64,000 nucleotides of DNA from positions 1 through 64,000 of the IMG/VR virus record IMGVR_UViG_3300020112_000204, one strand, 5' to 3'. Numbering within the stretch: position 1 is the first letter of the stretch; every line of letters starts with the position of its first letter. Position numbers and translations under genes: made by a program. The notes under the pieces are model-generated. The model ran no database searches, was not told the DNA's origin, and saw only the letters and a program-made list of their open reading frames with translations. Shown in pieces: positions 1 through 64,000 of this stretch. This DNA is from a virus (Duplodnaviria; Caudoviricetes).

Positions 1-40
1 CTAGTACGAGACTATGTACTATACGCTCTCTATACCTTAT

Positions 41-59
41 TTTGTGCATTATGCACAAA
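41..59. repeat. 9-bp perfect inverted repeat (TTTGTGCAT-T-ATGCACAAA) in the non-coding left end
   Basis: Read directly from sequence. Confidence 0.8.
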
Positions 60-745
60 TTGGTCGAATCCAGACCCCTAGAGCTATTGGATATCTTGCA
101 CAATAACTGAGGGCATTTCAATCCTCTTTTTCTGGGCTAAGACTTTTGACTTTTCTGGAAAACACGCCTTTGGGATTTTCAATTCTTGGTTTCTTGGGCT
201 ATGCAGATTTTCGAGGCAGGAGCAAAAACCTAGCAATATCAATGCTTTGCGGTCTCACCCTAGTGCAGAGCCACTTTGCATTTTTCAAAAGTCGGGAACA
301 TCTCATTTTCATTTTTCATTTGCTTGGTGCCCACCATAGGGCTTATGGGCATATCTTTTTCTTAGCATTACCTATCTATTACCTATCCTTGTCTTTATCT
401 ACTGTTTCTATTGTCTTTACTTCTCTATGCTATTCCTCTCTTCACTCTACCGCCCGCAAATTACTGAAAATCCTAGCTTTTCTGGATACTGAGGCATTTC
501 TAGATTACTTGACTATTCTGTTCTTTTCCTTGCCTAAATGCTCTTGCAAGGATTCTTTTGCTATTTGCCTATCTATGTACTTATGCTATACCTAGTCATA
601 GCTCCTACCCCTCCCGCCCGAAAATCTAGACGGCTCAAAGCTTTTCAGTCACAAGCGATGGAACGAAACTATCCCAATCTATGGACTAGCTCGTTCCACC
701 TTGCTTTCAGACTATTTCAAATCTGCTCTTTTTACTTTTACCTAG

Positions 746-1066
746 TCATTCCTCGATGTACCGCCACTTGTCTACATCTTGAACACGAGCATCGTCATAG
801 CACTCATCTATACTAAACACTGTGTCATACTTCCTCTCAACTAGCTCGCCCGTGTAGACAAAGCTCTTCTTAATCACAATCATAACTGGATTACCCACCT
901 CGGGCAGTTTCTCAGCTGGGGAGTGCCAAGCGTCAAAATCCATGAGACTCTCCATTACTATCTTAGACGCTGTCTTGTAATTTCTGTACTGCTCTTCCAT
1001 CTCGTACATACCATAGCAGATGCTAGAGCTATACCTTACTCTGTGGACTGCCTCTTTAATCTTCAT
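746..1066 (-). CDS. hypothetical phage protein (DUF551-like WHSPAEKLPE motif)
   Basis: ORF in a co-oriented run with GGAG-type RBS; motif resemblance only. Confidence 0.6.
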   Translation of the reverse strand: MKIKEAVHRVRYSSSICYGMYEMEEQYRNYKTASKIVMESLMDFDAWHSPAEKLPEVGNPVMIVIKKSFVYTGELVERKYDTVFSIDECYDDARVQDVDKWRYIEE

Positions 1067-1077
1067 CTTAGCCCTCC

Positions 1078-1311
1078 TTAGTGCACAATCTCAGCGGATA
1101 CCACAAGCACACCATTGAAGCTTCTCACGCTCAGAACCTTGGCGTTGAGACAGTCATACCTGAGCAAAGCCTTGCAATCTGCTACTGTTTCCATACCATC
1201 ACGAGTCGAGTTTGCGTACCCAACACCATACGCGGAGAACTGAATCATAATCTCTTCTGTTCCCTCCATCAAATCCAAAATGTCCTTAACTAAAATCTTT
1301 TTCTTAGCCAT
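1078..1311 (-). CDS. hypothetical protein
   Basis: ORF packed in the minus-strand early cluster. Confidence 0.7.
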   Translation of the reverse strand: MAKKKILVKDILDLMEGTEEIMIQFSAYGVGYANSTRDGMETVADCKALLRYDCLNAKVLSVRSFNGVLVVSAEIVH

Positions 1312-1325
1312 GTCTTAATCCTTTC

Positions 1326-1511
1326 TTAAACCAGTTCAAATATGTAATCCATCTCAAGTCCAAGCTCTTCAGCTAGGATGTCCTCTGCCAGTTCGTAGTC
1401 ACCAAACGGAATCGCTTCTTCCTCCAGTCTTCTCTTGCATTCAGCCACTATAGACTTAGCTTCTCTGCGACCTATTCCGTCACGCTTCATCAGGATATCA
1501 ACTATTGCCAT
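1326..1511 (-). CDS. hypothetical acidic protein (start moved to MAIVDIL)
   Basis: ATG at 1511 directly follows the stop of the upstream gene; the ORF-track start overlaps that gene. Confidence 0.65.
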   Translation of the reverse strand: MAIVDILMKRDGIGRREAKSIVAECKRRLEEEAIPFGDYELAEDILAEELGLEMDYIFELV

Positions 1512-1512
1512 C

Positions 1513-1761
1513 TTACTCTTCCTCCTCGTCATCATTGAACTCATCATAGTTTTCCGAATAGCTGAAATCACATTCTCTAACACTGCCATAGGTGTATCCA
1601 TTGTCATTTCTGAGGTACACCAGCCTATCACTCTCAAACTGCTCAAGCATCTCAATCAGTTCTCCTACGGTCATCGTTCTACCACACTGGTCTGGGGAGT
1701 ATCCGTTTCTGTTGCCCTCTACAAATATCGCTTTCATGTCTTTCCCTCCTTTCTTAACCAA
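1513..1761 (-). CDS. hypothetical protein
   Basis: ORF with acidic tail and AGGAGG RBS. Confidence 0.7.
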   Translation of the reverse strand: MVKKGGKDMKAIFVEGNRNGYSPDQCGRTMTVGELIEMLEQFESDRLVYLRNDNGYTYGSVRECDFSYSENYDEFNDDEEEE

Positions 1762-1993
1762 GCTCGTACCAATCTGAGTATCTTCTGCAATTATCTGCCG
1801 CGTTGTTCAGTGCTGTTACAAGTGCCTTACCTGTTTTCGGATTCATGTTTACCTTTCTGCATCCCTCCTCATGCTCCCACGAATGACCACAATCAAGCGT
1901 GTACCCAAACACATTGCCAATCAAATACTCAAGCGTTCCTGTGTATTCCGTTGCCCTACCATTGTGATGACTAATTACTGTGTACTCTTTCAT
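1754..1993 (-). CDS. hypothetical protein
   Basis: ORF in co-oriented run. Confidence 0.7.
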   Translation of the reverse strand: MKEYTVISHHNGRATEYTGTLEYLIGNVFGYTLDCGHSWEHEEGCRKVNMNPKTGKALVTALNNAADNCRRYSDWYELG

Positions 1994-2034
1994 TTACTTT
2001 ACCCCATCTTTCTACTTTGTCTAATTTCTACTCT

Positions 2035-2057
2035 GGGTGGAGGGTTCAGCTCCACCC
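2035..2057. terminator. GC-rich intergenic hairpin (GGGTGGAG/CTCCACCC), terminator or mRNA-processing site
   Basis: 8-bp stem, 7-nt loop; no U-tract on the coding strand. Confidence 0.45.
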
Positions 2058-2077
2058 TTTCCAACCTCTCGTTGTCT

Positions 2078-2341
2078 TTAATTCTTAATCTTCTCTACCT
2101 GCTCATTCGAGAACAGATGGGACTTAACCAGTCTAAACACTATTTCCTTTTCGCCCTTGTCATTCTCCTTCGTGAACGGTCTCCAGAGGCTTGTGCTTAT
2201 TATTGCTTTCTCACCACGCTTTACCTGATAGCCCCTTGACTTCCACTCGGCATAGGTGAACAAGTTCTCACCATCCCAATCAAACTCAGCCATCATCGTT
2301 TCCATCATCAGTATCTCCTGATTGCTAGCTCTGTTACTCAT
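2078..2341 (-). CDS. ArdC-like N-terminal ssDNA-binding domain protein (putative antirestriction)
   Basis: FTYAEWKSRGYQVKRGEKA matches the ArdC-N signature T..QW...G..VKKGEK. Confidence 0.6.
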   Translation of the reverse strand: MSNRASNQEILMMETMMAEFDWDGENLFTYAEWKSRGYQVKRGEKAIISTSLWRPFTKENDKGEKEIVFRLVKSHLFSNEQVEKIKN

Positions 2342-2685
2342 CAGTACCCCTCCTTGGTGATGCGTCTCTCACACCGCTCCATAAGCCAAGCCTTACCACA
2401 GAACCTGATGTCCTTGAGATAGCTGGCGGCTGCATCGCTGAACCAGCAACTGCCTTCTTCGTACACCTCAGTGGTAGCCATACTATACAACTGACGCACT
2501 AACAGGTCGTGGTCGTTCAATGTAGCCCGTGCGTTCTTACCTTCCTCACTGTCGAGACCATAATCAGAAACTGTATTCTCCAGACCACCCAATAGCCAGT
2601 TGGCGGCATACTTTATATTCCTGAAAGCCTTCTTCTGTCTCGCATTCATTTCACTGTACTTCATCTTAATCTCCCTCCATTTCAT
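2341..2685 (-). CDS. hypothetical protein
   Basis: ORF; true start probably ATG at 2664. Confidence 0.7.
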   Translation of the reverse strand: MKWREIKMKYSEMNARQKKAFRNIKYAANWLLGGLENTVSDYGLDSEEGKNARATLNDHDLLVRQLYSMATTEVYEEGSCWFSDAAASYLKDIRFCGKAWLMERCERRITKEGY

Positions 2686-2788
2686 TTTCTAATTCTTTTT
2701 CTGCTTCCTGCCTGTTGTCTGCTGAGAACTGGAACTTTCCATCCTTGAACACCTCTATGTGTCCTTTCACATTTCTAAACTCTACCAT
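2666..2788 (-). CDS. small hypothetical protein (40 aa, MVEFRNVKGHIEVFKDGKFQFSAD...)
   Basis: Manually translated; fills the gap between neighbours; below ORF-track cutoff. Confidence 0.6.
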   Translation of the reverse strand: MVEFRNVKGHIEVFKDGKFQFSADNRQEAEKELENEMEGD

Positions 2789-3020
2789 TCAAGGTCTCCA
2801 TTCTGTCCTCCATTTCGTAGAACACTTCATCACGCTCATCGTACCCAAGCTCGTCATAGGGTACACCGTACCACTCCATTGCAATCTCGTCATCGAGATT
2901 GTTCATTTTCTCGGTCATCTCCATAGCCTGTTCCCAATACTGATTACTCATCTTTATCTTTTCCTTTCTGGGGGAGGGGAGCTTGCCCTCCACTGCAACA
3001 TCTCGTTGTCTTTTATTCAT
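2775..3020 (-). CDS. hypothetical acidic protein
   Basis: ORF in co-oriented run. Confidence 0.6.
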   Translation of the reverse strand: MNKRQRDVAVEGKLPSPRKEKIKMSNQYWEQAMEMTEKMNNLDDEIAMEWYGVPYDELGYDERDEVFYEMEDRMETLNGRV

Positions 3021-3327
3021 TTGCCAATCTGGTCAACTGAGCCGTGTACTTAACCATTTTCTTTCTCGCTACCACTTTCTGCTTCGGGGTTAGGAAACCT
3101 GTCTCATTCAAGAACTCACAGAAGCTAGAGAGGATTCTGCCATCTATTCCGTTGAACCCGACACCATTTCGTGCCATCGTTGCCTTAGCCCTCTGCTCAT
3201 CCTTTGTCTGCTCACCATAGAGCTTCAGAAGAGACCTGTACAGAACTTTGTCATTTGTCTGAATCAAGAACTTAACCTCTTCCTGTGTCCAGTCTGTTCC
3301 ATCTTTCTTTCTCGGCATCTTATTCAC
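3013..3327 (-). CDS. conserved phage hypothetical protein
   Basis: QT.DEQ...T...NGVGF...D..ILSSF...LTPKQ pattern recurrent in large phages. Confidence 0.7.
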   Translation of the reverse strand: MNKMPRKKDGTDWTQEEVKFLIQTNDKVLYRSLLKLYGEQTKDEQRAKATMARNGVGFNGIDGRILSSFCEFLNETGFLTPKQKVVARKKMVKYTAQLTRLANE

Positions 3328-3331
3328 CTCC

Positions 3332-3649
3332 TTACCAAATCATGTGTGCTAACTCGTAGCTCAGGGTCTCAGCCATTTCCCAGAACCAGCACTCGAGGTA
3401 CTCGTCTCTGAGTTCTTTGTCGTCCCAGTTCATCCTGCCCAGACCCGTTCTGAGGACTTCGATGTACCCATCAGAGTCGATGTCCCACAGCGGGGAACTG
3501 TGACCCATTCTGAGCCACTCCTCATTGTCCACTATCTCTTCCACAGTCGCTTCAGAGACATAAATCACGGTAGCAGTAACTCTGTCGTACTTCAGGAGCT
3601 TAACCTCTCCCTTGTACTTAAACTCGTACATTTCCTTAATCTTAGCCAT
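3332..3649 (-). CDS. hypothetical protein, first gene of the left early cluster
   Basis: ORF with AAGGA RBS downstream of the putative promoter element. Confidence 0.7.
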   Translation of the reverse strand: MAKIKEMYEFKYKGEVKLLKYDRVTATVIYVSEATVEEIVDNEEWLRMGHSSPLWDIDSDGYIEVLRTGLGRMNWDDKELRDEYLECWFWEMAETLSYELAHMIW

Positions 3650-3683
3650 TTTCTTATCCTTTCCCTTGACTTAGTAAAAGCCC

Positions 3684-3760
3684 TGTTTTTATTTTATTAT
3701 ATAATAACTTTATGAATAGGCTGTGAATAAACTATGAATTTTCTGTTAATTATTTTTAAG
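3684..3760 (-). promoter_or_regulatory. conserved ~80-bp element, copy 1: AT-rich palindrome ATTATATAAT plus four 11-bp-phased T(A/G)T(G/T)AAT heptamers
   Basis: 23-nt core identical to 42908-42930; heptamers at 3711, 3722, 3733, 3744; TATAAT on the minus strand at 3701-3696. Confidence 0.7.
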
Positions 3761-3801
3761 CAAAAAGAAGCCCCGAAGCACTATCTCTAGCACCTCGGGG
3801 C
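3761..3801 (-). terminator. rho-independent terminator of the dpdA operon
   Basis: 14-bp stem (with G-U pairs), GAGA loop, followed by UUCUUUUU on the minus strand. Confidence 0.85.
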
Positions 3802-3812
3802 AGTGCGCTAAA

Positions 3813-5336
3813 CTACTCGGTCTTGCCTCCAAATATCTGAGCAAGTATACCTGAGCCTTTAGCTTTTATCGTGACCTCATCTCTGGTGTCTGTGAGGTCT
3901 TTGTACTGTTGCATCATTCGCATCATTCGGTCAATCTCCTTTGACACGCTGTCATTGATGATACCACCATCGACTGACTCCTGCATAGCACCAAGCGTTA
4001 TTCGTTTCTTTTGCAAAGTAAACAGATACTGAAGCAAGTCAGGGAAATCCTTAGTGCCCTCGACCTTTCCAAAGTCTACTCGGCATTTACTGTTCTCTTT
4101 GTACAGAGGGCAGTTCTCACCCATAATACAAGTAGCACAGTTGATATACATAGCGGCACTCAACGGGTGATTCTTAGCTAAGCCTGTACCAGCTACTGGA
4201 GTACTGGGGAGGCTTTCTACAACCTCTATCTCTGTAGTCTCATCGGAGTACTCATCAGAGTCCTCAATGACATCTGCATCCTCATCAGTTCTAGGGGGCG
4301 GTACATAAGGCTCACCATTCGAGCCGAGGATTACTACCTCTCCCTCTTCTGTAATCATTTTGCTTAACTCACCTCCGTTAACTTTGTCGTGCCAAAACTC
4401 CTGAGCCTTTTTCATATTCGACTTTGTGAGCCACTCAGAGTACTGATGCCACTGGCACATATTCCATTCATTGATAGCCTTGCCACTATCAGCGAGTAAC
4501 CCAGCATAGTCAATATCGTACTGCTCACACTGCCTCTTAAATTGCTTTCGCTTAGCCTTGTCCTGAGTCATCTTCAGCTTTCCGCTTCTAAACTCATAGG
4601 TCGTGCCGTATCTAGCACCTGAGAGCCAAGAGGTACTATCGACTGAATAGAACGGCTGTCTCCTCATAGGCTCCTGTCGGGTCATACCAAAGCCGTGAAC
4701 TCTTGTCATATACTTTCTACAGAGAGCCATTCTCTTCTGGAAGTCCTTAGCTCCCATCTTGCCCGACTGAGTGGCAATACCACCAAAACCTACATAGTCA
4801 TATTCCTTAATTATGGCTTCTACATAGTCGTCATGGTCGTCAGGCTTGAGTACTGGGACTACGCTGAACCCCTCTGATTCAAATCTCTTTCTCCTTGCAG
4901 TTCTATCTTCGATTGAGCCTACATCAAGCTCAACACAATGAACAGCCTCTCGATTCTTAAACCTAGGGTCAGAGCGAAGCATTGCTAAATACTGCTCCTC
5001 CCACTTGCTAGTCATATCGAGTATCTGTTGCCAGAGAGCTACACCTTGGTCACTTCTTCTCCACTCCATATACCTAGCGTGGTTCTTGTAGACTGTTTCC
5101 CAGTTAGCACCGAACTCTCTCTTGAAAGCTTCCTCTCTGAGAGCCGTCCATTTCGAGTTAATCGTAAACGCACCAGAGTCTAGGAATACGAAGTCGAAAT
5201 TAGTCAGGACTTCATCAATATAGCTAGAGCCTTTCTTGTGCATATACATTGCTGAAATCAGTATGTCACGAACACCGAACTTCTGAGCCATAGCCATACT
5301 GTTCTTATCTTCCATACCTGCTAATAACAGCTTCAT
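3813..5336 (-). CDS. dpdA: DpdA-like DNA 7-deazaguanine transglycosylase (TGT fold) with C-terminal Cys-cluster/helical extension
   Basis: FLDSGAFT, RVHGFGMT and YSVDSTSW motifs of the TGT/DpdA family; adjacent to queC. Confidence 0.85.
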   Translation of the reverse strand: MKLLLAGMEDKNSMAMAQKFGVRDILISAMYMHKKGSSYIDEVLTNFDFVFLDSGAFTINSKWTALREEAFKREFGANWETVYKNHARYMEWRRSDQGVALWQQILDMTSKWEEQYLAMLRSDPRFKNREAVHCVELDVGSIEDRTARRKRFESEGFSVVPVLKPDDHDDYVEAIIKEYDYVGFGGIATQSGKMGAKDFQKRMALCRKYMTRVHGFGMTRQEPMRRQPFYSVDSTSWLSGARYGTTYEFRSGKLKMTQDKAKRKQFKRQCEQYDIDYAGLLADSGKAINEWNMCQWHQYSEWLTKSNMKKAQEFWHDKVNGGELSKMITEEGEVVILGSNGEPYVPPPRTDEDADVIEDSDEYSDETTEIEVVESLPSTPVAGTGLAKNHPLSAAMYINCATCIMGENCPLYKENSKCRVDFGKVEGTKDFPDLLQYLFTLQKKRITLGAMQESVDGGIINDSVSKEIDRMMRMMQQYKDLTDTRDEVTIKAKGSGILAQIFGGKTE

Positions 5337-5347
5337 TTAACCACCTC

Positions 5348-6175
5348 TTAGTCCAGATTACAATCTTCTAAATGGTCTCTCCAATCATCTAAGTCCTCTC
5401 GAATGAAGAACAAATCCAGCGTGTCAAGGGTCTCTCGACATCTCTTCTCTGAGTAGTGCTCAAACTCCTTATTCTCAAGGCACTTAATAAGGGTCTTTAC
5501 ATACTCATTATGCCAAGACCCTTTCTTAAACACAAGCCAAGGCGGGTTGGCGTTGCTATGCTCTTCATAAATACCGTTTCCGTACATAGCTACCCATCTC
5601 TTGAAGCAAGTCGGGCATTCCCCACAAGCTTTCTCCTTGTCGTCATAGCAGGTAGAGGTACTCATTAAAAGTTCCTCGCTAACTCCGTTGTCAAGAGCCC
5701 AAGCGACAGCTTCCTGCTTTGTCATATTTCGGAATGGAGTTTCAAGAACAGTCTCTGGTCTCAGAATGTTGAACACATAGGTTAGCAGGTCAGTAGCATC
5801 AGCAAAGAATTTCTCTGACTTGTCTCTCTCCTTAGCAAAGGGGTTTCTTTCACCATCCAGAGCCGAAAGCCAGACAGTCTTGCCGAAGCTTGCACCTATA
5901 ACAGCGAACATCAAGTTGCGACCAGGGATAATCTGTTTATCACTTTCGGGAGTAGGAACATTGTCGAACTCTTCTCGAACAAGGTCAATGTGCATCTTGT
6001 TAACCTTAAAAGGCAGTCGGTCAATTACCTCTTCTTCTTTCCAGTTGTACGGCTGACCAAGGTCTAACCACAGCGGGAAGATTTCATCCTCTTTATACCC
6101 CTTAGCTAGGGCATAGTAGTAAGCGATAACACTATCAAGTCCACCACTTACTAGAATAGTCAATTTCTTATCCAT
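5348..6175 (-). CDS. queC: 7-cyano-7-deazaguanine synthase
   Basis: SGGLDS PP-loop, IPGRNLMF, TSTCY...CGECPTC zinc motif. Confidence 0.92.
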   Translation of the reverse strand: MDKKLTILVSGGLDSVIAYYYALAKGYKEDEIFPLWLDLGQPYNWKEEEVIDRLPFKVNKMHIDLVREEFDNVPTPESDKQIIPGRNLMFAVIGASFGKTVWLSALDGERNPFAKERDKSEKFFADATDLLTYVFNILRPETVLETPFRNMTKQEAVAWALDNGVSEELLMSTSTCYDDKEKACGECPTCFKRWVAMYGNGIYEEHSNANPPWLVFKKGSWHNEYVKTLIKCLENKEFEHYSEKRCRETLDTLDLFFIREDLDDWRDHLEDCNLD

Positions 6176-6995
6176 AAACTGTCTCTCCTTTTACATTCTC
6201 GCCTAGCCCCCATTTCTGGACTAGATAAGTCATATTCTTATCGTCCTGAGACCTATCCTTATTTCTATTTCCTCCGACCATACTGTGCAGATGGAACGCC
6301 ATTCTAGCAGTATCGAATAGTACTAGCTTACCATCCTTGTACATAGCGTAAGTGAAGTCTATCTCCTCTCCTGCACACGCACCCTGTTGGAAGTTCATAT
6401 CAATATTCAGGAACTCCTTACGAACCATAAGGCAGGTGCCTACGAGGAACTCGCACTTGAGCAATCGTATGCTATGATTAGGCTTAATCATATACACCTG
6501 ATACTTATCAGACCAGTCCATACTCCCGTCTTTACCAACACTAAGAGTGTTACACCATTCAGTACTCTTAGGCAGTACTATTGAGTCGTCTGACCACTGC
6601 TTGTACCCTGCTACATTTATCGGAGTCTGGAGAGAGCCACTAACAGCCCCAACTTTGTCATTGAGGAAGTACTTAAGCATATCCAGATAGCTTCTTCTGA
6701 ACAGAGCGTCATCATCACAGATGAGCATTACCTCTTCCTTAGCAAAGTCTTTCATCCACTCCTTGGCATCACATATACCACTAGCCCCAGAACACATAAT
6801 CAAAGGAACTTTAGCTAAAGCATAAGCCCTTTCTAGCTGCTCGGTGGTGGCATTGGTACTCTCCTCTCTTACACCCGTGATTACCACAATCACTTCTGCA
6901 ATCCTGTTATCCTCCATAGCGAGGATACTGGCAAGGAGCATATTCAAGTTGTCAGGTCTATGGTAGGTCGGAATACAAACTGAGCACTTAATCAA
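6168..6995 (-). CDS. glycosyltransferase family 2 (GT-A fold)
   Basis: SVCIPTYHR N-terminus, LICDDD DxD motif, GTCLMVRK, GEEIDF. Confidence 0.85.
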   Translation of the reverse strand: MIKCSVCIPTYHRPDNLNMLLASILAMEDNRIAEVIVVITGVREESTNATTEQLERAYALAKVPLIMCSGASGICDAKEWMKDFAKEEVMLICDDDALFRRSYLDMLKYFLNDKVGAVSGSLQTPINVAGYKQWSDDSIVLPKSTEWCNTLSVGKDGSMDWSDKYQVYMIKPNHSIRLLKCEFLVGTCLMVRKEFLNIDMNFQQGACAGEEIDFTYAMYKDGKLVLFDTARMAFHLHSMVGGNRNKDRSQDDKNMTYLVQKWGLGENVKGETVYG

Positions 6996-7959
6996 ACTGT
7001 TTCACCGCCTCTACAAATTTTCTAGCAACTGTTCTGTAATCGTACTTACCTAGCTCAATGCGAGTCAATGGCATTTGCAGTGCACACCGAATACTATTCT
7101 GAATCATATCTAGGTCGTAAGGTCTGTACCACCAACAGGCATTAACAAAGTCTGTATAAGGGTACTTTCGGGGCAGTACTGCCTCGCATCCAAACAAATA
7201 AGCTTCTATCAGAGACAAATTCAAAGTATGATGATTTCCAGTCGAGAAGAACACATCAGATGTCTGAGCCTCTCTCCAGAAGTCCTCCTGCGTTGCTCGG
7301 AACTTCAGATTGCATTTAGCTTTCCACTTATCCAGAGTGTCCTTTCCGACTGTCCTATCGCAGTACTCATAAGGAGTCGGGGTCAGAATAGACACTTCAA
7401 TGTTAGGGTCATCTATGAACGGCTCTAATGCCTCCATGCAAAGCATCTGTTGAGCATCCCAGTCCCATCTCTGAGCGACTAGAATCTTTTTCTTAGCTCC
7501 CCTCTTAGCACGAGTACCCGTCCTACTCATAATCTTGTCGTAGTCAATAGGGTATCCTATTACTTGTAACTGACACTTATGACTGTCAAGCTCCTTCTCA
7601 ATAAGCATCTTCTGAGATGGCGTGTTCAAAGTGACAATATCCATATGGTCATAGAAGAACTTTTCTCGTTCTATTTCACCCTCCCAATTACAGGCTATCC
7701 ACGAGAGAGCAACCCCGTGACCGTGGCTTGCAGTTATAACCCAATCGGGTATGGACTCTACTAAATCCATATCATCAAAGTCTGTGATTATCAGAACATC
7801 CTTTGGTTTCAGGATTTCTGACCACTTACTAACCTCAGACCGTGTCGTGAACTTGACACTCTCACCTAAGGATTCAAGTCCTCGCTTCAGGTTATCCACA
7901 TAATCTGTGAGCCAAGTTATAGCGTATTCGTCTCTTACTAAAAACCAGTAAGTTCTCAT
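6988..7959 (-). CDS. GT-B fold glycosyltransferase (GT4-like), paralog of 8948..9949
   Basis: GYPID, ILVAQRW, DVFFST..HTLNLSLIEAYLFGC (degenerate EX7E). Confidence 0.7.
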   Translation of the reverse strand: MRTYWFLVRDEYAITWLTDYVDNLKRGLESLGESVKFTTRSEVSKWSEILKPKDVLIITDFDDMDLVESIPDWVITASHGHGVALSWIACNWEGEIEREKFFYDHMDIVTLNTPSQKMLIEKELDSHKCQLQVIGYPIDYDKIMSRTGTRAKRGAKKKILVAQRWDWDAQQMLCMEALEPFIDDPNIEVSILTPTPYEYCDRTVGKDTLDKWKAKCNLKFRATQEDFWREAQTSDVFFSTGNHHTLNLSLIEAYLFGCEAVLPRKYPYTDFVNACWWYRPYDLDMIQNSIRCALQMPLTRIELGKYDYRTVARKFVEAVKQFD

Positions 7960-8951
7960 TCTACCTCTCCTCTCCTACGGCAATCCTCGTAAGCATCTTC
8001 TATTGCGTGTACAACTCTCTCGGTGCATTTTCCATCAAACACATCTCCCCAGAGGACACTTTTCAACTGGCTCCTAGCGGACTGTTCCCTATATCCCTCA
8101 TTTAATGCTAGCTCGATGCACCCTTTAATCATATGCTGACCCGTGAACTGATATGACACCTTTCGCACATCCTTTAGACGGGGAGCTAAAGGCTCAATAT
8201 CATCACTAAGCATACAGCTATCAGGGTAGGCAAATCCGTTGAACCAGTCAAAGGAGTTATACAAAACTATTGGTCTACCTGTTAGCAAGAACTGCTCTAT
8301 ATTACTACTACAATCCCCGACAAGTATGTCAGCATAGGAAAGCAGAGGTATAAATGGCTCATCATTTTTTCTATACCTTATGCCTTGCTCAGACAAGAAC
8401 CTATCCCAATGTCTATCTAGAATATATGGGTGCATAGCAACACGGAAGTCTAGATTCAGTTCACTACACACATCCTTGAGTTCGAGGATGTTTTTCTTAA
8501 TCTCCACTATACCACCATTCAACTCATAATTCCAAGTCGGGGCATATAGCACAGACTTTCTACGATTTTTAGGTCTAGACTTTTCTAAGTTGTACAGTGT
8601 GTCTAGGTCGGGTCTACCTACGGGATACACTTTTCGTATCCTAGGAAGGATTCCTTTCAAGGAGAGCATCTCAATCTCATAGGGGCTAGATGCTACATAG
8701 TAATCCTCACGAACCCCTGTGTCAAAAACCTCTGCACCACTCTTGTTCCAGAACACACCGTGAGACAAGTCAAACACAGGCTGAGAAGAGTTCTGAGTGG
8801 CGATTCTACTACAAGTCAATGCCATATACCCTTTTGGCACTTCTGTATGCTCTTGAATCTCTACTATCTCTGAACCGTTTAGCTTCTCTAGTACGGGGTT
8901 CAGGAGGCTATTATACTCAGACATCCTTACTACAGCTATCTTCATACTCAT
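7956..8951 (-). CDS. CDP-glycerol glycerophosphotransferase family protein (TagB/TagF-like)
   Basis: VLYAPTW, VAMHP, ADILVGDCSSNIEQFLLTGRPIVLY match TagF-family motifs. Confidence 0.8.
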   Translation of the reverse strand: MSMKIAVVRMSEYNSLLNPVLEKLNGSEIVEIQEHTEVPKGYMALTCSRIATQNSSQPVFDLSHGVFWNKSGAEVFDTGVREDYYVASSPYEIEMLSLKGILPRIRKVYPVGRPDLDTLYNLEKSRPKNRRKSVLYAPTWNYELNGGIVEIKKNILELKDVCSELNLDFRVAMHPYILDRHWDRFLSEQGIRYRKNDEPFIPLLSYADILVGDCSSNIEQFLLTGRPIVLYNSFDWFNGFAYPDSCMLSDDIEPLAPRLKDVRKVSYQFTGQHMIKGCIELALNEGYREQSARSQLKSVLWGDVFDGKCTERVVHAIEDAYEDCRRRGEVE

Positions 8952-9949
8952 ATAATGAACCCTTTCTTATACATAGCCTCTATCATATTCCAAACTACGA
9001 CTTTGCTGTCATAGAGCCTATTCCCATCTGAGCAGAACCCAAGCTCACCCACTTGAGCCGTGTCCATAGCTCTGAGCAAATCCTTTCCAGAGAAAGGCTC
9101 GTACATATTAGTCTCAAGCATATACTCGGGAAAGCACATCATACTCGGGGCTACTACCCTACACCCTGCAAGTGCTCCCTCCACCATACTAAGGCTCAGG
9201 GTATCATATAGGGAAGTCGTTAGGACATACTCACAATGTCCAAGTGTGTCATAGTAGTCAGCCTTAGTCTTGTTGTACTTCATTAACACTCCCATTTGCT
9301 TTGCTTGTTCAACATAGTCACTAAGCAGTTCAAAGTCTCCAGTCTTAGCACCGTAGCACCATATTACGGAATACCCTTTATCAATGAGCAATCGGCAAAA
9401 CCATAGGGCTATAGGCAAGTTCTTTTCCATGCTGAATCTCTGGCTAATTACTACTGATTTACTGACAAACTCGGAGTGACTGGGGAGCTTGTAACTGTAC
9501 AAGTCTAAGTCGAGTGGGAACCCTGTAACTACAGCCTTGTCCTTATGGGTCATAAAGCTTTTCTGATACTCACTGTTGCAGAACAAAAGGTCATATACAT
9601 CTTCATACTTAGCTTCTATCACCTCAGGCTTATCCTCAAAAACCTGTGCATTGTGAATATACGAGGGCTCAAGCCACATAGTCTTGGTACCATGTGCATG
9701 GGCTACCAGCTTTAAGTCAGGTCTCCTTTTTCTAAGGATGCCCGCAAACTCGTTCTCGTAAACCGTAAACCACACTATGCTATTCTCGGGCAGAGCTAAT
9801 AGCTCTTTCATTAACTCATTAGAGAACTTATTAGACAACTCCTTATGGCTGATGCACATACCACTGAGACCTCTATGAACTCCATCAAGGTAATCTCTAA
9901 CCCAGCTACCTTGGCTTTCTTCTCCCCATGGGTTTACAATATAAATCAT
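8948..9949 (-). CDS. GT-B fold glycosyltransferase (GT4-like)
   Basis: AHAHG, LFCNSEYQK, VTGFP, ISQRFSMEKN, TSLYDTLSLSMVEGALAGCRVVAP. Confidence 0.78.
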   Translation of the reverse strand: MIYIVNPWGEESQGSWVRDYLDGVHRGLSGMCISHKELSNKFSNELMKELLALPENSIVWFTVYENEFAGILRKRRPDLKLVAHAHGTKTMWLEPSYIHNAQVFEDKPEVIEAKYEDVYDLLFCNSEYQKSFMTHKDKAVVTGFPLDLDLYSYKLPSHSEFVSKSVVISQRFSMEKNLPIALWFCRLLIDKGYSVIWCYGAKTGDFELLSDYVEQAKQMGVLMKYNKTKADYYDTLGHCEYVLTTSLYDTLSLSMVEGALAGCRVVAPSMMCFPEYMLETNMYEPFSGKDLLRAMDTAQVGELGFCSDGNRLYDSKVVVWNMIEAMYKKGFII

Positions 9950-9959
9950 AGGCTACCTC

Positions 9960-10487
9960 CTATTTTACACCCTCAGGCAAAACACTGTACTTTTCTTTAC
10001 CATCTAAAAAATCCTTCAAGGTCTGTTCCCAACTCTCGAACCTATACCCCTTGTCATCAATGTAGGCAACTGCGGAGGGCTTGAGTCCTAACTGAACCTC
10101 TTCGATGTAGTTCTCAAGGTGATTTTCTCTAATCCATACCATTGTCTTTCTCAGGTCGGACTTCCATCGAGAGGAGGACAAAACTATTCGGTACTCTTTA
10201 CAAAGTTCACTTAGAGCCTCTTTCGCACCCTCTACCAAAGTGCAATTCTCATACGCCCATCCAGCCTCTTCACTGTACACATCTTTAACTGTGCCTGTGG
10301 CTATAACCCCATCTATATCTATTACCAATGTCGGTTTTCTCTTCTTTCGCATATCCTTTATCACCTCACAGTTGTAGCACTCTGGCGAAAGCGTTCCCCT
10401 CTCAAAATACCAACACTCGGAACAATCCTGTATCATGTCTCCTCCTAATACAAAAGGGTAGCCAGTACTGGACTGACTACCCATCAA
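9960..10487 (-). CDS. HAD-superfamily phosphatase (resembles capsule-biosynthesis EcbF/BcbF type)
   Basis: VIDIDGVI motif I, IVLSSSR motif II, KP...YIDDK motifs III/IV. Confidence 0.8.
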   Translation of the reverse strand: MMGSQSSTGYPFVLGGDMIQDCSECWYFERGTLSPECYNCEVIKDMRKKRKPTLVIDIDGVIATGTVKDVYSEEAGWAYENCTLVEGAKEALSELCKEYRIVLSSSRWKSDLRKTMVWIRENHLENYIEEVQLGLKPSAVAYIDDKGYRFESWEQTLKDFLDGKEKYSVLPEGVK

Positions 10488-10489
10488 TA

Positions 10490-11035
10490 CTACTTTGTTG
10501 ACTCAAGCAGATTAAGAAACTCCTGCTTATCAATCTTACCCTTAATGGCACAAGTAACTGTTGGGCAGTTTGACTTCTTGACACCACGGCTCTCCACACA
10601 CATATGACGAGCCTTTGCCATAACAATCAATCCCTCAGGCTGAATACCCTCGAACAGATAATCAGCAATCTCCTGTGTCAGTCTCTCCTGAAGCTGAGGC
10701 TTTCTAGCAAAGTACTCAACAGTTCTACCCATCTTGCTAAGACCTACAACCTTTCCATTAGGGAGATACCCTATGGATACCGTACCAAAGAAGGTCGCTA
10801 GGTGATGCTCACACAATGAGTAAAACGGTATATCCTTTACAATAATCATCTGGTCGTAACCAGCGTCATTTGTGAATACCTTAAGTGCAGGAGGCTCTTT
10901 CTGAAGTGAGCCACAGATTTCTTGGAACATCCTAGCTACTCGGCTTGGAGTTTCAACAAGACCCTCTCTGTCAGGGTCTTCCCCAATTTCCTCGAGAATT
11001 ACTCGGATAGCGTGTTCCACCCTTGTCATATTCAT
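10490..11035 (-). CDS. folE: GTP cyclohydrolase I
   Basis: REGLVETPSRVA, SLCEHHL, PQLQERLT, HMCVESRG. Confidence 0.95.
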   Translation of the reverse strand: MNMTRVEHAIRVILEEIGEDPDREGLVETPSRVARMFQEICGSLQKEPPALKVFTNDAGYDQMIIVKDIPFYSLCEHHLATFFGTVSIGYLPNGKVVGLSKMGRTVEYFARKPQLQERLTQEIADYLFEGIQPEGLIVMAKARHMCVESRGVKKSNCPTVTCAIKGKIDKQEFLNLLESTK

Positions 11036-11047
11036 CAGGACTCCTCC

Positions 11048-11368
11048 TTACATTTCTCCATGACCTGTTTCGAGGGCATCCTTAAGGGCTTGGATTTTCC
11101 TATCGCACTCTGCAATTCCGTCCGCTGCCTGACTCAGGAACTGAAAAGCCTTGTCACGCTCATTTGAGAGTCTATTCTTCTCATTCTCGATGTCGGTCAT
11201 TCTTTTCTTAATGTCTGCCTTTGTCAGTCTCTCCTCAAGATGACGGGACAGAACATACTCATTATTCTCTCGCTCAATTATGAGCTTATCACAAGTCACA
11301 GTATCAGAGGGCATTTTCAGCACCTCCTGAACAGAAGCTGATATCGAGTACTCTCTGACACTTTTCAA
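11048..11368 (-). CDS. hypothetical coiled-coil protein within the modification cluster
   Basis: ORF; heptad-like C-terminus. Confidence 0.65.
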   Translation of the reverse strand: MKSVREYSISASVQEVLKMPSDTVTCDKLIIERENNEYVLSRHLEERLTKADIKKRMTDIENEKNRLSNERDKAFQFLSQAADGIAECDRKIQALKDALETGHGEM

Positions 11369-11558
11369 TAGAAGCTCTTCTGTACTTAACTATCTCATCA
11401 TCGAGGTTCTTCGTTACGATATAGCCTTTATCAAATCCTACAAAAGTCGTGAGCACAAACTGTGTTCCAACCTTAAGGAGAACCTTATCACCTGAACAAA
11501 GCTCCTGTCCGTCAGAGGCTACAACACTCTCTGTTACTGTTCTTTTAATCTCTACCAT
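11304..11558 (-). CDS. hypothetical protein within the modification cluster
   Basis: ORF with GGAG RBS. Confidence 0.65.
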   Translation of the reverse strand: MVEIKRTVTESVVASDGQELCSGDKVLLKVGTQFVLTTFVGFDKGYIVTKNLDDEIVKYRRASIEKCQRVLDISFCSGGAENAL

Positions 11559-11571
11559 GTCTTTACTCCTC

Positions 11572-12252
11572 TCATTTTACATTAACCATTTTATGAATCT
11601 GGGGCAGAAAACGAGTTTCAAACCCAAGGTCAATACCACCTGTTTCATCGAGGTAGTACTCAAGCATTTTCTGATATCCCGAATCCTCAACAGTGCCAGC
11701 CTCAGGCTGGAATATGAGCACAGTGTCCTTATCAAACGCATAATCGCTCATATACAGAAGAGCCTCGTGCATATCCTGCTCGTTAGCAATTACGAACTTA
11801 ACCTGAACCTTAGTCAGATTAGACCATTCAGCCGTATGAGTGTACTCAGCAGAAACTTTGTTCTTAGCTGAGCCAAGCTTAGGGCTAATAGCCATAAGGT
11901 CGAACATGAGCCTAGGTGCACCGAACTTAGTCGGAGCTATAGTGCCATTAGTCTCAACTGCTACCTTATAGCCCATACCTCTAAGGCTGATACAAAGGCT
12001 CTCGAGTTCCTCACCATTCTGAATCAGGGGCTCGCCACCAGTTAAGATGACATACCCGATACCTTGATGCTCCTTGACTTTTTCGATAAGCTCGATAGAG
12101 TCACATTCAAAAGCTACTGTGTTCCATTCTGTGTCACACCATTCACAGTTCAAGTTGCAACCCGCAAACCTGATGAACAAACACCTCATACCTACATCGA
12201 TGCCCTCTCCCTGAACGGAAACGAACATATCATTTACCTTAAACTTCTGCAT
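11572..12252 (-). CDS. queE: 7-carboxy-7-deazaguanine synthase (radical SAM)
   Basis: SVQGEG, RFAGCNLNCEWCDT (CX3CX2C), LTGGEP, ETNGT, PQIHK. Confidence 0.95.
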   Translation of the reverse strand: MQKFKVNDMFVSVQGEGIDVGMRCLFIRFAGCNLNCEWCDTEWNTVAFECDSIELIEKVKEHQGIGYVILTGGEPLIQNGEELESLCISLRGMGYKVAVETNGTIAPTKFGAPRLMFDLMAISPKLGSAKNKVSAEYTHTAEWSNLTKVQVKFVIANEQDMHEALLYMSDYAFDKDTVLIFQPEAGTVEDSGYQKMLEYYLDETGGIDLGFETRFLPQIHKMVNVK

Positions 12253-12264
12253 CTTACTGCCTCC

Positions 12265-12645
12265 TTAGTACTCGAGTACTATGCTATTATTCGGGGTCTC
12301 AAACAACTCAATCCGCTTAAGACGGGGATTTCCCTGCTTACCTACTAGAGCTTTGGAAATCTCCTCTGCAAGATACTGGACGATATTCTCGGCTGAGGGA
12401 CTAAGGAAGCCAAAGTCTACTACATCCTCATTAAGGTACTTATGGTCAAGACCATTGATGATATCCTTGAGGACATTGAAGTCAACCGAGATTCCATCAT
12501 CTAGGTACCTCATAGTGCCGATAGCTATATCCACCTTGACTGTCCATCTATGCCCGTGCAGATGACTGCACTTACCCTGATACTCGTATAGACGGTGGGC
12601 TGAATCAAAAGCACCCTCCCAGTGCAGGGTCATACTACCTTCCAT
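12265..12645 (-). CDS. queD: 6-carboxytetrahydropterin synthase
   Basis: FDSAHRL, CSHLHGH, LDHKYLN, SAENI, ETPN. Confidence 0.95.
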   Translation of the reverse strand: MEGSMTLHWEGAFDSAHRLYEYQGKCSHLHGHRWTVKVDIAIGTMRYLDDGISVDFNVLKDIINGLDHKYLNEDVVDFGFLSPSAENIVQYLAEEISKALVGKQGNPRLKRIELFETPNNSIVLEY

Positions 12646-12731
12646 TACTTCTTTGCTCCTTTGCCTTTACCTTTCTTTTTACCAGTGCCAGTGCTTCCAC
12701 CGCCACCACAGCCTTTCTTTCCACAAGACAT
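12645..12731 (-). CDS. 28-aa Gly/Lys-rich basic peptide MSCGKKGCGGGGSTGTGKKKGKGKGAKK
   Basis: GGAGGT RBS 7 nt upstream; stop overlaps queD start (TAATG). Confidence 0.7.
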   Translation of the reverse strand: MSCGKKGCGGGGSTGTGKKKGKGKGAKK

Positions 12732-12746
12732 ACATAACACCTCCTC

Positions 12747-13046
12747 TTATCTAACAACGATTGTAAACTTCATAGCAGTCTTCTGTTCATTATCAATAAT
12801 GACATCTTCAAAGCCAACTCTAACCAAAAGGTCTGCTCCAGACTGGGCAGAGAAACTTCTTGCTATGGCGACTGCTTTCATAGCCTGATTTACCGCTCCT
12901 GCTCCGATAGCACTAACAGACACATCCTTACCCTCTTGGATATTCTTAGCTATAGAACCTCCTACTGAGTGAGGATTACTGCCACCTGCTACTTTAAGCA
13001 CAACCGACTGTCTATCATTCATAAAGTCACCTCCATCTAGCATCAT
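12747..13046 (-). CDS. spoVS: stage V sporulation protein S (Alba-like)
   Basis: LKVA..SNP.SVGGSIA...AIGAGAVNQAMKAVAIAR..GF. Confidence 0.9.
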   Translation of the reverse strand: MMLDGGDFMNDRQSVVLKVAGGSNPHSVGGSIAKNIQEGKDVSVSAIGAGAVNQAMKAVAIARSFSAQSGADLLVRVGFEDVIIDNEQKTAMKFTIVVR

Positions 13047-13047
13047 G

Positions 13048-13575
13048 CTACTTTTCTATAATCTTATTCCTATCTACTAGGTCTAGGAAATCGGACAAAC
13101 GCAAGAAAACGAAGTCACAAGCTTCTTGGACTCTCTTACCATCCTTATTCTCCTGACCTTGGTGCATTATGACTACTGGATACTTACCTTTTGGACAATC
13201 CTCTGAGGCTTGTCTCCACCACTCTTTTATGCTCCAAGTCTTGTGGTTCTTACACTCTATATGCAAGTTGAACTTAATCGAGTCATCTAGCGAGTTTAAG
13301 TCTCCCTTAACTGGGTTCAGGTTCTTGCTCTTAGCAAACCCACCACTAAGTGGAGTCCTCTCAAGGTCGATACCCAGAGTACTCTTAAATACCTTCTTTA
13401 TCGCCCTCTCATAGTTCGCACCCTTGTTCTTGCTACTTCTACCTCGCTTAGACTGAGCAATCTTAGCCGTCAGTTCACTGCATTTCTTCTCATAGAACTG
13501 AGGGTCTAACTCGCTTTTCATAGCCGTGAGCTGTTGCAGTTCAATCTCAGCCTGTGATTTTCGTTTTCTTGCCAT
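13048..13575 (-). CDS. Holliday junction resolvase (Hjc-like PD-(D/E)xK)
   Basis: SKNKGANYERAI, RTPLSGG, GDL, IECKN. Confidence 0.75.
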   Translation of the reverse strand: MARKRKSQAEIELQQLTAMKSELDPQFYEKKCSELTAKIAQSKRGRSSKNKGANYERAIKKVFKSTLGIDLERTPLSGGFAKSKNLNPVKGDLNSLDDSIKFNLHIECKNHKTWSIKEWWRQASEDCPKGKYPVVIMHQGQENKDGKRVQEACDFVFLRLSDFLDLVDRNKIIEK

Positions 13576-13583
13576 ATTGCCTC

Positions 13584-14150
13584 CTACCGATTATAAATGC
13601 TTTCTCCGTAGCTTTCAGCTCTAAAGGTGTTGGCTCTTCGGGTTATTTCTCTAGAAACTGCGTTCAGCATCTTATCATAGCCTGAAACCATAGCCCTGAC
13701 CATCTTCAAAGTGGACTGTTTCTCAAGCTCGTCCTTACGCAAATCTCTGATATAACCCAGCCTCTGAACTGCACCATATCGTAAGTCGTCATTCTTCTGG
13801 CTATCCTTGGGCAATCGAATGATTTCATACCTTTCAGCGAAGGTAGCTACTCTGTCTGCCACAGTCCAGTCTATGTCAGCATTTGCAACTACACCCTCTC
13901 CGTATGAACTCATTCCTGTAAAGATAGTCAGATACATACCTAACTCATCATCCGTCACTGCGGTTAAATCGTTGGGCAACATCAGATGACCTGTATCATC
14001 TAATAGCTCCTCTGGAATATTCGGCTGTGCTGGAAACAGTAACCCTGCCTTTAGTACTTTTGCTTTTGCTTCTTCCCTATACTTAAAGGACTTTACATCC
14101 TCTACCTCTTTAGGTACAAAGCCTACAGTTCTTTCTTCTGTGTCTGGCAT
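13584..14150 (-). CDS. hypothetical helical protein (possible recombination mediator)
   Basis: ORF; coiled-coil character; function is a guess. Confidence 0.6.
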   Translation of the reverse strand: MPDTEERTVGFVPKEVEDVKSFKYREEAKAKVLKAGLLFPAQPNIPEELLDDTGHLMLPNDLTAVTDDELGMYLTIFTGMSSYGEGVVANADIDWTVADRVATFAERYEIIRLPKDSQKNDDLRYGAVQRLGYIRDLRKDELEKQSTLKMVRAMVSGYDKMLNAVSREITRRANTFRAESYGESIYNR

Positions 14151-14170
14151 ATTTCCACCTCCTAATTACA

Positions 14171-14491
14171 TTACTGGAGAGCCTGAGCCATCATATCAAT
14201 GGGGATGCCACCCTTGTAGAGTCTGATAAAGTCCACAGCGGGGACTTCGTCTTCTTTGAGCATACCCTTTTCAATCAGAGAGTCATAGTAGTATCGGTAC
14301 ACAGTATCCTCGGGTTCAGATACTACCACCACTTTCTTAGCCTCGTTTTCAAATACGGCTTTAACTGCACCATTAGCCTTAAAGGTCAGCTCTTTAGTCG
14401 TGAAATCCTCAAGCTTATGGTCAGCACGGATTCTAAGCTCCGCAGACTCAGCAAGCTTCTTGTCAAACAGTCTCTTATCAAGGTCTTCCAT
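14171..14491 (-). CDS. hypothetical protein
   Basis: ORF with AGGAG RBS. Confidence 0.7.
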   Translation of the reverse strand: MEDLDKRLFDKKLAESAELRIRADHKLEDFTTKELTFKANGAVKAVFENEAKKVVVVSEPEDTVYRYYYDSLIEKGMLKEDEVPAVDFIRLYKGGIPIDMMAQALQ

Positions 14492-14494
14492 AAC

Positions 14495-14665
14495 TTACTC
14501 CTTTTCCATAATGAATTCCTTAGTGCTGATTACATTAACACAATCAGCACCTGTGGCTTCCTTAACAGCCTCTTTGATACGCTTTGCCTCTTCTTCCTTG
14601 GTCTCGCTCTCGAGGTAGCTTATGCAGGTAACTTCAACATTGTGAATACGAGTTATCTCAACCAT
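14495..14665 (-). CDS. small hypothetical protein (56 aa, MVEITRIHNVEV...)
   Basis: Manually translated; start overlaps the csp stop (TGATG). Confidence 0.65.
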   Translation of the reverse strand: MVEITRIHNVEVTCISYLESETKEEEAKRIKEAVKEATGADCVNVISTKEFIMEKE

Positions 14666-14862
14666 CACAGTACCTCCACATTGATAGCCTTAACACCCTT
14701 CTTGTCCACATCAGTACTAAATCGTACCTCGTCACCCTCGTGCAGAGTCTTGAATCCATTCGTCAGGATTGCGGAGAAATGAACAAAGTACTCCTTCTTG
14801 TCATCGCCAAGGATAAATCCATAGCCTTTCTTGGGGTCAAACCATTTTACAGTTCCGTGCAT
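14665..14862 (-). CDS. cold-shock domain protein
   Basis: GTVKWFDPKKGYGFI (RNP1) and YFVHFS (RNP2). Confidence 0.93.
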   Translation of the reverse strand: MHGTVKWFDPKKGYGFILGDDKKEYFVHFSAILTNGFKTLHEGDEVRFSTDVDKKGVKAINVEVL

Positions 14863-14867
14863 TTTCT

Positions 14868-15524
14868 TTACTCCTTTTCAAATTTGAATACAACGGGCAT
14901 CTTATCCTCTAATTCAGCCAGAAGCTTTCCAGCAACCTCCTTAATCTGAGGGTGAGCTCTCCCCGTTTTGTCCAGAGCTCTTAATTCAAAGAAATGTCTC
15001 CATTCCCTTAAATTCATTGTAACAATAATCTCAGTCTTGAGACTATTAGGCAGAACACCACGAGCAATCTCAGGCTTTACACCAAGAGCTATGAGTCTAT
15101 TGTACTCAACCTCTGCTGATGCACAAGCATTATACCATGCCCAGTACTCGTCTGTACCCTCTACAAGCATAAAGGGCTTTATTACAGTAATCTCTCCACC
15201 GAACTTGCCCTGAGTGTAGTTACAGTAACGAGTGCTCTCCTGAGCGTAGGAAGCTATCCTATGGCGAACTATCTCGTGACTAACTCCTCTATCACAAGTG
15301 AACTTAACTGTAAGGCTGCTATGCTCAACCATAGCTAGATGACCCCTCTGGATGAGACCAGACACAAAGGACTTGTAGCTATTATCCTTAATCATACCCT
15401 CGGACTTATAGCAAGTTCTACCTACCTTTTCTATATGCCTCTGCATACACTCAAAGTACTGTTCATTGGTCATATAGTCACTAAATGGATTCATTATCTC
15501 ATAACTAGCATCTACTATCTTCAT
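14868..15524 (-). CDS. thyX: flavin-dependent thymidylate synthase
   Basis: GHLAMVEH, RGVSHEIVRHR..SYAQESTRY, NLREWRHF.ELR, AHPQI. Confidence 0.95.
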   Translation of the reverse strand: MKIVDASYEIMNPFSDYMTNEQYFECMQRHIEKVGRTCYKSEGMIKDNSYKSFVSGLIQRGHLAMVEHSSLTVKFTCDRGVSHEIVRHRIASYAQESTRYCNYTQGKFGGEITVIKPFMLVEGTDEYWAWYNACASAEVEYNRLIALGVKPEIARGVLPNSLKTEIIVTMNLREWRHFFELRALDKTGRAHPQIKEVAGKLLAELEDKMPVVFKFEKE

Positions 15525-15690
15525 TTACTCTTTCACCATCATTATTAAACCTTTCTAAATCCAGACCCGCAAGCAAAGCTAAAACTTCATCCATAGTCAA
15601 CCCTGAAGACTTACCTCTTGAGGACACTACAGTATATGTGCCAGACAACGGGTCACTAGTCACTCGTATCTCATAATTTGCTTGGCTCAC
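15505..15690 (-). CDS. hypothetical protein
   Basis: Short ORF coupled to both neighbours. Confidence 0.55.
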   Translation of the reverse strand: MSQANYEIRVTSDPLSGTYTVVSSRGKSSGLTMDEVLALLAGLDLERFNNDGERVNEDSRC

Positions 15691-16130
15691 CTTATGTCAC
15701 CACACTGTGTCTTGGGCAAATTGTCTTCTTTCCACCTAGACACTATTCTATCCTTAAGACTAGTGCTACTCATTGAGTGGTTTCTAGACAGAAAGTACAC
15801 CTCCTTACCTAGAGCCCTTTCGATGCTTTTACCATCCCAATCCCTGTCAATGTAGTCGGAGCCTACAAATCGAATGTCATAATCTAGGCTACTAACCAAA
15901 GTCTCCATATCAGACCTACCAGCATAGGGTATAATCTTATCTGCGTACATAACTCCATCTAGCTGAATAAATCTCTCATACACAGACTGAATGGGTTCCT
16001 TGCCATCAGGAGCACAGTTCATTCCTACAATGAGGAAGTCACAATTATCTTTAGCTTCTTTCATAGCAAGAATATGCCCTGCGTGTAGGCAGTCACCTAC
16101 AATCGGATAAAAGCCTATCTTAAGTTTCAT
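15687..16130 (-). CDS. cytidylyltransferase, TagD-like (glycerol-3-phosphate cytidylyltransferase family)
   Basis: DCLHAGH (HxGH), LIVG, ER, GSDY, SRNHSMSSTSLK (RTxGISTT-like). Confidence 0.8.
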   Translation of the reverse strand: MKLKIGFYPIVGDCLHAGHILAMKEAKDNCDFLIVGMNCAPDGKEPIQSVYERFIQLDGVMYADKIIPYAGRSDMETLVSSLDYDIRFVGSDYIDRDWDGKSIERALGKEVYFLSRNHSMSSTSLKDRIVSRWKEDNLPKTQCGDIR

Positions 16131-17106
16131 TCTTACCTCCTAGAGCTTCACTAACAGTCCATTCTTCTACTTGAGCATCTCCAAGCTTACTACAAACATC
16201 CTTGTAACCACACCATCTACAGTCACAACCCACCGGCTTCTCTGGAATTACATTCTGGGCAAGGCATACATTGAGCTTGTTCAATTTCTCAACCTGTGGG
16301 GATACATACAGCTCGTACATAAGCTTCATAGGATACTCTTTCAATTCCTGAGTATTCTTAGACATATACAGAACCAAACAGTCCTCGCATCTATAACCCA
16401 GCTCCTCAGCCTTTTTACTAAGAACCCAAGTGTAATACTGAACCTGCCATCTGTGGTCATCTTTAGGCTGAGTCAGGTCGTCATAGGTAACTGCTCTGGG
16501 GCTAGTCTTAGCATCCCTGTTCTTAATGGACTTAAACTCAGCTACCCTGTACACTCCTAGGGTCTTAATCAAAGCGTCTGCGTGACCTTTTACATTGTTT
16601 TCATCATCTTCTATGGGCACTTCAAGATAGTCGAGGTTACTCCAGATGTACAGCTTCTTACCACAATGAGGGCAAACTCTAGGGCTGGGGTTCTCAAAGA
16701 GGTCTGTCCATCTCTCACCGCACTCTTTGCATCTCCACTCACCATACAGTATTCCCATATCATATAGGTACTCCTGCAAGATATACCCGAAATGGTGACC
16801 CACATCAAAAATTCTCTTACCCTGAGAAGAGGGCTTATCTTTGCTAGGAACTCCTACTCTCTGTAAAAACAAAGAACGAATACATCCTGACAGTGAAGAG
16901 GGGTGCCAGCACCCTTGCTCTCTATCGTCCTTGACATATCCTGAACCCTTTGAGGGCTTAAGCAGGTATCTATCAAGTTCTCCTATCAGAACTGTATCCG
17001 CTTTCATAGTCTTAAGCACATCTTTTAATGACATTGTATCTACTCCTTTTTCATTAACCATATCTACTAATCTTCTGTGTACAAGGGCTACACTGGGAGA
17101 CATCAC
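16120..17106 (-). CDS. Cas4-like PD-(D/E)xK exonuclease with Zn-ribbon insertion
   Basis: HPSSLSGC, GHAD, EFKS, QVQYY, C-terminal CRWCGYKDVC; no other cas genes present. Confidence 0.75.
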   Translation of the reverse strand: MMSPSVALVHRRLVDMVNEKGVDTMSLKDVLKTMKADTVLIGELDRYLLKPSKGSGYVKDDREQGCWHPSSLSGCIRSLFLQRVGVPSKDKPSSQGKRIFDVGHHFGYILQEYLYDMGILYGEWRCKECGERWTDLFENPSPRVCPHCGKKLYIWSNLDYLEVPIEDDENNVKGHADALIKTLGVYRVAEFKSIKNRDAKTSPRAVTYDDLTQPKDDHRWQVQYYTWVLSKKAEELGYRCEDCLVLYMSKNTQELKEYPMKLMYELYVSPQVEKLNKLNVCLAQNVIPEKPVGCDCRWCGYKDVCSKLGDAQVEEWTVSEALGGKNET

Positions 17107-17158
17107 TCCCAGTGCTTTGCCCTTACAAGTATCATTGTACTACTACTTGGTACAAGTG

Positions 17159-17575
17159 TCAATTACTTTTACTAAGAAAAGCCTCTAAAAGCATCTCAAA
17201 ATCTCCCTCAGAGATTACAACTAGTGGCTCTGCATCTTTCATCTCTATCTGCAAGAATGGGAATAGCTTTCTTTGGTCTACACACTCCTCTGAAATCTTC
17301 TTCCACATCTGAGCCGTAATACTAAAGGAGCTATGAATCGTTTGCTTGTTGTCGCCTAGAGCAATATCTCCTATCTTGACATCACCCTTTGCGAACCACA
17401 AAGCCCCGCTAACAGGCTGTTGCTTTGCTCCAAGGTCTTTCATTCTTTTAGCAAAGGACTTCTCCTGTTCATTAGCTTTCTGCTTTACCGACTTTTCTCC
17501 AGAATCCAGAAACCACTTCGGAGGCTTAGCCAATACCTTGTACCTGCTCTCTGAGCGTCTGTCTGCACTTTCCAC
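17159..17575 (-). CDS. resolvase-like PD-(D/E)xK nuclease
   Basis: QPVSGA..AKGDV...DNKQT..S....W.KI pattern. Confidence 0.55.
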   Translation of the reverse strand: MESADRRSESRYKVLAKPPKWFLDSGEKSVKQKANEQEKSFAKRMKDLGAKQQPVSGALWFAKGDVKIGDIALGDNKQTIHSSFSITAQMWKKISEECVDQRKLFPFLQIEMKDAEPLVVISEGDFEMLLEAFLSKSN

Positions 17576-17786
17576 AGATAGGCTTACTCAGAAGTATAAA
17601 CTCATCTGCTATATCTCCACAGAAAACACAAGACTTGGAGTACTTCCTAATCTCTATCTTATCCCCTTTAAGGGTCATCTCGAGATTTTCACCATCAGAT
17701 ATACCTAGGGAAGTCCTGTACTCTTTCGGGATGACAATTCTACCTATATCGTCAACCGCCCTGACTACTCCACTATTCTTCGCCAC
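17526..17786 (-). CDS. abrB: AbrB-family transition-state regulator with C-terminal CxxC/CxxC
   Basis: GVVRAVDDIGRIVIPKEYR..LGI...LE...IRKY..SCVFCG...ICGKC. Confidence 0.85.
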   Translation of the reverse strand: MAKNSGVVRAVDDIGRIVIPKEYRTSLGISDGENLEMTLKGDKIEIRKYSKSCVFCGDIADEFILLSKPICGKCRQTLREQVQGIG

Positions 17787-18906
17787 GATTCTCTCCCTCG
17801 CTTTCTCCTGCGACTTCTTTGGGCTTGGTATGCACTGCTATCTTCATAACCTGTGCATACAGTCTGTTAAGCTCTTCGGGATAGTCCCTGAGGTACTTAA
17901 CAACATTGTCCTGACCTTGAATACTGTTTTCTTTACCTGCTAAGAAGTAATATGCCCCTCGTCTTTCGATTACGCCGTACTTGATAGCATACCGTACAAT
18001 CTCCTCAGCGGTGTCAATGTCTCCAGCTTTGAATGTGTACGGAGTGTCATTAAAGAAAAACCTGAACTCACCAGTTCTCTTCGGAGGAGCCGTCTTATTC
18101 TTTGTGGCGATTGCCTTAATCCACTGACCTACAACTTCCTCTACCTGAGTTCCGTTCTTATCCATCTTGAACTGAATCCAGTCTCCTCTTTTCAGTTCAA
18201 GAATAAGTGATGCAGAGTACTCCTGACCCTTACCTCCGGGCAGGGTGTTCGGATTTCCATACATAACTCCTATCTTTTCACGAATCTGATTTATCAGGAT
18301 TACTGTAGGAGCTTTCTCTGAGACATCACTCATATCCCTACCGTTCATACCGCCTGACAGTTTTCTAAAGAACTTATTATTCATCTTAGCGGCATCGCCC
18401 ATGAACAACTTATTCATAGACTCATCTGCTTCTGCCTGAGGAACAAGGGCGGCAATCGAGTCAAGGACTATAAGACCGACATCATCTGTCTTTGTCATTA
18501 CATCTGCGATGTCTAATGCCTGCTCACCGAACTCAGGCTTGCACACCATAAGAGTTTCAAGGTCTACACCTAGCTTCTTAGCCCATTCATCCTCAAATGC
18601 TCCCTCGGCATCAATCCATACACACTTCTTGAAAACTCTGTCCTCGCCATTCTCATAGCGTTCCTTAAACAACCTCTGGGCATTTGCCACTATCTTAGTA
18701 GCTACTGCGGTCTTACCACAGCTATACCCACCTGTCAGTAGGGTGACTCTGCTCTCAGGGATACCACCACCCGTAACGATGTCAAGAGCTAATGAGCCTG
18801 TGGGGATTCGGGTAATCTCAAGAGCCTTAGCTTCGCTAGCTCTCATAACTACTCCCGCTCCGAACTTCTTGTTCAGTTCCTTAATCACTGCATCAATATT
18901 TGCCAT
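17773..18906 (-). CDS. recA: RecA-like recombinase
   Basis: IPTGSLALD, Walker A GGYSCGKT, IVLDSIAAL, INQIREKIGVMYGNP. Confidence 0.9.
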   Translation of the reverse strand: MANIDAVIKELNKKFGAGVVMRASEAKALEITRIPTGSLALDIVTGGGIPESRVTLLTGGYSCGKTAVATKIVANAQRLFKERYENGEDRVFKKCVWIDAEGAFEDEWAKKLGVDLETLMVCKPEFGEQALDIADVMTKTDDVGLIVLDSIAALVPQAEADESMNKLFMGDAAKMNNKFFRKLSGGMNGRDMSDVSEKAPTVILINQIREKIGVMYGNPNTLPGGKGQEYSASLILELKRGDWIQFKMDKNGTQVEEVVGQWIKAIATKNKTAPPKRTGEFRFFFNDTPYTFKAGDIDTAEEIVRYAIKYGVIERRGAYYFLAGKENSIQGQDNVVKYLRDYPEELNRLYAQVMKIAVHTKPKEVAGESEGENRGEE

Positions 18907-18927
18907 AGCTAGTCTCCTTTGATTTCT

Positions 18928-18950
18928 GGGGCTAGGGCTAGCCCAGCCCC
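18928..18950. terminator. GC-rich intergenic hairpin between ssb and recA
   Basis: GGGGCT/AGCCCC stem with inner GGGC/GCCC; no U-tract on the coding strand. Confidence 0.45.
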
Positions 18951-18965
18951 GATATAGATGCTTAA

Positions 18966-19676
18966 TTACAGCCCGATGCCACTGCCATCATCATAGGCGG
19001 CGTTTGCAGGAGTGGTAGCCTTAGGCTTAACTCCAAGAACTTCATAAGCCTTTTCAACACTCACAGGCTTAACAAGGTCGATAACCTTATCAACGATAGT
19101 CTTATCGCCAAGGCAAGCCGAAATCTTCTTTTCATCTTCCTCGGACAGAGGAACTTTCTCTTCAGGAATGGGAGTGTAACGGCTGTCAGTACCGCTACCA
19201 GTTCTGGTGACCTCAATTTCCCAGTCCGCCAGCTTTCTCTTCTTGTTGGTCTGTTCAAGAACCTTAAGGGTGCTGATTCCCTGCTTGAAGAGCTTAATCT
19301 GATTCTTAGCTGAGTGCTCCTGACCGTTCTTAGTCCAAGTGTCCTCGCTACGGTCAATTACAAGGTAAGCACCTCTAAATGAGGGCTTGTTACCACTAGC
19401 ACAGAACGGGCACTCAAGTCTGTTACCATGAACATCCTCCATACCCTCCATGCAGGTGTAGGTTCTAGCACCCTTTACATTGGGCAGATAATGCTCCTTA
19501 AAGGTCACAGGCTCTTCCATAAGGAAACGAAGAGTTCTGCTCTGATTTTCACTGAACATAACCGAGGGGACAAAAGAGCCTCCACCATTTTCATAGGCTT
19601 CCTTCTTAGCCTTAGCCTCAGCATCATGCTCTTCCACTGCGGAATAACCGCTCTTAAACCAATTTCCAATAGACAT
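18966..19676 (-). CDS. phage single-stranded DNA-binding protein (gp32-like, Zn-binding)
   Basis: EH..TC...CPFC Zn motif, VIDR, acidic C-terminus, position next to recA. Confidence 0.65.
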   Translation of the reverse strand: MSIGNWFKSGYSAVEEHDAEAKAKKEAYENGGGSFVPSVMFSENQSRTLRFLMEEPVTFKEHYLPNVKGARTYTCMEGMEDVHGNRLECPFCASGNKPSFRGAYLVIDRSEDTWTKNGQEHSAKNQIKLFKQGISTLKVLEQTNKKRKLADWEIEVTRTGSGTDSRYTPIPEEKVPLSEEDEKKISACLGDKTIVDKVIDLVKPVSVEKAYEVLGVKPKATTPANAAYDDGSGIGL

Positions 19677-19718
19677 ATTATTTCCTCCTAATTATACTAG
19701 CTTTTGGCTTTATTCTAC

Positions 19719-20009
19719 TTACTTCAATGCACCGAGAAGAGTCTGGTTCGGACTCTTGAGAGACTTAAGGTCATTTATCTGAATCTGAACCTGAGACTCT
19801 ACTTCTTCCTGAGCCATCATCTGGAGCTTTGAGAGATTGTCGATAGTACCCTCAATCTCAATCCCACTTTCAATCTTAGCACTCTCATAATTACCGAGAT
19901 TTACTGTGAAGCCTAATGAATACTTAGCTACTACCTTAGGCATACCCTCAGTAATGAGGTCTGTTGCCTGTTTTCTACGGAGTTCAACTCCATCAGTGTT
20001 TACTGCCAT
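19719..20009 (-). CDS. hypothetical protein
   Basis: ORF with AGGAG RBS. Confidence 0.7.
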   Translation of the reverse strand: MAVNTDGVELRRKQATDLITEGMPKVVAKYSLGFTVNLGNYESAKIESGIEIEGTIDNLSKLQMMAQEEVESQVQIQINDLKSLKSPNQTLLGALK

Positions 20010-20106
20010 GTCTTAGTCTCCTTTAATTAAACTTTTACTTGTTACATCTTTTCTTAAACTTTCTTCCACGCAGTTTATCTAAAACTGCATCAACTTACGA
20101 CAATCA

Positions 20107-20412
20107 TTAAGCATCACCGCCTTTCAATATCTCAGCCGTGATTTCTCTGCTAGCTTCTGCTACGGCAATCTTGAACTCTTCAGGAATAGGCTTACCCTGC
20201 TGAAGCTTAAATTTCTTAATCAGCTTCTTAACACAGAATACCTGAGCCTCAGGATAAATCCTAACGCCTGTTCTACGCTTAAAAACCGTGGGCGGGAGTA
20301 CACCCTTGTATTCCCACTTTCTAATGGTCTGGGAGTCTCTTTCTATAAAGCTAGCAAACTCCCCTATCGTGTAAAAGGTAACTTTCTTGCCCTTTACCTC
20401 CATTACTTCCAT
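20107..20412 (-). CDS. MerR-type HTH DNA-binding protein
   Basis: YTIGEFA...TIRKWEYKGVLP...R.Y. Confidence 0.75.
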   Translation of the reverse strand: MEVMEVKGKKVTFYTIGEFASFIERDSQTIRKWEYKGVLPPTVFKRRTGVRIYPEAQVFCVKKLIKKFKLQQGKPIPEEFKIAVAEASREITAEILKGGDA

Positions 20413-20427
20413 ATACTCACCTCTTCC

Positions 20428-20589
20428 TTATCTTTTGTCAACCAGTTCCTCAGTTACGCCTAGAGCTTCAGCAAAGGCTAGAATCATAAATCCTAAAGGG
20501 AAATTACCTGTGTAAGCTCCAACGAAACAGCCTACGATTCTAATCACTGACTTTATCAGAGACAGAATCAAATGCCCCTTACTGTTCAT
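20428..20589 (-). CDS. small membrane protein (53 aa)
   Basis: Manually translated MNSKGHLILSLIKSVIRIVGCFVG...; two hydrophobic stretches. Confidence 0.65.
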   Translation of the reverse strand: MNSKGHLILSLIKSVIRIVGCFVGAYTGNFPLGFMILAFAEALGVTEELVDKR

Positions 20590-21134
20590 CCCTTGGAGCC
20601 TCCCTTAGCCTTATCAAGGTCAACGAGGGCATAGGTCACTTTCTTATCCACCAGATTCTCAAGGTCTGATGACTCAATCTTTCCGTCATAGATTGCAGTT
20701 TCTAAATCCAACTCTTCCACAAGCTCAATAGTCTCGAGCAGGTCAGGGTTGCTCTGGGCTATGATACCTACAACAGTAGCATAATCCTCATCAGTCTCCT
20801 TAGGGAGCATCTGCTTTTTACTGATAAGCTCCTCCATGCCCTTACTTCTAAGGAAGCTGATTGCCTTACCCTGATTAAGGGTCATAGACACACGAGCCTG
20901 TTTCTGGTAGCCCTTGCCATCATCGTACCGCATATTCACAGAACCCTTTTCGTCTTTTACGCCATCCTGTTCAGCATTCTTGAACATCTCCTTTTTGCAG
21001 GAGTCCATAAACTGCTTCAGGATTGCTTCTACTTCTTTAGCCTGTTTCCAGATATCATAGATTTCACGATTGCTCTTTCCCTCGATTTCAAGACCGAGTA
21101 CTGCTAATACTGCCTCTGCTTTACTTGTTGCCAT
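20586..21134 (-). CDS. hypothetical protein
   Basis: ORF with GGAGG RBS. Confidence 0.7.
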   Translation of the reverse strand: MATSKAEAVLAVLGLEIEGKSNREIYDIWKQAKEVEAILKQFMDSCKKEMFKNAEQDGVKDEKGSVNMRYDDGKGYQKQARVSMTLNQGKAISFLRSKGMEELISKKQMLPKETDEDYATVVGIIAQSNPDLLETIELVEELDLETAIYDGKIESSDLENLVDKKVTYALVDLDKAKGGSKG

Positions 21135-21148
21135 TTCTTATTCCTCCA

Positions 21149-21526
21149 TTAAATATCATTTTCTGACCTGTGATTAGCGAGGTCTACATCAAACCCATCT
21201 GGGTATCTTGCCTTGAGTTTATCAACATTCATCTGAAGTATCTCATCTAACTCCCAGTGCATACTATGGCAGAACATTGCAACATACCACATAACATCAC
21301 CTAGTTCCTTCTTCAGATGAACTTCATCTAGGTCTTTTTCGTGGAATATCCACTTCTTAACCATATCATTTAACTCTCCAACCTCTCCTGATAAACCAAG
21401 ACAGGCATTGATAAGGCATCCTATATACTCATCTACATTGGCATTACTAATTAGCTTTGTAAGCCTGTAAGTACACATACCATCATTAGTTCTCATTGCG
21501 AGTTTCTGATATTCATTTCCTGTCAT
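21149..21526 (-). CDS. MazG-like all-alpha NTP pyrophosphohydrolase
   Basis: LGLSGEVGEL..VKK...KELGDVMWY (EXXE...EXXD). Confidence 0.88.
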   Translation of the reverse strand: MTGNEYQKLAMRTNDGMCTYRLTKLISNANVDEYIGCLINACLGLSGEVGELNDMVKKWIFHEKDLDEVHLKKELGDVMWYVAMFCHSMHWELDEILQMNVDKLKARYPDGFDVDLANHRSENDI

Positions 21527-21881
21527 TCTGAGCTACACTCCTTGCTAAAATATTATCTACGATTTTCTCGCAATCAGGCTCAAATCTGTCCATCTCCATT
21601 ATAGTCATTATCGCATAATTGGCAAGGTCAATAAGAGTATCTCTGACGGACTCATCTTTCACATACTGTTCATACTGTAACTTGGTTAACTGCTTAAACC
21701 TACTAAGCTTATCGCTAAGTCTAATCCTAGACATTGCGAAACCTTCCTCTAAAAAAGTGAGGTGAAAGCTATCTCCATAATCTGCATTCTTTTTCTTGTA
21801 GAGAGCGTTCAACTCCTCGCATATTACCTTGTGCCTATCCACATTACTCATTACTCTTCCCCCACTCAGGATTACTTGCAA
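21513..21881 (-). CDS. DUF1599 / nucleotide-modification-associated domain 1 protein
   Basis: KKNADYGDSF...RLSDK.SR...ESVRDTLIDLANYAIM. Confidence 0.8.
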   Translation of the reverse strand: MQVILSGGRVMSNVDRHKVICEELNALYKKKNADYGDSFHLTFLEEGFAMSRIRLSDKLSRFKQLTKLQYEQYVKDESVRDTLIDLANYAIMTIMEMDRFEPDCEKIVDNILARSVAQNDRK

Positions 21882-22089
21882 CGGTATGAATCATAGCCGC
21901 TCTAATTGCTTCATCCTCATTCATTCCGTATCTTTCTGCTACAAGCAAACCATCTGCAAAATCGGAGGTGCGTTTATATCGCTCCTCACCTGTGCCAGTG
22001 TACAGACGATTTGCTGTTTCTGATATAGCTAGCAAAAGCTCTGTAACATCCATATCACTTATCGGCTTACCCTTAAAAAACTCACTCAT
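21844..22089 (-). CDS. hypothetical protein
   Basis: ORF in co-oriented run. Confidence 0.6.
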   Translation of the reverse strand: MSEFFKGKPISDMDVTELLLAISETANRLYTGTGEERYKRTSDFADGLLVAERYGMNEDEAIRAAMIHTVASNPEWGKSNE

Positions 22090-22285
22090 CTCTTACCTCC
22101 ATGAACACAGCATCTCCGATAAACTCATACTGAGAGTGCGTAAGCCTAAGATAAGCTACTCCCTGCATAGGGACTTTTAGACCTGCGGTCACACCCCAGT
22201 CTTTTACCTCGTTAACAATCATCAAGCACCCAGCCCATTCTGGGACTAACTCGTTAACCTGAATAACACTACCTACTCCTACCAT
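22082..22285 (-). CDS. hypothetical protein
   Basis: ORF with AGGAG RBS. Confidence 0.65.
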   Translation of the reverse strand: MVGVGSVIQVNELVPEWAGCLMIVNEVKDWGVTAGLKVPMQGVAYLRLTHSQYEFIGDAVFMEVRDE

Positions 22286-22298
22286 TTCTGCTCCTTTC

Positions 22299-23621
22299 TT
22301 AAATTCGATATCCTAGCTTCAGGTACAATCTCTTTCTCTTTTCCATCATACCTTTACATATTCCTATATTGACATCATAGAAGTCTATGACAATAGGCTC
22401 TTTCTTACCCTCGCACTCTCTAAGGATGCGACCTGTTGCTTGCTGAAGAGTGCTATCACTAGAGTTCGGGGAAATCAACATCAGTGTGTCTAACTCAGGA
22501 ATGTCCAGCCCCTCTTTTGCTAGGGATAGAGTTCCAAAGATTGCTCTAACAGATTTATCCAATGCGTGTTCCCTCTCGGATTGCTTAGTCTTTCCTACAT
22601 ACAGCATAGCTGGGTTTCCTGCGTAGGACGAGTTTACTGTGCTAACCATACTCTCTAGCTGGTCTACCCTATCTCCCAGAACCAGAATCTTTCTACCACT
22701 CTTAAGAGCTTTGTAAAGAACGGATAGTACCTGAGCATTTCTTACTTCGTCCTTGGACAAAATAGTCTGCAAGGCTGGGATACTGGGCTGACCTGTAAAT
22801 CTGTTTACAATATCACGAACATTCACCTGAGAGGGCGTTTCAATAAATGCGACTCTAGGGACTAGGTTCTCTCCCTTTATCGTGTAAACTATGTCGCCCA
22901 TGTGAGCCCTAAACACTGCATCCATACCATCAGCTCTCTTCGGAGTTGCAGTCAAACCCCAGCGTCTTTCTGCTGGGAAGAGCTTGATTACCTTACTCCA
23001 CTCTTGAGAGCCGATTCTATGCACCTCATCAGTGATTACTAGACCAAAATACCCAAACAACTCCTCAGGATACTTCTCTGGATTCATAAATGACTGAACC
23101 ATACCAACAACTACTTTTCTGCCGTTAAAGTCACATTTCTTTCCCTTAACTACACCAGCTTCTTCTCCCGTGAACTCTCTAATTCTGTCTCTCCATTGTT
23201 CAAGCAGAAAATCCTTATGCACAAGAACTAAAGTAGTTACACCTATCTCTGACATAGCCTTGATAGCCATAACTGTCTTTCCTTTTCCGCATCCCGCTTC
23301 AAGAATACCATCAGTAGTCTCAGTCAGTTTCTTGATTGCGGGTATCTGCTCTTTCCTTGGAGTAACTGAACAGTTAAATGACACTGAAGTACCTGTAGAC
23401 CTGTAGTCTTCTGACCTATCCTCAATCTCCTTGGGTATGCTCAAATCTCTGGGAATATACATATACTCGTCATCTTCTGTGAACAGAGGTATCTCCATAG
23501 GAACTCCTCTGGTAGACAAACCTAGTGCTAATTTCTTAAAGTAGTCCTGATTCTTTATCATCATGGACTTTCTTACTTCGTCTGATACAAGACTCTTGTA
23601 TATCTTTTTACAACCTAGCAT
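22299..23621 (-). CDS. superfamily 2 DExH helicase (UvsW-like)
   Basis: AGCGKGKT, DEVH, GLTATPKR, EGLDIP, Q.TGRILR. Confidence 0.9.
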   Translation of the reverse strand: MLGCKKIYKSLVSDEVRKSMMIKNQDYFKKLALGLSTRGVPMEIPLFTEDDEYMYIPRDLSIPKEIEDRSEDYRSTGTSVSFNCSVTPRKEQIPAIKKLTETTDGILEAGCGKGKTVMAIKAMSEIGVTTLVLVHKDFLLEQWRDRIREFTGEEAGVVKGKKCDFNGRKVVVGMVQSFMNPEKYPEELFGYFGLVITDEVHRIGSQEWSKVIKLFPAERRWGLTATPKRADGMDAVFRAHMGDIVYTIKGENLVPRVAFIETPSQVNVRDIVNRFTGQPSIPALQTILSKDEVRNAQVLSVLYKALKSGRKILVLGDRVDQLESMVSTVNSSYAGNPAMLYVGKTKQSEREHALDKSVRAIFGTLSLAKEGLDIPELDTLMLISPNSSDSTLQQATGRILRECEGKKEPIVIDFYDVNIGICKGMMEKRKRLYLKLGYRI

Positions 23622-23895
23622 CTAAACCTCCAAATCTGAATAGAATTACTGGAGCTTTTGAACCACTAAAGGACAAGGACTTAATCGTGTCGTATGATAT
23701 TGTATCTGCGGCTTCCATTAAGTCCATACCCTTTTCTTTGACTAAGTACTCAAGCATAAGGTCATAGTCGTATACAACCCTATCGTCATCTGTCGTTCCC
23801 ACTATAGCTGACTCATAGCTGGGTTCTACAAATACCTTAGCGTCATCTCCGACTATCTCCCTAAGCAGGTCATACACATCGCTCATAGTACACAT
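23608..23895 (-). CDS. hypothetical protein
   Basis: ORF in co-oriented run. Confidence 0.65.
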   Translation of the reverse strand: MCTMSDVYDLLREIVGDDAKVFVEPSYESAIVGTTDDDRVVYDYDLMLEYLVKEKGMDLMEAADTISYDTIKSLSFSGSKAPVILFRFGGLDARL

Positions 23896-24890
23896 TCCTC
23901 TGCGTTCTTATCAGGTCTGAGTCTAATGAACCTAGGGTGTCGATAAGCTCCTGTTTTCTTAATCTGCTCCATAGCCCCAATCTCCATTGTCTGACCAAGG
24001 TACTCGGCTTTAATTCCGTGCTTACCATCAGATAAGAGCATCTTCATCGAGTCGTCAATACCTGAGGTCTGACCTAGCTCTACCAGTTCTCCATTTACAT
24101 ACTTTCCGAACTTAATTGCTCCAATCCATCCCTTGTACCAAGCCCTTGTGACTTTCTTTCCGTCCAGAACATACTGCCAGTCTTTATCACCGCCATCATA
24201 GTACTTAGTTGGGGAAGTAGCACCCATTATTACTACATCATCAGTCAGGTACTTCTTAAGCTTTATTTGATACTTACTCCTCTTAGGCTCACTGTGGGAC
24301 AGCTCATAAGCTGAGTACCTGTACTTTAGTACAAGACCTTCTCCTCCACTGTAGACTATATCGTGAAACTTATCAAGCTTTCCTGTTGTGTACACAGGAA
24401 GAACCTCAATCTTAGACTCAGGGTACTTAACTTTGATTTCATTTACTACTTTCTCAGCAAGCTCTATTCTTTTCTCATAGCCACAGTCTGTTACATCATT
24501 ACCTCTGTATCTAACTATGTCAAATACCTTGTAACTAATGTAGCCAAGCTTTTCTTGCTTTCTTATCGCCTCATCAGGAAGTGAGCCCATTATCGAAACT
24601 GTCTGACTGAAATCTGAGTGCTGAATCTCCCCATCAAGGACTGTTCCGAATAATGCAGGAACTATCAACTGACTTAAATGAGGGACATTATCAGTTTTCT
24701 CTACGGGAGTTCCCGTTTTTCTAGACTTCTGACGGCTAGTAAATCGGTTTCCACAAGGGGTCATAAACATCATATACCGACTTCCATCTATCTTCTCCTG
24801 TGCTAACCAATCACTATTGTCTGCTAGCATCTCATCTGTTACCTTGCCTCCGCTGGCAAGCATCGGGTACAAAACTTCTAGAGTACTCAT
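23883..24890 (-). CDS. ATP-dependent DNA ligase
   Basis: AQEKIDGSR (KxDG), LDGEI, FDI, EGLVLK, KLK, RHPRF..RPDK. Confidence 0.9.
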   Translation of the reverse strand: MSTLEVLYPMLASGGKVTDEMLADNSDWLAQEKIDGSRYMMFMTPCGNRFTSRQKSRKTGTPVEKTDNVPHLSQLIVPALFGTVLDGEIQHSDFSQTVSIMGSLPDEAIRKQEKLGYISYKVFDIVRYRGNDVTDCGYEKRIELAEKVVNEIKVKYPESKIEVLPVYTTGKLDKFHDIVYSGGEGLVLKYRYSAYELSHSEPKRSKYQIKLKKYLTDDVVIMGATSPTKYYDGGDKDWQYVLDGKKVTRAWYKGWIGAIKFGKYVNGELVELGQTSGIDDSMKMLLSDGKHGIKAEYLGQTMEIGAMEQIKKTGAYRHPRFIRLRPDKNAEECVL

Positions 24891-25069
24891 ATACTACCTT
24901 TCCTCCTTACAGACCCCTCCGAAAGCAGTCTGTCTACTTCTTTCCGTTTTCTAATCTTTTCTTTAAGCTCATCCTGAGACTTCTTCCACTCGGGATATCC
25001 TCTTTTGCAAACACTGTCTGAGTGACAACCCTCCGTCCTATCAGGGCAGTTCAAGCAGGGGCATTTCAT
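24887..25069 (-). CDS. small Cys-rich hypothetical protein
   Basis: ORF downstream of a sigma-A-like promoter. Confidence 0.6.
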   Translation of the reverse strand: MKCPCLNCPDRTEGCHSDSVCKRGYPEWKKSQDELKEKIRKRKEVDRLLSEGSVRRKGSI

Positions 25070-25093
25070 TTATCTACCTCCTGACTAATACTT

Positions 25094-25122
25094 AGTATAC
25101 CATATACAAGTTCCAATGTAAA
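25094..25122 (-). promoter_or_regulatory. sigma-A/sigma70-type promoter TTTACA-N17-TATACT with extended TG
   Basis: Intergenic; -35 at 25122-25117, -10 at 25099-25094. Confidence 0.75.
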
Positions 25123-25124
25123 CA

Positions 25125-26162
25125 CTAATCTTCAATTATTCTGAGCTTTTCAACTAAGGCACTTATCGGGGTCTTTCTAGTGAGGAAAGCCATGTAAGCC
25201 TCATCAAAGTTACAATCCCCCAAGTCTTTCTTCCCATCGGGGTACTTCATAACAGAAACCTCTGTTCTTCCCTTTAGCATTTCCAAAGCTCTTTCTGTAC
25301 CTCTATCTCCAGCATAGTCGTTGTCTAGTGCTAGAACCACCTCTGAGTAGGAGCTTAAAATCTCAACCTGCCTATCGGTTATCTTACTGCCAAGAATAGA
25401 AGCTATATCAGCATACACTGTAAGCCCTATCTGGTCTCCCCAAGGCACATCCTGACCGCTCTCTACAACTACCACTATGTCATTCTTTCTAGGCTTTGAA
25501 AAATGCACGACTAAGCCCCTGTCCCAACCCTCAATCTCTAGGCTGTCATTGTAGTTATAGACAAGAAACTTAACCTTGTTCTCATTAGTCACATCTCTAC
25601 CTATCATACCTACTAGCTCCCCATCGAGATTTCTAATAGGGAACACGGCTCTTTTCTGAAGACGGTCAAACCCAAACTGGTACTTAGCTAGGATGCTTTT
25701 CTTATACCCTCTCCCCTCGAAGTACTCACAACCATTGTTTACAAACGGGGCATAATACTCATCAGAGAACACTTTTAGCTTATGAGCCTTTGGAAGCTTT
25801 TCGTCATACCCAGACAGTTTCTTTACTTCTTTCTCTACTTTTCGACTACCATCTTCTTCAAAGTCATACCTGTCCGAGAGAAACTTTATAGACTCATAGA
25901 GGCTCATTCCCATTATCTCGGCATTAAGCTCCTCTATTCTGCCCTTAAACCCACAAGCAAGACAGTTAAACACACCATTGTCTACCTTAATTCCTAACGA
26001 GGGTCTACGCTCATAGTGCTCGATTACCTGACCAGATTTATCGTCATACCTGTAGTGGGGTCTTGGGCAACATATCTGAATATCCTCAGCCCTATCATTC
26101 ACCTTTCTGACTTTACCCGTGTCTTTCCAGAATTGAACTAGGTCTCTAACATCAATAGCCAT
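25125..26162 (-). CDS. DNA primase (Zn-binding + TOPRIM)
   Basis: CCP..H...FNCLACG, AVFPIRN..G..VG..GR, VVESGQD, LALDND.AG. Confidence 0.88.
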   Translation of the reverse strand: MAIDVRDLVQFWKDTGKVRKVNDRAEDIQICCPRPHYRYDDKSGQVIEHYERRPSLGIKVDNGVFNCLACGFKGRIEELNAEIMGMSLYESIKFLSDRYDFEEDGSRKVEKEVKKLSGYDEKLPKAHKLKVFSDEYYAPFVNNGCEYFEGRGYKKSILAKYQFGFDRLQKRAVFPIRNLDGELVGMIGRDVTNENKVKFLVYNYNDSLEIEGWDRGLVVHFSKPRKNDIVVVVESGQDVPWGDQIGLTVYADIASILGSKITDRQVEILSSYSEVVLALDNDYAGDRGTERALEMLKGRTEVSVMKYPDGKKDLGDCNFDEAYMAFLTRKTPISALVEKLRIIED

Positions 26163-26164
26163 AG

Positions 26165-26689
26165 TTAACTCCCTGCGTTAATCATAATGTCCATTGACAC
26201 CCTCTTCATATGCTCGACCCACTCCGTGTATTCTTTTAGGATACTGAACTTATCCTTAGACTTTTCTATCAGTCTACCTTTCAAAGTCTGCATCGAAGCA
26301 TAATCAGGATAGAATATCTTTGAAACATCATACATCTTATTCTTAAACTTAAACACAGGCATACCTGATAAATCGGATACTGATATACTAGTACTACCAT
26401 CAGGTCTAATAAACTGAGGCTCTGCATGAGCATACATATAGGGCAGTTTAACTTCCTCTGTATCAAAGAACAAGCACTCGCCCTTTCGACTGTAGGTGTG
26501 CTTAACCGTAACAGATATCGTGGAACTTTCAGCATAGACTACCCAATCTATATATGGTGAGTCTATATGCACAGACTTAGACTCATCCTGAGACATCTTG
26601 AACTCAGTCTCCTCTAGCTCTTCACTTACCTTAAATATCTTCGGGAAGTGCTTAAACAGAAACTTCTTAAATCGTCCTATCTTAACCAT
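26165..26689 (-). CDS. hypothetical protein
   Basis: ORF between helicase and primase. Confidence 0.65.
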   Translation of the reverse strand: MVKIGRFKKFLFKHFPKIFKVSEELEETEFKMSQDESKSVHIDSPYIDWVVYAESSTISVTVKHTYSRKGECLFFDTEEVKLPYMYAHAEPQFIRPDGSTSISVSDLSGMPVFKFKNKMYDVSKIFYPDYASMQTLKGRLIEKSKDKFSILKEYTEWVEHMKRVSMDIMINAGS

Positions 26690-27941
26690 AAATTACTCCC
26701 TGCTCCTCCATTTCGTCTGATATATCTGAAACTTGCTCTACCTCTCCGACTTGAGTAAACTGCATAGTTCTAAAGTCTTTAGCTATCTGGAAATTCAACT
26801 TAGAGCCTTCCCTCTGTTTCAGAAGCTTGAGCTTCCACTGATTAAACTCTATCATATCGTCAATACCTATAACTACATCAGAGTCAGCACCGAATGAGGT
26901 CTTACTAAATGCCACACCTCCTAGGGTTACACCGTGCTTTCCCTGTGCTGAAGCATCAGCCTGAGAGGTTATCACACCCGGGATTCCTAGCACTCTACAC
27001 ATTCTTTTACAGTCCTGAGTTATGTGCATCATTCTTTCCCACCCCGCATCAGCACCTCGGTCATCCCCTAAGAGGTAAGCACCATCAATACCAAATATGT
27101 CTGGCTGGTACTCCTCAAGCTTAGCCTTAATGCTACCTATACCCGCTCCACCATCCTCATCGGACGATACAATAAAATCGGGCATACCTTTAAGGCTAGG
27201 GAGCTTCTTCTTATATCGTTCCTCTAATGTCTGACCCAGCCTACCTAGCTTAAAGTCATCATACGGGAGTCTAAAATGAATTGCGTCAAGTCTTCTCTGC
27301 ATCTGCTCAACTGACATCTCTCTCGTGAACAGGACTACTTTCTTTCCGCTAAGCCAAGCGTGGTACAGAATTGTGAGCAATATCCATGACTTACCTACAG
27401 ACTGGAAACCTATCAGAGAAATCAACTCTTCATCTAGGATGCCTCCTGTTGTCTCATTCAAGGCTTTCCACGGATATGGAATACCCGTCATACCTAGGTG
27501 CTTCTTGGCACTCTCATACTGCTCAAGTCTCTCATCCATAGTCTCGGTGAAGTTCCTGTCCTTGGTGATATTCGTCTCCATCATCACTACAGTGCCTAGC
27601 TTTTGCCACTGTTTCAGAGCCTCATCAGTATCACGCTTTTCCAGAGACTTTGCAATTCTATTTACACCATCAACAAGCAGATTATACTTTCGCCTTTCCC
27701 TCATTTCATCAATGAGGTACATCATCGGGTCTTCATGCAGTTCAACCTCATAGCTAGGGAAGTACCTTTGGACTACATCCATTGACGGAACCTCTGAGTA
27801 CTCACCATAGTAATCGAGCATGAACTCATATACATCCTTACTCTCGCCTATAAAGAACTTTTTACTTATCTTGCTCTTTATAGCCGTCCTAATGTCCTTG
27901 GTGTCTAGTATCTTACCTACTAGACTTCTCTCAATGTCCAT
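26682..27941 (-). CDS. DnaB-like replicative helicase
   Basis: GIPYPW..LN..TGG, Walker A GFQSVGKS, FTREMS, IDGAYL, TSQ, DSDVVI, KQREG. Confidence 0.9.
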   Translation of the reverse strand: MDIERSLVGKILDTKDIRTAIKSKISKKFFIGESKDVYEFMLDYYGEYSEVPSMDVVQRYFPSYEVELHEDPMMYLIDEMRERRKYNLLVDGVNRIAKSLEKRDTDEALKQWQKLGTVVMMETNITKDRNFTETMDERLEQYESAKKHLGMTGIPYPWKALNETTGGILDEELISLIGFQSVGKSWILLTILYHAWLSGKKVVLFTREMSVEQMQRRLDAIHFRLPYDDFKLGRLGQTLEERYKKKLPSLKGMPDFIVSSDEDGGAGIGSIKAKLEEYQPDIFGIDGAYLLGDDRGADAGWERMMHITQDCKRMCRVLGIPGVITSQADASAQGKHGVTLGGVAFSKTSFGADSDVVIGIDDMIEFNQWKLKLLKQREGSKLNFQIAKDFRTMQFTQVGEVEQVSDISDEMEEQGVIYG

Positions 27942-27955
27942 ATTGTCATTCCTTT

Positions 27956-28579
27956 CTAGTATGTAAAAGTAGTACCCTCACACCTATCCCAGACCACCCT
28001 GTTGATACGGTCATCAATACTGGTAGCGTGGAAGAACAGAACATCCTCAGGAACAACCTCTTCAGTAAATAGAAGCTCATTCATAATGTTCTCTAGAGTC
28101 TCATCGGTAGCAGGAGTGTTTATCGCACCATAGGTAACTACATCAAACTGACCTTTCTGATAGATTACCTCGGTTATCGTGTCTGGGAACTTATCACTTG
28201 CCACACGATTCAATATGACATGGAGAACCTTTCTCTGAGACTCAAAGCAGGTACTTCCAGACTCTGACTGACAGCATCTTGCGAGTAAGTCTAGTTCATC
28301 CCGTGTCAGGGGATACCCTAGACAGCTTACCACGACTACTCCCTCTGACTCAAGCTTTTCTATCTCCTGAGTCATTACTTTTTCTCTTTCTGTGTACATC
28401 ACCTCCTGCTCATATATTGCCTGATTCAAATTTGCTACATCAGCAGTCAAAGATGCGATAGTAGACTCCTGAGCAAGGATTGTATCCTGTCTCTGCTCTA
28501 TAGCTAAAGACTGTACGATAACTGAACCTACTAACACCAAGCATACAGCTAACCAAGCGTGTTTATTTTTCATACACAT
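27956..28579 (-). CDS. SleB/CwlJ-like cell wall hydrolase with N-terminal membrane anchor and coiled coil
   Basis: LLARCCQSES, VILNRV.S..FP.TI.EVIYQ.GQF. Confidence 0.85.
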   Translation of the reverse strand: MCMKNKHAWLAVCLVLVGSVIVQSLAIEQRQDTILAQESTIASLTADVANLNQAIYEQEVMYTEREKVMTQEIEKLESEGVVVVSCLGYPLTRDELDLLARCCQSESGSTCFESQRKVLHVILNRVASDKFPDTITEVIYQKGQFDVVTYGAINTPATDETLENIMNELLFTEEVVPEDVLFFHATSIDDRINRVVWDRCEGTTFTY

Positions 28580-29034
28580 TATGCCCTCCTTATCTTATTC
28601 ATAGTGTCTTGCCAACTTACAAAGTTCCAGCACTTATCTCTATGATAGCTGGGTGCTGAAACATCCCTGTCAACAAACCCTACTGTGACCTGCCTCATAT
28701 CGAATAAGGCTCTTATCTCATCTAAGTCATTCGTCTGGATGTACTCTGAATAGCACATATCTTCAAACAGACTCTCTGGTATGCGAAGACTCGTGTTTCT
28801 ATCCAACAGATATATCGAGTAGCCATTGTAGAACAAAGCCTCTAGGTACCTCGGGATGTAAGGGTGAGCAAGCTTGTATCTTGGCTTATTTAGCAGGTAT
28901 AGGGCTTTGTCTAACGGGGTTTCTTTCTTCGGTTGATAGATTAGATTAACATCAATTACAACTGTGTCTGCGAAGAGGTTACTTATATCACCTTTTAGCA
29001 TTTCAATCACATACCTTTCTAGTAACTTGGGCAA
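28579..29034 (-). CDS. hypothetical protein
   Basis: ORF coupled to neighbour. Confidence 0.65.
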   Translation of the reverse strand: MPKLLERYVIEMLKGDISNLFADTVVIDVNLIYQPKKETPLDKALYLLNKPRYKLAHPYIPRYLEALFYNGYSIYLLDRNTSLRIPESLFEDMCYSEYIQTNDLDEIRALFDMRQVTVGFVDRDVSAPSYHRDKCWNFVSWQDTMNKIRRA

Positions 29035-29061
29035 TCCTTTTCTAACAAGTTCTTTATAGTC

Positions 29062-29472
29062 TCACTGTCCGTCCTCCATTTTTACCTGTAATTTCGCACG
29101 AAATACCTCTCTCGGAGTTCTACACCATTCAAAATCTTCACAATGCCTGAAATATTCAGCAATAACCTGCATATCTCTGATTCTATAATCCCGTTCTTCA
29201 GACTGCTCCACACTTTTAAGAAATTCTACAACTCTTTCAGCATCCATAGCAAACGGATGGCGTGAGCCTAAGCCGAGTTTCTTGACCGAAACTGCTCTGT
29301 CGTGGGTTTCCCAGTCTTGTGCTTCCTGCACTTCAAATTCAACTATACTGCCTTTTGGCAATTTCTTGCTATTTAAGCAATCGTGTTCGTGTGTAAAATA
29401 AATCTTATCATCTTCACCACGAATCCATGCGCACCCAAGACTACCCTTATAGTTCTCGATTGTTCCCTTCAT
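29062..29472 (-). CDS. divergent cold-shock-domain protein with C-terminal extension
   Basis: MKGTI..Y....G.AWI...YFTH...G..VEFEV...RAVSV. Confidence 0.55.
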   Translation of the reverse strand: MKGTIENYKGSLGCAWIRGEDDKIYFTHEHDCLNSKKLPKGSIVEFEVQEAQDWETHDRAVSVKKLGLGSRHPFAMDAERVVEFLKSVEQSEERDYRIRDMQVIAEYFRHCEDFEWCRTPREVFRAKLQVKMEDGQ

Positions 29473-29476
29473 TCTC

Positions 29477-29677
29477 TCACCTCTCCTCTCGTCTTATACA
29501 CTTCGTTAATCCTTGTTTCGTATAGCACACAAAATCGTATCTTAAACATTTTCTGCGAGGATTATCAATATCAATGCGTTCCTCTCGCCTAACATGACAA
29601 GTGCAGTAACCAGTGGTACTTTTAGCTAAGCGATAGCCCTGTCTACTTGCTTCTGCTTTTAACTCTTCAAATGTCCT
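29477..29677 (-). pseudogene. 66-codon open frame with AGG in place of the start codon (would read MTFEELKAEASRQGYRL...)
   Basis: GAGGTG SD 5 nt upstream; no in-frame ATG/GTG/TTG near the 5' end. Confidence 0.45.
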
Positions 29678-29686
29678 CCTATCACC

Positions 29687-29959
29687 TCAGCAATGGTACT
29701 CATACTTAACTAGCCACCAAAGTACCCGACCCTCTCTAAATATGACTGCGTGGTCTGAGTACCAGCCCTTGTCAAACTGCTTGATTGCTTTCTCGGCTTC
29801 TTCACGGTTCTTGTAAACCACCTTGTCGTGGAATGTCAAATCACCATGATACCCGTTAGTCTCCTGTGGGTCATACGCAAATCCATTAAGCTTATTCAAA
29901 ATCTGCTTCGGGGTTGTCTTGGTTTTTCTAAACTCAAGATATCCAATGCAATGGGACAT
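29687..29959 (-). CDS. hypothetical protein
   Basis: ORF. Confidence 0.7.
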   Translation of the reverse strand: MSHCIGYLEFRKTKTTPKQILNKLNGFAYDPQETNGYHGDLTFHDKVVYKNREEAEKAIKQFDKGWYSDHAVIFREGRVLWWLVKYEYHC

Positions 29960-30144
29960 TATGCTTTCCTCCTGTATCTTTCTAGCACTAACTTAGCGTT
30001 CTTAATTAACTGCTCCTTTGGAACATTGAGGGCTATATCAAGCCATTTCTCAAAAGGGATGCCACACTTGGTAGCATCCCTAGTAGACGGGTTTCCATTG
30101 GTGCTTATGATTATCTCACAGAACTTGCACCAATCCTCTTTCAT
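29959..30144 (-). CDS. hypothetical protein
   Basis: ORF coupled to neighbours. Confidence 0.55.
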   Translation of the reverse strand: MKEDWCKFCEIIISTNGNPSTRDATKCGIPFEKWLDIALNVPKEQLIKNAKLVLERYRRKA

Positions 30145-30311
30145 TCTTGCTCCTCCCAGACATCCACATCAGTAGATGCACAATCCATATTCTCGTAGGG
30201 CTCATCATAAAACTGTTTCTGAGCTTTTTCTATCGCATCTGACTTAGTGTCAGCTTCGACAAAATAGTCAACTGTCAGTCTGCACCCAAAGTGAACACAG
30301 TACTTAGGCAT
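30141..30311 (-). CDS. small hypothetical protein (56 aa, MPKYCVHFGCRLTVDYFVEA...)
   Basis: Manually translated; GAGGTG RBS. Confidence 0.6.
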   Translation of the reverse strand: MPKYCVHFGCRLTVDYFVEADTKSDAIEKAQKQFYDEPYENMDCASTDVDVWEEQE

Positions 30312-30320
30312 CTCGTCACC

Positions 30321-31094
30321 TCATATATGACAGTCCACAATGGTGATAGTCCAGTCGGGGTCAGCGGTATCAATGAACCGTTCTTTATAGTGGAGTTCCC
30401 AATCAAAAGCCTCTTCAGGAGTCTCTGAACTCATTCCACACCATCCCATCTCTCCTTTTTCATACCATCTACCATCAGGTGTGATTACTGCAAAGGTAGT
30501 AAGAGAGCTAGCTATCTTAGCATAAGTTTCTTTGTCGTGGTACTTATTCAGACAGTATTCTCTACTAAACCGGGCACTAAAGTCTTCTTCCTTTTCACCC
30601 TCTTTCAGAGGGCTACCCTCGATTACGACTTCCCAAAATCTAATACTACGCTGGTACTCTTCTGTATCAACTCCCATGTCTAAATCTCCAATTCGACAAG
30701 AGTTGCACTTCGTTACTATTCCAGAGACTTTAGCTCTAAGAAGCTTATTCCATCTACCACCTATCCCGTACCAGTCCCACTTACTGTCTGGGTTATAGGT
30801 ACTAAGCTCATCACCATCTTTCGTGTAGTAAGTGTCTGAGTATATCATATTCTGATACAGTTCCCCATCAGTCTCTGCATCAAGGAATTTCCTTGCGTAC
30901 TCGTCACACATAAGCTCAGGCTTTTCAGGGAGTACTTTTTCATACCGCATCTTCCTCTTTCTAGCCTCAGTGATAAGGTCAGCCTTAGTCCTGCGGACAT
31001 AGGGTGCTACCCTCCGTCTCTCATCATAAGGTTCAAGAAGCTCTTCAACACTTGTGCACTCATCAGTAATTACTGCTACTGTAAAATGACTCAT
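30321..31094 (-). CDS. conserved phage hypothetical protein
   Basis: MSHF.V.V...YNP.SKWDWY.IGGRW pattern recurrent in phages. Confidence 0.75.
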   Translation of the reverse strand: MSHFTVAVITDECTSVEELLEPYDERRRVAPYVRRTKADLITEARKRKMRYEKVLPEKPELMCDEYARKFLDAETDGELYQNMIYSDTYYTKDGDELSTYNPDSKWDWYGIGGRWNKLLRAKVSGIVTKCNSCRIGDLDMGVDTEEYQRSIRFWEVVIEGSPLKEGEKEEDFSARFSREYCLNKYHDKETYAKIASSLTTFAVITPDGRWYEKGEMGWCGMSSETPEEAFDWELHYKERFIDTADPDWTITIVDCHI

Positions 31095-31096
31095 AT

Positions 31097-31540
31097 TTAC
31101 TCCTCCATATTCTTCATCTGCTCACACAGACTAGCAACTAGGTCATGGTCTGCTACCGTTTTACCACTCTTAACAATGTTCTCAGCAAGCTCTGAGTCAA
31201 TAATGTTATCACGAATGAAACTCTCGCTTACCACACACCAAGAACCTGTTGGGTACAGATTCTCTCCATTTGAACTTATAATAGGAGGTCTGTTATCGGG
31301 TACCTCATCCTCACGGACAACTCCTATCATCGTGATGCCACGAGCCATCTGCTCCTTGCATTTGTCACAAGGCTCATAATCCAGAACCATTCTTCGGGGA
31401 GCTTCAATATCCTCACCCTTTCTACCATCTCCTATCCTACCTAAAAGGGCTATCTCATTTCTTTCTTCCCCACAGAAGAAACAAACAGGAATTGTCGGAT
31501 TTACCCCATACTTGGGGCTTAACTTAATATCCTTAGACAT
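31097..31540 (-). CDS. hypothetical Zn-finger protein
   Basis: CFFCG and CDKC motifs. Confidence 0.7.
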   Translation of the reverse strand: MSKDIKLSPKYGVNPTIPVCFFCGEERNEIALLGRIGDGRKGEDIEAPRRMVLDYEPCDKCKEQMARGITMIGVVREDEVPDNRPPIISSNGENLYPTGSWCVVSESFIRDNIIDSELAENIVKSGKTVADHDLVASLCEQMKNMEE

Positions 31541-31559
31541 ATTCTGTACTCCTTATATT

Positions 31560-31817
31560 TTAATCAAAGTATCTTTTTTCGTAAGGCTCAAAGTACTCTC
31601 CACAGTACCTCTTGAGCTCTCGGTCAATACAGGCTTTAGTGTAAATGGCTTCTTCGTCATCTTTAAGGTCTTCTGTCATATCGTGTGAATACTGAACATA
31701 CACCTCAGACAGAACCTTATCAAAATCATGCAGTCTCTTCTGTCCCCAGCCCATTCTTCCTAAGGCTATTGTAACGAAGTCGAGCATCTGCTGACGAGTG
31801 TACCTGCGAATAGCCAT
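31560..31817 (-). CDS. hypothetical protein
   Basis: ORF. Confidence 0.65.
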   Translation of the reverse strand: MAIRRYTRQQMLDFVTIALGRMGWGQKRLHDFDKVLSEVYVQYSHDMTEDLKDDEEAIYTKACIDRELKRYCGEYFEPYEKRYFD

Positions 31818-31868
31818 CTCTTGCCCTTCTTTCTTTTTGGAGCGTAGCTGAGTATGCGTTCTTAGCCA

Positions 31869-32012
31869 TCACACATCCTCCCAGTAAACTGGCATTTCAC
31901 AACTCAGCATACAATCCTCTTCTGGGCGATAGAGTGGGCAATCGTCACAAATGTCGTGACTCTTGCACTCCATCTTGAGAAGTCTTAAAACTATCTTTAA
32001 CCAATTAGGCAT
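31869..32012 (-). CDS. small Cys-rich hypothetical protein (47 aa)
   Basis: Manually translated; AGGAG RBS. Confidence 0.55.
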   Translation of the reverse strand: MPNWLKIVLRLLKMECKSHDICDDCPLYRPEEDCMLSCEMPVYWEDV

Positions 32013-32016
32013 CTAA

Positions 32017-32421
32017 TCATCTCCTTTCATAATCATATCTAGTTCTTCGCTCTCTGGTCTTTTCTGCTATGTACGGTGTCAATGCAAGAGATACGCATAA
32101 AGCCTCATCAATTTGTCTCATCTCAGACTTAGAGCAGACACCAAGCTTTCCATTAAGCCTAGACTTTGAAACTGAGTGTACCTGCTCGCAAAGGGCGAAG
32201 GAGCTTCTGCCTGACGACTGGACTTTAACATGAGTAGGCAAATCCACTTTTGGCTGAGAGGTGAGGTACACGACCTCTACTACCTCTGACATACGATTAT
32301 TCATCTCGTTACTTACCACAATAGCTGGTCTACCTGCGTACATCTCACTGCCTACCGCCAAGGCACTGGGGGATTTCTTAACATAGTGTATCTCCCCACG
32401 GTGGATACTTAAACGATTCAT
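32017..32421 (-). CDS. PemK/MazF-family endoribonuclease, no adjacent antitoxin
   Basis: RGEI.YV, GSE..GRPAIVVSN, YLTS, LPTHV, ALCEQV.SVSKSRL. Confidence 0.88.
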   Translation of the reverse strand: MNRLSIHRGEIHYVKKSPSALAVGSEMYAGRPAIVVSNEMNNRMSEVVEVVYLTSQPKVDLPTHVKVQSSGRSSFALCEQVHSVSKSRLNGKLGVCSKSEMRQIDEALCVSLALTPYIAEKTRERRTRYDYERR

Positions 32422-32432
32422 TTTACCTCCAT

Positions 32433-32462
32433 AATAGGAGAGGCATTAAGCCTCTCCCTATT
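32433..32462. terminator. intergenic hairpin/terminator
   Basis: AATAGGAGAGGC / GCCTCTCCCTATT stem with one bulge. Confidence 0.6.
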
Positions 32463-32465
32463 CTG

Positions 32466-33491
32466 TTACACTGTAGCCGTGAATACTGCGTACTCGGGCT
32501 TATACTTACTTACGAGGTCACCTGCAAACTGCTCTAAACTGAGTCTCTTCTCATCCTCCATATCTCGGGCAGTTCTGGTAAAGGCATTTACTACACCATA
32601 CCAGTTGTTCTCAGGCTCTACGAGAAAACAGTCCTTAATCTTTTCTGTGGTCTCCTTGGAGTAGATGCTATCCTTAGTCAATTCAGCAATCAAGTCAAGC
32701 GGACTCTGTACAAACTTATCAGGAGACTTAGCCTCAAGGAACTGCCTAATCAGTCCATCCCCTCCACTGATAGCTGAGTCAATTCCCTCAATAACATCTG
32801 AGTAGAAACCCTGCTGAGTCTTATAAGCGTGTCTAAATCGAGAGCTATCCTCACTCTGTCTCCACACACGAAGTCCATTTGTGCATACCTGTCTGTACAC
32901 CAGAGGACTGAGAACGAGCGAACTCGCTCCTACCTCACTGTTAACTACATCTACGCCCACATTCAAAATGTCGTCCAAGTCCGTAACCGTTTTACCCGCA
33001 ACTACCTGCATATCCTCCATTACAAACCTCAGGTGGAAACGCTTATCATCTGCGTAGAACTGAAGAGCCTGACCAAACCTCTCACCCATCCCTATCTCCA
33101 TAAGAGTCTCAACCAAGTCCTTGTCATCAAACTTTGTGTAAGAGTCTGAGAGAAATCCTCTTACTACAGAAGACCTTGTATCAATTCGTCTATTTCGGAA
33201 TAGAACAACCTTATCCTCTTTCTGAAGCCAATGGTTGAACTCGTTTGCAACAAGGTCGGGTCTCTCCTCAAAGAGCTTCTTTCCGTATCTTACGGGAATA
33301 CCAAGCCTGTTGAAAGCCTGAGTCATAGAGAAGTCATTGAGAACTAAAGACTGATTAGTACCCTTAACTGAGATACTTCCATCAGAGTCCATATGGAACT
33401 CGCTCATTGAGAGCATCATATCCTCACTGTTTCTTCTCTGTTCTAGTATTCTGCTCAGAACTTCTTGCATACTGTACTGTCGTGTCATCAT
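32466..33491 (-). CDS. DUF932-family protein
   Basis: RGFLSDSY, VVNSEVG, YRQVCTNG, WYGVVNAFT..A. Confidence 0.7.
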   Translation of the reverse strand: MMTRQYSMQEVLSRILEQRRNSEDMMLSMSEFHMDSDGSISVKGTNQSLVLNDFSMTQAFNRLGIPVRYGKKLFEERPDLVANEFNHWLQKEDKVVLFRNRRIDTRSSVVRGFLSDSYTKFDDKDLVETLMEIGMGERFGQALQFYADDKRFHLRFVMEDMQVVAGKTVTDLDDILNVGVDVVNSEVGASSLVLSPLVYRQVCTNGLRVWRQSEDSSRFRHAYKTQQGFYSDVIEGIDSAISGGDGLIRQFLEAKSPDKFVQSPLDLIAELTKDSIYSKETTEKIKDCFLVEPENNWYGVVNAFTRTARDMEDEKRLSLEQFAGDLVSKYKPEYAVFTATV

Positions 33492-34111
33492 TCTGCATCT
33501 CCTTCTAATAGTCTTTTCTTAACTGTTGCTGACAAAGTTGTTTTTCTGAAGTCATCACCGAGCACCTTAATCGGTATGAACTTTCCGTACAATAGAGAAA
33601 CCAACGACTTACCATACACATTCTCAATAGCCTCTATGCTACTATTCGTGGTTATAATCATAGGCTTGTTCCTAAGAGTTCTGTACCTAATGAGATTATC
33701 AAAGGCTACCTCTGTAAGACCTGACTTAGAACTCCTGTATTCCTTTCCGACATCATCAATCATCAGAAAGTCTACATTCCTAATTCTTTCATCATAGGCT
33801 TCTCTCTTTTCGGCTGAGTACCATCCATCCGAGTACATTTGAATAATACCTGACAATGATACCATCTGTGCTGAGTACCCTTGTCTAAGAGCCTCTTTCA
33901 AAACCTCGACTCCTAGCATAGTCTTACCTACGCCGTTTACTCCGTGCAAGAAGAGGCTAATTCCATTTTTCTTTGCATTAGCCAGATGCTCCATGTACTG
34001 AAACACCTCAGCCTTAACCTTCGGGTTTCCTTTGTAGTCCTTAAGCTGAAGACTATGATACTCCTCGAGTATTCCTGAAGCTAAGAGCTTCTTCGGGGTT
34101 AGGTCTACCAT
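33488..34111 (-). CDS. DnaC/IstB-like ATPase (helicase loader)
   Basis: HGVNGVGKT Walker A, LMIDDVGKE Walker B, IITTN. Confidence 0.85.
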   Translation of the reverse strand: MVDLTPKKLLASGILEEYHSLQLKDYKGNPKVKAEVFQYMEHLANAKKNGISLFLHGVNGVGKTMLGVEVLKEALRQGYSAQMVSLSGIIQMYSDGWYSAEKREAYDERIRNVDFLMIDDVGKEYRSSKSGLTEVAFDNLIRYRTLRNKPMIITTNSSIEAIENVYGKSLVSLLYGKFIPIKVLGDDFRKTTLSATVKKRLLEGDAE

Positions 34112-34941
34112 GAGTTTATGTCACCACCTTTCTGAACCTCTTCCTCCGTGATGCTTGACTGCCTAACATCATTTTTACTTTTCTGAATAACATTCTGAGA
34201 AGCTGGGAATACTGTATTACGAAAGCCGTACAGTACAGCTATAGACGGGTACCCACTAACTACAGATGTATAATTCTCCATTAGCCAATCAATAGCTTTT
34301 ACAACGGTGTCTGCTCCATAGCCTGTGATTAACTGCTTCATCAGTGTACGGTCTTTCTGTGTTACTGTACCATACCAAACGCTAAGTACAGAGTTGTACT
34401 TATCACTAAAGTAGTAGCACATATCTACTGCATTGTAGTCTTTAGGCTTTTTCATCTTATACCTGTCATACGGAGACAGTTTCTTTTGAGACTGGGGAGT
34501 CTGAGTCGAGAGCACCTCTTCTTCGACCTTGGGCTTCTCAGCCTCTACAATTACTATGTCCTCAATAGCATCTACTTCCTCACCTACGAACCTAATTCGA
34601 TAAGAGGACGAGGACATATCTGTGTAGTTACCTTTCTTAACTCTGACAATCAATCCGTGTGAAACGGCTCTCTTGATACCCTCTGAAATGCTAGCTCTAG
34701 ATAGCCCAGTCAACTCTTCAAACTGAGAGTAACTAATTGCATCCTCAACCTTATAAATCGGGGACTGGGTTTCTCTATCCCACCCCTCGACCCATCCATA
34801 TGTCTTTCTGAATACTGTCTGCACAATCTTAAGCTCAGATAGATTATCCACCTGTCTTAACACTACATCAAACCACTCATTCGGGATAGCCGTGTATCCT
34901 GATAGGTCTTGCCTAGGCTTAAATCCATTAAAATCTTTCAC
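34105..34941 (-). CDS. phage replication initiator (lambda-O-like N-terminal wHTH)
   Basis: YTAIPNEWFD, RKTYGW, ISYSQFEELTGLSR; adjacent to the DnaC-like loader. Confidence 0.75.
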   Translation of the reverse strand: MKDFNGFKPRQDLSGYTAIPNEWFDVVLRQVDNLSELKIVQTVFRKTYGWVEGWDRETQSPIYKVEDAISYSQFEELTGLSRASISEGIKRAVSHGLIVRVKKGNYTDMSSSSYRIRFVGEEVDAIEDIVIVEAEKPKVEEEVLSTQTPQSQKKLSPYDRYKMKKPKDYNAVDMCYYFSDKYNSVLSVWYGTVTQKDRTLMKQLITGYGADTVVKAIDWLMENYTSVVSGYPSIAVLYGFRNTVFPASQNVIQKSKNDVRQSSITEEEVQKGGDINSW

Positions 34942-34944
34942 TAA

Positions 34945-35151
34945 TTACTCCTCTTCCGACATTTCAGAAACCTGACTTGCTAACTGGTCAATGGACTTTT
35001 GAACTAGGTCAAGCTTAACCCTGAGTTCAGAAATACTACAAGTGTAGCGTGAAGCCAAGAGACTTTCGTCTAACAGCGTGGTGTCTATATCATCAGTTAT
35101 GCTATTCAATAGACTTACTAGTTTATTAAGCCTGTCAATAACTTCGGACAT
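34945..35151 (-). CDS. hypothetical protein
   Basis: ORF. Confidence 0.55.
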   Translation of the reverse strand: MSEVIDRLNKLVSLLNSITDDIDTTLLDESLLASRYTCSISELRVKLDLVQKSIDQLASQVSEMSEEE

Positions 35152-35251
35152 TATGCTTTCCTCCCTACATTGTAATCTTTCCAGAAGTCTTGGATTTTCT
35201 TAAGCTTTCTAGACATACCCATTTTAATCACCTCCTCTCAAAAGTCAGGCA

Positions 35252-35545
35252 TTAGTCTCTGTCTCTCCATGTCCTACGGATACTGTACTGAGACAGCAAG
35301 TAGTCCTTCATACCCTCATAGTGTCTCTCACGGCACTTAGCACACTCTATGACATTATCACAGAACAGCTCTATCTCCTGTCTCCCATCATAGATTTCCA
35401 TGCCCTCATAGGGATGAGGAATCTTAGGACACTTAACCGATGACTCAGCATCCAGTTCCTTAACTAGATTCACATACTTATTACACATCTGAATACAACC
35501 GAGCCTGTACTGAGTCACTTTGTTCATATCTGCATCTGGCATCAT
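35252..35545 (-). CDS. hypothetical protein
   Basis: ORF with GGAGG RBS. Confidence 0.65.
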   Translation of the reverse strand: MMPDADMNKVTQYRLGCIQMCNKYVNLVKELDAESSVKCPKIPHPYEGMEIYDGRQEIELFCDNVIECAKCRERHYEGMKDYLLSQYSIRRTWRDRD

Positions 35546-35554
35546 ATCACCTCC

Positions 35555-35962
35555 TTATACCAAAGTGCACTTACTCCAGAAACCTCTAGAATTCTCACCC
35601 TGTTTTCTGTTTCGCTCCATATCGAACTTGTACTTATACGAACCAAAAGCTTCTATCTTCCCAGCTTTATTCGCTTCTACATCTGAAACTAGTAGGTCTA
35701 TGTCAGAGTACCCATAGAAGTATCTCTGAACGCCTCTATCTATGACTACCTCTCTATGCTTAATCCCATCAAGCACATTAAAAGTGTACCTGAGCTTGCT
35801 CTTTCCAATATGGTCTGAGAGTCTTATGCTACCAGCTACACCATAGTCTAATTTTAAGTAGATGCTATTCGTTGTCTTACTTTCATAGTACTGAACTACA
35901 TACCCTAGTTCCTTTAGTCTTATAACTAACTCTTCTGCCCTATCCTTAATATATCTGTCCGT
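35555..35962 (-). CDS. hypothetical protein; frame open to 35965 but begins with ACG instead of ATG
   Basis: Manual translation extends the tracked ORF by 62 codons (..SIYLKLDYG..SIRLSDH..); no canonical start before GTG 35776. Confidence 0.55.
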   Translation of the reverse strand, partial: TDRYIKDRAEELVIRLKELGYVVQYYESKTTNSIYLKLDYGVAGSIRLSDHIGKSKLRYTFNVLDGIKHREVVIDRGVQRYFYGYSDIDLLVSDVEANKAGKIEAFGSYKYKFDMERNRKQGENSRGFWSKCTLV

Positions 35963-36296
35963 CTGTCATCACACCCTCCTTAATGAACATATCTAATACT
36001 TCTCTCTGGGCTGGAGTTATTATCTCAGCTTTGTATCCGCAACTCCACACGGAGACACAACCTGTCTGTTGAATAAGCCAAGTAAGGTAGTCAAACCACA
36101 TACTCTGAGGACAGCTTTCTATGAACTCCTGACGAGACATACCACGCTGAGTCCTACCTATTTCTATAAGCTTCTCTTGGTGGCTAGGGACAGCATATTC
36201 TACTGTCCCGTCTGCTCTGACTACCACCTCTAAATAGTTCTTATAGATGCTCATATGCTTGCCTAAATCGAACTCGCAGCTTAAGTCATACATCAA
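35946..36296 (-). CDS. hypothetical protein
   Basis: ORF coupled to the polA stop. Confidence 0.7.
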   Translation of the reverse strand: MMYDLSCEFDLGKHMSIYKNYLEVVVRADGTVEYAVPSHQEKLIEIGRTQRGMSRQEFIESCPQSMWFDYLTWLIQQTGCVSVWSCGYKAEIITPAQREVLDMFIKEGVMTDGQIY

Positions 36297-38329
36297 TGCC
36301 CCTCCGACCAGTTTTTACAAATCCGCACATCCGCATCGAGAGGTACTTCTAGCTTGAGAACATTTATCATAGTCTCCTTTACCTCTTTTGCAAGCTCTTC
36401 AGCAAGCTCATCTTTCACGACTATGAGTATCTCATCGTGCACCTGTATCATTAAGTAAGCTCCATCATATTTGGGAAGAACCTCGAAGTGTAACTTATTC
36501 ATAGCCAACTTCATAATGTCTCCTGCTGAACCCTGAATCTTGTTATTGATGCTCTGTCTTTCTGCCGAGCCTTTCTCAGACCACACCTGTGAGTTTATCT
36601 GTGGAAGTCTTCTCTTTCTACCTGTCAAAGTTCTAAGGCTCTGGTACTTTCTAGTCATAATCTTGGTCTTTTCCATAAAGTTCTTTACAGCGGGGAATGC
36701 TCTGAAATACATATCAATGTACTCCTGAGCTTCAGACTCGGTCATTCCTGTTCCACCAGCAAGACCTTTAGCACCCATACCATAAATCAGACCAAAGTTT
36801 ACTGACTTTGCGTTCTGTCGCATAAGCAATACTGCCTTATCCTGTTCTGTAAGGCATCCTTCGTGGTCATGCTTTTTAGCAATCTCAAACGCCTCATACG
36901 GAATGTGCTTAACCTGTGATGCTGTCTGTGCGTGTAGGTCTCTGCCCGTTCTGTAGGCTTCCACCATAACTGGGTCTTTACTAAAGTGAGCCATAACCCT
37001 TAGCTCAATCTGTGAGTAGTCAGCATTGATTATGCTATGTCCCTCTGGAGCGATAAAGGCTCTCTTTATCTCTGTTTCCTTGTCTCTTGACGGAATGTTC
37101 TGCAAGTTCGGATTATTCGATGACAATCTACCTGTTACGGTGCCTGTCTGGTTAAACTGACCATGTATCTTGCCGTCTGCTCTTATCTTCTCAAGCAAAC
37201 CTGTGATATATGTACCCTCAATCTTTGAGAGCATCTTATACCTTGCTATCTTCTGTGCTATCGGGTACCCTTTTCTTGCTAGGATACGCATAGTCTCTGA
37301 GTCTGTAGCAGGAGTTCCTGTCTTTGTTCTACCAAGTACTGGGCAACCCATTTCCTCGAACAGAATCTTTCCTAGCTGCTTAGGGCTATTAACATTTACA
37401 GGCTTACCCGCAAGCTCATTGATATCTGCTTGCAGTTGCATCATCTCAGACTTAACCCAAGTACCTGTCTTTTTCAAGTACTCTACATCAAGGTCTACTC
37501 CGTGGATTTCCATAGAAGTCAGAACCTTAACAAATGGGCACTCAACCTCTAGGAACACTTTAGTCAAACCCTCTGACTCAAGCATTGGTGCTTGCTTCTC
37601 CATGAGCTTATAGGTTACAATAGCGTCATCTGCACCATACTCTGTAGCTAAAAGAAGCTCTACAGACTTAAAGCTCACACCTTTTCCAACAACTTTGTCG
37701 AATGGAAGCTGTTCGTAGTTAAAATACCTGCGAGACTGCTTTTTCAGACCATGCTCATTGTTCTCATTCAAAAGCCAGTCTGCAATCATTGTGTCAACAA
37801 CTTCTCCTGCTACATCTATGCCACAAGTAAAGTGAAATACCTGCATATCGAACTTAGCATTTTGCAAAATCTTTGTGACTGTTTCATCCTCAAGAAGAGG
37901 CTTAACTAAGTCAATGTAGTCTTTCTTTGACATCTGAATTTCAAGAGTGTCATGAGCTAAAGGAATGTACCAACCCTCTTTACCATCACAGAATGAGCTA
38001 CCGACTAACTGACAGCTAACATAATCAAGTGAGTCTGTTTCTGTATCAACGGAGAACGCACCTGACTCCCTGCACTTTCTGACCACCTCTGCGAAATCCT
38101 CTTTAGTCTGAACCAGATACTTAGGTATCCCTAGAGTATCCTCACCAACGCTTATATGAAGAAAGTCTCCATCATTTGTAGGCTCATCTGGAAGACTAAA
38201 CTCTGCTTGAGCTTTTTCAAATGCCTGTTCCTCAAAGCTCTTATTTGGCTTTGAACCTAAGTAGTAGGTCTTGTCGATGGTCTTAAGCCCGAACTGACCT
38301 TTAACATATACCTTTTTGACTAACCTCAT
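36293..38329 (-). CDS. polA: family A DNA polymerase with 3'-5' exonuclease domain
   Basis: VDTET (ExoI), QNAKFD, YGADD, motif A ADYSQIELR, motif B RQNAKSVNFGLIYG, motif C QVHDE. Confidence 0.95.
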   Translation of the reverse strand: MRLVKKVYVKGQFGLKTIDKTYYLGSKPNKSFEEQAFEKAQAEFSLPDEPTNDGDFLHISVGEDTLGIPKYLVQTKEDFAEVVRKCRESGAFSVDTETDSLDYVSCQLVGSSFCDGKEGWYIPLAHDTLEIQMSKKDYIDLVKPLLEDETVTKILQNAKFDMQVFHFTCGIDVAGEVVDTMIADWLLNENNEHGLKKQSRRYFNYEQLPFDKVVGKGVSFKSVELLLATEYGADDAIVTYKLMEKQAPMLESEGLTKVFLEVECPFVKVLTSMEIHGVDLDVEYLKKTGTWVKSEMMQLQADINELAGKPVNVNSPKQLGKILFEEMGCPVLGRTKTGTPATDSETMRILARKGYPIAQKIARYKMLSKIEGTYITGLLEKIRADGKIHGQFNQTGTVTGRLSSNNPNLQNIPSRDKETEIKRAFIAPEGHSIINADYSQIELRVMAHFSKDPVMVEAYRTGRDLHAQTASQVKHIPYEAFEIAKKHDHEGCLTEQDKAVLLMRQNAKSVNFGLIYGMGAKGLAGGTGMTESEAQEYIDMYFRAFPAVKNFMEKTKIMTRKYQSLRTLTGRKRRLPQINSQVWSEKGSAERQSINNKIQGSAGDIMKLAMNKLHFEVLPKYDGAYLMIQVHDEILIVVKDELAEELAKEVKETMINVLKLEVPLDADVRICKNWSEGH

Positions 38330-38535
38330 TAGTAACCTATCCCTCCGAAATTGTAGTTTCCCTGCTTGATTGCCTCATGGTCAGCCTGTACCGCTTCTTT
38401 GTAGTCCTCACGCTGAGTCTCTTTTCGCTTACACTCCATGCAAATACAGTCTTCATTGTACATAGACATCGTTCTACCATTTTCGAGAGAACCACCACAC
38501 CTGTCACAACGAGTCTGAGTAAAAAACTTATCCAA
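38329..38535 (-). CDS. small Zn-finger hypothetical protein
   Basis: CDRCGG and CICMEC. Confidence 0.65.
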   Translation of the reverse strand: MDKFFTQTRCDRCGGSLENGRTMSMYNEDCICMECKRKETQREDYKEAVQADHEAIKQGNYNFGGIGY

Positions 38536-38731
38536 AACAAATACCTCCCTCTAAGAACATAGTCATATCAACTGCGTCCTTAAAATTCTTACTTTCCATA
38601 AAATCCATGAACTGGTCGTATGCTTCAGGCTCACTAGCCTTGAGTCTCCTCAAACTCTGGCAGAGTCGGGAGTAGAAGCCCTGACTTAATGCCAAGGCTT
38701 CCATTGTCTTTTCTATCTCAGTTCTGTCCAT
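38528..38731 (-). CDS. hypothetical protein
   Basis: ORF. Confidence 0.6.
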   Translation of the reverse strand: MDRTEIEKTMEALALSQGFYSRLCQSLRRLKASEPEAYDQFMDFMESKNFKDAVDMTMFLEGGICFG

Positions 38732-39176
38732 TACTCTCGAATCCTTTCAACTGCCCAACAATTCTCCTGCACTCACCCTCGCAGTATTCTAAATCCTTAG
38801 GGAACTCATCATCGAAGAACACGAAACTGTCTCTCATAGACTCTATGAGCCTAATGTGCTGAGGCGAGTCGCTAAAGTACTCAAGCCCCTTATCAAAGTC
38901 AGGCTTATCTCCCCAGTGGGCACAATCGAAGCCAATCCACCAGATGCCCTCTGATTCCACGCTAATAAGTGAGCTATCACTGTAGGTCAAGCATCCGTGG
39001 CACTCAACGGGAATGTTCTCATACATCTCTCCATAAAACGGGTGAGACTTGGGTACTCCTACATACCCGCATCTGTGGCAAGTGGGCATGAACTTAACTA
39101 CGCAAGTGTACCCATCAAGTTCAAAAATGCTCTCTACTATGTCTTTCATCATATTATCTTCCTCCGTATAATGCAA
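38718..39176 (-). CDS. conserved phage hypothetical protein
   Basis: HRCGYVG.P..HP, VH/ECHG.LTY, WWIGFDCAH. Confidence 0.7.
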   Translation of the reverse strand: MHYTEEDNMMKDIVESIFELDGYTCVVKFMPTCHRCGYVGVPKSHPFYGEMYENIPVECHGCLTYSDSSLISVESEGIWWIGFDCAHWGDKPDFDKGLEYFSDSPQHIRLIESMRDSFVFFDDEFPKDLEYCEGECRRIVGQLKGFESNGQN

Positions 39177-40875
39177 ATATTATTCTCTGAACGAGTTTTC
39201 CGATGGCTTCAAAATGCTCTTTCGTGTTGTCCAGTGTTCCATAGATGACATGAGCCATCTCGTGAGCGATTGTGTCAATATTCATAAGAACGAACTTCAT
39301 GTCCTCTGCGGTGAGGTCACTAGCGTCATCCTTAAGACCTTTGTACTCAGCCAGATACTTGCGATTGATAAAAATCGAGTTACCCTTGGCTACTGCGAAT
39401 GACTCGAACTCTTCCTTGCTGACCTCATCCCCATCAATATTGATTACTCTGTAGCTTCTAACATCTGCGATAGAGAACATATCATATCGACCTGCTACTG
39501 AACGACCTATCTCTGCTAGAATCTTGTAGGCTCTGATTTCAGCTTCGTTCTGAGGCGTGATGTTCTTGAAGTCTACACGCATAGTTACTAGTTTAGGCAA
39601 CTCACTAATGTGCCTAAATCTTCTGTCCTCCATAAGGACTTTCTCCTCAAGTACATTTCTTATTTCTACAACGGGAATGTTGTAAAGCTGAGCCAACTGA
39701 ATTGCATCCATCATCGTGGGTACCTCAGAGGTCTTAACATAGAACCCATACTTAAGCTCTTTAACGCCAATACCCGTTTGCTTGGACTCCTTTACGGATA
39801 CTGGGATATGGGTTATAGCTGATTCAGAGCTAAAATCAGCAACAGAGCCAATCTTAACTCCTGATACTTTTCTAACCCCTTCACCTGAACTGGGAGTAGA
39901 CTTGTGAGTCTTATGCTCACGCTCTTCCTCATCCTTAGAGTCTGATAGAAACTTGAACTTTACTAATCCTCTGTAGTCACCAATACTCAGATATCTTTCT
40001 ACGGTGTCTGCATACTTAGCGATGTCCTCATCCGAGCCCCTTCTCAGAACTGAAATGAACATCTTCTTAACCTCTTCCTTAAGGCTCTCGGTCATCCTAT
40101 CATAGTCGCTATCATAAATCACATCTTTCCTGTCAGGACTTCTGAGACTGATTTTGCCATCAACAAAATTGAGGACACCTCTTACTCCCCACATGGGCTG
40201 GTTTTTTACAAATCTTGAATAAGCGAATGTTCTAAGGCTATCATCATAGCCATCTGCTCCCCACTTGAAAGGCTGAATCCAACCCGTGAACCATTCATTG
40301 CTAACCTTCTTTGCGAAGATGTTTTCTGTGTCGGGTTCAGTTCCAGCGAACTTGACCCTTTCACCATTGATGCTCATCGTTGGGGACTTGATGTACTTTC
40401 CCACTTCTCTGAACCTTGATATCGTTGCCCACTGCGAGTACTCATTAGTCATATCACTAAGGACTACTACAAATCCACTTCTTCTAGTACTGCGTCTGAC
40501 CTTGATGCAATCCGTGGTCTCTTTCTCGAACATTTCCTTTACATCAAATACAGCATCAAATCCAATGCTGGACACCTTAATCGTGTCTGCTACCATCATA
40601 GTAGAGAAAAATCCCTCTCCAAAAGGATTCTGAGACGCTACTGACTCGTCCCATCCACTTGAGGACTTATCGAAAAGGACTTGGGGGTCGGAACACCCAA
40701 CCCCGTTGTCCTCTATGATTACTCGGTCATATTCAACTGTTACCTTGATGTGCGTTGCCTTTGCTCTCTGGGCATTCTGAACCAATTCATCCACCCAAGT
40801 CAACCTGTCTGCATAAGTGCTATGTCTGAGCTTTTTCATCTCATTGAGTACATTTACCTTAACTTCCATTACCAA
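39154..40875 (-). CDS. GHKL (HATPase_c) ATPase with C-terminal HExxH zincin-like motif
   Basis: ELVQNA, EDNGVG, FGEGF, VSS Bergerat motifs; AHEMAH near the C-terminus. Confidence 0.78.
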   Translation of the reverse strand: MVMEVKVNVLNEMKKLRHSTYADRLTWVDELVQNAQRAKATHIKVTVEYDRVIIEDNGVGCSDPQVLFDKSSSGWDESVASQNPFGEGFFSTMMVADTIKVSSIGFDAVFDVKEMFEKETTDCIKVRRSTRRSGFVVVLSDMTNEYSQWATISRFREVGKYIKSPTMSINGERVKFAGTEPDTENIFAKKVSNEWFTGWIQPFKWGADGYDDSLRTFAYSRFVKNQPMWGVRGVLNFVDGKISLRSPDRKDVIYDSDYDRMTESLKEEVKKMFISVLRRGSDEDIAKYADTVERYLSIGDYRGLVKFKFLSDSKDEEEREHKTHKSTPSSGEGVRKVSGVKIGSVADFSSESAITHIPVSVKESKQTGIGVKELKYGFYVKTSEVPTMMDAIQLAQLYNIPVVEIRNVLEEKVLMEDRRFRHISELPKLVTMRVDFKNITPQNEAEIRAYKILAEIGRSVAGRYDMFSIADVRSYRVINIDGDEVSKEEFESFAVAKGNSIFINRKYLAEYKGLKDDASDLTAEDMKFVLMNIDTIAHEMAHVIYGTLDNTKEHFEAIGKLVQRIIFALYGGR

Positions 40876-41096
40876 TCTTCCTCCGTGTCCTCGTATCCGT
40901 TCTCATAAGCTTTTTCGTTAGCCATATCTACATACTCATCACATACAGCTATCAGGTTACAGTAGTCACCACTTGTGGCTCTGTCGTGCATCTCCTGAAC
41001 CTTATCTGCTAAGCCCTCACGCTTGAGAGCTCTTGAGGTGTATCCCATAATTGCGAAAGCGTTTCCATCAACGCCGATTAGAGTGTACTTTGCCAT
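40869..41096 (-). CDS. conserved phage hypothetical protein
   Basis: LIGVDGNAFAIMG...ATSGDY pattern. Confidence 0.7.
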   Translation of the reverse strand: MAKYTLIGVDGNAFAIMGYTSRALKREGLADKVQEMHDRATSGDYCNLIAVCDEYVDMANEKAYENGYEDTEEDW

Positions 41097-41099
41097 GTC

Positions 41100-41519
41100 T
41101 TAATCCTCCACTTGTACATAAATATAAATCTTTTCTCCTACGAGCAAGTTATCACTGCCCCTGCCATTGAGTTCCTTAACTGCCTGAACCCATTCTCTGA
41201 CATCACCTGAAGTGAACGAGCAACCGATATCCCAAAGGGTATCACCGCCCCTTACTGTATAGGTAGCTACCTGCCATTCGTCTGAGTCCCAAGCTTCCTG
41301 TGTGTCCGCAAAAGCACAGAGACACAAGCCCATGAACAGAAATGCAACAAATGCTATCACAGCCTGCCGAACTCGGTCTTTCATCTGCTTGTTGCGATTG
41401 TTCTTAGCCTCGTACTTATCGAAGCCTCCCTCGGGGTCGTAGAATAAGTAGTCATCCATCTTATGCTTCCTCCTCATCCATGTCATCAAATCCCTCGAAC
41501 ATCCTGTTCCAGCACTCAC
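41100..41519 (-). CDS. membrane-anchored LysM protein (YneA-like)
   Basis: Hydrophobic segment AVIAFVAFLFMGLCLCAF then YTVRGGDTLWDI...IKELN-like LysM. Confidence 0.75.
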   Translation of the reverse strand: MSAGTGCSRDLMTWMRRKHKMDDYLFYDPEGGFDKYEAKNNRNKQMKDRVRQAVIAFVAFLFMGLCLCAFADTQEAWDSDEWQVATYTVRGGDTLWDIGCSFTSGDVREWVQAVKELNGRGSDNLLVGEKIYIYVQVED

Positions 41520-41709
41520 CGCAGGTACCGCTGATGAATACTTCTCTTACCTCAGGGCTCACATTCGGGAGAGCATCCTGAATGAGCATCTTTCTCTGCT
41601 CCCAAGCCTGATACCTTACAAACTCCTCATCCGTGAGGTCTAATGTGACAACCTTACTGCACATTCTGCATCTTGCTCCGACTCTGATTACTTTTCTGTC
41701 CATTTTCAT
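41461..41709 (-). CDS. hypothetical Zn-binding protein
   Basis: CRMC and CGEC. Confidence 0.65.
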   Translation of the reverse strand: MKMDRKVIRVGARCRMCSKVVTLDLTDEEFVRYQAWEQRKMLIQDALPNVSPEVREVFISGTCGECWNRMFEGFDDMDEEEA

Positions 41710-41718
41710 TATCCTTTC

Positions 41719-42288
41719 TTAAACCTTAGTCATACCTGATTTAACTGAACCTGCTCTTTCGATATAGGAAGAAGTCCAACCTTTTGTTCTTTCGACTGCT
41801 TCTTCAATCTCTTCTTGTGTGGTCGGGTAAACCTCTAATCCCTTTACCATCTTGCACCCTCTGTCCTTGAAAGACTTGTACTGTGCTGGCTTTGAGGTCT
41901 TGCCCTTTCCCTTAGCGACTTCAGCCTTGGTAGCCTTTCCAAACTGGGCTACTTGAGCTTTAGCCATTCTTGCATCCGTGGCTTTTACAACTGTTGTCTT
42001 GGTCTTGCCATCCTTGTTTGATACGAATGTGACTACGAAGTTCTTAACCTCTCTGTTCTCTTTCTTCTCTGATTCCACTTCCTCTCTGTGTGTCCTGCCT
42101 GTGGTAGGAACAATGTATTTTCTATTCTTGTTGTCGAACGCAACTTCTCTAGCCCCGACTGCCGTCCAACCGTACTCACTCTTGACTAGATTCTTAGCAT
42201 CCTCTTTTGAGTAAGCTTTAACTGTGATGGTCTTGTAGTTTCCAATTCCGTACTTCCAACACTTAACTGAGAAATAAGGCATATCCAA
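41719..42288 (-). CDS. basic hypothetical protein with internal two-fold repeat
   Basis: F.V...KT..VKA...AK..V repeated twice. Confidence 0.7.
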   Translation of the reverse strand: MDMPYFSVKCWKYGIGNYKTITVKAYSKEDAKNLVKSEYGWTAVGAREVAFDNKNRKYIVPTTGRTHREEVESEKKENREVKNFVVTFVSNKDGKTKTTVVKATDARMAKAQVAQFGKATKAEVAKGKGKTSKPAQYKSFKDRGCKMVKGLEVYPTTQEEIEEAVERTKGWTSSYIERAGSVKSGMTKV

Positions 42289-42316
42289 ATTCCTTTCTGC
42301 CCAACTGGGTCTTTTA

Positions 42317-42496
42317 TTAACCTAACGCAATGATGTTTACTACTACTGTGAATTCCTTGCTTCTGTACCCGACTTTAGCAAGCTTGTTGTATACGGACAC
42401 AATCTGGAAGAAAACTTCTGCTTGCTCCTCCCAATCTGATGCCGTGTAATACCTGTCCACCAATTCACTGAGGATTGCTTCTACTTCTGAGTTCAT
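42317..42496 (-). CDS. hypothetical protein (start probably MNSEVEAIL)
   Basis: AAGGAG RBS before the ATG at 42496. Confidence 0.6.
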   Translation of the reverse strand: MNSEVEAILSELVDRYYTASDWEEQAEVFFQIVSVYNKLAKVGYRSKEFTVVVNIIALG

Positions 42497-42504
42497 ATCT
42501 GACT

Positions 42505-42905
42505 CTCCTTTCCTGTGGTTATAACCACAGGTCAAGGGGCAACATTAGCTTTGCCCCTATCCCTCTAGTTACAACTAGGGACAGATTGCTGAACGCCTAC
42601 TTGGGGTCACGCCCGCACCCCGAACCAACTCTAGCTTCCTTTATCCGAGTCTAGTCCCGAGACCTTTCGGCTATCCACACTATAACTTTCATCAGCTTCG
42701 GCAGTCATTTCAATCTGTCTATCCTGTTGTTCCTCTCCCTTTCGGCTTCATCGCCTACCCCTCGGATTGTACCACATCTGTGTCGATTACGAGTGTCGGG
42801 TTCGTTTGCTGAATCAGTATTTGTTAGGCTTTAATTAACCTATATCCTATCTTTGACTTATCAAAGACACGAGATAACTTAATCGTTGCTTTACCTTGTA
42901 TAAGT
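42505..42905 (-). ncRNA. candidate large structured RNA / 5' leader
   Basis: ORF-free ~400 nt, at least five hairpins, two AGCCGAAAGG repeats, two long-range helices. Confidence 0.45.
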
Positions 42906-42907
42906 GG

Positions 42908-42990
42908 TGTTTTTATTTTATTATATAATAGAATTATGAATAGGGTATGAATTTTCTATGAATTTTCTGTGAATTATTTTTAGCGTAAAA
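42908..42990 (-). promoter_or_regulatory. conserved ~80-bp element, copy 2
   Basis: Heptamers at 42935, 42946, 42957, 42968; palindrome ATTATATAAT at 42920-42929; same spacing as copy 1. Confidence 0.7.
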
Positions 42991-42993
42991 TGC

Positions 42994-43028
42994 AATAAAA
43001 AACGAGTACCCTGTCAAAGGTACTCGTT
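42994..43028 (-). terminator. rho-independent terminator after endolysin
   Basis: AACGAGTACC/GGTACTCGTT 10-bp stem plus U-tract. Confidence 0.88.
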
Positions 43029-43041
43029 ATTCTTTTCAGTG

Positions 43042-43980
43042 TCATTTCTTGAGCAACTGATTTACTTTAGCCTGTACTGCATCATAGTCATACCCAGCCT
43101 GAGTTAGCTTTCTCTTGCGTTCAGAGCCTGTACCCCACTTTCCCTCGAGAACTTCTTTCGCAAGCTCATCTACAGATTTCTTCGAGGACTGAGCAACTGT
43201 AGTGCCGCCCTTTGTGGTAACAAAAGCACTGAAGCCTTTCTTCTTGAGTTCATTGACCAGATTCTCTGCGTTCTGTTTTACAGAGAAAGCACCAAGCTGA
43301 ACCTTGTAATACGGGGAAACGCTTACAAGAATAGCATCCTTATATCCTGCTGACTTCAGAGTCTGAAGCTGTTTCTCAGCATTAGCCTTTACAGAGTATG
43401 CTCCGACCTGAACACGATACAAAGTCTTAGTCTTTGTGCCTGTGTCGCCATTCAGAAGCTTGTTTACCTCAGAGGCGATATAGCCGTGTCTCTCGTACAG
43501 ATAAGTGCCGGGACAAGACTTATTAGCAAACCATCTGTGGACAGTCATATTCTGCTTATCCACCTGACCTATAAGACTCTTGTCACCTTTCCACTTAAGC
43601 TCTTTGATACCATTTCTCTTACAAATATCCGCACAGAGCTTAATCAGAGACTTAAGAGCAGCGTCAGTTACTGCATAGGGTTCTGTGGTATCAGAAGCTA
43701 CCTCAATAGTAACTGCTCTGTTGTCATTCTCAGCAGAAGAGGTACACCAAGAACGGTCTTTCTCTTCTACATACATACCAACCTTTCCGTCATACCCGAC
43801 ACCATAATTAGAACTAGCCTGACGGGAAGAGGATGCAAATACATTACCCAGACTTTCTACCGATGCTTGACCTACAACACAATGAATGGATATAGTGTCA
43901 ATAGCGTGATTTCTAGGACTGTTTCTATTAGGGCTAATCTTGGTGAACGATACAAGACTTGAGTTACTCATTACTATCAC
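43042..43980 (-). CDS. endolysin: Amidase_2 + two SPOR-like repeats + CW_7 (Cpl-7) domain
   Basis: ISIHCVVG, SSNY, AVTIE, HRWFANKSCPG; YRVQVGAY x2; LAKEVLEGKWGTGSERK..GYDY..VQ. Confidence 0.92.
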   Translation of the reverse strand: MIVMSNSSLVSFTKISPNRNSPRNHAIDTISIHCVVGQASVESLGNVFASSSRQASSNYGVGYDGKVGMYVEEKDRSWCTSSAENDNRAVTIEVASDTTEPYAVTDAALKSLIKLCADICKRNGIKELKWKGDKSLIGQVDKQNMTVHRWFANKSCPGTYLYERHGYIASEVNKLLNGDTGTKTKTLYRVQVGAYSVKANAEKQLQTLKSAGYKDAILVSVSPYYKVQLGAFSVKQNAENLVNELKKKGFSAFVTTKGGTTVAQSSKKSVDELAKEVLEGKWGTGSERKRKLTQAGYDYDAVQAKVNQLLKK

Positions 43981-44341
43981 TCCTTTCTATGCCTGTTCCA
44001 TTAAACTTACCATCGTCCAATAAATCCTTGCAGAGGTCAAACCAAAGCTGAACGACTTTTCTCAGGAGATTTTCAGATATAACCAGATTGAATGGGAACG
44101 GGAGAGCTTCAGTTACAAGACCAACTACATAGTTAAACTTCTCCTGATTTTCACCCTGCTTAAAAGCGTGTTCCGCAGATACGAAACCCTTATAAGCAAC
44201 AGACCGTACTGTTTCCAGACCTACTTTCTGAATGACCTTGATGCAAATGTACACTACAAGAGCGGACACTGCAACAATAGCCGCAATAAGCCAGAAACGA
44301 TTTTCTACGAGCATTTCGTACATAGTGGTATCTCCTTTCAA
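43964..44341 (-). CDS. putative holin
   Basis: N-terminal TM segment; immediately upstream of endolysin. Confidence 0.65.
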   Translation of the reverse strand: MKGDTTMYEMLVENRFWLIAAIVAVSALVVYICIKVIQKVGLETVRSVAYKGFVSAEHAFKQGENQEKFNYVVGLVTEALPFPFNLVISENLLRKVVQLWFDLCKDLLDDGKFNGTGIERSDSNE

Positions 44342-44820
44342 CTACTAAATGAATTTTCGTGCAAACACTTATTGTACACTTCTTTTACATATTCCATTTC
44401 AGAATCAATAAAATGATTCTGTAAATTTCTTTTACTACAGATGCTTAAATAATCATCGTAATCACGAGCTACATTCTCGAACTGTGCTTTTGTGTGCCTT
44501 GCTCCTGACCTACAAGAGTCGGAGAACGAAAGCATAGCTGCTCTTAGTCTCCTTGCCTCTTTCTCGTCTGCATCATGCCCAGCTTTGACAAACCTCTCTT
44601 CTACATCTACACGAAGCTTTTCTATCGAGTCGCTGTTCTCTTTCTGCTGCTTTTCAAGTGCATCCAACTTACTATTCAGACTGGCAGTAAACCTACAACC
44701 TATCCACGAAAACAATGAAGTCAGAGGATTCCATTTTATCGGGGTTATTTCAACAAAGACGCTGAGCAATGCTAATGCTCCTAAAGCCCATCCTGAGGAT
44801 TCCTTAAAGAACTCTAGCAT
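44338..44820 (-). CDS. lysis-cassette membrane protein (holin-like)
   Basis: N-terminal TM, EITPIKWNP motif, position in lysis module. Confidence 0.55.
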   Translation of the reverse strand: MLEFFKESSGWALGALALLSVFVEITPIKWNPLTSLFSWIGCRFTASLNSKLDALEKQQKENSDSIEKLRVDVEERFVKAGHDADEKEARRLRAAMLSFSDSCRSGARHTKAQFENVARDYDDYLSICSKRNLQNHFIDSEMEYVKEVYNKCLHENSFSS

Positions 44821-44836
44821 ACTCTTTTCCTTTCTG

Positions 44837-45421
44837 TTAGCTTAAAGTCAGGGTAAAACGCATAGTCCTCTCGACAGACATATCTGTAGTCTTATTGATT
44901 ACAGCGTGGTTCCTCTTATTTATCATAAGACCACTATCTGCGGATGTCGTAGCATTTCCTCCAAAGATACCAAACTCACGCCAGCTACCATTACAGTCAT
45001 TTACTCCGAATGTGTGCGTAATCTGAATTACATTCGTGGGATTAGCAGTTTCATTACCACTACCATCTAGGAACTTAATCTCGGAAGCGGGTATCGCAAC
45101 TCTACCTATCTCACTCGTAAGCTTTACATCATTCAATGTGGGGCCCGGGGTGGAACTATCCCAAGAGCTACTTCCCTGCCCTACCGCCCAGTAAGTGATT
45201 CCTGAATAGCCTGACTGATTCTTAATTAAGCTCATTATCAGCTTCAGAGCCTGACTTACTACTAGATTGTGACCTACACGAGTTTCAATGAGAACTCCAT
45301 CTTTATAAATCTTGTCCTCTATGTCACCTACCATCTTGAGTGACTTTCCCACTACTGCTGAAAGTCGTACTCCCATTTCTTCGCAATCCTGCGAGCCTAA
45401 AATCTTAGTGTCTGAGTCCAT
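44837..45421 (-). CDS. tail-collar/fibre attachment-like protein
   Basis: HNLVV, YWAVGQG, LTSEIGR, WREFGIF pattern typical of myovirus fibre/baseplate proteins. Confidence 0.6.
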   Translation of the reverse strand: MDSDTKILGSQDCEEMGVRLSAVVGKSLKMVGDIEDKIYKDGVLIETRVGHNLVVSQALKLIMSLIKNQSGYSGITYWAVGQGSSSWDSSTPGPTLNDVKLTSEIGRVAIPASEIKFLDGSGNETANPTNVIQITHTFGVNDCNGSWREFGIFGGNATTSADSGLMINKRNHAVINKTTDMSVERTMRFTLTLS

Positions 45422-45497
45422 AGCTTTCCTCCTTAATTGTTTCTATACATATAGTCGTTATGAATGTACTATCAAAGTTACACTGAATACAGTACTA

Positions 45498-45785
45498 TTA
45501 GTTCTCAACATTATAGCAATGCTCTGGAATAATGGCATCAACTACCGCCATATCAGAAGTCAGGTAGTTTTCTACAACCAAAAAAGATGATGCGATAGTT
45601 TTTTCAAAGCACGAACCTCTTGTATGACATTCTGCAACATTATATTGACTACTTACCCATTCATCAAAGGTCATTCCTTCTTCAAAGAAATAGGTATCAA
45701 TGTCACTTTGATTGCCATTAAGAGATACATAAAACTTAAGAAGTTTTCTTGATGTTATTATTATGCCATCTCCAACTATACTCAT
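45498..45785 (-). CDS. small tail-region protein, paralog A
   Basis: FFEEGMTFDEWVSSQYNV shared with neighbour. Confidence 0.65.
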   Translation of the reverse strand: MSIVGDGIIITSRKLLKFYVSLNGNQSDIDTYFFEEGMTFDEWVSSQYNVAECHTRGSCFEKTIASSFLVVENYLTSDMAVVDAIIPEHCYNVEN

Positions 45786-46072
45786 TATACTACACCTCTA
45801 TAAATAGCATTTTCCTCAATATCATCGTAATAAACCATATCAGATGATGTGATATCACTAGTAATCAAGCGACCACGCCCTCCAACATACCAGACACTAC
45901 CCATGTTACTCTGCTGAACATTGTAGGGGCTACCTATCCAATCATTAAAAGTCATGCCCTCCTCAAAAAAGAAGGTATCTTCAGTGTCGCTTTCCCTTTT
46001 ATAATAGAACTTTTTTAGCTCTACACTTCTGGAAATGGGTATACCCTTACCTATTATACTCATTATACTACC
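45785..46072 (-). CDS. small tail-region protein, paralog B (start probably MSIIGKG)
   Basis: FFEEGMTFNDWIGSPYNV; GGAGG RBS before ATG 46072. Confidence 0.65.
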   Translation of the reverse strand, partial: GSIMSIIGKGIPISRSVELKKFYYKRESDTEDTFFFEEGMTFNDWIGSPYNVQQSNMGSVWYVGGRGRLITSDITSSDMVYYDDIEENAIYRGVV

Positions 46073-46611
46073 TCCGCAACAGAGCACTGAACGGTCATAG
46101 CTTGAGTCGGCTTTGCACCTATAGCATACGCAGTGAGCGTACCATCAGTGTTACTAATGAATAGAGCGGATACCTTGTCAGTGATGAGACGACTTATTGC
46201 ATAAGCATTAGGTTGCAAGTCTACCTTACTATTAGCAGTTATCATCTGACCCGTTACAGTCACAACCTGTGTATAAGGACTGCTATTACCTGTCCAAGAA
46301 GTACTGAAAGCAATAGAACCCATCTTAGTGAGCCTACCCTCAAGATAGGCATTTGTGTCTGCGTTCTGAATGAAAGCTTTATTACCATCAACATCAAAGT
46401 CAAGAACTACTGTAACAAGAGCATTGCTAGCGAAGGCTTCATATTCCCAATCTAAATCTACCCCATGGGCATCGCACAACTCGAAAAATGTCGGGGTTCC
46501 ATCATAGTAAATTTTCAAACCCATAGTGCTTGAGGCACTACAAGGAGCCTTAAACACAACCCTTTCACCCTCAAACGGTGCGTGGTCTAGGTCTACTCTT
46601 ATATATGACAT
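46063..46611 (-). CDS. putative tail fibre-associated protein
   Basis: W...SPYTQ.VTV...TANSKVDL repeat typical of Firmicute phage fibres. Confidence 0.6.
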   Translation of the reverse strand: MSYIRVDLDHAPFEGERVVFKAPCSASSTMGLKIYYDGTPTFFELCDAHGVDLDWEYEAFASNALVTVVLDFDVDGNKAFIQNADTNAYLEGRLTKMGSIAFSTSWTGNSSPYTQVVTVTGQMITANSKVDLQPNAYAISRLITDKVSALFISNTDGTLTAYAIGAKPTQAMTVQCSVAEVV

Positions 46612-46620
46612 ACTTACCTC

Positions 46621-47556
46621 CTATTCTATGGTAGCTGAGTACAAATTAGACATACTAACCAAATCAAAGCCTAGCTCATTGTAATTCGCAAGAGCTATAG
46701 CAGAAGCCCTTGTCTGACCGTAGAGTACGGTTGCAGGGGTGGGTACTTGGTCGTCTATATCTAAGTATGTCTTTACCGCATAGCTTTCTAGACTATAGCA
46801 TAGCTTCTGAACTGAAGCTGGGAAAGGCTCAAACTTAGGAGTGGCTAAGACTGCATAAAATCCACCAGTCAGGTATGACTTTGCCGCTGAGAGACTTGTG
46901 AAGAAACTGTTTGAGGTGCTGTCCTTAATACAAATGTAGCTTGTACTGCCTACCTTATACGCAGAACATCTAACTTTGTCCTCATAGTCATCATAGTCAT
47001 TATCGGGTATTCCTAATGCTATAAAGGATGACATAAGAACTTTGTCCCCATCATTCATCAAGTCCTTTTCTACAGCTAGGACTATCTGATTTCCTGTATT
47101 CGAGGTGGAGAACTGCACTCTTTCCAAGTATGGGTTCCATACTTGGTAATGCACTCTTCTTAGTACTCCCCAAACTCCATCTATTTTGCATATCTCATCG
47201 TGAAACTCCCCTACACTTCTTAGGGGGTCATTGGTGAGTATCTCAAAGGTCTTAACAAGAGTCTTAACCCCATTAACATCTTTTGATAGCTTAACTGTAA
47301 CTGAGCAATCATCTTTTGTCTGAGTCAGATTAGCAGTATTTGTAGCATAGGCTCTATTATTCGGTGCGGGTACCGCCCTATCAAACACAGTACTTCCTAC
47401 TATGCGAACTAGCTTAATTCCACCCTCATCTGTAGGGAGCTCAAGAGCATTTCCCGTAGCTGAGAATACTCCATCTACACCATCTTGCAGATTATCATAG
47501 AGAGCCTTATTCATTACTGTGACACCATCTTGTGTCTGAGTTCTCTGGTAAGACAT
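46621..47556 (-). CDS. putative tail fibre / receptor-binding protein
   Basis: Position; N-terminal LYDNLQDGV, DEICKIDG..GVLRRV, YAVLATP. Confidence 0.55.
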   Translation of the reverse strand: MSYQRTQTQDGVTVMNKALYDNLQDGVDGVFSATGNALELPTDEGGIKLVRIVGSTVFDRAVPAPNNRAYATNTANLTQTKDDCSVTVKLSKDVNGVKTLVKTFEILTNDPLRSVGEFHDEICKIDGVWGVLRRVHYQVWNPYLERVQFSTSNTGNQIVLAVEKDLMNDGDKVLMSSFIALGIPDNDYDDYEDKVRCSAYKVGSTSYICIKDSTSNSFFTSLSAAKSYLTGGFYAVLATPKFEPFPASVQKLCYSLESYAVKTYLDIDDQVPTPATVLYGQTRASAIALANYNELGFDLVSMSNLYSATIE

Positions 47557-47604
47557 ACACTACCTCCCAACAAGTACTTGTTATATGATACCATTTCTAC
47601 TAAC

Positions 47605-47633
47605 ATTTTACCACGCGTAACAAAAGTATTCAA
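47605..47633 (-). promoter_or_regulatory. sigma-A-type promoter TTGAAT-N17-TAAAAT with extended TG
   Basis: Intergenic, upstream of the fibre genes. Confidence 0.65.
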
Positions 47634-47643
47634 GCTACTCTTG

Positions 47644-48483
47644 TCAATAATTAACTGTAGTTTCTATAAACTCGTCATTACCAAAAACAGCTACACCAAA
47701 GTCACAGAGAGCAAACATAGCGTTTCTAGGAGAAGCAGTTCTTACTTTACTAGATACTGTGTCTCCAATCAATAGACTAGAACTTTCGGGCAAACTGGAT
47801 TTGACAGTGTCTCTTTCATACTCACTTGCAATAGCTGAACCTGACTCTGTGTGTATCAAAACCACAGCCTGTTTGAATAACTCAGGCACTGTAAGAGCAG
47901 AGGAATCTAGCATCAACTCCTTAATCAAATCCGAGGAGCCTTCAGTAAGGGACATTGATGCTGAGTCCATAAACTTATACACATACACTATTGTCATAAC
48001 CATGTAAAACGGCAGAAACTCTTCGAGTACTTCCCTGAGCTTGCTAGCTGGTATATTTTCGTTGTACAGGTCATAGTCCATATCTAGTCTAAGAGTCGTG
48101 TGAGTCCTATCATCTGGGTCAGGGCTGTACTGAATAGTCGTTCTAATTCCTGTAAGTTCTGAAACAATGTACTCAATAACTGAACCCGTGCCTTTATACT
48201 TAAGCAAATCCACGATGTTCCTCAGGATTTTTCTCTGCCTCGAAGTACTCAACTCATCGTCATACAACGCACCAAAGTTATTGTACATCCGGGGAATTAC
48301 AGAGTCTGGGCAAAAACCAATGTCCAAGACATCGTGCATCATTTCTAGTTTCTTTATCAAAGGGATTGCTGGGTCAGTAAGAGCATATGTGAACCTCTGG
48401 AGTAACAAGTCTTCATCATAGATTCTATAAACACTGGGGTATCTAGAGTACAAGTACTCCTGAAACTTATCTGAAAGATTCAT
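47644..48483 (-). CDS. baseplate wedge protein (P2 gpI-like)
   Basis: YLYSRYPSVYR..D, KYKGT..VIE; follows baseplate J. Confidence 0.7.
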   Translation of the reverse strand: MNLSDKFQEYLYSRYPSVYRIYDEDLLLQRFTYALTDPAIPLIKKLEMMHDVLDIGFCPDSVIPRMYNNFGALYDDELSTSRQRKILRNIVDLLKYKGTGSVIEYIVSELTGIRTTIQYSPDPDDRTHTTLRLDMDYDLYNENIPASKLREVLEEFLPFYMVMTIVYVYKFMDSASMSLTEGSSDLIKELMLDSSALTVPELFKQAVVLIHTESGSAIASEYERDTVKSSLPESSSLLIGDTVSSKVRTASPRNAMFALCDFGVAVFGNDEFIETTVNY

Positions 48484-48484
48484 G

Positions 48485-49975
48485 TTAAATCGCCCCCACA
48501 GAAAGAGTTCCTAAAACTATTACCTCGCTCTCAAGCATCGTAGAAGCCGTGCTTGTTGACCCTATAACAATGTCTGTTGTCGGGGAGTCTATGAACACAG
48601 ACCTAAGATGCTCCACACCCGTTTCTGTGTTGGACAATGCCGATATTATATCAGACAAGTATAGTTCTTCACCTATACCTCTACAACCCAAGTCAAGCAA
48701 GGAGTGAACCATACTAGATATACTTGCACTAACCTGACTCGTATAAACTGAGCTTGATGCTCTAAATCTTATTGAGAGATTCACTGTCTTAATAGTCGCC
48801 GCTGATATTGTAAAGGTAGTGCCAACCATAACCTTGTTGCTAAGATACTGAGTAAGCTCATTTATAAGTGACTGGCTGACAACTACTGCTCCCTGAGACT
48901 GCTCAGGGTCTTCAGGAAGGATATACACTGTAGTGGCAAGAGTGCCTGTCTTAAGAGTTTTGCTAGAGAATACCTTATTTGTAGCTAAGATAAGATTGTC
49001 ATAGTCATTTAGAGTAACTGCTCTACCCAATGAGTTCACACTGGCAGGGATATTCCTCTTAAGCTCTTCGAGGGTCTCTTGGTCTACACCTGACTCGTAA
49101 GCCGTAGCAGGATTAAAAGTACTCTCCAGACCACGGATATGGGATACCAAGGACACTATCTTTCCTGCTCCAACATTTCCGAAAGTTCCTCCACCGACAC
49201 GATAAGATGCAACAATACCATTCTCATAAGTAGTAGGTATTGCACCCCTTATACCATCACCAAACCTAACTGTGACTGTGTTGAACTCATCAGTAGAAGC
49301 CGTAAAATGCCTGTCTGTTTCGATGGAGTTTATAAAGTTATCCACCTTAGTCCATCTCTCGTACCTGTCATTATTGTACACCTCAATGAACAGAGAATCT
49401 AGAATGACGGGTTCGTATCCTAGCTGAAACTCCTGACCTGCAGTGCCGTCTGAAGTGCCCAGTATCTCCCTGCTCATCGTAGCTCCCTGAACTATGGAAG
49501 CCTGATACAGATACTCATCGTTTGCGTCCTGCTCTATACCTGTTGCATTAGGCGGGATAGAGAAGTCCTCTTCAACCTCAAACATAATCTGAGGCTCAAT
49601 CTGGTTAGCCTCTGTGCTAACCTTGAACCCCTTTGGAATCAAGTACCCAGACGAAGAGGGCGTAACCTTAAACACCTGATGGAACTTTGCAGGTAATGCG
49701 TGGGCAGGAGTGTACGACATCTGACTAGCTATTTTCAAAGCACTCTTTCTGTCTTTGCAGGTAGCAAGAAACAACTCATTAACCTGCCTATCAGTATAGT
49801 AACTTATTACATCTAGACCGTGAGCAAACAACTCTGCCATAACTACACCGAAGTCACTCTCACTAAAATCAGTGTACTCAGGTATCCTGAGTTTAATGCA
49901 CTCAATCATATCATTGCGTAGACCCTCGTAGTCAATGCTGGTATAGTCTATATCTTGCAAAACAACTCTACCCAA
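48485..49975 (-). CDS. baseplate J-like protein
   Basis: DYTSIDYEGLR, YTDFSESDFG, YRVGGG..GNV, G.DQET.EE..RAVTL.DY. Confidence 0.88.
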   Translation of the reverse strand: MGRVVLQDIDYTSIDYEGLRNDMIECIKLRIPEYTDFSESDFGVVMAELFAHGLDVISYYTDRQVNELFLATCKDRKSALKIASQMSYTPAHALPAKFHQVFKVTPSSSGYLIPKGFKVSTEANQIEPQIMFEVEEDFSIPPNATGIEQDANDEYLYQASIVQGATMSREILGTSDGTAGQEFQLGYEPVILDSLFIEVYNNDRYERWTKVDNFINSIETDRHFTASTDEFNTVTVRFGDGIRGAIPTTYENGIVASYRVGGGTFGNVGAGKIVSLVSHIRGLESTFNPATAYESGVDQETLEELKRNIPASVNSLGRAVTLNDYDNLILATNKVFSSKTLKTGTLATTVYILPEDPEQSQGAVVVSQSLINELTQYLSNKVMVGTTFTISAATIKTVNLSIRFRASSSVYTSQVSASISSMVHSLLDLGCRGIGEELYLSDIISALSNTETGVEHLRSVFIDSPTTDIVIGSTSTASTMLESEVIVLGTLSVGAI

Positions 49976-50360
49976 TGCTACTTACACCTCCTATTGAAAT
50001 CGGAATCGTATCCTTGATACCTAAGTCCACTGATACAAAGGTAACTATAGCGGTGACTTGGTTATCATTTACCTCTATGTCGATATCCTCTTCTGAAACC
50101 TCTACTCTAGGCTCTAGCTTATCAATGGTACTGATAATCAAGGACTTAATCATAGTCATAGCTGACCTGTCCACCTCAAACACACTAAGCTCAAGTGGGC
50201 AACAGTGGGTCACTTCCATAACCCTCTCATACTTCCTTGTAGCGAGTAACTGCTCAATAGCCTGTGCCAAATGGGTCGGGGACTCAATCGTAGTTCCTGA
50301 CAGCAGAACTCCACCCTTGCTATTAAGTCTAAACGGAAAGGACACACCCTTGTATCCCAT
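49968..50360 (-). CDS. gp25/GPW-like baseplate wedge protein
   Basis: GVSFPFR, IEQLL.T..ERVM, EPRV. Confidence 0.8.
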   Translation of the reverse strand: MGYKGVSFPFRLNSKGGVLLSGTTIESPTHLAQAIEQLLATRKYERVMEVTHCCPLELSVFEVDRSAMTMIKSLIISTIDKLEPRVEVSEEDIDIEVNDNQVTAIVTFVSVDLGIKDTIPISIGGVSSIG

Positions 50361-50371
50361 ATAAATTCCTC

Positions 50372-50806
50372 CTATTCGGAAAGCTCATCTGGAACTATTA
50401 TCTCCTCCAGATTTGAGTCATAACTTATACCATGTCCTCTTGAGATGCCTCCTGTTACAGTGAGGTCTCCGTGCACCTTAATGGAACTATCAAGAAACTC
50501 TAGCAAAGTTCCATTTATCTTTATACCCTTAAAGCTCGGGGCTTTCCCCTTAGTGAACCATCCACCAGACCATACGGGCAAATCTATGTTTCCCTGTTCA
50601 AACTCTATCCACACGAGGTCTCCTACTGTAATATCCCAACCAACCATAGCCTCGTCAAAGCTAAAGTTTAAGCAAGGAAGAGCCCAACCTGTAGTATACC
50701 CATCTAGGAGCTTAGGAACTTCGGCTCGTATCCTGTACATACCTCCAGTGGTGTCTACAGCAACAACTCTTCCTCGATACTTACCGTAGTACTTATTTTC
50801 TGCCAT
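50372..50806 (-). CDS. baseplate spike (gpV / gp5 OB-fold)
   Basis: YYGKYRGRV, RIRA.VP, GWALPC, VGDLVWIEFEQG...PVW.G. Confidence 0.85.
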   Translation of the reverse strand: MAENKYYGKYRGRVVAVDTTGGMYRIRAEVPKLLDGYTTGWALPCLNFSFDEAMVGWDITVGDLVWIEFEQGNIDLPVWSGGWFTKGKAPSFKGIKINGTLLEFLDSSIKVHGDLTVTGGISRGHGISYDSNLEEIIVPDELSE

Positions 50807-50817
50807 AACAAATCACC

Positions 50818-51441
50818 TCACGAACTGGGTAGGGAGAAAACCTGACCTGGGTAAATCAAGTTAGGATTACTGCCTATTATGCTCTTGTTCATTTCATATA
50901 TTTCTGTCCATCTAGAACCCTTACCTAATTGCTTGAGAGCAATAATATAAAGGGTATCACCATACTTAACTGTATACTCCCTAGTAGCTAACCCAGATAC
51001 TGATACTGAACTTAGAGATTCCCTAGTCGAGCCAGTACTCGAACTACCAGTCTGAGTCTTAGACTTAACACCTAAGCTATCTTTATGAACAACAAGAGTC
51101 TGATTCATAGATGTACTATTAACAGATACCTTTACCTCTGAAATATAGTACACGGAACTAAAGACACTACCCAAACCCTCTAGCTCTATAGCGTCCCTAC
51201 ACTTTATACCCATGTCTGGAACTGTGACATTTATAGTACCCTCAACTATGTCATAGGCAGTTTCCTCATACTCGGATTCTGAAGTCTGGTCTTTACTGTC
51301 TGATGAGCCTGAGGAAGAACTCTCAACCTCTGTCGGAGTGTCCCTTTGGGGCAACACACCTGTTGAGGCATTATTAGCGGTGCCACCAGTAGTGGTGTCT
51401 TCAACTGTTACCCACCTACCATTAACATACTTCTTAGCCAT
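50818..51441 (-). CDS. LysM-containing baseplate/tail protein
   Basis: YTVKYGDTLYIIA..LG.G.RW.EIY..N...NPNLIYPGQ. Confidence 0.8.
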   Translation of the reverse strand: MAKKYVNGRWVTVEDTTTGGTANNASTGVLPQRDTPTEVESSSSGSSDSKDQTSESEYEETAYDIVEGTINVTVPDMGIKCRDAIELEGLGSVFSSVYYISEVKVSVNSTSMNQTLVVHKDSLGVKSKTQTGSSSTGSTRESLSSVSVSGLATREYTVKYGDTLYIIALKQLGKGSRWTEIYEMNKSIIGSNPNLIYPGQVFSLPSS

Positions 51442-51453
51442 AACCTCACCTCA

Positions 51454-52278
51454 TCATACTGTTATCCACTTACCGTTAACATACTTCTTAGATGTACCTG
51501 TGTTATCTGTTCCCTTCGGAGTGCCTTGGTTAGTTCCTGTGCTACTGTCAGAAACTGTAGCAGTTGTCGTAGTCTTAGTAGTGCTACCTGTTGAAGCATT
51601 GATATTTGCAGAAGATTTCTTAATCTTAAGCTTACCCTTTGTAAGCCTTGGGTTAAAACTAAGAATTTGACCATTACCAGTCTTGTACCCTAGCTTCTTT
51701 CCGCTTAAGTTAGGCATCGCCCTTTCTACAAAGTATGCGTCTTTACCATCAACATACCAAATGAAATTCCTGTGCGTAACCTTTCCCACAAGTGAGTTCA
51801 TAAAAGTGGCATCTGACTGTTTGCTCTGAGATACAGACTCTTCTACATAATCAGTATCGTCAACATGAGCAGATAGACCATAACTCATAAATATCTCACG
51901 AGCCACTTCAGACACTTTCTTGTTTTCCCAGCTACGAGTTTTCTCTTCCTCCGACATCGGGTAAGACTCATCAAGACAAGTAATAGTCAATTTTACTAAA
52001 TCAGCGAAGTCCACATCTAATACTGAAATGTACCCAATAAATTTACAGTACTCTGCCCTACGACTATACCAAGCACAAGTGAACGAAACCTTTGCTTTCT
52101 TAACAAGGTATGAACCTGTCAAATACTCCATTGCGTTGTCTACCATCTTTATAGTCAGAGTACTAGAACCTGATTCTTTAACCTCGAGTGTAATGTCTGT
52201 GATTCGTCTCTTTACCTCATCGCTCACTTCTGAGCCATTGATAGTCAAAGAGTACCACCTAGCTAATACCTCGCTCAA
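51454..52278 (-). CDS. baseplate hub (late control D / gp27-like)
   Basis: Position; IT...DESY.M, Q.KQSD..F, G....SFNP. Confidence 0.75.
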   Translation of the reverse strand: MSEVLARWYSLTINGSEVSDEVKRRITDITLEVKESGSSTLTIKMVDNAMEYLTGSYLVKKAKVSFTCAWYSRRAEYCKFIGYISVLDVDFADLVKLTITCLDESYPMSEEEKTRSWENKKVSEVAREIFMSYGLSAHVDDTDYVEESVSQSKQSDATFMNSLVGKVTHRNFIWYVDGKDAYFVERAMPNLSGKKLGYKTGNGQILSFNPRLTKGKLKIKKSSANINASTGSTTKTTTTATVSDSSTGTNQGTPKGTDNTGTSKKYVNGKWITV

Positions 52279-52565
52279 ATCCTATCGACCACCTTTTTAA
52301 CATCTGGGATTACCAACTGGTCTCCTGTCGAAATCTCACCCTCCCACTTGTACTTCGGATTCGACTCAAGAATTACCCACCAAAGCTGGCTAGTACCATA
52401 GTACTCATAGGCTAGAACATCTAGCCTATCTCCCTCTTTCCACACATGAGTCATTGAGCCCTCTGTCGGAAATGAAAACAGAGGTCTAGAAGTGAAGAGC
52501 ACCTTCTGGGTGCTTCTATCTATCGTAACTGGAGTTTTTCTGTACCTAGTGTACTTATAAATCAT
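52275..52565 (-). CDS. tail X-like LysM protein
   Basis: GDRLDVLAYEYYG...LWWVI..SNP. Confidence 0.8.
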   Translation of the reverse strand: MIYKYTRYRKTPVTIDRSTQKVLFTSRPLFSFPTEGSMTHVWKEGDRLDVLAYEYYGTSQLWWVILESNPKYKWEGEISTGDQLVIPDVKKVVDRI

Positions 52566-52999
52566 ACAACCACCTCAATCAGAGTAACAGAGACTGTAGC
52601 TTCTATTGCCTTGAGTGACTCATCAAACTCTGTGTACTTAACAGTAATTGCTGACATAACACAATCGGCTGAATAATCGCCTAAGGCAAGTCTAAGCAGA
52701 TGGGGAGGCTCAAAAGTAGTTCTAGTAGACTTAGCTGGAACAAAGCTCTTGAGCCATTTTACCCAAGACTTTACCTCATCGGGAGTACCCCTAAGGTAAA
52801 TTTCTAGTGGGATAGAATTTGCACTACCACTTCCAAACTCAAGCATAGGGTACGCACTTCCTACCCCGCTTATCGTGGAGTAATTTACAGTAACTGACTC
52901 TGAGAAAGCAGTTGGATTAAACATAAAATACTTAATCTCATCTGTGACAAGGTCTCTAATGTAACCTTTGACCCTAGCCCCTTTTGACCTTACTCCCAT
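52562..52999 (-). CDS. tail tube initiator / CIS-tube-like protein
   Basis: FMFNP..FSES, PP.L..G, Y..FD..L..ATVSVTL.E. Confidence 0.65.
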   Translation of the reverse strand: MGVRSKGARVKGYIRDLVTDEIKYFMFNPTAFSESVTVNYSTISGVGSAYPMLEFGSGSANSIPLEIYLRGTPDEVKSWVKWLKSFVPAKSTRTTFEPPHLLRLALGDYSADCVMSAITVKYTEFDESLKAIEATVSVTLIEVVV

Positions 53000-53010
53000 G
53001 CCTAATCCTC

Positions 53011-56000
53011 CTATGCGTAACTTCTAATACTTTCAATCTCCTGCTTTCTGCGGATAATATCCACAAGCTTATCCACGAGTCCCTCAAGGTCTTCAACACT
53101 TGCGTTATCAACTTTAGCAATGATGCTACCAGCCTCAAACACAACAGAATTAGCACTTCCACCATTTGATGTAGACATTCTAGCCAAAGTATCTACAAGG
53201 CGGTCAATCTTTGCTACCAGAGAGCTTACCGCAGAGTTAGCACCATCTGCGTATGCTTTCTGAACAGTCTCATCATGCGGATATACCCTACTACCAGCAG
53301 GGAGGTCTACGATTTCGCCGCCCTTTTCAGAAATCTGAGCGACACCGCCCTGCCAATTATCAGTACCTGTTGCAAGAGCAGGAAGGGACAGTGGCGTAAT
53401 TTTGCTAATACTGACCCCCGGAATCTTATTGACAATACTAATAGCAGAGTTGATAGCACTAATAAACCCATTGATAATCTTGCAAGCAATATTCAGAACA
53501 CCATTTACAGCACTCTTAACAGTATTTGTGATTGCGTTCCCTATTGCAGTACCTACATTTGAGAAGATTCTCTTAATTGCATCCCAGATACCTGAGAAAA
53601 AGCTTGTAATCTTTCCAAATACACTCGTAATTCCATCATAGGCTTTCTTAAATACATCGCTAAAGAAGTTCTTTACTGGAGCGAATACATTCTTGACTCC
53701 CCGCCATACATTGGAGAACCAACCTGTTACAGAACTCCATACAGATTTAATTCCATTCCAGCAATCACTAAAAAATCCTGTGACGGCAGTTACTATGCTA
53801 TGCACAATAGAAACGAGGCTATCCCATAATCCCTTGAAGAAGTCTATTATCGGGGAGATTACATTGTCATAAATCCATCTCACCGCTGCTGAGACGAGGG
53901 CATAGATTATCTCAAAAACCTTAACATGAATCTCTACAATCTTCATTATTATAGGCAGAATATAGGTCTTTACAAAATTGACCACTGGCTCTATGACCTT
54001 AGAGTACACCCAATTAGCTACGGTACTGAATACACTCTTGATAGATTCCCAAGCTCCTGTGAAAAAGCCTACCACGGGGTCTATGACATTAGTCTTAAAC
54101 CACTCAGCTACTCCTGAAAACCAGCCCTTAATCTTTTCCCAACCATTCTTCATAGCCTCTACTACCTTATCCCAATTCTGGATAAGCTTAACTATACCAT
54201 AAACGAGGGCTACTATTGCGGCTACTATTGCGGCAATCAGTAACACTATAGGAAGAGACTGAAGAGCAATCATAAGACCATTGTAGATGCCTTGAAGTAC
54301 ATTAGATATCGTCTGGACTGCGTTCCATGCAATCATTGCTACCCTAACCGCAGTAACAGCAATCCGGTATGCACCTAAAATAGACACTACCCACGCAATA
54401 ATCTTACCAAGGGTTCTCCAAAAATCTAGGTCTACACCGCTACTAAACAAAGAACCCAATCCTTTGAAATCAAAAGAGAACAACTCTCCAAAAGCGATAA
54501 GCACGGGGTCTAGGACAGAAGCAATAGCTGAGAAAGCTGTAGAAGCCACACCCGCTATTGTTTCAAACCCCTCGGTCAAACCCCCCCATACCTGTTCTCC
54601 GGCTGCCTTAAGGTCTAGGAACTTTTCAATAAGCGGGAGCAAACCTCTTTCCTCAAGCTTAATGAACATCTCATCAGAAAGCGTGTTATCTGCCCAAGCG
54701 TCCGACAAACCTTGGAAGAACAGCATAAAGTCCATTATCTTAAGGGCGAGCCAATCCCACCACTTACCACTCTCTTCGAGTCTCCTAGTCTCAGACAGAA
54801 AGTCACTAACTCCACCCTGTGCCAAACTCCTAGCGGTGGAGAACGAGTTCTTCAAATTCGTTACAAATCCTGTAACTATAGTCTTAATTCCTAAGAAGTC
54901 TGTTTTCCATGCTAAATACACCGCTCCTGCTATCAAGGCTAGTGGCAACATCTTTACAAGCAAACCCTTAAATGCCGTTCCGACACCACTTAGCATTGCT
55001 GGAAGCCCCTTCAAAAATCCTGTAAAAGCTACTAGTCCAGACTTTATTGCCACCAAATTCTTGCTTAGAGCAAAGAAGCCCAGTGCTAATCCAATAACTC
55101 CTGCTACAGCCAGTGATGCAACACCTGCAATCTTCAAAAGTCCACCGCCGAATGCCACTATCGTTGTTGCTATCTTTGCAATCGCAGGGTTTTTGTCAAT
55201 AAGCTCAGCCAATGCACTAGATACTTTATACTTTATCTTACTGAAGAAAACATCAAATGCAGGGGTAGCTTCACCTAGCTTAATCTGTAGAGTCTGAACA
55301 GCACCATTTGCCAGTTCTTCCATACCCTCAGCAGTGTTACGCATAAGCTCTGCACCATCCGAAACTACACCATTACACTCCTTAAATCCATTGATAATAT
55401 CCTCAAGGGAGTTCTTTGCTGAGGCATTAGGGTCTTCTACATACTTACCCAGTGACTCATCATAAATCATAAATGCGGACTCGGAGAGTTCTAGAGCAGT
55501 AAGCAAGTTATTAGCTTGGTCTCCGAATACTGTCTGCATAGCAGTCAGCTTATCCTCCTGAGACAGATTTGCAGTACTAGCCATTATGTCTTGGAATATG
55601 TCCACCATACTCCTTAACTGACCTTCGGCATCCCAGAATGTGCTTTCATCAATACCCAAGACCTCTAAAGCTGATGCCTTTGTGCCTTTCATATTTCCGC
55701 TTTTCATCTGGGCTGACAACTGTTTAATCTTTCTACCAAAGCCTTGTACCGTAGCACCTGCCTGTGCAGAGCCTTGACCGATATTTACAAGGAGTGAGCC
55801 TAGGGACATTACTTCTTCAAGGGTTACTCCTAAGGACGCTGGCATAGAGCCAATCGAGTTTATGAACGATGACACATCCTCAGGCTTAAACGCAGAGACT
55901 CTAGAAGCAGTAGCAAGTACATCTGCGATATGCTCGACCTGTTCCTCAGTAGCTGAGAGATTGAACTTGTTAATAGTACTTGCAATTACAGAGGCACTAT

Positions 56001-56502
56001 CTGCAACCGACACCGCACCATTACTCATAGTGGAGAAGTCCAATGTAGCACTTAACGAAGCAATGGCTTGCATATTAGTCAGACCCATGGATGTCAGTTC
56101 ATACAAACCCTGTACAGCCTCTTCGGGTGAGAACTGTGTTTCCAAACCTGACTTCTCAGCTTTAGCTACAAGCAAATCCCACTCTTCGCCCGTTGCCTGT
56201 GTAGCAAACTTTAGTGTGGCAAGCTCAGATTCATAACTCTTAGCAGCTTCTCTAAAACCTGTTACTGTTTCAATAGCCTTACTTCCTGCGGCGGTCAGAG
56301 CAATCCCTACTCCTGTGAGAGTAGCTGCCATCTGACCTAGACCACTAATGGCTTGGTTTACTTGTTCTGACTCTGATACGAAGTCTCGACCACTTCGTCT
56401 AGCGGAGTCAAAGGCTTCACCTAGTAAAGTTAGACCATTCGTAGCATTGTTATCCAAATAGTCCATTACTATTCCCATTCCATATAGGTTATCCATAGCC
56501 AT
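53011..56502 (-). CDS. tail tape measure protein
   Basis: 1163 aa; TP901-type N-terminal core, hydrophobic middle, aromatic periodic repeats. Confidence 0.92.
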   Translation of the reverse strand: MAMDNLYGMGIVMDYLDNNATNGLTLLGEAFDSARRSGRDFVSESEQVNQAISGLGQMAATLTGVGIALTAAGSKAIETVTGFREAAKSYESELATLKFATQATGEEWDLLVAKAEKSGLETQFSPEEAVQGLYELTSMGLTNMQAIASLSATLDFSTMSNGAVSVADSASVIASTINKFNLSATEEQVEHIADVLATASRVSAFKPEDVSSFINSIGSMPASLGVTLEEVMSLGSLLVNIGQGSAQAGATVQGFGRKIKQLSAQMKSGNMKGTKASALEVLGIDESTFWDAEGQLRSMVDIFQDIMASTANLSQEDKLTAMQTVFGDQANNLLTALELSESAFMIYDESLGKYVEDPNASAKNSLEDIINGFKECNGVVSDGAELMRNTAEGMEELANGAVQTLQIKLGEATPAFDVFFSKIKYKVSSALAELIDKNPAIAKIATTIVAFGGGLLKIAGVASLAVAGVIGLALGFFALSKNLVAIKSGLVAFTGFLKGLPAMLSGVGTAFKGLLVKMLPLALIAGAVYLAWKTDFLGIKTIVTGFVTNLKNSFSTARSLAQGGVSDFLSETRRLEESGKWWDWLALKIMDFMLFFQGLSDAWADNTLSDEMFIKLEERGLLPLIEKFLDLKAAGEQVWGGLTEGFETIAGVASTAFSAIASVLDPVLIAFGELFSFDFKGLGSLFSSGVDLDFWRTLGKIIAWVVSILGAYRIAVTAVRVAMIAWNAVQTISNVLQGIYNGLMIALQSLPIVLLIAAIVAAIVALVYGIVKLIQNWDKVVEAMKNGWEKIKGWFSGVAEWFKTNVIDPVVGFFTGAWESIKSVFSTVANWVYSKVIEPVVNFVKTYILPIIMKIVEIHVKVFEIIYALVSAAVRWIYDNVISPIIDFFKGLWDSLVSIVHSIVTAVTGFFSDCWNGIKSVWSSVTGWFSNVWRGVKNVFAPVKNFFSDVFKKAYDGITSVFGKITSFFSGIWDAIKRIFSNVGTAIGNAITNTVKSAVNGVLNIACKIINGFISAINSAISIVNKIPGVSISKITPLSLPALATGTDNWQGGVAQISEKGGEIVDLPAGSRVYPHDETVQKAYADGANSAVSSLVAKIDRLVDTLARMSTSNGGSANSVVFEAGSIIAKVDNASVEDLEGLVDKLVDIIRRKQEIESIRSYA

Positions 56503-56516
56503 TTGACTCCACCTCC

Positions 56517-56729
56517 TTACTTATTCTTAATCTTATCGTATTCCCTGTTTTCAGCCTCTTTTTGCTTAATAATCTCGCCAACCCACATACCCCTTTCTTT
56601 ACGAGGGCATTTGTTGACATCCACTCTACCCCAATGGTAGATATAAGCAAGTATATGGCGTTCCTCTCGGCTGCGTTCTAAGTCTACATTAACTGCTATA
56701 TCGTGTTCGAGGAAGCCATTTACATAAAA
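56517..56729 (-). CDS. tail assembly chaperone C-terminal (-1 frame) segment
   Basis: Manual translation ..HILAYIYHWG..ER.MWV..I..Q..AEN; no start codon near the 5' end, overlaps the end of the chaperone. Confidence 0.65.
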   Translation of the reverse strand, partial: FYVNGFLEHDIAVNVDLERSREERHILAYIYHWGRVDVNKCPRKERGMWVGEIIKQKEAENREYDKIKNK

Positions 56730-57508
56730 TTGAGAACTTGCATAGAGGTCTTCTGGGAATGACCACAGCTAGGGCAGGTAATCTCAATGGATGTGTCTAC
56801 TCCGAAAGCGTGCTCGGAGATGACAGAGAGCAGATACTTTCTATCCCTTAGAGACATCTTCTTTACGGTGTCATCGGTGATTACCTCTACATTCTCAAGC
56901 TTAACAAGGGTTCTAACCAAAAGCAAAGAGTTAGCCTTGGATATATCCTTACTTGCTATATCAGACAGCATCTGTCTATCAGTGCCATCGGGGAGTCGAA
57001 TGATGCCTTTCTTAGCCATACCATTCTTAACTCTTAAACCCTTAGGCAGTTCAAACTCAATCTCATCCTCACCACCATAGGGGATAATATTCAATTCAGA
57101 GGTATCAATAACTGTCTCAAGCTTATTACCACAGCTAGGGCAGACATGGGATACCTTAATTTCAGTTCCTACCGCCTCTTCACGGATTCTAAGAATAGCG
57201 ATATCTTGGTCTCCGATAGACAGACTCTTAACTACCTTTCTCCATTCATCAGCAGAAACTCTTTTCTTGTCAATGTTACCTATCTGCACTAAGCATCGAG
57301 TAAGCATAGTCTCAGCAATTTTATAAGCGTCATTCTTGACATTAGCCTTTCCAAGAGCTTCTTCATCTTCACCATCCATATCCCTGTACACAAACAGAGT
57401 ATGAAGCACACCTGACTCATCTCTATAGCCCTTGGCAAACTCACCTACAAGGTATCCCTCTTCTTCAGAGTACAGAACCTCGTCTCTAACTGTCTCATTC
57501 TTCTTCAT
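56720..57508 (-). CDS. tail assembly chaperone (T4 gp26-like duplicated Zn-ribbon)
   Basis: Between tube and tape measure; CPSCG twice. Confidence 0.7.
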   Translation of the reverse strand: MKKNETVRDEVLYSEEEGYLVGEFAKGYRDESGVLHTLFVYRDMDGEDEEALGKANVKNDAYKIAETMLTRCLVQIGNIDKKRVSADEWRKVVKSLSIGDQDIAILRIREEAVGTEIKVSHVCPSCGNKLETVIDTSELNIIPYGGEDEIEFELPKGLRVKNGMAKKGIIRLPDGTDRQMLSDIASKDISKANSLLLVRTLVKLENVEVITDDTVKKMSLRDRKYLLSVISEHAFGVDTSIEITCPSCGHSQKTSMQVLNFM

Positions 57509-57541
57509 GGTATCGTTCCTCCTATAATATCTTTATACAAA

Positions 57542-57578
57542 GCTAGGGAGAAAGCTCTGTCAAGTCCCTCTCCCTAGC
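57542..57578. terminator. hairpin after tail tube gene
   Basis: GCTAGGGAGA/TCTCCCTAGC 10-bp stem. Confidence 0.55.
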
Positions 57579-57587
57579 CGTCCTATA

Positions 57588-58019
57588 TTAGTCTACATAG
57601 TACTCGAACTGCATCGTCAGCTTTTCGACAGCGACATCATCAGATTCGGCATCAAAGTCAGTACCCTCCCACTTGGATACCCAAGCCTCTGCGAGAGTCC
57701 ATCTCTGAACGCTGTTTCCATCCTTATCAAGGGATACGACAGTAACAGTTTTACGGAACTGGGGATTAGTAAGACTGTCACGGTACAGGTTGTAAATCTC
57801 CTGAGACCTAAATACTCCTCTTTCAAGAGTAACCTCGCCAACAGTCTCATTTCCGGGCATCTTATGAGTGTACTTATATCCGCTCTCCTTGTACTCTACA
57901 ACAGCTCTTTCTCTGGAGAGTCCACTTACTTTCTGAAAGCCTATGCTCTCAGACAGACCGGGGATACTAACCTTAAAGTTGCATTTTGCAACGGGGTCGC
58001 TAATAGCGGTTCTAGGCAT
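57588..58019 (-). CDS. tail tube protein (T4 gp19-like)
   Basis: F..VSGL, VEYKESG, K.PG, VTLERG, W.L.EAWVSKW.G..FDA..VAVE.LT. Confidence 0.92.
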   Translation of the reverse strand: MPRTAISDPVAKCNFKVSIPGLSESIGFQKVSGLSRERAVVEYKESGYKYTHKMPGNETVGEVTLERGVFRSQEIYNLYRDSLTNPQFRKTVTVVSLDKDGNSVQRWTLAEAWVSKWEGTDFDAESDDVAVEKLTMQFEYYVD

Positions 58020-58036
58020 CTGATACTCCTCCTTTC

Positions 58037-59464
58037 TTAGGACGCTCTACGCTGCTTGATGGTAATAACGGTAAACTCACAGGGCTTAGACTTTGCATAG
58101 CCAATCTGCACATTAAAGGTGTCCGAAGTCGGGGTATTGTTAGTCCAGTCGCAGACTACATCAAAAGCCTCTTCGGGTGTATCACCGACAAAACATCCTG
58201 CATTGAAAAGCTCAGTCATAAATGCTTTTACTACAGAACTTGTTCTCACGAGCAGGTCAGCAGTAATAGCCTCAAAAACAGTGAACAGAGTCAGCTCTTT
58301 CAGAGACTTATCCATATAGATGTCAATGTGGGACTGAGAGATATACTTTCTATTCTGCTGCTTGTTCTCTTTCAGAACTCGGGAACCCCAGATACAGATA
58401 CCATAGCCAGCCTGAGGTACGATGCAGTTTACATTAGCAGAGTTGAGAATACCGCAGTCTCTATCAGAGAATACTTTAGTTACACCAACCCAGCCTTCGC
58501 AAACGCAAGTGACACCAGCAGGAGTCTTAGCAATACCCCTACCCTGTACAGATGCAGAGAAGTTACCGAGTACCACACCACAAGGAGGTACATTTCTCTT
58601 TGCACCTGTAAGCTGGTCAATACAAACGCCCCAAGGAGCAAAGCAAGCCGCCATATCAGTGGCAATTCCAAGGGCAAAAGTCTTAAGTGCGGAAGTCGTA
58701 GTTGAAGCTAGGGGAGTGTCGATTACTGCAAAGGTCTTACCCGCTCTAGTAACATCAACAAAAGTCTTGAGGGCAGTAGTAATCGTACTAGAAGTCTCGC
58801 CGGGGATTGCCACCCAAGTAATATCCTCTTCCTCGAGAAGTGCCAGTGCCGCAGTATAGTCTGCATCAGCTATACCGGTTGCACCACCTACGCCACCCTC
58901 AAGAGTGAGAGAAGCTACTGCAAGGTTCTCAGCAGTGATAGTAATATAGTCATCTTCTGCTATAGCCTTTACCCACTAATCTACATCAGTAGCAGTATTC
59001 GACAGACCTACATACGCAGTAAGCACAGAACCATCAAGGGTTACTGAAATGTCGAACTTAGAGCTATCCTCAGTATTAGCAGTAATAGCTACAACTGCAT
59101 CATTAGCCCAATCACCATAGTCCTTTGCAGTAACGGTTATAGTAGAGCCTGTGTTGGACTTTGTAGCCTTAACTGCTGAAGCGGAGTGGATTGCTCTTGC
59201 AATAAAGCAAGCAGAACCACCACATCTAAAGAAGTCATATACAGCATACGCCAGATGACTATTAGACATATAAGGGCTAGAACTGCCCTTACCGAACTCC
59301 TTAGCAAACTCTGCAAATGAAGTGACATACACTGCCTCTTCAGTAGTACCGCTAATAGCAGTACCTACAAACGCCGCTATACCCCAGCCTTCTCCCGCAG
59401 AGGGTGCGTTCTCCAGAGGAAGTCGCTCAATATAAGGATTCGGTTTCTTCTTATTGATATCCAT
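58037..59464 (-). CDS. tail sheath protein interrupted by a single in-frame TAG at 58978-58976
   Basis: ORFs 58976..59464 and 58037..58813 share a frame; the intervening 54 codons are open; sheath motifs in both parts. Confidence 0.85.
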
Positions 59465-59465
59465 T

Positions 59466-59687
59466 CTACTCTGTTACCTCCTTATTCGTTTTAGAGCTCT
59501 TTCGAGCTGATTTCTTTTCCAAACTTACAGACGGGAGTACTGATAACAAGCGAGCGTCAATCCCGTCTTGTATACTCTGTGTTACCTCTTCAGGGGCAAA
59601 ATCCTTGGTCTCACCAATTAGAAACCTGACTGTACCACTAACCCCGTCAAAGCACAGAGGCACACCTGAAACATTCATTAACTTCAT
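59466..59687 (-). CDS. hypothetical protein
   Basis: ORF with GGAGG RBS. Confidence 0.65.
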   Translation of the reverse strand: MKLMNVSGVPLCFDGVSGTVRFLIGETKDFAPEEVTQSIQDGIDARLLSVLPSVSLEKKSARKSSKTNKEVTE

Positions 59688-59698
59688 ACTATTACCTC

Positions 59699-60274
59699 CT
59701 AGTCTATACCGACAGAGACGGAACTTACATACTTCCTGACCTCTGCTCCTCGGTCTATCCTACCTGAAACCTTGTAGCTGAGTGCCCTTCGGAATAGTCT
59801 TTGCTGAGAGTCGGTGCTATCTAGTACAGCCATGCCTATCAAAGAGCAAGACACTGTCTGACTCACATTATCCGTATCTAGAACTGTGAGCTTTCCACCA
59901 ACATCAGGCATAACCTTAAGCCAAGTAAGCATCATATTGTCCATGTCCTCTTGGAACTCAGACCAAAAGTCTATTTGGTAGTAAAGCCAAAACTTCAAGG
60001 GCTGATTTGTATATTCTACTGTACCATTCTCGGTATCGTAATTCTCATAGGTAGGTTCAACACCCATTTGATTTACTACAGCCCTCTTAACATCATAGTT
60101 ACGAATAGTCACTGCGGGCATCCTATCGAAATTAAATGCAAGCTCAGGCTTACTAACAACAATATTCGTTACTGGGACTAGAGTGTTATTGCTACCACGA
60201 ACCTTTACATTTGCAGTCAAAGCGGTCAGGAACCCACGACATATCTGCTCATTCCATACTGTAGAGTTCTCCAT
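59699..60274 (-). CDS. tail terminator / completion protein
   Basis: Position upstream of sheath; MPAVTI, YQIDFWS. Confidence 0.6.
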   Translation of the reverse strand: MENSTVWNEQICRGFLTALTANVKVRGSNNTLVPVTNIVVSKPELAFNFDRMPAVTIRNYDVKRAVVNQMGVEPTYENYDTENGTVEYTNQPLKFWLYYQIDFWSEFQEDMDNMMLTWLKVMPDVGGKLTVLDTDNVSQTVSCSLIGMAVLDSTDSQQRLFRRALSYKVSGRIDRGAEVRKYVSSVSVGID

Positions 60275-60753
60275 TACAAACCTCCTTTACCAAGCTCTAG
60301 GGACATATACTTAGCGAACTTTTTCGGAAAGTCCATCTTAAACTCCTCAACGCTTGGTCTAACAATAGGTCTGGGAGGAATCTTGTCCGTGCCATACTCA
60401 AGCTCTGTAAGAAGCTCGTTCATTTTCTTACCACTAGGCTTGTGCCTAGTCCAAGGGTTAGCACCAACAAAGAATGTAGAACCTTTCTTATCACTCTTCA
60501 AAGCACGAACCTTGAATCCATTTTCGTAAAGGTCTCCTGTCTCAATATAAATCAACGAACTACCTTTCATAATAACTGTAGTCCTAGCAAGGGGTTTCCA
60601 AGGCAAGTCTTGCTTTTCAATATGCCCTCGCATAACATCAATGAGTTCTTCCCCGCACTGCCTCATAGCCTTTGTAGCTGAGGGCGTAAGCCTCCTACCT
60701 ATAAAGTCTATCTTAGCACCTGCGGTCTGCCATTCACCTGTCATCCTAGCCAT
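60274..60753 (-). CDS. neck / virion morphogenesis protein
   Basis: WKPLA..T..KG..LI.TG, LEYGT.KIPPRP. Confidence 0.7.
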   Translation of the reverse strand: MARMTGEWQTAGAKIDFIGRRLTPSATKAMRQCGEELIDVMRGHIEKQDLPWKPLARTTVIMKGSSLIYIETGDLYENGFKVRALKSDKKGSTFFVGANPWTRHKPSGKKMNELLTELEYGTDKIPPRPIVRPSVEEFKMDFPKKFAKYMSLELGKGGL

Positions 60754-61240
60754 TGGAAGACACCACCATAAAAGTCATATTGGACAAGTTATCTATCTCC
60801 TTGCCCTCAAACTTATAAAGCAAAAATCTGTTTCCAATCATAGCAACTGGGCAGATATTGCATATTTCATAGTACTTACCCTTGTACCTGATGACTGAGT
60901 CCAATGTAACAGAACAGACTTCTTCTCCAGTAGTGCTACTCGTTATGACACCTTTGTTCTTTAACTGCTTGGTGTCAAAAGTGAAAATACAAGTACATTC
61001 ACGCTTTCTACCTATATCACTTAATTCCTCAGTCTTAGGGCTTAGCTTGATTCGTCCTGTCAAAGAAACTAACTTAGTATAGGTCTTAAACTTCTCTTCC
61101 TTGTAAATACTAGCACTAGAACCTACAGCGGGAGTATAGCTGAAAACATCCATAGCCGAGTTGTCACCAATCTCCTCAAAGGTTTCTAGTATATCATTCT
61201 CAAGGTCATCTAAATCAACTGGTAACATAGACATTTTCAA
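60746..61240 (-). CDS. head closure / stopper protein
   Basis: Position; D...Y.GK.YEI.NI.P pattern. Confidence 0.55.
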   Translation of the reverse strand: MKMSMLPVDLDDLENDILETFEEIGDNSAMDVFSYTPAVGSSASIYKEEKFKTYTKLVSLTGRIKLSPKTEELSDIGRKRECTCIFTFDTKQLKNKGVITSSTTGEEVCSVTLDSVIRYKGKYYEICNICPVAMIGNRFLLYKFEGKEIDNLSNMTFMVVSSNG

Positions 61241-61249
61241 TCACTCCTT

Positions 61250-61720
61250 TCAGGTAACTTTATCGTTTCTTACATTGTATCTCTTTGCGTCACTTACTTC
61301 AATCTCAGCGAACTCACTAGACTGAATGGTGCTAGTAAGACTGTCCTCCAGACTCTGGGCAATACTCATATAGTTCGTAACCCTATCCGACTTCGAGATA
61401 GATATACCATCGACTGAAATCTTATAGTTCCTAGCTTCTCTTACAGCCAATCCACGCAGGAGGGAGATTACTGCTCTTGTGATAACAATAAACTCCTTCA
61501 CCTGCGGGATTGTAGCTAAAGTAAAATCTGAGCTATAAGAATTGACAGCATAGTTCACCTCTGCAAGTATCTGAGAGTCAGTGTACTTAAGGTCGGTATG
61601 CAAAGCCTGATACTCGGACTTAGCCACAATATCTGATGTGTCTACACTTGGAGGGTACACGACCCTATCTACATCAAATATCCTGTTTCTTACCTGTAGA
61701 ATTGCATCACTTGCTGTCAT
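61250..61720 (-). CDS. head-tail adaptor protein
   Basis: Position after MCP; ISVDGISISKS pattern. Confidence 0.55.
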   Translation of the reverse strand: MTASDAILQVRNRIFDVDRVVYPPSVDTSDIVAKSEYQALHTDLKYTDSQILAEVNYAVNSYSSDFTLATIPQVKEFIVITRAVISLLRGLAVREARNYKISVDGISISKSDRVTNYMSIAQSLEDSLTSTIQSSEFAEIEVSDAKRYNVRNDKVT

Positions 61721-61732
61721 ATCTACACCTCT

Positions 61733-62029
61733 TTACTTAATCAGGTCTCTTTCACGGAGAACTCGCTCAACATCAGAGGGCACTTTCTGCTTCTGATTCT
61801 TAAAGAACTGATACCGAGTACCACCAATATCACAATGGAGGTCTTTAGTCGGAATTACCTCTACCTTCATAGCTTTAGGCACGATTTCCTCGACCACAAC
61901 CTCTTCGAGTTTGGTCTCTTTAACCTTTGGCTGTTCGGTATCAGCCCCTTTGTCGCACTCGTTGGCTACATTCTCAACAACGACTACTTTGTCTACTTTT
62001 TCTTTTTTAGCCATTTCTACTGCCTCCAC
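61733..62029 (-). CDS. hypothetical head-associated protein
   Basis: ORF directly after MCP. Confidence 0.6.
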   Translation of the reverse strand: MEAVEMAKKEKVDKVVVVENVANECDKGADTEQPKVKETKLEEVVVEEIVPKAMKVEVIPTKDLHCDIGGTRYQFFKNQKQKVPSDVERVLRERDLIK

Positions 62030-62043
62030 TAAATGAGACTAAA

Positions 62044-62919
62044 TTACCAAGTCTCAAGAATATAAGCGGAATCGTCTTCAATAAGACCAGAACCCATAAT
62101 GGAGTACCATGCAAGGTTATGGGTACGACCAAAGTCGATGATACCACCATCACGCATCTCAACGGGGAGAGACTCAGCGAGTCCGTAGACATTATCACCG
62201 AAGATAACTGCACGGTGAACATCAGCAGTATTACCTGCGGTAGTCTTGTTAATAATCGGCTGCTGAGTAGTCTCAATAAACAGGACATTACCGACTCTGC
62301 CGATTTCGCCAGTAAAGGTTGCACCGTAATCGGTTGCTCTCTGGAACTCGGGGTCATCACTCAGGTCACGAGCCTGTTTGGGAGTAAGCATACATACCCA
62401 GTACTGACCATTCCAAGGTCTTGCAAGGTTCTCCTTGAGGTGCTGGAGAGCATCCTTAATGATAGCAGAGTTCATCTTCTCGGATACTGTTGCACGGGTA
62501 GTACCACCATTGTACAGAACATTGGTAACGCCCATAACAGTGTCACGGAGCATCTCATCGAGAACTACTGCGTAGTCAAAGCCGAGGAGCTTTGCACCAT
62601 TGCTCAGAGTGTCGTCAAATGCGGACTGGAGCAGTTTCTCGGAAACGCTGATTGCATTACCATACTCAGTTACGGTAATGGTAATCTGAGATGCAGTGAG
62701 TGCCTGAGTGGTCATTGCCTGATTCTCAGTCAGAGCACCACCCTTGGTGATGTTATTGTACTTGGTGAAAACAACACTGAGACCAGGGTCTACACCGAGC
62801 TCGGTCTTCTTGGTTGCGAACTGTGCGTACTTCAGGTTAGGCTGAGCGTGGAACATAACCTCTTTGGAATATACGGTCAGTACTACCTGAGTCAGAGTAG
62901 TGGTATAAGTAGTTGCCAT
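62044..62919 (-). CDS. major capsid protein (N4-gp56 family-like)
   Basis: LTE, ITVTEYGNAI.VSE.L, GEIG.V..V.FIET, AWY...G.G. Confidence 0.9.
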   Translation of the reverse strand: MATTYTTTLTQVVLTVYSKEVMFHAQPNLKYAQFATKKTELGVDPGLSVVFTKYNNITKGGALTENQAMTTQALTASQITITVTEYGNAISVSEKLLQSAFDDTLSNGAKLLGFDYAVVLDEMLRDTVMGVTNVLYNGGTTRATVSEKMNSAIIKDALQHLKENLARPWNGQYWVCMLTPKQARDLSDDPEFQRATDYGATFTGEIGRVGNVLFIETTQQPIINKTTAGNTADVHRAVIFGDNVYGLAESLPVEMRDGGIIDFGRTHNLAWYSIMGSGLIEDDSAYILETW

Positions 62920-62937
62920 TAAAATATCCTCCTTAGA

Positions 62938-63663
62938 TTATTTAATCATTTTCTTTATTTCTTCTCTGTGCTTCGCATACTCACTAGGACTCATTTTCAT
63001 AATATCCTCTGTGGTAAGCTTTCTTGCTCCAGCATCCTGCTGGGGAGCTACGGGCTTGGGAGCGGGCTTCTTCTCTTTTCTACCTGAGGCTCTAGCCACG
63101 ATTTCCTCATACTTGGCTTTAGCCTTCTCGATACTAGAGTCGATTTCCTCTTCCGAACTACCTACTACAAGGTCTTCAATCAAGTCAGACCCACTGTCTC
63201 TTACGAACTGAATAGCCTTTTCTCGGTAAAGTTCGAGTGCTTTCTCGGCTCTTGCTTTCTCAGCATCTTCAAGCTTGTTTTTCAGACCATCAATCTCAAC
63301 CTTAAGGTCAGCAATGGTGGTGTCCTTGCCTTCCTTATAAGATGCAATGGTTCTTTCAAGCGTTGACACCGTTTCAGAAAGCTCACGAATCTTTGCGTCT
63401 TTCTTTTCAATCGCATCATACAGCTTGGTCTTTTCCTGCTGACGAACCTTTCTGAGGAATTCCTTAACATCCTGTCTCTTAAGCAGTTTATCAAGAGCGG
63501 GCTCTTCTTCAGATACCTCATTGGCTTTCTTTTCTTCTTCAGTCAGTTCTTCCTCGGCTTCGGAGTCCTGGCTGTCAAGGAGAGCTTCATTCTCGTCAAC
63601 CTGCTCTTCAACAGAGATGCCTTCCTCGGTCTGTCCTATGACTACTCCTTTGTCTTTATCCAT
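62938..63663 (-). CDS. capsid scaffolding protein
   Basis: Acidic N-terminus, long coiled coil, MS..EYA..R C-terminus, directly upstream of MCP. Confidence 0.8.
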   Translation of the reverse strand: MDKDKGVVIGQTEEGISVEEQVDENEALLDSQDSEAEEELTEEEKKANEVSEEEPALDKLLKRQDVKEFLRKVRQQEKTKLYDAIEKKDAKIRELSETVSTLERTIASYKEGKDTTIADLKVEIDGLKNKLEDAEKARAEKALELYREKAIQFVRDSGSDLIEDLVVGSSEEEIDSSIEKAKAKYEEIVARASGRKEKKPAPKPVAPQQDAGARKLTTEDIMKMSPSEYAKHREEIKKMIK

Positions 63664-63685
63664 GTTTCATATCCTCCTTAATATA

Positions 63686-63991
63686 TCAGTACAACGCAAG
63701 TTCACAGATTCCTACAGTCTCAAGCGTAACTGTAATCAAATCTGTGAGTTGCGATTGTCTGTCAGACAACTCGAGGAACTCTGAATACAATTCCTCGACC
63801 TCGTTCATATTCGGGTCAGACATCTTGTCCAACTCTTCTAGACTAACCCGTATCTCTTCAAGCCTATCTTCGACCTTTGTAAGCTCTTTATCATAGGAAA
63901 CTAAACTGGATTTCTCATCCTTAAGTATATCCTCTAACTCCGAACTTGTAAAGTCTAAAGCTAATAAACATTCGTTTTCTATACTACTCAT
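63686..63991 (-). CDS. hypothetical acidic coiled-coil protein
   Basis: ORF at the window edge. Confidence 0.6.
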   Translation of the reverse strand: MSSIENECLLALDFTSSELEDILKDEKSSLVSYDKELTKVEDRLEEIRVSLEELDKMSDPNMNEVEELYSEFLELSDRQSQLTDLITVTLETVGICELALY

Positions 63992-64000
63992 TACTTACCT

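Follow-up and report, generated by a model that had tools for sequence, protein, structure and literature searches.

In Bacillus phage SP-15, the DNA carries glucose and a phosphodiester-linked glucuronolactone on a modified base, and the candidate gene cluster contains a 355-aa TagF-like gene between glycosyltransferases (PMC5977210). A second group of phages uses DpdA systems (dPreQ0, dADG, dG+, dPreQ1, mdPreQ1, fdPreQ1, dDG, dCDG), in which FolE, QueD, QueE, a QueC-like enzyme and DpdA are encoded in one operon. Glycosyltransferases, a TagF-like enzyme and a conserved small HAD phosphatase are absent from all the described 7-deazaguanine DNA systems, and a 2023 survey of these systems in phages contains no word starting with 'glycosyl', 'sugar' or 'hexose'. 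In the literature, we found no report of a glycosylated 7-deazaguanine in DNA. The arabinosyl-5-hydroxycytosine pathway (AfhE/AfhF, DLP3 gp81-83, RB69 gp51-55) combines a HAD phosphatase and a nucleotidyltransferase with several glycosyltransferases that extend a base-linked chain. In that pathway, the phages make NDP-arabinose themselves via the phosphatase and the nucleotidyltransferase, and up to three arabinoses are placed on DNA (PMC13326640).

The 64-kb window analysed here (64,000 nucleotides) belongs to an uncultured phage, and the decoration of its DNA is predicted from its genes. Its host is probably a Firmicute, as suggested by SpoVS, CW_7, SPOR-amidase and SleB-like lysins. Like the DpdA systems, the phage encodes the deazaguanine enzymes in one operon, with all features below on the minus strand. 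A SpoVS-like protein (12747..13046; PF04232, E 2e-28) precedes QueD of the PTPS family (12265..12645; PF01242, E 8e-29), a QueE-like radical SAM enzyme (11572..12252; PF04055 and PF13353, syntenic in relatives) and FolE, GTP cyclohydrolase I (10490..11035; PF01227, E 3e-63). Directly downstream of queD-queE-folE follows a tightly packed run in the order HAD, GT-B, TagF-like, GT-B, GT2, QueC-like and DpdA. Overlaps of 4-8 bases join the genes from the second GT-B paralogue through TagF-like, the first GT-B paralogue and GT2 to QueC-like, and gaps elsewhere measure 2-12 bases. The operon's only strong terminator lies 3' of dpdA; this intrinsic-terminator-like hairpin (3770..3801; 14 pairs, 8 of them GC, with a T-run), immediately behind the gene, is the probable operon end. 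Another hairpin with a T-run (10456..10482), between folE and the HAD gene, is a candidate attenuator or partial terminator. The original prediction had drawn on the genes forming one co-oriented run. This is a weak argument, because every long ORF with a family match in the window lies on the minus strand and the strand composition skew is uniform over all 64 kb.

The operon ends with a DpdA-like DNA guanine transglycosylase (3813..5336; phrog_887, E 1e-47) that has a C-terminal extension of roughly 190 aa and a 51% identical orthologue in the related locus L015; tblastn hits in 118 phage records fell on phage DpdA or 'queuine tRNA-ribosyltransferase' genes. Preceding it is a divergent QueC-like PP-loop ATPase (5348..6175; PF06508, 60.5 bits, cut-off 22) with SGGLDS and a C-terminal Cys cluster. 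Unlike in the described 7-deazaguanine systems, this protein stays far under the equivalog cut-off (TIGR00364, 57 bits, cut-off 150), and among cultured phages the Menderavirus QueC-like proteins come nearest, with 34% identity. QueC homologues can be CDG amide synthetases (bioRxiv 10.64898/2026.04.15.718813). QueF was not found in the contig. Nor did a further route to base modification come up in the 72-kb contig, where a ThyA-like hydroxymethylase gave no match.

Comparison with related phages shows which parts of the locus are fixed. The order Cas4-exonuclease, orf188, SpoVS, QueD, QueE, FolE, HAD, [QueC-like], cassette, DpdA is conserved in L014-L020; SpoVS-like lies upstream of queD in the window and in L014, L015, L017, L019 and L020, and was not detected at the L016 or L018 loci. 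In five related IMG/VR phages, the frame FolE-HAD...QueC-like...DpdA is retained, and differing combinations of 2-5 glycosyltransferases and sugar-tailoring enzymes occupy the slot in between. The relatives' sets, placed between QueC-like and DpdA, comprise two to three GT2 enzymes (some with weak TAGT matches), GT25, GT4 and GT1, along with a polysaccharide deacetylase, GNATs, a methyltransferase and an extra radical SAM enzyme. In our phage, the slot contains GT-B, TagF-like, GT-B and GT2. The slot is hypervariable among the related phages and always holds glycosyltransferases and sugar-tailoring enzymes.

The central cassette gene (7956..8951) encodes a 331-aa TagF-like phosphotransferase whose membership of the TagF family is sound, based on Pfam (PF04464, 40.9 bits, cut-off 22.1), hallmark motifs (SHG..K, YAPTWN, HP, DCSS, RPI, DG..R) and fold. 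Profile matches include TarL, Cps3D and Bcs3, and all PF04464 enzymes with known activity among the matches use CDP-glycerol or CDP-ribitol. The AlphaFold model (pLDDT 93.8) retrieved TagF 3l7j as the top Foldseek match in the PDB (E 1e-11), followed by Cps3D, TarL and Bcs3, and H64, H174 and D213 are invariant in 35 relatives. The protein shares fold and catalytic and donor motifs with TagF, TarL, Cps3D and Bcs3. Unlike these enzymes, it is a soluble protein that consists of the two-Rossmann core only, lacks a membrane-association region and multi-enzyme fusion, and occurs in a DNA-modification context; no hydrophobic or membrane-targeting segment was detected (maximum KD19 1.05). The earlier view of this ORF as a real TagF-like gene of catalytic size, set among DNA-modification genes, is borne out: the gene overlaps each flanking glycosyltransferase gene by 4 bases, and the same slot of the relatives holds glycosyltransferases. 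Its family branch is very rare, with 4 representatives at E<1e-30 among 1.84 billion.

SP-15 (genes 146-155) likewise has a short TagF-like gene flanked by glycosyltransferases within the region for DNA metabolism, and it infects a Firmicute, as the present phage probably does. SP-15 gp151, annotated as 'CDP-glycerol:poly(glycerophosphate) glycerophosphotransferase' in a cluster whose gene roles are putative, is only distantly related (95% probability in hhalign, covering just the C-terminal domain) and lacks the YAPTW motif. The SP-15 glycosyltransferases have no detectable similarity to those in the window, UDP-glucose enzymes take the place of the HxGH nucleotidyltransferase, and in SP-15 the modified base derives from uracil (DHPU) instead of being a deazaguanine.

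Three glycosyltransferases surround the TagF-like gene. The GT2 enzyme (GT-A fold; 6168..6995) matches PF13641 and PF00535 above cut-off, matches TET-associated DNA glycosyltransferases weakly and under cut-off (PF20691 TAGT, E 2.4e-4), and has a 45% identical orthologue at the equivalent position in L015. The two GT-B-type enzymes are paralogues that align over their full length (E 2e-13). One (6988..7959) has no Pfam match and a 30% identical homologue in L015. The other (8948..9949), GT4-like, has no sequence match in Pfam or the PDB; it was assigned through the ESM Atlas (feature score 0.99 to Glycos_transf_1 clusters) and by structure (TM 0.75-0.85 to viral and GT4 clusters).

The small HAD phosphatase with an N-terminal CxxC...CxxC extension (9960..10436) was identified by motifs, fold and synteny. 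Motifs I-IV (DxDGV, S/T, K, DD) do not vary among 15 homologues, and the fold is confirmed (model pLDDT 78.5): VIA gave Z 12.6 to the deoxyribonucleotidase-like 3bwv, about 10 to dozens of HADs, 9.7 to phage AfhF, 9.6 to T4 PNK and 9.1 to GmhB. While ORF and fold of the predicted phosphatase are real, its start at TTG 10487 appears less likely than ATG 10436 (158 aa), which is preceded by AGGAGG; the longer N-terminus would run over the hairpin and T-run. No search gave the proposed likeness to capsule-locus phosphatases. FolE-HAD is syntenic in L014-L020, and the HAD gene is found in all five related phages, which assigns it to the core of the deazaguanine cluster and not to a TagF module. 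Its proposed role as a partner in a glycerophosphate module is contradicted by its place beside FolE and QueC-like in relatives without the TagF-like gene. Although AfhF is a structural neighbour, the arabinosyl-5-hydroxycytosine pathway differs in its base and in its MurU-like nucleotidyltransferase fold class; the window lacks a kinase, and its type of HAD occurs without any nucleotidyltransferase in relatives.

The 147-aa HxGH nucleotidyltransferase (15687..16130) lies 6.7 kb and about 14 ORFs from the TagF-like gene. It carries an HAGH motif and matches PF01467 (29.3 bits, cut-off 21) and the viral family phrog_7878 (E 2e-23), which recurs in numerous unrelated phage settings. Motif, size and fold family place it in the branch of TagD (glycerol-3-phosphate cytidylyltransferase) and HldE domain II/HldC (heptose-1-phosphate adenylyltransferase), and it meets neither equivalog model. 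The nearest solved structures are TagD (2b7l, E 7e-9; 1coz, E 7e-7); PPAT is weak (E 0.0025), so that a grouping with NAD/FAD/CoA adenylyltransferases was not found. In NCBIfam, rfaE_dom_II scored best (50.1 bits) ahead of TagD TIGR01518 (38.0 bits, cut-off 165), both far under their cut-offs, and a 4-residue gap opens against TagD in the loop after the first strand. We therefore rejected the protein as a TagD orthologue: the predicted ORF and nucleotidyltransferase family stand, whereas HldE domain II fits better than TagD and CDP-glycerol synthesis is not supported. Distant viral homologues (35-43% identity) adjoin phosphomannomutase, GHMP kinase and NDP-sugar 4,6-dehydratases. The protein is a candidate maker of an activated donor.

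Relative to the related phages, the nucleotidyltransferase, orf61, ThyX, orf65 and orf106 are inserted as a block between the Cas4-like exonuclease and orf188. Neither PF04464 nor PF01467 occurs in the five related contigs, of which three are 94-100% complete; this co-variation represents one lineage, in which ThyX and three small ORFs co-vary with the nucleotidyltransferase as one block. Of the predicted three-gene module, the joint absence of two members from the relatives remains, while HAD is present in all five. The nucleotidyltransferase family is by far the more common (about 495 clusters versus 3 TagF-like), and cultured phages bearing nucleotidyltransferase homologues lack a PF04464 gene. 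HAD homologues and TagF-like homologues lie on Logan contigs that agree exactly in two lengths (22972 and 62429 bp); among the best 120 nucleotidyltransferase homologues listed, none is on a contig of such size.

On balance, we lean towards a glycan on a 7-deazaguanine base of the DNA, with a phosphodiester-linked extension in this phage. Precedents are the decorated base of Bacillus phage SP-15, the phage-made arabinose chains on DNA and the glycosylation of a preQ0-derived base by a GT4 enzyme in huimycin (bioRxiv 10.64898/2026.04.15.718813). As homology shows, QueD, QueE and FolE make the deazapurine core, accompanied by the divergent QueC-like enzyme and the conserved small HAD phosphatase, which may act in this core pathway and not in the TagF step. 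DpdA, again by homology, swaps the base into DNA. The glycosyltransferases may assemble a short glycan on the 7-deazaguanine derivative, be it once this is part of the DNA or while it is still a free base awaiting insertion by DpdA. The TagF-like enzyme would then link a polyol-phosphate or sugar-phosphate to the glycan by a phosphodiester, using a nucleotide-activated donor. This donor is probably supplied by the HxGH nucleotidyltransferase, 6.7 kb upstream, apparently gained in the lineage of the TagF-like gene; given the context of its family, an NDP-sugar is no less likely than CDP-glycerol, which the host may supply. The outcome would be a negatively charged, teichoic-acid-like decoration that shields the DNA from nucleases. 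To our knowledge, no known DNA 7-deazaguanine bears a hydroxyl for a first sugar, which counts against a glycosylated deazaguanine. The acidity of all cassette proteins (pI 4.8-5.7) was also counted against DNA decoration, but is not diagnostic since DpdA is acidic too.

The stricter form of the original prediction, in which TagD-made CDP-glycerol and a dedicated HAD partner, as in capsule polymerases, let the TagF-like enzyme place glycerol-phosphate on a DNA sugar, we regard as unlikely. It draws on the TagD structures as nearest solved relatives, the CDP-glycerol or CDP-ribitol use of characterised PF04464 enzymes, the co-variation of nucleotidyltransferase and TagF-like, and Bcs3, which unites a phosphatase and a TagF-like domain. 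Against this stand the HAD gene kept beside FolE and QueC-like where TagF-like is absent, the TIGR01518 score below that of rfaE_dom_II, the loop gap and the sugar-nucleotide neighbours of the viral homologues. It is quite improbable that the cassette instead alters wall teichoic acid or some other glycopolymer in the envelope of the infected host, for instance to block superinfection, with its location in DNA metabolism being incidental. PF04464, GT2 and GT4 enzymes normally make wall polymers, some prophages encode GT2 enzymes that modify teichoic acid, and the host is probably a Firmicute. However, the overlapping cassette genes sit between HAD and QueC-like/DpdA, every relative has glycosyltransferases in the equivalent slot, and the protein, at 331 aa against 583 aa for TarL, lacks both a membrane-targeting segment and the extended N-terminus seen in TagF and TarL.

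Very improbable, too, is a soluble glycosylated deazapurine of the huimycin or toyocamycin type that acts on the host. Natural-product clusters do join FolE, QueD, QueE, QueC, glycosyltransferases, methyltransferases and a HAD phosphatase, and the toyocamycin pathway has the ToyI phosphatase. However, secondary-metabolite deazapurine clusters are marked in genome mining by the absence of dpdA (bioRxiv 10.64898/2026.04.15.718813), and DpdA closes the operon in this phage as in all its relatives. We give the least weight, and very little, to the glycosyltransferases and TagF-like enzyme modifying virion or other phage proteins: phages are known whose own glycosyltransferases decorate capsid and tail proteins, but such genes usually adjoin structural genes, while the structural module begins >30 kb from this cassette, which is locked within the base-synthesis operon.

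Taken together, a 7-deazaguanine operon with a glycosyltransferase/TagF-like cassette represents a type of which we found no published description. The position of the cassette within the deazaguanine operon points to an undescribed guanine analogue, decorated with both sugar and phosphate.

The TagF-like gene lies in a minus-strand operon that runs, in order of transcription, QueD (12645-12265), QueE, two small ORFs, FolE, a hairpin, a HAD phosphatase, the glycosyltransferase GT-B2 (8948-9949), the TagF-like gene (7956-8951), GT-B1 (6988-7959), a GT2 glycosyltransferase (6168-6995), a QueC-like gene (5348-6175) and DpdA (3813-5336), and ends in a strong terminator. Neighbouring genes in the stretch from GT-B2 to QueC-like overlap by 4-8 bases. 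DpdA clusters with FolE, QueD, QueE and QueC, as expected of a DpdA system, with QueC recognised at the Pfam and not the equivalog level. The C-terminus of DpdA (3813-4400) forms a ~190-aa extension with four cysteines. GT-B1 (323 aa) and GT-B2 (333 aa) are paralogues of one another and, as judged by language-model features and predicted structure, are GT4-like GT-B enzymes. For GT-B2, a QTMAN identity was considered and rejected: it matches QTMAN_N clusters with a TM of 0.78-0.79, but generic GT4 clusters score equally and Pfam lends no support. None of the cassette proteins contains a hydrophobic segment. Their overall pI was discarded as a proxy for DNA binding because DpdA itself has a pI of 5.7.

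All long ORFs with family matches in the window are on the minus strand. The operon is surrounded by a replication and nucleotide-metabolism module comprising a family-A DNA polymerase, a DnaB-like helicase, primase, ligase, RecA, a Cas4-like exonuclease and ThyX, while myovirus-type tail and baseplate genes lie further along. The window also encodes Firmicute-type lysins (an amidase with SPOR and CW_7 domains, and a SleB-like protein) and a SpoVS homologue. The IMG/VR viral contig is 72 kb long, of which the window is the initial 64 kb, and its completeness is put at 59%, so gene absences are provisional; this applies to QueF and ThyA-like genes, neither of which was found in the 72 kb. A search for TET/JBP proteins gave no signal in any control genome and is thus uninformative. 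Positions 5000-17200 have no near DNA match in 50,697 phage records. In tblastn searches of cultured phages, GT-B2, GT2 and the HAD phosphatase found no match, and the TagF-like protein a single weak fragment.

The TagF-like gene is real. Its 331-aa product exceeds the gathering score of PF04464 (40.9 bits; cut-off 22.1), and 32 of 35 aligned relatives match this family too. The AlphaFold model (pLDDT 93.8) adopts the two-Rossmann, GT-B-like fold of PF04464 proteins, and among its listed fold matches TagF, Cps3D, TarL and Bcs3 occupy ranks 1-18, with generic GT-B enzymes below. A profile built from the protein and three close homologues (P0003-P0005) leads to TarL, Cps3D and Bcs3 in a PDB search. 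Across 35 short-form relatives, H64, G112, H174 and D213 are invariant and G65, P138, T139, P175 and S216 nearly so, and the alignment retains the motifs (S/W)HG...K, YAPTW(N), HP, D.SS, (R/K)P and DG..R. The catalytic histidine (HG...K) and the donor-site motifs YAPT(W/F), HP and D.SS are therefore all present; H64 would be the counterpart of TagF H444, an assignment made from the motif and not from structural superposition. The protein has none of the membrane association that goes with lipid-linked wall or capsule polymers: it contains no hydrophobic segment (maximum KD19 1.05) and no N-terminal extension, and the genes around it form a DNA-modification operon.

This branch of the family is rare: of 1.84 billion proteins only four representatives reach E<1e-30, and a collection of 5.8 billion has just three close clusters. 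Among IMG/VR loci, searches with the single sequence and with alignment A1 returned only relatives of 25-29% identity, on contigs without DpdA, and no locus was found in JGI metagenomes. Homologues at ~60% identity, of the HAD phosphatase as well as of the TagF-like protein, do occur on Logan contigs of the same size, 22972 and 62429 bp, so that at least two more phages carry the TagF-like version; the link of P0003-P0005 to HAD homologues consists in these equal contig sizes only.

The original prediction joined this protein to a TagD-like cytidylyltransferase and a BcbF-like phosphatase in a single glycerophosphate module. The nucleotidyltransferase gene (15687-16130; 147 aa) is real, with a HAGH motif and a match to PF01467, and of the solved structures those of TagD, 2b7l and 1coz, come closest to it. 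The matches to ethanolamine-phosphate cytidylyltransferase and to PPAT are far weaker, and the protein does not cluster with NAD, FAD or CoA adenylyltransferases, the outcome that had been named as speaking against a glycerophosphate role. The name TagD could nevertheless not be upheld. Against the TagD equivalog TIGR01518 the protein scores 38.0 bits, where the cut-off is 165.4; the top NCBIfam model is instead TIGR02199 (HldE domain II / HldC), at 50.1 bits against a cut-off of 181.5. The heptose-1-phosphate adenylyltransferase domain of HldE thus outscores TagD, both remaining far under their cut-offs. The C-terminal motif reads SRNHSMSST compared with RTEGISTT in TagD, and the TagD alignment has a 4-residue gap in the loop after the first strand.

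The viral family, phrog_7878, comprises ~495 clusters and is spread over many unrelated phages. In the window, its member lies 6.7 kb upstream of the TagF-like gene, between the Cas4-like exonuclease and ThyX. Homologues with informative neighbours are 35-44% identical. In Synechococcus phage S-B43 these neighbours are a dTDP-glucose 4,6-dehydratase and epimerases; in one further locus (L029) a phosphomannomutase lies directly upstream, and in another (L033) a GHMP kinase is found two ORFs upstream and a GDP-mannose-4,6-dehydratase-like enzyme adjacent downstream. In Agathobaculum phage AB434P2 (L009, OP172633; 769-5582), the homologue (41% identity) has a choline/ethanolamine-kinase-like protein on one side and a thymidylate-synthase-type dUMP hydroxymethylase on the other, which could be a CDP-alcohol route supplying thymidine hypermodification. 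A 328-aa protein of the same phage was considered as a counterpart of the window's Cas4-like exonuclease and showed no similarity on comparison. A PF04464 gene is absent from three cultured phages with nucleotidyltransferase homologues. Given the gene context of the homologues, and because the protein fits HldE domain II better than TagD, a sugar-1-phosphate would be at least as likely a substrate as glycerol-3-phosphate.

The HAD gene, first delimited as 9960-10487, is also real, but its start had to be corrected. Translation probably begins at ATG 10436, which follows an AGGAGG; the stretch of 50 bases before this codon forms a hairpin with a T-run. Motifs I-IV (DxD, S/T, K, DD) and a Rossmannoid fold place the product in the HAD superfamily, and among 15 homologues D40, D42, K119, D127 and D128 are invariant, with S or T in the motif II column. 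In structural comparison (VIA), the model reaches Z 12.6 to 3bwv, a deoxyribonucleotidase-like protein, and Z ~10 to dozens of HADs; the values are 9.7 for AfhF, a phage arabinose-1,5-bisphosphate phosphatase, 9.6 for the phosphatase of T4 PNK and 9.1 for GmhB. Capsule-locus phosphatases of the BcbF / Bcs3 CrpP type do not appear among its PDB sequence or fold matches, a comparison that contained no BcbF reference sequence. The first 30 residues of the window's protein (9960-10436) form a CxxC...CxxC extension that is missing in all 127-aa homologues. In some relatives the HAD is fused to a GNAT acetyltransferase (L015, 9998-10846; proteins P0281 and P0282), a hint that the substrate may be a sugar phosphate or an amino sugar. 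For a HAD-QueC fusion there was an Atlas hint only, and the adjacency of the HAD and QueC-like genes in genomes was used in its place.

Seven related IMG/VR phage loci were retrieved by an alignment of HAD homologues and compared with the window proteins by tblastn. They share a conserved frame: Cas4-like exonuclease, orf188, (PDDEXK), SpoVS, QueD, QueE, FolE, HAD, (QueC-like), a variable cassette and DpdA. The HAD is kept with or without a TagF-like gene, which makes it a core gene of the deazaguanine cluster and not a dedicated member of a glycerophosphate module. The closest relative, L015 (DpdA 51% and GT2 45% identical), has a cassette of the HAD-GNAT fusion, a second GNAT-type protein, an unknown protein, a methyltransferase, a GT-B1 homologue and a GT2, followed by QueC-like and DpdA. 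In three further loci (L017, L019 and L020; contigs of 97-113 kb, 94-100% complete), the HAD leads directly to QueC-like, an extra radical SAM enzyme, three to five glycosyltransferases (GT2, GT25, GT4, GT1-like) and, last, DpdA. Some of their GT2s weakly match TET-associated DNA glycosyltransferases, and one of these loci contains a polysaccharide deacetylase. Hypervariable glycosyltransferase cassettes thus recur in this phage group between the deazaguanine genes and DpdA, a strong argument for assigning them to the DNA-modification pathway.

PF04464 and PF01467 are both missing from all five relatives in whole-contig searches. In these, orf188 directly follows the Cas4-like exonuclease, whereas the window has a block of nucleotidyltransferase, orf61, ThyX, orf65 and orf106 in between. 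The TagF-like gene and the nucleotidyltransferase would therefore both be lineage-specific gains. This shared gain links the two weakly, as it concerns one lineage and ThyX co-varies too.

Several other features of these loci vary. The second radical SAM enzyme, distinct from QueE, is encoded right after QueC-like (L017 11106-12170, L019 11298-12494, L020 11081-12133) and is missing from the window and L015. A SpoVS-like protein just upstream of queD, in the window (12747-13046) and in five of the seven loci (L014, L015, L017, L019 and L020), may be accessory to DNA modification and not a sporulation gene. The FolE of L015 (7835-9448) is a continuous 537-aa ORF with two matches to the window's FolE (residues 1-118 and 30-181), ~800 bases apart; an insertion, an intein or a partial duplication could account for this. 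The DpdA homologue of L017 (16639-19578) lies within a 979-aa ORF. A single-sequence scan with DpdA found no related loci.

Among cultured phages, the best match to the window's QueC-like protein is that of the Stenotrophomonas-infecting Menderaviruses (34% identity), which share the HAD/QueC-like pairing: a 123-aa HAD-like protein and a myo-inositol-1-phosphate synthase precede QueC-like, and DpdA follows. In Stenotrophomonas phage vB_SmaM_Ps15 (L013, NC_070951; 3366-8892) the order is FolE, a hypothetical protein, the synthase, the HAD-like protein (annotated 'polynucleotide kinase'), QueC-like, DpdA and QueE. For this cultured phage, such a cluster points to a polyol-linked deazaguanine.

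To our knowledge, all 7-deazaguanine modifications of DNA are small (nitrile, amide, amidine, aminomethyl and close derivatives), all sugar decorations of DNA sit on pyrimidines, and the phosphoglucuronate-bearing DNA of Bacillus phage SP-15 has been without enzymology since 1981. Full-text literature searches turned up no 7-deazaguanine in DNA described as glycosylated or as decorated through a phosphodiester, and a 2023 survey of phage deazaguanines has no word starting with 'glycosyl', 'sugar' or 'hexose'. SP-15, whose DNA contains dihydroxypentyluracil with glucose and a phosphodiester-linked glucuronolactone, is the nearest functional precedent; its candidate cluster has a 355-aa TagF-like gene of predicted role with glycosyltransferases on either side (PMC5977210). 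That gene is only a remote relative of the window's, and the SP-15 glycosyltransferases bear no similarity to GT-B2. Phages do encode donor synthesis together with serial DNA glycosyltransferases, as the synthesis of NDP-arabinose and multi-step arabinosylation of 5-hydroxycytosine demonstrate (PMC13326640). In actinomycete clusters, QueC homologues are amide synthetases coupling adenylated CDG to amines, and in huimycin a GT4 enzyme glycosylates the preQ0-derived base (bioRxiv 10.64898/2026.04.15.718813). On these grounds, the divergent QueC-like protein and the always-adjacent HAD could, speculatively, make a sugar- or polyol-bearing handle.

By homology, FolE, QueD, QueE and the QueC-like protein would produce a 7-deazaguanine precursor that DpdA exchanges into DNA. 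Gene order and comparison suggest that GT2 and the two GT-B enzymes would build a short glycan on the deazaguanine derivative, either after insertion into DNA or beforehand on the free base, and that the TagF-like protein would then add a phosphodiester-linked unit to this glycan. Its donor may be CDP-glycerol or CDP-ribitol, made by the host or by the phage enzyme, or else an NDP-sugar that gives up a sugar-1-phosphate. Of the original prediction, the teichoic-acid-like decoration of a DNA-linked sugar gains support from this context; the three-gene module cannot be kept in its stated form, with the HAD belonging to the core pathway and the "TagD" being an HxGH nucleotidyltransferase without assignment.

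Taken together, we tentatively propose, at somewhat less than an even chance, that a Firmicute-type phage lineage places an oligosaccharide on 7-deazaguanine in DNA. The QueC-like protein, of amide-synthetase type, and the HAD would make the handle, the slot for glycosyltransferases, which lies between QueC-like and DpdA, would be an arms-race locus that varies from one phage to the next, and the TagF-like protein would here add a phosphodiester-linked polyol or sugar, yielding a teichoic-acid-like side chain. As judged from sequence, structure prediction and synteny, the system would be a variant of DpdA systems and of glycosylated DNA bases. If true, it would be the first case of a purine analogue in DNA that bears a glycan, and a glycan with an extra phosphodiester on deazaguanine would constitute a new class of hypermodified purine. 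The hypervariable glycosyltransferase slot with conserved flanks provides a simple genomic signature for finding further systems, and the operon may illuminate the putative TagF-like gene of SP-15. Such a base would bear on the sequencing of modified DNA and on enzyme tools such as DNA-directed glycosyl- and phosphotransferases, and, for the phages themselves, on the evasion of restriction, CRISPR and type IV nucleases.
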